Below are positions 1 to 5,898 of a stretch of 5,898 bases of DNA, one piece after another (position 1 is the stretch's first letter; each line of letters opens with the position of its first letter). Location: IMG/VR virus record IMGVR_UViG_3300029384_000086, positions 1 to 5,898 of that record; one strand, 5' to 3'. The DNA comes from a virus. The position numbers and the translations under genes were made by a program. Below the pieces are notes generated by a model that was not told the origin of the DNA, searched no databases, and saw only the letters and a program-made list of their open reading frames with translations.

Positions 1-1148
1 ACGATGATGACGCAGATTACTACGACAGAGGCCCAGACGAACAGGAACTCTTAATGAACGCAAGACTGGGAGGGCAATGCTTACCGGTAAATAAATTCCA
101 CGACTACTTCACAAGTTGCCTGCCGTCTCCTCAGCGAGGGCCGGAAGTGACGATCGCTCTGACAGGAAATGCACCTGTAAGGCCATACAGCGATACAAAA
201 CTAGAAAACATAAGCAGAGGAGGAGAAGTAAACTACTTAAATGGAATTAACAGCGCAACAGCAGGGATTCAGCTAATAGGTGGAGCAGGAGGCGAAGGAA
301 ACCCGGTAAAACTAGGCGTAAACGAAAACAACGATAATCTAAATGAGAGCAGTGCAGCATACCTAGGCGCAGACCTTAGCAACATCGAAGCAGCAACAAT
401 CAACCAGTTGAGACAGGCTTTTGCAGTTCAGCACTACTACGAAGCACTGGCACGTGGCGGCAGTCGATACCGTGAACAGGTAAGAACACTTTTTGGCGTA
501 ACCATCAGCGATAAAACCGCACAGATCCCGGAGTATCTGGGTGGTGGGCGCTATCACGTCAACATTAACCAAATCATACAGACAAGCGGACAGCAGACCG
601 ATGCAGACACGCCTATTGGCGAAACCGGTGCAATGTCTGTAACACCTATCAACGAAAGTTCTTTTACCAAGAGCTTTGAAGAGCACGGATTCATTATCGG
701 TGTGCTATGCGTTCGCCATAATCGAAGCTATCAGCAAGGTTTGGAGCGATTCTGGAGCCGCACTGACAGACTGGACTACTATTTCCCGCAGTTTGCAAAT
801 CTTGGCGAACAGCCTGTCAAGAAAAAGGAAATCAAATTAACCGGAACGGCAACGGACGATGAAACGTTCGGCTACCAGGAAGCATGGGCCGACTATCGAA
901 TGAAACCGAACCGGGTAAGCGGTAAAATGCGGAGCAATGCAGAAGGAACACTCGACTTCTGGCACTATGCAGACAACTACAAAGAAGTACCTACACTAAG
1001 TTCGAGCTGGATGAGCGAAGGAAAAGCCGAAATCGCACGAACGCTCATCGTAGAAAATGAGCCTCAGTTCTTCGGTGCAATCCGAGTAATGAACAAAACA
1101 ACGCGCTGCATGCCGCTGTATAGTGTACCGGGGCTGGAAAAACTGTAA
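1..1148 (+). CDS. VP1: Major capsid protein VP1, C-terminal part. This is the continuation of the CDS starting at 5249 across the circular junction; positions 1-118 duplicate 5781-5898. The full protein is about 559 aa.
   Basis: Read by hand, the frame from 5249 runs in-frame into the 54..1148 track ORF (…DDDDADYYDRGPDEQELLMNARLGG…). Size and composition fit Microviridae/Gokushovirinae major capsid proteins. The stop TAA is at 1146-1148. Confidence 0.88.
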   Translation, partial: DDDADYYDRGPDEQELLMNARLGGQCLPVNKFHDYFTSCLPSPQRGPEVTIALTGNAPVRPYSDTKLENISRGGEVNYLNGINSATAGIQLIGGAGGEGNPVKLGVNENNDNLNESSAAYLGADLSNIEAATINQLRQAFAVQHYYEALARGGSRYREQVRTLFGVTISDKTAQIPEYLGGGRYHVNINQIIQTSGQQTDADTPIGETGAMSVTPINESSFTKSFEEHGFIIGVLCVRHNRSYQQGLERFWSRTDRLDYYFPQFANLGEQPVKKKEIKLTGTATDDETFGYQEAWADYRMKPNRVSGKMRSNAEGTLDFWHYADNYKEVPTLSSSWMSEGKAEIARTLIVENEPQFFGAIRVMNKTTRCMPLYSVPGLEKL

Positions 1149-1160
1149 AGAAAGGAGGAA

Positions 1161-1184
1161 GCCGGGTCAAAACCCGGCTATTTT
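1161..1184 (+). terminator. Rho-independent terminator or attenuator hairpin after VP1: GCCGGGT-caaa-ACCCGGC followed by TATTTT.
   Basis: Perfect 7-bp GC-rich stem (1161-1167 pairs with 1172-1178), 4-nt loop and a T-tract, placed 13 nt after the VP1 stop. The U-tract is short, so termination is probably partial, as with phiX174 terminators. Confidence 0.6.
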
Positions 1185-1187
1185 AAA

Positions 1188-2045
1188 ATGGCGATTCCAT
1201 GGGGAACAATTTTAAGAGGAGTAAACGTACTTGGCAATGTAGCATCAAGCGTAGGGAGCATAACAAACGCAGTAAAAAACGTTACAGGCTCTTTTGGCGG
1301 TTGGGGAAACGATGGAACAGAACAAAGCAGCGGAGGAAGTGTAAGCCAAGGCGTTGGAACATCCGCAAGCGGGAGTCAATCTGGAACAAATGATGAACAA
1401 ATCGCAAAATATTTACAGCAAGCGTATGGATACCAAAGCGCGGAGGGCATAGCACAACAAAAATACAACCAAAAAAGTATGCTGCAGCAGATGGGATACA
1501 ACACGATGCAAGCCATCATGCAAGGCGTATATAACCACATCGAAAACACAGCCGCAATGAATTACAACAGCGCCGAAGCACTAGCAAACAGACAGTTTCA
1601 AGAGCGTATGAGCAACACATCATATCAAAGAGCGGTTGAGGACATGAAAAAAGCGGGTATAAACCCAATTCTAGCATTTGCAAACGGTGGAGCAAGCACA
1701 CCGGGAGGATCGGCTGGAACAATCAGCGGAGCAAGCATGGGACTAGCAAGCAGCAGCGCACTAGGAGTAAGCAGAAGCGGCGGATTTGTTCCAAACTCGT
1801 ACAGCAGCACAAGTTGGAGTAAATCAGACTGGTATAACGCTTCACAAAGCTGGAATCAAATGCTAAGTGAAACACATCAAAGTCCTTACGGCCTAATGAA
1901 AGCACTAACGAATATCGATAGCGAAACAAACAAAACAATTGAAAAAATCACGGATAAAACAAAAGGCAATAACAAAGTAGGCCACAAGACAGAAAACCCA
2001 AAGCAGAATAAAACAGGACTCTGGGCAAAAAAGAAAGCCAGGTGA
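1188..2045 (+). CDS. VP2: Minor capsid / DNA pilot protein VP2 (285 aa).
   Basis: Gly/Ser-rich N- and C-terminal regions and the hallmark gokushovirus VP2 block …NRQFQERMSNTSYQRAVEDMKKAGINPILAF…. It sits directly downstream of VP1. Confidence 0.85.
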   Translation: MAIPWGTILRGVNVLGNVASSVGSITNAVKNVTGSFGGWGNDGTEQSSGGSVSQGVGTSASGSQSGTNDEQIAKYLQQAYGYQSAEGIAQQKYNQKSMLQQMGYNTMQAIMQGVYNHIENTAAMNYNSAEALANRQFQERMSNTSYQRAVEDMKKAGINPILAFANGGASTPGGSAGTISGASMGLASSSALGVSRSGGFVPNSYSSTSWSKSDWYNASQSWNQMLSETHQSPYGLMKALTNIDSETNKTIEKITDKTKGNNKVGHKTENPKQNKTGLWAKKKAR

Positions 2046-2054
2046 TTATCTGAA

Positions 2055-3074
2055 ATGAGTTGTTACAAGCCATTAATAAGGCTGTACAACCCGGATGATA
2101 GAGAACAGAGCGGACGGGTGTACTCACTCGCCCGCTTTTCTCAGCTAAGCGGGAAACAGCTAAAATATGAAGATTTGATGTATAATCCGAAAGTTATGTT
2201 AATACCATGCGGACAATGCATCGGATGCAGAATCAGGCAACGAGAGGACTGGACAACACGAATCGAGCTAGAAGCAAGAAATTACCCAAAAGAACAGGTA
2301 TGGTTTATCACACTAACTTATGATGACGACCATGTACCAGGCATGATAATAAAAACAGGTGAAATCATGCGAAAAGTACAATACACGTGGAAGCCGGGAG
2401 AGAAGCGTCCAGAAAGCGTCCAAATTCTAATGTATGAAGATATTCAAAAGTTCTTAAAACGTCTCAGAAAGGCTTACAGGGGCAAATTACGCTATTTTGT
2501 AGCGGGTGAATACGGAGAGCAAACGGCAAGGCCACACTATCACATGATACTATACGGTTGGGAACCGACAGACTTAGAAAATCTATACAAAATCCATCAC
2601 AACGGGTACTACAACAGCAAATGGCTAGCAGATCTGTGGGGAATGGGTCAGATACAGATAGCACAAGCAGTTCCAGAGACCTACAGATATGTTGCGGGAT
2701 ACGTTACAAAAAAAATGTACGAACTAGACGGAAAGAAAGCCAATGCATACTACGAGTTAGGGCAAACAAAACCTTTTGCTTGCATGAGCTTAAAGCCAGG
2801 ACTCGGAGACCAATATTACCAAGAACACAAAGAAGAGATATGGAGACAGGGATACATTCAATGCACCAACGGAAAACAAGCGCAGATTCCAAGATACTAC
2901 GAAAAGCAAATGGAAGCAGAAAACCCACAAAGATTGTGGAGAGTCAAACAGAACCGGCAGAAAAACGCAATCGAACAGAAGCGCCTACAGCTAGAGAACC
3001 AGGACTATAAGACAGTCCTAGAAACAAAAGAACGTGTCACCAAAAAACAAACGAAGAAGCGTGGAATTCTATAA
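2055..3074 (+). CDS. VP4: Replication initiation protein VP4, a rolling-circle HUH endonuclease (339 aa).
   Basis: Conserved gokushovirus VP4 motifs: Cys cluster PCGQCIGCR, RCR motif 1 FITLTY, motif 2 RPHYHMILYG (HuH), motif 3 YVAGYVTKK (catalytic Tyr). SD AGGTGA lies about 10 nt upstream of the ATG. Confidence 0.9.
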   Translation: MSCYKPLIRLYNPDDREQSGRVYSLARFSQLSGKQLKYEDLMYNPKVMLIPCGQCIGCRIRQREDWTTRIELEARNYPKEQVWFITLTYDDDHVPGMIIKTGEIMRKVQYTWKPGEKRPESVQILMYEDIQKFLKRLRKAYRGKLRYFVAGEYGEQTARPHYHMILYGWEPTDLENLYKIHHNGYYNSKWLADLWGMGQIQIAQAVPETYRYVAGYVTKKMYELDGKKANAYYELGQTKPFACMSLKPGLGDQYYQEHKEEIWRQGYIQCTNGKQAQIPRYYEKQMEAENPQRLWRVKQNRQKNAIEQKRLQLENQDYKTVLETKERVTKKQTKKRGIL

Positions 3075-3086
3075 TTGGTGTCACCT

Positions 3087-3123
3087 AGCCCAGTACCTAT
3101 CAAGTAGAGTACTGGGCTTTATT
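3087..3123 (+). terminator. Terminator-like hairpin after VP4: AGCCCAGTAC / GTACTGGGCT (10-bp perfect stem, 12-nt loop with inner CTA/TAG pairing) followed by TTATT.
   Basis: The inverted repeat was read directly. It begins 13 nt after the VP4 stop and is followed by a T-rich tract that runs into the iteron block. Confidence 0.5.
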
Positions 3124-3166
3124 AGTCTAAATTAGTCTAATCGATTAGTCTAAATTAGTCTAATCG
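3121..3166 (+). repeat. Four direct copies of ATTAGTCTAA, arranged as a perfect tandem duplication of the 23-bp unit ATTAGTCTAAATTAGTCTAATCG. Each 10-mer is itself a near-palindrome (TTAG-T-CTAA).
   Basis: Copies at 3121-3130, 3131-3140, 3144-3153 and 3154-3163. The 23-mer units are 3121-3143 and 3144-3166. Confidence 0.85.
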
Positions 3167-3220
3167 CGCACACACGTACGCGCGGAAATGCACGCGCACG
3201 CGTGCGCACGTATTATAATA
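3165..3220 (+). promoter_or_regulatory. GC-rich palindrome island abutting an AT-rich tract; candidate (+)-strand replication origin or Rep recognition region.
   Basis: Hairpin CGCGC-(acacacgtac)-GCGCG at 3165-3184. Perfect 14-bp palindrome GCGCACGCGTGCGC at 3194-3207. Motifs GCGCAC (x3) and CACGTA (x2). Immediately followed by TATTATAATATAAC (3211-3224). This is about 70% GC inside an AT-rich genome. Confidence 0.45.
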
Positions 3221-3248
3221 TAACTTGTTGTAGTCGTAGTAGTAGGGT

Positions 3249-3415
3249 ATGTTGAAAAGTTGAAAACTATAATTTTAAAACGTTAGAGCGTTAAAATAAG
3301 CAAAAAACAATGTTGAAAACTTTGTTGAAAACTTGTTGAAATGTTGAAACACTCTGTTGTGCTAAAGTTTAACAATGTTGAAATGTTGAAAACTATGTTG
3401 AAAATGTTGAAAACT
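3249..3415 (+). repeat. Array of 10 direct repeats, core TTGAAA, mostly (A)TGTTGAAAA(C), in three clusters spaced 8-12 bp apart (iteron-like phased A-tracts).
   Basis: TTGAAA cores start at 3252, 3260, 3313, 3325, 3336, 3344, 3378, 3386, 3398 and 3406. No ORF is possible because stops occur in all frames. Confidence 0.85.
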
Positions 3416-3450
3416 CAAATAGAAGCAGTCCGGAATCGAACGGGAAAGTC

Positions 3451-3501
3451 TCGGCCGCGCTTCGCTGGAAGTTGCGCCGCGTAGCGCGCAACGGCGGCCA
3501 T
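3451..3501 (+). other. GC-rich compound hairpin: outer stem GGCCGC/GCGGCC (3453-3458 pairs with 3494-3499) enclosing inner stem GTTGCGC/GCGCAAC (3471-3477 pairs with 3486-3492). Candidate complementary-strand origin or structured ssDNA signal.
   Basis: Inverted repeats were read directly. The element sits about 30-75 nt upstream of the consensus promoter in the intergenic region. Confidence 0.45.
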
Positions 3502-3503
3502 CT

Positions 3504-3562
3504 AATGAAAAATTCTGCAGAAGACTTGACAATTGTAAAGAAATGTGGTACAATAGAGTCAG
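3504..3562 (+). promoter_or_regulatory. Consensus sigma70-type promoter with an A-rich UP-like tract (AATGAAAAATT), -35 TTGACA (3526-3531), a 17-bp spacer, and an extended -10 TGgTACAAT (3546-3554). Predicted TSS is near 3561.
   Basis: Exact TTGACA, a 17-nt spacer (counted) and TACAAT preceded by TGg. The 8-bp palindrome ACAATTGT overlaps the -35/spacer and could be an operator. Confidence 0.7.
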
Positions 3563-3582
3563 AAAGAGAGGTAAGCAATATT

Positions 3583-3759
3583 ATGTACGAATACACCGAA
3601 AATAAAAAGGTAAAATGGTACAAGTCGCCCATTGACAACAGCATAAGGTTCCCTTATACTTACAACAAGAAGATGAAGTGTTGGGATAACCGGACATGCC
3701 AACTGTCAAGACAAAGAATCCACCAGCTAGAAAAAGAAAACAAAATAATGTGGATGTAA
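3583..3759 (+). CDS. Hypothetical small protein (58 aa), first ORF downstream of the consensus promoter.
   Basis: The ATG at 3583 is preceded by GAGAGG (about 9 nt upstream) and lies 20-25 nt downstream of the predicted TSS. The longer 3472 start in the track lies upstream of the promoter, inside the GC hairpin. I recognise no similarity. Confidence 0.4.
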   Translation: MYEYTENKKVKWYKSPIDNSIRFPYTYNKKMKCWDNRTCQLSRQRIHQLEKENKIMWM

Positions 3760-3774
3760 CGAAAGGAAACCAAC

Positions 3775-4158
3775 ATGAAAGATATTCTATACGTCAAAGC
3801 AGACCACGGACATCTAAGCGAGCACTTTAAAGCAAAAGAGTTCCAGTGCAAAGACAAAACAGAAGGACTGCTAATAGCAAAAGAACTTCTGGAGATACTG
3901 GAAAAAATCCGAAACCACTTCAACGCACCAGTCATCATCAACAGCGGATACCGTACGCCGAGCTGGAATGCAAAAGTAAACGGAGCATCAAACAGCTACC
4001 ACTGCAAAGGGATGGCGGCAGATATCGTAGTAAAAGGACACAGCAGCAGAGAAGTCGCAAAATACGCGAATAGCATCATGGAGCAAGGCGGCGTAATCAA
4101 ATACACGAATTTCACACACGTTGATGTGCGCGAAGAGCGATACAGAAAGGGGGTGTAG
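3775..4158 (+). CDS. Peptidase_M15_3 family zinc D-Ala-D-Ala carboxypeptidase-like peptidoglycan hydrolase (127 aa); putative lysis enzyme.
   Basis: Family signature H…EF.C.D…, INSGYRTPSWNAKVNGASNSYHCKGMAADI, FTHVDVR, with H/D/H zinc ligands. SD AAAGGAAA lies about 7 nt upstream. No signal peptide or TM segment. Confidence 0.85.
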   Translation: MKDILYVKADHGHLSEHFKAKEFQCKDKTEGLLIAKELLEILEKIRNHFNAPVIINSGYRTPSWNAKVNGASNSYHCKGMAADIVVKGHSSREVAKYANSIMEQGGVIKYTNFTHVDVREERYRKGV

Positions 4159-4161
4159 CCA

Positions 4162-4266
4162 ATGGCATTGATTAAGATTAAAGACTTACGAGAAGCAATC
4201 CAGCTGATTAAAAACGTCCTCGAAAAGCTAGACGAGATTTACCACATTCTGAAAGAAAGGGAGTAA
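4162..4266 (+). CDS. Hypothetical 34-aa protein (MALIKIKDLREAIQLIKNVLEKLDEIYHILKERE), an amphipathic helix.
   Basis: Strong SD AAGGGGG lies 8 nt upstream of the ATG. The ORF starts 4 nt after the peptidase stop and ends 4 nt before the next ORF, which looks like translational coupling. It was below the ORF-track length cutoff and I translated it by hand. Confidence 0.35.
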   Translation: MALIKIKDLREAIQLIKNVLEKLDEIYHILKERE

Positions 4267-4269
4267 AGC

Positions 4270-4515
4270 ATGATGAACAAAACATGGAATGTACGAGACC
4301 AGACCGAAGAAGCACTCAGGCTAGAAGCCGAAAGGCTATACAAGCAGATAGCAACCGGATACAAAACAATCAAAAAAGTTTCGGATATAGAAGACGCAAA
4401 AAAGCTCATGGACCAAATCTGGGTTATGAAGAAATGGGCTAACGACATCGAAATGGAACTGATTAGAAGGGAGTACACATATGAAGCACAGGCAGCGGAT
4501 GCCGGCACGTACTGA
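4270..4515 (+). CDS. Hypothetical 81-aa acidic, helical protein.
   Basis: SD AAGGGAG lies 8 nt upstream of the ATG. Tight packing with the upstream ORFs. I recognise no family. Confidence 0.55.
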   Translation: MMNKTWNVRDQTEEALRLEAERLYKQIATGYKTIKKVSDIEDAKKLMDQIWVMKKWANDIEMELIRREYTYEAQAADAGTY

Positions 4516-4613
4516 CAAGCGAATGTTCAACGTAACGGCACGAAAAACGAAGAGTATCAACATCAGCCAGAAACCCATGCGGGGCGGCATCAGACTGTAA
4601 AGGAGAAAAAAAC

Positions 4614-4856
4614 ATGATTCATGGATACTATGGCATCTACGACAGCGTAGCAAAATGTTACTGCTACATCGGAGAAAGCAAGAGCAACGAAACCTTTGCA
4701 CGAATGTGCAATATCATGGCAAAGGACGAGAAGACGTTCCTGGGCCAGTCGCCCGAAGACTACAAGGGCTACCATGTCGCAAACTTCAACGATGAAACCG
4801 GCAGCTTCGACAGCATCGAGCCGGACAAGGTCTGGGAGGGCAAGCCGCATGAATAA
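4614..4856 (+). CDS. VP5: VP5-like small protein (80 aa), gokushovirus DNA-binding/packaging protein family.
   Basis: SD AAGGAG lies 9 nt upstream. The pattern …YGIYDSVAK.Y…FARM…SPEDYKGYHVANFNDETGSF… matches the conserved PEDY/F…G.FD..TG signature of gokushovirus VP5 proteins as I recall it. Its position immediately upstream of VP3-VP1 is canonical. Confidence 0.7.
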   Translation: MIHGYYGIYDSVAKCYCYIGESKSNETFARMCNIMAKDEKTFLGQSPEDYKGYHVANFNDETGSFDSIEPDKVWEGKPHE

Positions 4857-5262
4857 ACGATACGAGGAAGGGCGAAAGCCCTTCTTTTCAGATCCGGGCG
4901 AAAAAATGCGTAAACAGTACGTCTTGGGTAAGGACGAAAAAGGCAACAAAAAACTGATGGAGAAGGAGCCAATCGACATTCAAGCCGAAATTGAAAGCTA
5001 CGCAGACGAATGCGACATCAAAAATATTGTCCGCAGAGCAAGCTTTGATCCTCAATTCGCAAAAAGTCTGGTAGACAGCGCAGAAACGGACGAAATCGTA
5101 GATATCACCGAATGGCCGACAAACATTCACGAATATAAGGCCATGATGGCAACGGCACAAGCTGCAGCAAGAGAAATCCAACGAATCCAGAAAAAAGTTG
5201 CAGAAGTACCTGTAGAAGTACCTGTAAAAAAGGAGAAGAACAAGAACAATGAACCGGAATAA
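4849..5262 (+). CDS. VP3: VP3-like internal scaffolding protein (137 aa).
   Basis: The ATG at 4849 is preceded by GGGAGGG (8 nt) and overlaps the VP5 stop (ATGAATAA). Acidic, helical protein of VP3-like size, placed immediately upstream of VP1 as in gokushoviruses. The longer 4696 start in the track would overlap VP5 and has no RBS. Confidence 0.6.
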   Translation: MNKRYEEGRKPFFSDPGEKMRKQYVLGKDEKGNKKLMEKEPIDIQAEIESYADECDIKNIVRRASFDPQFAKSLVDSAETDEIVDITEWPTNIHEYKAMMATAQAAAREIQRIQKKVAEVPVEVPVKKEKNKNNEPE

Positions 5263-5898
5263 TGAGCGGCACTTCAATCAAGTACCAGAAACACACGTCA
5301 GCCGAACACGCTTCAATCGAGACCAAACTATTCTCACAACATTCGATGCGGGAAAACTTATCCCATTTTACGTTGATGAGGTTCTTCCGGGCGACACTTT
5401 CAGCGTGGACACGGCGGCAATCATCCGAATGACAACGCCGAAATATCCAGTAATGGACGATGCATATATCGACATCTATTACTTCTATTGTCCGAACAAA
5501 ATTATTTGGGAAAACTTCAAGCGATTCATGGGAGAAGCAGACGAAATCCCGTGGATGCCGGAAAAAACATATCGAGTACCCAAAATAATCGTAGAAGGAA
5601 ATTCGAGTGATGAAAACAAGAGAGGGCCAAAAGAAGGAAGCATCCTCGACTACATGGGAATACCGACAAAGGTAGAAGGAAGAATCGAGATCAACGCGCT
5701 ACCGGTCAGAGCATATGTAAAAATTTGGAACGAATATTTTCGAGACCAAAATGTAGACAATCCGGCGGTATTCTTAACGGACGATGATGACGCAGATTAC
5801 TACGACAGAGGCCCAGACGAACAGGAACTCTTAATGAACGCAAGACTGGGAGGGCAATGCTTACCGGTAAATAAATTCCACGACTACTTCACAAGTTG
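5249..5898 (+). CDS. VP1: Major capsid protein VP1, N-terminal part (MNRNNERHFNQVPETHVSRTRFNRDQ…). It is open to the window end and continues at position 1.
   Basis: The ATG at 5249 follows AAGGAG. By hand translation the frame is continuous through 5898 and into 1..1148. Confidence 0.88.
   Translation, partial: MNRNNERHFNQVPETHVSRTRFNRDQTILTTFDAGKLIPFYVDEVLPGDTFSVDTAAIIRMTTPKYPVMDDAYIDIYYFYCPNKIIWENFKRFMGEADEIPWMPEKTYRVPKIIVEGNSSDENKRGPKEGSILDYMGIPTKVEGRIEINALPVRAYVKIWNEYFRDQNVDNPAVFLTDDDDADYYDRGPDEQELLMNARLGGQCLPVNKFHDYFTS
5781..5898. repeat. Terminal redundancy: 118 bp identical to positions 1-118. This is a circular-genome assembly overlap; the unit genome is 5,780 bp.
   Basis: Direct string identity, 5781-5898 = 1-118, checked at both ends. 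Confidence 0.95.

Follow-up and report, generated by a model that had tools for sequence, protein, structure and literature searches.

A candidate DnaA-dependent, oriC-type origin module in the non-coding region of a gokushovirus genome

Introduction

Gokushoviruses are among the most abundant ssDNA phages of animal guts and other environments, yet only for very few of them have replication origins, hosts, or the means of long-term persistence been established. The locus described here raises the question of which of its repeats and structured elements would serve replication, and which initiator protein would act on them. The window, i.e., the whole stretch of DNA analysed (5,898 nucleotides), represents a circular gokushovirus genome of ~5780 nt, whose large non-coding region spans positions 3075-3582. 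This region had previously been read as a rolling-circle origin, in which iterons, hairpins, and an AT tract serve the Rep protein of the phage. From comparisons at the sequence level, we propose, with a probability of about 0.6, that 3211-3413 is a phage-borne, oriC-type origin module that depends on DnaA. A search of the accessible literature found nothing linking Microviridae or gokushoviruses to DnaA boxes or DnaA-trios.

Architecture of the non-coding region

The features of the region and its flanks are as follows, where BUS denotes the basal unwinding system of bacterial oriC.

2055-3074: Rep (VP4) gene, upstream of the non-coding region (Pfam REP_ORF2-G2P, E = 3.6e-17)
3077-3118, + strand: invariant GGTGTCA, then a hairpin with stem 3087-3096 / 3109-3118 and loop CTATCAAGTAGA at 3097-3108
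3121-3166, + strand: module (i), four ATTAGTCTAA in a perfect 2 x 23-nt tandem, within a hypervariable spacer
3165-3184 (20 nt) and 3188-3213 (26 nt), no strand assigned: two alternating purine/pyrimidine (CG/CA)n tracts, split by GAA
3211-3224, + strand: AT-rich tract TATTATAATATAAC, candidate DNA-unwinding element, directly 5' of the triplet run (trio strand)
3225-3245, + strand: triplet run TTG TTG TAG TCG TAG TAG TAG, between the AT tract and the first box
3246-3249, + strand: spacer GGTA, 4 nt, family consensus GGGC, counterpart of the GC-rich gap of the BUS
3250-3266, + strand: tandem co-oriented DnaA-box-like pair TGTTGAAA + AGTTGAAAA, family consensus TGTGGAAA + AGTTGAAAA
3267-3310, + strand: AT-rich spacer with AACGTTAGAGCGTTAAAA, semi-conserved in an alignment of 117 cassettes
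3311-3350, + strand: second box cluster with four copies of TGTTGAAA(A/T/C) in one orientation, first letters at 3311, 3323, 3334, and 3342
3376-3413, + strand: third box cluster with four copies of TGTTGAAA(A) in one orientation, first letters at 3376, 3384, 3396, and 3405
3421-3510, + strand: GC-rich element, in which GGAAAGTC is conserved and the stems are lineage-specific, outside the invertible cassette
3526-3554, + strand: strong sigma-70-type promoter TTGACA-17-TACAAT with extended TG (11/12 matches)

The position of the Rep (VP4) gene just upstream of the region, as claimed in the original prediction, is borne out by the Pfam assignment. Among 20 distinct relatives, the hairpin at 3087-3118 displays changes on both sides in 7 of its 13 pairs, with 87% of the cells paired, a pairing support that was matched by none of 500 shuffles; its loop CTATCAAG and the upstream GTGTC are invariant in the same relatives, while the T-run 3' of the stem is weak and unconserved. 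At the other end of the region, the promoter is kept in relatives and lies ~110 nt past the last box, where it ends the non-transcribed gap that contains the cassette. The stretch 3421-3525 was considered as a strongly structured element and rejected (folding z = -0.8). No tRNA was found in the region by ARAGORN and no known RNA family by Rfam, which returned one sub-threshold miRNA match (E = 0.81). Captured host DNA or a plasmid relative was also discarded as an explanation, given that no meaningful plasmid match was obtained and that bacterial oriCs are alike in motifs only.

Private repeats and accessory GC tracts

The three modules recognised in the original prediction, namely a 4x repeat arranged as a 2x23-bp tandem, a GC palindrome block butted against an AT tract, and ten repeats with 8-12 bp phasing, are all present at the coordinates listed above. 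They differ in history, comprising private repeats, accessory GC tracts, and a conserved cassette.

In module (i), ATTAGTCTAAATTAGTCTAATCG occurs twice in perfect tandem and thereby yields four copies of TTAGTCTAA, where shuffles expect 1.2 with one mismatch allowed. The ATTAGTCTAA array is found in no other microvirus contig or GenBank phage, including relatives with a 94% identical VP4; the closest relatives carry one ATTATTCTAATCG at this position, and one relative (L267) displays an independent triple amplification of ATTATTCTA there. Module (i) is, as judged from these comparisons, a recent lineage-private tandem amplification of a single ATTATTCTAATCG. Its interpretation as Rep iterons is not supported, given this absence from every relative; moreover, absence from close relatives had been named beforehand as the outcome that would speak for slippage without function, and it applies to module (i) since ATTAGTCTAA is missing in all of them.

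The GC block has a G+C content of 72% between 3165 and 3210 (counted from the sequence) and holds CGCGC...GCGCG together with the 14-nt palindrome GCGCACGCGTGCGC, adjoining TATTATAATATAAC at 3211-3224. The two tracts at 3165-3184 and 3188-3213 are the only alternating purine/pyrimidine runs of at least 12 nt in the genome, and the longest such run in shuffled genomes has a mean of 12.7 nt and a maximum of 19. The GC hairpins proposed for this block did not withstand scrutiny, as single-strand folding is no better than in dinucleotide shuffles (z = 0.16); a selected ssDNA hairpin was rejected on the same value, the conserved property being the purine/pyrimidine alternation. Of 125 relatives, 85 have alternating tracts of at least 14 nt next to the AT-rich end of the cassette and 10 have them next to its box end, with none in 32, and the GC block keeps to the VP4 side when the cassette is inverted. 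Conservation of the palindrome followed by the AT tract, suggested earlier as a check on related genomes, is thus seen for the AT tract, which is present in all cassettes, and in part for the GC tracts, which are common without being universal. The GC tracts could constitute an accessory element able to form Z-DNA or a cruciform.

A conserved cassette of triplets and boxes

GTTGAAA occurs ten times in the genome, always on the + strand and always within 3251-3412, against 1.1 copies expected by chance, and none of 200 shuffles reached ten. Start-to-start spacing is 8-12 nt within three clusters of two, four, and four boxes. Across 1400 boxes, the logo is a 9-mer, T G T (T 0.87 / G 0.13) G A A A (A/G), which agrees with TGTGGATAA at 7 of 9 positions, and TGTTGAAA, TGTGGAAA, and the perfect TGTGGATAA swap at homologous positions within the phage family; relatives carry TGTGGAAA or TGTGGATAA at positions homologous to the third-cluster boxes. 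At one position that is normally conserved, the variant TGTTGAAAA differs from the stringent consensus of E. coli. The boxes of the window all point one way, unlike those of many oriCs; the oriC of an Oscillospiraceae member (L225) is likewise one-way.

The triplet run at 3225-3245 was overlooked in the original prediction and is key to the interpretation of the locus. Its part at 3231-3245 is DnaA-trio-like, 5'-TAG-3' being equal to the published 3'-GAT-5'. The fourth triplet is variable among the cassettes (TCG, TAG, CCG, GAG, or ACG), and bacterial oriCs vary likewise at this triplet, with TAGTCGTAGTAGTAG found in L146, L159, L173, L211, and L235. Triplets and boxes lie 4 nt apart in 68 cassettes and 3 nt apart in 15; the bacterial counterparts of this gap are GGGC, GGCC, and similar sequences, with CCGG in B. 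subtilis (written 3'->5'). AT-rich sequence occupies the position of 3211-3224 in all cassettes, the same place as in the 120 bacterial oriC units listed, and the duplex probably opens at the AT tract.

Taken as a unit of ~200 bp, the cassette, which comprises the AT tract, the TAG-triplet run, and ten (T)GTTGAAA repeats, is conserved in more than 160 microvirus contigs, with a core in the order AT-rich sequence, TAG TCG TAG TAG TAG, GGTA, TGTTGAAA, AGTTGAAAA. Its nucleotide identity amounts to 72-85% where the proteins are only 35% (VP4) and 42% (VP1) identical. The first phage set was mostly retrieved via the triplet motif, which renders the conservation of those bases circular in that set; the circularity was partly cured by retrieving relatives through VP4 and through the boxes alone. 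The cassette is found in 68 of the 80 VP4-retrieved relatives, namely in 66 by pattern (61 in the same orientation and 5 reversed) and in L301 and L323 on inspection. The other 12 are mostly contigs truncated shortly past VP4; L296 has an unrelated insertion. Among the relatives retrieved by boxes alone, no more than one or two lack the triplet run.

The strand of the cassette relative to VP1 is the same in 106 contigs and opposite in 41, and about 20-28% of genomes carry it in inverted orientation with respect to the genes; its occurrence in both orientations is consistent with an action on duplex DNA. Neither the cassette nor the CTATCAAG hairpin was found outside coding sequence in the classical gokushoviruses Chp2, phiMH2K, and SpV4, so the cassette is not required by the subfamily. 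A distant microvirus (L380), whose VP1 and VP4 are 27% and 33% identical to those of the window, carries an AT-rich stretch followed by TAGTAGTAGTAG-GGGG-TGTTGATA-TGTTGATAA, and in addition has canonical TGTGGATAA boxes in two arrays. Contamination with host oriC was considered as the source of canonical BUS matches in IMG/VR and rejected, as neither dnaA nor dnaN occurs in the retrieved flanks.

Comparison with the bacterial basal unwinding system

The reference for the BUS is incC of B. subtilis, which consists of DnaA-box#6/#7, a GC gap, and DnaA-trios (Richardson 2016/2019; Pelliciari 2021, PMC8287927). As published, the system comprises tandem co-oriented DnaA boxes, a spacer of at most 16 nt that includes a GC-rich gap of ~4 nt, and at least three trios of the form 3'-NAN-5' (consensus 3'-GAT-5'); the spacer from the better box to the first trio is usually 10-13 nt. 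By the published criteria, a box has at most 2 mismatches to TTATCCACA or to a species-specific motif, a second, co-oriented tandem box at most 4, and the trios are on the strand reading TGTGGATAA, on the 5' side of the boxes.

Read 5'->3', the trio strand of B. subtilis is ...TAGTAGAAGTAATAGTAG-GGCC-TGTGGATT-TGTGGATAA, and the window reads TAGTCGTAGTAGTAG-GGTA-TGTTGAAA-AGTTGAAAA, with the family consensus GGGC-TGTGGAAA. Relative to TGTGGATAA, the boxes at 3250-3258 (TGTTGAAAA) and 3258-3266 (AGTTGAAAA) have 2 and 3 mismatches; relative to TGTTGAAAA, which is a DoriC species-specific motif (listed reversed, AAAAGTTGT) used in the L225 oriC, they have 0 and 1. The gap GGTA measures 4 nt, and the distal box lies 12 nt from the trios. 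The trios TAG TAG TAG at 3237-3245 represent the published minimum, with a further TAG at 3231-3233 past the degenerate TCG; TCG, TTG, and TTG of the run violate the NAN rule. The strand and side of the trios match those of B. subtilis, S. aureus, D. radiodurans, and the 120 bacterial loci listed, and TATTATAATATAAC at 3211-3224 lies as an AT-rich element beyond the trios. In location, the phage element departs from the chromosomal oriC, which typically occupies the dnaA-dnaN region, in that it lies between the Rep gene and a late promoter; on account of this phage location, it is described as BUS-like, in make-up and in proposed action, and not as a chromosomal oriC.

The scan pattern TAGTAGTAGN{3,5}TGTKGAWWNKTKGAWAA, which was designed with the BUS in mind, has one match in the window (3237-3266) and none in 200 shuffles. 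It matches at least 120 bacterial chromosomal sites, with ~0.2 chance matches estimated in 596 Gb, and dnaN and/or dnaA flank 101 of the 120 bacterial sites among the matches listed; AT-rich DNA lies on the triplet side in these sites, too. The Clostridium oriCs L143, L149, L168, and L222 read TGTTGATA-TGTTGATAA. The Oscillospiraceae oriC L225 reads TAGTAGTAG-GGGC-TGTTGAAA-TGTTGAAAA and carries five more co-oriented GTTGAAA within 190 nt, with no other copy on that strand in 8 kb, and the oriCs of Ruthenibacterium (L215) and Ruminococcus (L162) are similar to it. BUS modules were also observed on the larger viral contigs L245-L253, L378, and L379, a hint that a borrowed host unwinding system may be a wider viral strategy.

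The phage element thus agrees with the B. subtilis BUS in its elements and their order, strand, and spacing, in an 8-mer box that abuts a co-oriented 9-mer box, and in a degenerate fourth triplet. However, it resides on a 5.8-kb ssDNA genome beside an HUH Rep gene rather than between dnaA and dnaN, its ten boxes are all co-oriented and of the TGTTGAAAA variant, and nothing in the BUS corresponds to the TTGTTG and ACTTG that are conserved 5' of its trios; nor does the BUS model account for ACTTGTTG, which is strongly conserved on the same side. The oriCs of the Oscillospiraceae/Ruminococcus type (L225, L215, L162) share a BUS with TGTTGAAA-TGTTGAAAA or TGTGGAAA-TGTTGAAAA, but the likeness is one of motif and layout only, since the inter-motif sequence is unalignable and the bacterial sites are flanked by dnaN and dnaA. 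Because the box variant TGTTGAAAA is found in their oriC, Oscillospiraceae- and Ruminococcus-type Clostridia are the likely host group.

Alternative explanations

Were the region a rolling-circle double-strand origin, with GTTGAAA and/or ATTAGTCTAA as VP4 iterons and a VP4 nick in or beside the AT tract, its position directly 3' of the Rep gene would be fitting, as would its combination of iterons, AT tract, and hairpins, which is a common grammar of such origins; in addition, ACTTGTTG is conserved beyond the needs of a BUS and has AACTTG in common with the phiX174 nick region. phiX174 belongs to the same virus family and has a homologous type of Rep, AACTTG comes after the AT tract of the window, and the hairpin loop shows ACTTGATA on its minus strand. 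However, the phiX174 origin (30-nt CAACTTG/ATATTAATAAC..., in gene A) is embedded in the Rep gene, lacks repeats, and is independent of DnaA. The loose resemblance of the AT tract to it, noted in the original prediction, dissolves on comparison with shuffles: three 8-mer matches occur genome-wide, which is the number in shuffles, none of them on the + strand in 3121-3420, and a Rep-nicked element of this type (~30 nt, CAACTTG/ATATTAATAACACTATAGACCAC) was not found in the window. Iterons are specific to their own Rep and normally co-vary with it, whereas GTTGAAA is unchanged across VP4 proteins only 35% identical and also occurs in bacterial oriCs, which the box, gap, and triplet layout marks as well. 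Furthermore, canonical DnaA boxes recur in the same layout in the distant microvirus, ATTAGTCTAA is private to the window genome, and a strand-specific Rep nick site is not expected in a cassette found in both orientations. A rolling-circle origin of this kind is therefore judged very unlikely. What stands of the earlier interpretation is a conserved cis-acting replication-control region; the joint action of Rep iterons, hairpin, and phiX-like nick site does not. A Rep nick site may nevertheless lie in or beside the region, with two conserved candidates: ACTTGTTG, immediately 5' of the triplets, and the hairpin loop at 3097-3104. A dif/Xer site in GCGCACGTATTATAATATAAC was dropped after the BUS match; it had 15/28 matches to E. 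coli dif, the only dif used (hand count), and a poor XerD arm. Least probable of all, indeed barely credible, is that the repeats bind Spo0A, a phage protein, or some other factor, or that they serve as a packaging or host-factor signal by way of intrinsic curvature. TGTTGAA is one base off TGTCGAA, which we take to be the 0A box of Spo0A, and short A-runs every 8-12 nt could bend DNA, but the variable position is T or G and never the C that the 0A box demands, perfect TGTGGATAA occurs at homologous sites, and curvature leaves the triplet, gap, and box register common with oriC unexplained.

Two further explanations retain DnaA as the ligand. The array might act as a sink or sensor, either as a datA-like trap that stalls initiation of the chromosome by titrating host DnaA or as a DnaA-responsive switch of the neighbouring promoter; non-firing DnaA-box clusters are known in bacteria, the sink would be a strong one with ten boxes on every genome and many copies of the replicative form, and a strong promoter lies ~110 nt past the last box. 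For a sink boxes alone suffice, yet the elements that unwinding requires, namely the triplets, the 4-nt gap, and the AT tract, are conserved as well and keep an exact register with the proximal box pair, and inversion takes the boxes away from the promoter while the cassette is retained; this reading is accordingly regarded as unlikely. An assignment as the complementary-strand (ssDNA to dsDNA) origin, at which a DnaA-dependent primosome of the ABC type would assemble on a folded DnaA box, appears quite improbable. ssDNA phages need a complementary-strand origin signal, and we know of none for gokushoviruses; the arrays of L004, L008, and L010 end with an inverted box TGTTGAAAACTCAAGTTTTCCACA, which could fold into a hairpin with a double-stranded box. 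The R6K 'A site', a DnaA-box hairpin on ssDNA that serves the ABC primosome, offers the parallel of DnaA acting on a single-stranded template, and the terminal inverted box of some relatives could form such a hairpin. However, the ten boxes of the window are all direct repeats without an inverted terminal box, such that none would be double-stranded in ssDNA, their layout is that of a BUS on duplex DNA, and a strand-specific signal should not tolerate inversion unless the packaged strand switches too.

Proposed mechanism and implications

On the double-stranded replicative form, the box array of the proposed oriC-type module would be filled by host DnaA-ATP, which would then oligomerise from the proximal boxes (3250-3266) onto the strand with the TAG triplets (3231-3245). 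The oligomer would melt the neighbouring AT tract (3211-3224), at which the helicase-loading and priming machinery of the host could enter. The outcome would be replication or maintenance of the replicative form without Rep, or in assistance of Rep, and progeny single strands would still arise from VP4 rolling-circle replication. Thus, host DnaA, and not only the phage Rep, probably opens the double-stranded form of the phage.

Recruitment of host DnaA by a mobile replicon through boxes beside an AT-rich region has parallels in pSC101, P1 oriR, F, RK2, and artificial mollicute oriC plasmids. The origins of pSC101, P1 oriR, F, and RK2 are opened by plasmid Rep bound to iterons and hold one to few DnaA boxes, and to our knowledge, origins of this type contain no trio run in BUS register. 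The phage differs in that its module contains every part of the host unwinding system, and no gene for a theta-type initiator was seen.

Gokushoviruses can persist as circular episomes without integration (PMC7062461). As a tentative extension, which we hold to be possible but short of probable, a large gut gokushovirus clade and at least one unrelated microvirus lineage may carry a complete host-type origin module, active either way round, that turns the replicative form into a DnaA-fired minichromosome. The phage would then be an episome in step with the host cell cycle, with integration-free persistence or 'pseudolysogeny', and VP4 rolling-circle replication would serve only virions.

If the proposal of a DnaA-dependent origin module is true, the cassette would give gokushovirus replication a first concrete and testable cis-element, and the phage would be a virus that carries an entire bacterial BUS in place of its own theta-type initiator. 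It would also supply a sequence-based clue to the host, in which the box variant points to Oscillospiraceae/Ruminococcaceae, and a mechanism of episomal carriage without integration. The BUS concept would be extended from chromosomes to mobile elements, and more than 160 natural variants would show the tolerance of DnaA in boxes, gap, and trios.

Genome Setting

The first 118 bases of the window recur as its last 118 (1–118 = 5781–5898), and this terminal repeat indicates a circular genome of ~5780 nt. All long ORFs are carried on the + strand. The nearest GenBank records, with ~76–80% nucleotide identity, belong to gut gokushoviruses found in human, pig, and monkey faeces; no close relative was found among GenBank phages. 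Searches for tRNAs and Rfam families returned none in the repeat region.

Features of the window
2055–3074, + strand: Rep protein VP4 (Pfam REP_ORF2-G2P)
3075–3582: sole large non-coding region, bounded by the VP4 stop and the first ORF past the promoter
3077–3118: hairpin region directly past the VP4 stop codon (hairpin 3087–3118)
3121–3166: perfect 2 × 23-nt tandem with four TTAGTCTAA
3165–3210: GC block, ~46 nt, 72% G+C, holding the palindromes of the original prediction
3225–3245: triplet run TTG TTG TAG TCG TAG TAG TAG, missed by the original prediction
3526–3554: near-consensus promoter TTGACA-17-TACAAT, extended TG
3583–3759: small conserved ORF, 58 aa, without a Pfam match, directly 3′ of the strong promoter and followed by the Peptidase_M15_3 gene
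3775–4158, + strand: Peptidase_M15_3 gene (Pfam)
4614–4856, + strand: Phage_ORF5/VP5 (Pfam)

The Peptidase_M15_3 product is likely a lysis enzyme and is unusual as an accessory gene in a gokushovirus. The gene preceding VP1 contains a perfect 12-nt tandem (AGAAGTACCTGT twice, 5202–5226).

A Conserved Cassette in the Non-coding Region

The ten repeats predicted originally are present as ten copies of GTTGAAA, all on the + strand and all inside 3251–3412, where 1.1 are expected by chance and none of 200 shuffles reached ten. Alignment of relatives revealed that the AT tract (3211–3224), the triplet run, and the ten boxes form one conserved unit of ~200 bp, termed here the cassette. Relatives were drawn from blastn against GenBank phages (L001–L004), an IMG/VR scan with the triplet motif (L005–L124), a VP4-protein search, and a scan with the central boxes only. 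Since the first phage set was retrieved by the triplet motif, conservation of those bases within it is circular, which the VP4-based and central-box-based retrievals remedy only partly. The cassette retains 72–85% nucleotide identity over 130–210 nt where the VP4 and VP1 proteins are 35% and 42% identical, a divergence at which neutral non-coding DNA would be unrecognizable. A simple pattern located it in 66 of the 80 relatives retrieved via VP4. The other 14 are mostly contigs ending just past VP4; among three longer ones that were inspected, two carry slight cassette variants (L301, L323) and one has an unrelated insertion instead (L296). After central-box-only retrieval, no more than one or two genomes lacked a (T/A)ACTTGTTGTAG(xAG)n run.

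The cassette is independent of orientation: 106 contigs have it on the VP1 strand and 41 on the other strand; a separate ORF-based count gave 84 vs 22. In close pairs such as L005/L009, one inversion breakpoint separates the GC tracts from the AT tract and the other falls just past the last box; the GC tracts are unmoved, as are the VP4 hairpin and a promoter-side GC element. This last element, located past the last box and before the promoter (3421–3510), includes a conserved GGAAAGTC and stays promoter-side on inversion; its stems are lineage-specific (GGCCGC...GCGGCC in the window, GTCATGC...GCATGAC in L004), and its folding energy is unexceptional (z = −0.8). The stretch that follows the first box cluster and precedes the second (3267–3310) has a semi-conserved AACGTTAGAGCGTTAAAA (AACGTTAGAACGTTAAAA in relatives), a possible binding site for a further host factor. 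Several relatives (L004, L008, L010, L011) carry an inverted box after the last box, TGTTGAAAACTCAAGTTTTCCACA, which the window does not have; on ssDNA it could fold back into a hairpin in which a DnaA box becomes double-stranded.

The two elements preceding the cassette and the cassette itself have different histories. The four near-palindromic repeats exist as the 2 × 23-nt tandem described originally, but their reading as iterons is not supported: among the relatives compared, TTAGTCTAA occurs once in L022 and in no other, and a single ATTATTCTAATCG occupies this position in relatives whose VP4 is 94% identical. The doubled unit is absent from every other microvirus contig in IMG/VR, and in L267 the place of the window's four ATTAGTCTAA is taken by ATTATTCTA, amplified independently to three copies. 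This distribution points to a slippage-prone spacer in which the "iterons" were recently amplified. Local amplifications arise readily across the entire non-coding region. In L117 and L118, the distal box cluster is partially duplicated in tandem together with the following GC sequence.

The GC palindrome block was confirmed and is best seen as two alternating purine/pyrimidine tracts (3165–3184 and 3188–3213), with no other such run of ≥12 nt in the window genome. Its proposed hairpins were not substantiated, as single-stranded folding matches dinucleotide shuffles (z = 0.16) and the "hairpins" are thus a by-product of composition. Across 125 relatives, tracts of this kind occupy the AT-rich side of the cassette in 85 and the box side in 10, and 32 have none; such tracts are thus frequent without being universal. 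The GC block is an accessory element.

Resemblance to Bacterial Basal Unwinding Systems

The basal unwinding system (BUS) of bacterial oriC comprises a co-oriented DnaA-box pair, a spacer of ≤16 nt with a ~4-nt GC-rich gap, and at least three DnaA-trios (3′-NAN-5′, consensus 3′-GAT-5′); DnaA-ATP oligomerizes on the trios and thereby opens the AT-rich DNA next to them (PMC8287927, PMC6669920, PMC10721633). BUS units are written 3′→5′ in Table S1 of PMC8287927; re-read 5′→3′, the B. subtilis trio strand is ...TAGTAGAAGTAATAGTAG-GGCC-TGTGGATT-TGTGGATAA. Its counterpart in the window is TATTATAATATAAC-TTGTTG-TAGTCGTAGTAGTAG-GGTA-TGTTGAAA-AGTTGAAAA, and the cassette alignment gives a phage family consensus of GGGC-TGTGGAAA-AGTTGAAAA. 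The cassette matches the BUS in order, strand, box orientation, abutting 8-mer and 9-mer boxes, and AT-rich flank. The gap is 4 nt in 68 cassettes, in agreement with the BUS, and 3 nt in 15; the window has only three contiguous canonical trios, the BUS minimum. A logo of 1400 phage boxes, in which the first T was not forced by the search, reads T-G-T-[T 0.87 / G 0.13]-G-A-A-A-[A/G] and equals TGTGGATAA at 7/9 positions, and relatives carry TGTGGAAAA and perfect TGTGGATAA at homologous box positions.

A single degenerate pattern, TAGTAGTAGN{3,5}TGTKGAWWNKTKGAWAA, was designed with knowledge of the BUS to cover canonical boxes as well as the phage cassette. It matches the window once (3237–3266; 0/200 shuffles) and holds ~42 bits by our own estimate, corresponding to ~0.2 chance matches in a 596-Gb genome collection. 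At least 120 matches were obtained, and all those listed are on bacterial contigs of many phyla. A dnaN-family and/or dnaA-family gene flanks the site in 101 of the 120 matches listed; in the initial clustering of these 120, a dnaN-family gene was present in 89 (start a median of 76 nt from the AT/triplet side) and a dnaA-family gene in 84 (median 192 nt past the boxes), with one representative of each family confirmed by Pfam. The pattern is therefore a specific oriC signature, which the phage carries.

The degenerate fourth triplet is common to bacteria and phages (TAGTCG-, TAGCCG-, TAGACG-TAGTAGTAG). Clostridium oriCs contain TGTTGATA-TGTTGATAA (L143, L149, L168, L199, L222), and TGTGGAAA-TGTTGAAAA occurs in Ruthenibacterium (L215) and Ruminococcus (L162). 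In L225, an Oscillospiraceae MAG, tagtagtag-gggc-TGTTGAAA-TGTTGAAAA precedes a further five co-oriented GTTGAAA boxes within 190 nt, and the same strand of its 8-kb locus has none outside this stretch. Among the species-specific DnaA boxes in DoriC-derived data is TTTTCAACA. The promoters of the phage, together with its strong Shine-Dalgarno sites, are consistent with a Firmicute host, and we infer one of the Oscillospiraceae/Ruminococcaceae type.

Narrowing the pattern to GATAA-type boxes yielded ten IMG/VR contigs. One, L380, is a 4.6-kb microvirus whose VP1 and VP4 are 27% and 33% identical to those of the window.

BUS-like module of L380
2930–3320, minus strand, opposite the gene strand (BUS match 3232–3261)

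Its intergenic region contains an AT-rich stretch, then TAGTAGTAGTAG-GGGG-TGTTGATA-TGTTGATAA, and also two arrays built from canonical TGTGGATAA and TGTTGATAA boxes; L380 thus represents a second microvirus lineage with the same architecture and unmistakable DnaA boxes. The other nine contigs (12–109 kb) combine a BUS with box arrays, with neither dnaA nor dnaN present in the flanks fetched. In larger viral contigs of this size (L245–L253, L378, L379), canonical TAGTAGTAG, a gap, and TGTGGATA-TGTGGATAA are accompanied by further DnaA-box arrays; no dnaA or dnaN was found in their fetched flanks. BUS modules may be commoner among phages or phage-plasmids.

The Rep-Iteron Alternative and Candidate Nick Sites

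That the cassette repeats are instead iterons bound by Rep is hard to reconcile with the distant L380, in which the same architecture is built from canonical DnaA boxes. The suggested likeness to the phiX174 origin also fell away, no better-than-chance counterpart of the verified origin being present in the window. Two candidates for the Rep nick site emerge. The conserved ACTTGTTG immediately 5′ of the triplets is unexplained by the BUS model. The hairpin directly after VP4 has a stem that co-varies, with two-sided changes in 7/13 pairs (0/500 shuffles equal) and three stem classes, whereas no variation is seen in its loop, CTATCAAG, or in the GTGTC upstream. Since the T-run after the stem is weak, it may be more than a terminator. 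Its minus-strand loop, ACTTGATA, equals the phiX174 nick core, an 8-mer that alone is at chance level. Neither hairpin nor cassette was found in Chp2, phiMH2K, or SpV4.

Proposed Function

From its anatomy, conservation, orientation independence, and identity of layout with oriC units, the cassette is very probably (about 0.85) a DnaA-binding, BUS-like element; an origin-type function is favored less firmly. Host DnaA would bind the box array on the double-stranded replicative form and, from the proximal boxes (3250–3266), extend onto the TAG strand (3231–3245), opening 3211–3224, where host helicase and primase would be loaded. A full-text search, of incomplete literature coverage, returned no paper in which DnaA boxes or DnaA-trios are connected with gokushoviruses or other Microviridae. 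The cassette may serve theta-type replication of the replicative form or its maintenance, or may supply VP4 with ssDNA and a helicase. Episomal persistence without integration is documented for an enterobacterial gokushovirus (PMC7062461), which makes a host-synchronized origin plausible.

What the first reader, a model, noticed from the sequence alone, without database searches (positions are those of the whole stretch)
3583..4613. Promoter-driven accessory cassette between VP4 and VP5: M15_3 peptidoglycan peptidase plus three or four tiny ORFs, with no holin or signal peptide
Canonical gokushoviruses have only VP1-VP5 and no recognisable lysis genes. Here a consensus promoter drives a translationally coupled string: a 58-aa ORF, a Peptidase_M15_3 zinc peptidase (127 aa), a 34-aa amphipathic ORF and an 81-aa acidic ORF.

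None of these ORFs, nor VP5, has a hydrophobic transmembrane stretch, and the peptidase has no signal sequence. How a cytoplasmic murein peptidase reaches the cell wall is therefore open. Options include an unrecognised non-canonical partner among the small ORFs, or a role at entry as a virion-associated enzyme rather than at exit.

M15_3 peptidases have been noted sporadically in metagenomic Microviridae. The accompanying small ORFs and their possible function as a minimal lysis module, or as an anti-defence module, are undescribed as far as I know.
Basis: partly seen in the sequence, partly recalled or inferred. Interest (0 to 1): 0.72.

Follow-up and report, generated by a model that had tools for sequence, protein, structure and literature searches.

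The report
Known gokushovirus wall peptidase, no holin
This small gut ssDNA phage carries a cell-wall-cutting enzyme of a kind reported in such phages since 2012, and the tiny genes beside it are ordinary backbone genes of the lineage, not partners of the enzyme; how the enzyme reaches the wall with no membrane-hole protein is still unexplained.

Summary
The 127-aa protein is a bona fide Peptidase_M15_3 with its zinc ligands intact. No plus-strand frame encodes a transmembrane or signal segment. About 95 related genomes show no conserved overprinted gene either.

The "cassette" reading does not hold.
- The promoter is the only strong plus-strand promoter in the genome. It sits at the same place in most relatives that lack the peptidase.
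- ORF34, ORF81 and an overlooked basic ORF39 are conserved, purifying-selected backbone genes. They also occur, in the same order, in relatives with no peptidase.
- ORF58 is one of several alternative small genes in a hypervariable slot after VP4. It is present in about 9 of 95 genomes.

The peptidase is mobile and dispensable: relatives 82-95% identical in backbone proteins lack both the peptidase and any membrane ORF. Its nearest non-viral homologues are Clostridia prophage endolysins, several with an adjacent holin-like ORF.

M15_3 peptidases in gut gokushoviruses were published in 2012 and are annotated in GenBank.

Verdict: a new member of a known kind. The unsolved route to the wall is real but applies to the whole lineage.

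The parts
3087..3118 (+). Perfect 10-bp hairpin followed by TTTATT, 13 nt after the VP4 stop. Probably the terminator that closes the single transcription unit; a replication-origin stem-loop is not excluded.
   Evidence: Inverted repeat I4. The core CCAGTAC-N8-16-GTACTGG occurs once per genome, on the plus strand, in 64 fetched loci. In the loci checked (L002, L003, L004, L005) it lies just after VP4.
3121..3500 (.). Repeat-rich noncoding region: a 23-nt exact tandem x2, a block of alternating purine/pyrimidine GC, about 11 copies of TGTTGAAA, and a GC-rich block.
   Evidence: Positions 3165-3428 are 80-83% identical to noncoding DNA of otherwise dissimilar gokushoviruses (H17-H23). No Rfam family matched.
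3526..3554 (+). Main sigma-70-type promoter with an extended -10 (TTGACA-17-TG-TACAAT).
   Evidence: 11 of 12 matches. An equivalent site lies upstream of the peptidase, or of ORF58 plus peptidase, in 34 of 46 relatives. It also lies in the VP4-to-ORF81 interval of 5 of 7 peptidase-less relatives.
3632..3660 (+). Second promoter-like site (TTGACA-17-TATACT), inside ORF58.
   Evidence: It is present in the ORF58-bearing relatives L008, L016, L018 and L025. This cannot be separated from coding conservation.
3583..3759 (+). ORF58: a basic 58-aa accessory protein of unknown function. It is sporadic in the lineage.
   Evidence: 22 protein clusters, those with long contigs being microvirus-sized. 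Found in about 9 of 95 genomes. dN/dS 0.11. AlphaFold2 pLDDT 70, three strands plus a helix, with no fold match. No Pfam, PHROG or NCBIfam hit.
3775..4158 (+). Single-domain Peptidase_M15_3 zinc peptidase of the endolysin type. It has no signal peptide.
   Evidence: PF08291 E 6e-25. phrog_894 endolysin 5e-37. H76, D83, H115 and S57-G58-Y59-R60 are invariant in 11 diverse microviral copies. The H and D ligands align to the Streptomyces albus zinc D-Ala-D-Ala carboxypeptidase 1lbu. It is 43-54% identical to homologues in Clostridia-class MAGs and genomes.
4162..4266 (+). ORF34: a 34-aa net-neutral amphipathic helix with heptad spacing. It is a lineage backbone microprotein.
   Evidence: Syntenic in most of the roughly 47 peptidase-bearing relatives, absent in three. 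A homologue with the LDKIYHA motif occurs in peptidase-less genomes. dN/dS 0.17. Hydrophobic moment up to 0.70, pI 6.6.
4270..4515 (+). ORF81: an 81-aa two-helix hairpin protein with an invariant N-terminal KTWNVRDQ-type motif. It is a backbone gene of unknown function.
   Evidence: 1179 protein clusters; the listed ones with long contigs are about 5-6 kb. Present at 38-49% identity in peptidase-less genomes. dN/dS 0.16. AlphaFold2 pLDDT 88, helices 13-36 and 40-78. Foldseek finds only its own uncharacterised Microviridae family.
4481..4600 (+). ORF39: a 39-aa strongly basic protein that overlaps the end of ORF81. Probably the small DNA-binding protein packaged with the genome (the counterpart of phiX174 J and Chlamydia-phage ORF8).
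   Evidence: phrog_10695 E 1e-10, full length. pI 12.0, net charge +10.6. 51-97% identical in all relatives, including those without a peptidase. The functional analogy is from background knowledge and was not tested.
4614..4856 (+). VP5, the downstream boundary of the interval.
   Evidence: PF20577 Phage_ORF5 E 1.4e-12. phrog_1670 1.3e-17.

Best explanation
The interval 3583-4613 is not one cassette. It is three unrelated layers of a gokushovirus genome.

(1) The genome's principal promoter. It lies at the end of a 508-nt noncoding region. It probably starts one polycistronic transcript that runs through all genes to a conserved hairpin just after VP4.

(2) A hypervariable accessory slot after the noncoding region. 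In this genome it holds ORF58, a rare gene of unknown function. It also holds a horizontally acquired single-domain M15_3 zinc peptidase of the type that Clostridia phages use as an endolysin.

(3) Three backbone microproteins of this gut lineage: ORF34 (coiled-coil-like helix), ORF81 (helical hairpin) and ORF39 (basic, J/ORF8-like). They are present whether or not a peptidase is.

Inferred mechanism. The peptidase accumulates in the cytoplasm. It cuts peptidoglycan peptide stems late in infection as an auxiliary endolysin. The lineage has its own, still unidentified, peptidase-independent exit mechanism, and the peptidase gains access to the wall only after that mechanism has damaged the membrane or wall.

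Shown here: the anatomy, the conservation patterns, the intact catalytic residues, the absence of any encoded membrane protein, and the dispensability of the peptidase. Inferred: the enzyme's substrate, its timing, and how it gets across the membrane.
For: Identity of the peptidase:
- PF08291 and phrog_894 hits.
- Invariant H76/D83/H115 and SGYR.
- 1lbu alignment.

Origin of the peptidase:
- The closest homologues outside microviruses, at 43-54% identity, are in MAGs binned to Lachnospiraceae, Christensenellaceae, Faecalibacterium and Ruminococcaceae, among others.
- At least five of these loci have an adjacent holin-like ORF with one to four predicted membrane segments: L115, L130, L119, L121 and L129.
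- This agrees with Roux 2012 (PMC3394797).

Backbone status of the small ORFs:
- The order PEP-ORF34-ORF81-ORF39-VP5 is syntenic in about 45 relatives.
- ORF81, ORF39 and an ORF34-like gene are present in seven peptidase-less genomes.
- There are 1179 ORF81 clusters against 22 for ORF58.

The slot:
- The VP4-to-ORF81 span ranges from 572 to 1820 nt.
- It holds at least five alternative small gene families.

The promoter:
- It is the only plus-strand site with 11 or more of 12 matches, and equivalent sites exist in genomes with and without the peptidase.

Dispensability of the peptidase:
- L031 and L033 carry it. MT135259 (L057) has no peptidase and no plus-strand membrane ORF.
- Their shared major proteins (VP1-VP5) are 80-95% identical.

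No hidden partner:
- No plus-strand alternative frame stays open for more than 22 codons across 91-98 genomes.
Against: - No export route for the peptidase is identified, so the key step, access to the wall, is inference only.
- Dispensability rests on one near-isogenic comparison that uses a GenBank record flagged UNVERIFIED, plus a more distant peptidase-less clade.
- 99 of 107 sampled relatives keep the peptidase. This argues that it matters more than 'auxiliary' suggests, although the sample is biased towards close relatives.
- The host is unknown. Similarity to Clostridia and the sigma-70 plus strong Shine-Dalgarno signals are indirect. Two related contigs are binned with Bacteroides and Prevotella MAGs.
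Confidence: 0.6

Rival explanations
1. ORF58, the peptidase, ORF34 and ORF81 form a self-contained minimal lysis (or anti-defence) module. One of the small non-transmembrane proteins substitutes for a holin or escorts the peptidase across the membrane. A precedent is the chaperone Gp1 of mycobacteriophage Ms6 acting on LysA (from background knowledge).
For: Tight spacing and shared Shine-Dalgarno signals. ORF34 is strongly amphipathic, with a hydrophobic moment up to 0.70. All the small ORFs are under purifying selection. No other candidate partner exists in the genome.
Against: - ORF34-like, ORF81 and ORF39 persist in the same order in seven genomes without the peptidase.
- ORF58 is present in only about 9 of 95 genomes.
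- ORF34 is net-neutral with heptad spacing. That is typical of a soluble coiled coil, not of a cationic membrane-lytic peptide.
- The same tight spacing continues through VP5 and VP3 to VP1, so it does not mark out a module.
Confidence: 0.1
2. The peptidase never leaves the cytoplasm. It hydrolyses soluble or lipid-linked peptidoglycan precursors such as UDP-MurNAc-peptides or lipid II. Wall synthesis stops and growing cells burst. This would be an enzymatic counterpart of the single-gene lysis proteins of phiX174 and the ssRNA phages, and it needs no holin.
For: There is no signal sequence, no holin and no conserved overprinted gene. The gene is promoter-proximal, so it is expressed whenever the genome is transcribed. 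From background knowledge, the M15 clan includes cytoplasmic enzymes acting on precursors (VanX, VanY), and small-genome phages typically lyse by blocking wall synthesis.
Against: - The nearest homologues are same-sized prophage endolysins with an adjacent holin-like ORF. Those endolysins accumulate in the cytoplasm without causing early lysis.
- I found no microvirus-specific sequence change. The C-terminal YRKGV tail aligns with the SRWxG tail of the Clostridia enzymes.
- The peptidase is dispensable in a near-isogenic relative.
Confidence: 0.12
3. The peptidase is carried in or on the virion. It opens the wall locally during DNA entry, which would be useful if the host is a thick-walled Gram-positive bacterium.
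For: Similarity to Clostridia enzymes suggests a Gram-positive host. No exit route is encoded.
Against: - The protein has no extension beyond the catalytic domain that could dock to a capsid. Its length and termini match the prophage endolysins.
- Relatives lacking it keep the same capsid and pilot proteins at 82-89% identity.
- From background knowledge, no microvirus is known to package an enzyme.
Confidence: 0.08
4. A membrane protein is encoded after all, on the complementary strand, where many frames are hydrophobic. It acts as the holin.
For: All 21 strongest hydrophobic windows in the genome are in minus-strand frames. One antisense frame stays open for 57 codons across relatives, opposite VP2 codons 159-216.
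Against: - The plus strand is 37.5% A and 18% T. Antisense frames are therefore T-rich, hydrophobic and poor in stop codons by composition alone.
- No minus-strand promoter exceeds 10 of 12 matches.
- From background knowledge, microviruses transcribe one strand. Roux 2012 notes a single possible exception.
Confidence: 0.03

Closest known systems
M15_3 peptidase genes of human-gut Gokushovirinae and Alpavirinae (Roux et al. 2012, PMC3394797). GenBank records include KX513868, KX513877, the MG945xxx series, KT264791-93, Dulem viruses and chicken microvirus mg7_10.
   Same: The Pfam family, protein size (about 126-131 aa) and position between VP4 and VP5 are the same. These copies are 41-71% identical to the window protein. 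Their similarity to Firmicutes/Clostridia prophage enzymes is the same. An endolysin role has already been proposed for them.
   Different: This genome is only about 76% identical in nucleotides, over 66% of its length, to the closest GenBank record. It also carries the rare ORF58 upstream. The earlier papers did not separate backbone microproteins from slot genes, and did not test for overprinted holins.
Holin-endolysin cassettes of Clostridia prophages with single-domain M15_3 endolysins (loci L115, L130, L119, L121, L129)
   Same: The catalytic domain is homologous at 43-54% identity, with the same length and the same C-terminal tail.
   Different: Those loci have an adjacent holin-like ORF with one to four predicted membrane segments. 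The microvirus has no membrane protein in any plus-strand frame.
Single-gene lysis of phiX174 (protein E, overprinted in gene D) and of the ssRNA phages
   Same: A minimal-genome phage with no holin-endolysin pair.
   Different: E and the Sgl proteins are small membrane proteins that inhibit wall synthesis. No such ORF, overprinted or free-standing, is conserved here.
M15 metallopeptidases of isolated Occultatumvirinae roseophage and Rhizobium microviruses (PMC11499846), and the peptidase/amidase genes of microvirus Families 2, 7 and 14 (Kirchberger et al. 2022, PMC9239249)
   Same: An accessory peptidase presumed to act in lysis. It is absent from some subgroups, which the authors take to mean reliance on host or unidentified lysis genes.
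   Different: The microvirus families and the gene position differ (VP1-peptidase-VP4 there). The acquisitions were probably independent.

Membership tests
Peptidase_M15_3 (PF08291; MEROPS clan MD zinc peptidases) | Profile match above the curated gathering score | tested here: met
   87.9 bits against a cut-off of 23.2, E 6e-25, residues 17-117 covering profile positions 2-108 of 108.
Peptidase_M15_3 (PF08291; MEROPS clan MD zinc peptidases) | Zinc-ligand triad H-x6-D ... H, plus the SxxR substrate motif | tested here: met
   H76, D83, H115 and S57-G58-Y59-R60 are invariant in 11 diverse microviral copies. H76 and D83 align with the corresponding H-x6-D residues of 1lbu. Assigning these residues as zinc ligands is from background knowledge.
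Peptidase_M15_3 (PF08291; MEROPS clan MD zinc peptidases) | Hydrolysis of a peptidoglycan peptide bond | not testable with these tools
   Needs a zymogram or a muropeptide assay.
Canonical holin-endolysin lysis cassette | A holin gene (small protein with at least one transmembrane helix) next to or elsewhere in the genome | tested here: not met
   The highest Kyte-Doolittle 17-residue window in any plus-strand ORF is 1.49. No alternative frame stays open for more than 22 codons across 91-98 genomes.
Canonical holin-endolysin lysis cassette | Alternatively, a secretory signal or signal-anchor-release (SAR) domain on the endolysin | tested here: not met
   The most hydrophobic window in the peptidase scores 0.67. 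The N-terminus MKDILYVKADHGH is polar.
Single-gene lysis (phiX174 E-like amurin) | A small membrane protein, usually overprinted in another gene | tested here: not met
   The one hydrophobic-leaning overprinted ORF (676-840, inside VP1) is not conserved as an open frame across relatives.
Gokushovirinae genome | VP1 capsid, VP2 pilot, VP3 scaffold, VP4 replication initiator and VP5 on one strand of a circle of about 4.5-6 kb | tested here: met
   PF02305, PF09675, PF23343 and PF20577. phrog_8742 pilot protein. 5780-nt circle. The best GenBank matches are classified as Gokushovirinae.
Small basic DNA-binding protein of microviruses (phiX174 J / Chlamydia-phage ORF8 type), for ORF39 | Very small, highly basic protein encoded next to the morphogenesis genes | tested here: inconclusive
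   39 aa, pI 12, net charge +10.6. Full-length match to phrog_10695, which carries no functional label. Homology to J or ORF8 was not tested directly.

The most novel reading that the evidence does not exclude
This lineage lyses its host with a cytoplasmic, signal-less M15_3 peptidase and no membrane protein at all. This could work in one of two ways. The enzyme could destroy peptidoglycan precursors from inside the cell, as an enzymatic version of single-gene lysis. Alternatively, the conserved non-transmembrane helical microproteins ORF34 and ORF81 could form a new kind of membrane-breaching or export device that replaces a holin.
Probability: 0.1. Interest if true: 0.75.

Novelty: new member of a known kind. 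Interest (0 to 1): 0.3.

Why it matters
It matters little as a discovery. Peptidase-bearing gut gokushoviruses have been in the literature since 2012 and are annotated in GenBank.

The value is in the clarification.
- The small ORFs should not be pursued as peptidase partners. ORF34 and ORF81 are abundant, conserved, uncharacterised backbone proteins; ORF81 alone has 1179 clusters.
- The absence of a holin is now shown across about 95 genomes, including for overprinted frames. That sharpens a real open question about how gokushoviruses exit cells.
- Near-isogenic genomes with and without the peptidase offer a natural experiment for anyone able to rescue these genomes.

Tried and rejected
1. 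Function of ORF81 from structure. AlphaFold2 gave a confident two-helix hairpin. Foldseek against the PDB and BFVD returned only generic helical hairpins and the protein's own uncharacterised family.

2. Function of ORF58 from structure. The model had pLDDT 70 and no fold match.

3. Pfam, PHROG and NCBIfam scans of the small ORFs. Only ORF39 matched, to the unlabelled phrog_10695.

4. Host from prophages. A scan of GTDB genomes with the ORF81 profile found nothing. The peptidase scan returned microvirus-sized contigs binned with Bacteroides and Prevotella MAGs, which is weak evidence for a host.

5. A hidden overprinted holin in the VP1 +1 frame (676-840). It is hydrophobic in some relatives, but the frame is not conserved as open. 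The hydrophobicity mirrors the hydrophobic VP1 segment it overlaps.

6. Antisense ORFs. The long open runs are explained by the T-poor plus strand.

7. A microvirus-specific C-terminal tail (YRKGV) on the peptidase. It is homologous to the tail of the Clostridia enzymes.

8. Searching IMG/VR with the 27- and 38-aa membrane mini-ORFs of peptidase-less relatives. Both queries were too short. tblastn against GenBank phage records found only 2-4 records.

9. Rfam search of the window. No credible hit.

10. My dN/dS value for ORF39 is invalid because of a frame error and is not used.
Full report
**What the window is.** The 5898-nt window is a complete gokushovirus genome. Its ends repeat 118 nt exactly, so the circle is 5780 nt. 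All genes are on the plus strand:
- VP1 starts near 5249 and wraps round to 1148.
- VP2 is at 1188-2045 and VP4 at 2055-3074.
- A 508-nt noncoding region follows.
- Then come ORF58 (3583-3759), a peptidase (3775-4158), ORF34 (4162-4266), ORF81 (4270-4515), ORF39 (4481-4600), VP5 (4614-4856) and VP3 (to 5262).

These assignments rest. A protein identical to ORF81 was found on 11 contigs, and the four retrieved (two JGI samples, two ENA assemblies) share the window's gene order. The virus is therefore real and not an assembly artefact.

**Checking the observation.**
- The 127-aa protein matches Peptidase_M15_3 (PF08291) at 87.9 bits against a cut-off of 23.2. It also matches the PHROG endolysin family phrog_894 at 5e-37.
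- Across 11 diverse microviral copies, H76, D83 and H115 (the H-x6-D...H zinc motif) and the SGYR motif are invariant. The first two ligands align with the Streptomyces albus zinc D-Ala-D-Ala carboxypeptidase 1lbu.
- The two best promoter-like sites in the window are TTGACA-17-TG-TACAAT at 3526-3554 and TTGACA-17-TATACT at 3632-3660.
- The genes from the peptidase onward are separated by 3-15 nt or overlap, and each is preceded by an AGGAG/GGGAG-type ribosome-binding site.
- No plus-strand reading frame contains a transmembrane-like stretch. The many hydrophobic frames are all antisense, a by-product of a plus strand that is 37.5% A and 18% T.

**Is it a cassette? Comparative evidence.** I collected 45 IMG/VR relatives through the peptidase and 80 through an ORF81 profile. 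I added 12 GenBank genomes.
- The order peptidase-ORF34-ORF81-ORF39-VP5-VP3-VP1 is conserved in most peptidase-bearing relatives, about 45 genomes.
- Seven GenBank gokushoviruses carry ORF81 (38-49% identity), ORF39 and an ORF34 homologue with the conserved LDKIYHA motif, in the same order. They have no peptidase at all. They are PV067914, MG945657, KT264788, KT264789, MG945381, MG945138 and MT135259.
- ORF81 belongs to a family of 1179 protein clusters; the listed ones with long contigs are microvirus-sized. ORF58 has only 22 clusters and occurs in about 9 of 95 genomes.
- The stretch between VP4 and ORF81 varies from 572 to 1820 nt. Besides the peptidase, found in 90 of 95 genomes, it holds several alternative small gene families: a 60-aa family in 16 genomes, ORF58 in 9, a 59-aa family in 5, and rarer ones.
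- Rough dN/dS values against the window are 0.11 for ORF58, 0.28 for the peptidase, 0.17 for ORF34 and 0.16 for ORF81. All are real genes.

The interval therefore combines a hypervariable accessory slot (ORF58 and the peptidase) with lineage backbone genes (ORF34, ORF81, ORF39).

**The promoter.** A near-consensus promoter with an extended -10 lies upstream of the peptidase, or of ORF58 plus the peptidase, in 34 of 46 relatives. In the window, the two adjacent sites before the peptidase are the only plus-strand matches of 11 or more out of 12. In 5 of the 7 peptidase-less genomes the single such site likewise lies in the VP4-to-ORF81 interval. A perfect hairpin followed by TTTATT sits just after VP4 (3087-3118). 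Its core is conserved, once per genome, in 64 loci. The simplest reading is one transcription unit that starts near 3560 and ends at this hairpin. The promoter is then the genome's main promoter, not a cassette promoter. This type of promoter, together with the strong Shine-Dalgarno sites, argues against a Bacteroidota host (inference from background knowledge).

**Where is the holin?** I built codon alignments of VP1, VP2, VP3, VP4, VP5, the peptidase and ORF81 from 91-98 genomes. I then asked whether either alternative plus-strand frame stays free of stop codons.
- Apart from the known gene overlaps, the longest conserved-open run is 22 codons. A conserved phiX174 E-like overprinted gene is therefore excluded.
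- Antisense frames show open runs of up to 57 codons. This is expected from the base composition. No good minus-strand promoter exists.
- The closest homologues outside microviruses, at 43-54% identity, are in Clostridia-class MAGs and genomes (Lachnospiraceae, Christensenellaceae, Faecalibacterium, Ruminococcaceae).
- Several of these homologues are same-sized single-domain enzymes with an adjacent holin-like ORF carrying one to four predicted membrane segments. Roux et al. 2012 saw the same pattern.
- The invariant C-terminal YRKGV of the microviral enzymes aligns with the SRWxG tail of those enzymes. I found no microvirus-specific adaptation.

**The peptidase is mobile and dispensable.** L031 and L033 carry the peptidase. 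MT135259 (L057) does not. The proteins they share are highly similar: 92% identical in VP4, 82-83% in VP1, 88-89% in VP2, 85-95% in VP5 and 80-85% in VP3. MT135259 also has no plus-strand membrane ORF, and no known lysis enzyme occupies its slot. In L031 the peptidase is 68% identical to the window copy, while VP4 is 52% and VP5 31% identical. The peptidase is thus better conserved than the backbone. This fits the inter-lineage recombination of peptidase genes reported by Kirchberger et al. 2022 (PMC9239249).

**Most likely mechanism.** The enzyme is an ordinary phage endolysin-type peptidase acquired from a Clostridia phage. It most probably helps to dissolve the wall at exit. Near-isogenic genomes do without it, and gokushoviruses in general have no identified lysis gene (PMC7062461). 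I therefore infer that the backbone has its own unidentified exit mechanism. The cytoplasmic peptidase would reach the wall only once that mechanism has compromised the membrane. This last step is inference. Rival readings are kept at low probability, with tests stated for each: a small-ORF partner, cytoplasmic attack on precursors, a virion-borne entry enzyme, and an antisense holin.

**Comparison with what is known.** Roux et al. 2012 (PMC3394797) reported M15_3 peptidases in 5 gut Gokushovirinae and 6 Alpavirinae. They proposed an endolysin role, noted adjacent unknown ORFs and pointed to Firmicutes donors. Later work treats peptidases as among the few recurrent microviral accessory genes (PMC9239249, PMC11499846). 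It also lists PF08291 as an endolysin of 'dsDNA and some ssDNA viruses' (bioRxiv 10.1101/2022.02.15.480533). Many GenBank records annotate 'peptidase M15' at this position. The finding is a new member of a known kind.

**What this analysis adds.** Slot genes are separated from backbone microproteins. Overprinted holins are excluded across about 95 genomes. A natural pair of near-isogenic genomes with and without the peptidase is identified.

**Things that led nowhere.** Structure prediction gave a confident helical hairpin for ORF81 and a weak strand-plus-helix model for ORF58, neither with an informative fold match. The scan for prophages of this lineage in GTDB genomes found nothing. The anti-defence idea could not be tested.

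Noticed in passing
window 1-118 and 5781-5898: The two ends of the window are an exact 118-nt repeat, which is an assembly overlap of a circle. The true genome is 5780 nt, and VP1 runs across the junction.
   Followed up: yes
window 3121-3500: The noncoding region is packed with repeats: a 23-nt exact tandem x2 (four TTAGTCTAA units), a 50-nt block of alternating purine/pyrimidine GC, about 11 copies of TGTTGAAA(A), and a GC-rich block. Positions 3165-3428 are 80-83% identical to noncoding DNA of gokushoviruses that are otherwise too diverged to align (H17-H23). It may be a replication origin or a host-factor binding array. No Rfam hit.
   Followed up: partly
window 3087-3118; 64 loci: A perfect hairpin just after the VP4 stop has a core conserved exactly, once per genome. 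Terminator or rolling-circle origin stem-loop is unresolved.
   Followed up: partly
L051 4769-4885, L053 4756-4872, L054 4545-4661, L052 2265-2363; KT264790 5148-5261: Some peptidase-less relatives have a 32-38-aa gene between ORF39 and VP5 that is absent from the window. It encodes a clear transmembrane helix and a basic tail (MNVMIAVGAGATIITMCSAAFALITMSIDIIKNWRKSK). Its GTG start overlaps the ORF39 stop and its stop overlaps the VP5 start in an ATGA. It is a candidate small lysis or holin-like protein in the peptidase-free sister clade. Only 4 GenBank phage records carry it.
   Followed up: partly
L051 3804-3887, L052 1192-1275, L053 3690-3773, L054 3636-3719, L055 1188-1271, L056 1174-1257: A T-rich 27-codon ORF (MLNTMNFYPWNDIF.ILMLILLWITC) lies in the noncoding region of peptidase-less relatives. 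It has an AGGGAG ribosome-binding site and no indels across six genomes. It also contains a perfect DnaA-box complement (TGTGGATAA). Whether it is coding or an origin element is unresolved. The window has a stop after four codons at the homologous place.
   Followed up: partly
L051 4330-4443, L053 4315-4425, L055 1793-1912 and others: The ORF34 homologue in peptidase-less genomes keeps the LDKIYHA motif but has no ATG start in frame. Initiation may be at a non-ATG codon, or the peptide may be made another way.
   Followed up: no
window 676-840 (+1 frame inside VP1): An overprinted 54-codon ORF has a hydrophobic N-terminal stretch and a basic tail, resembling phiX174 E. Similar ORFs appear in L014, L017, L018, L024 and L028. 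The frame is not conserved as open across the lineage, and its hydrophobicity mirrors the VP1 segment it overlaps.
   Followed up: yes
L112 (CAVKUS010000079.1) and L113 (CALBJK010000280.1): Two microvirus-sized contigs (5.7-5.8 kb) carrying close peptidase homologues (70% and 61% identity) are binned into a Bacteroides sp. CAG:545 genome and a Prevotella MAG. This is probably mis-binning and is not evidence for the host.
   Followed up: no
slot between VP4 and ORF81 in L002, L004, L052, L057, L075, L108: Other recurrent small accessory genes occupy the same slot. They include a 60-aa family (16 genomes), a 59-aa family (5 genomes), a 77-aa ORF, and a 61-aa ORF with two CxxC pairs that resembles a zinc ribbon. 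None has a known function.
   Followed up: no
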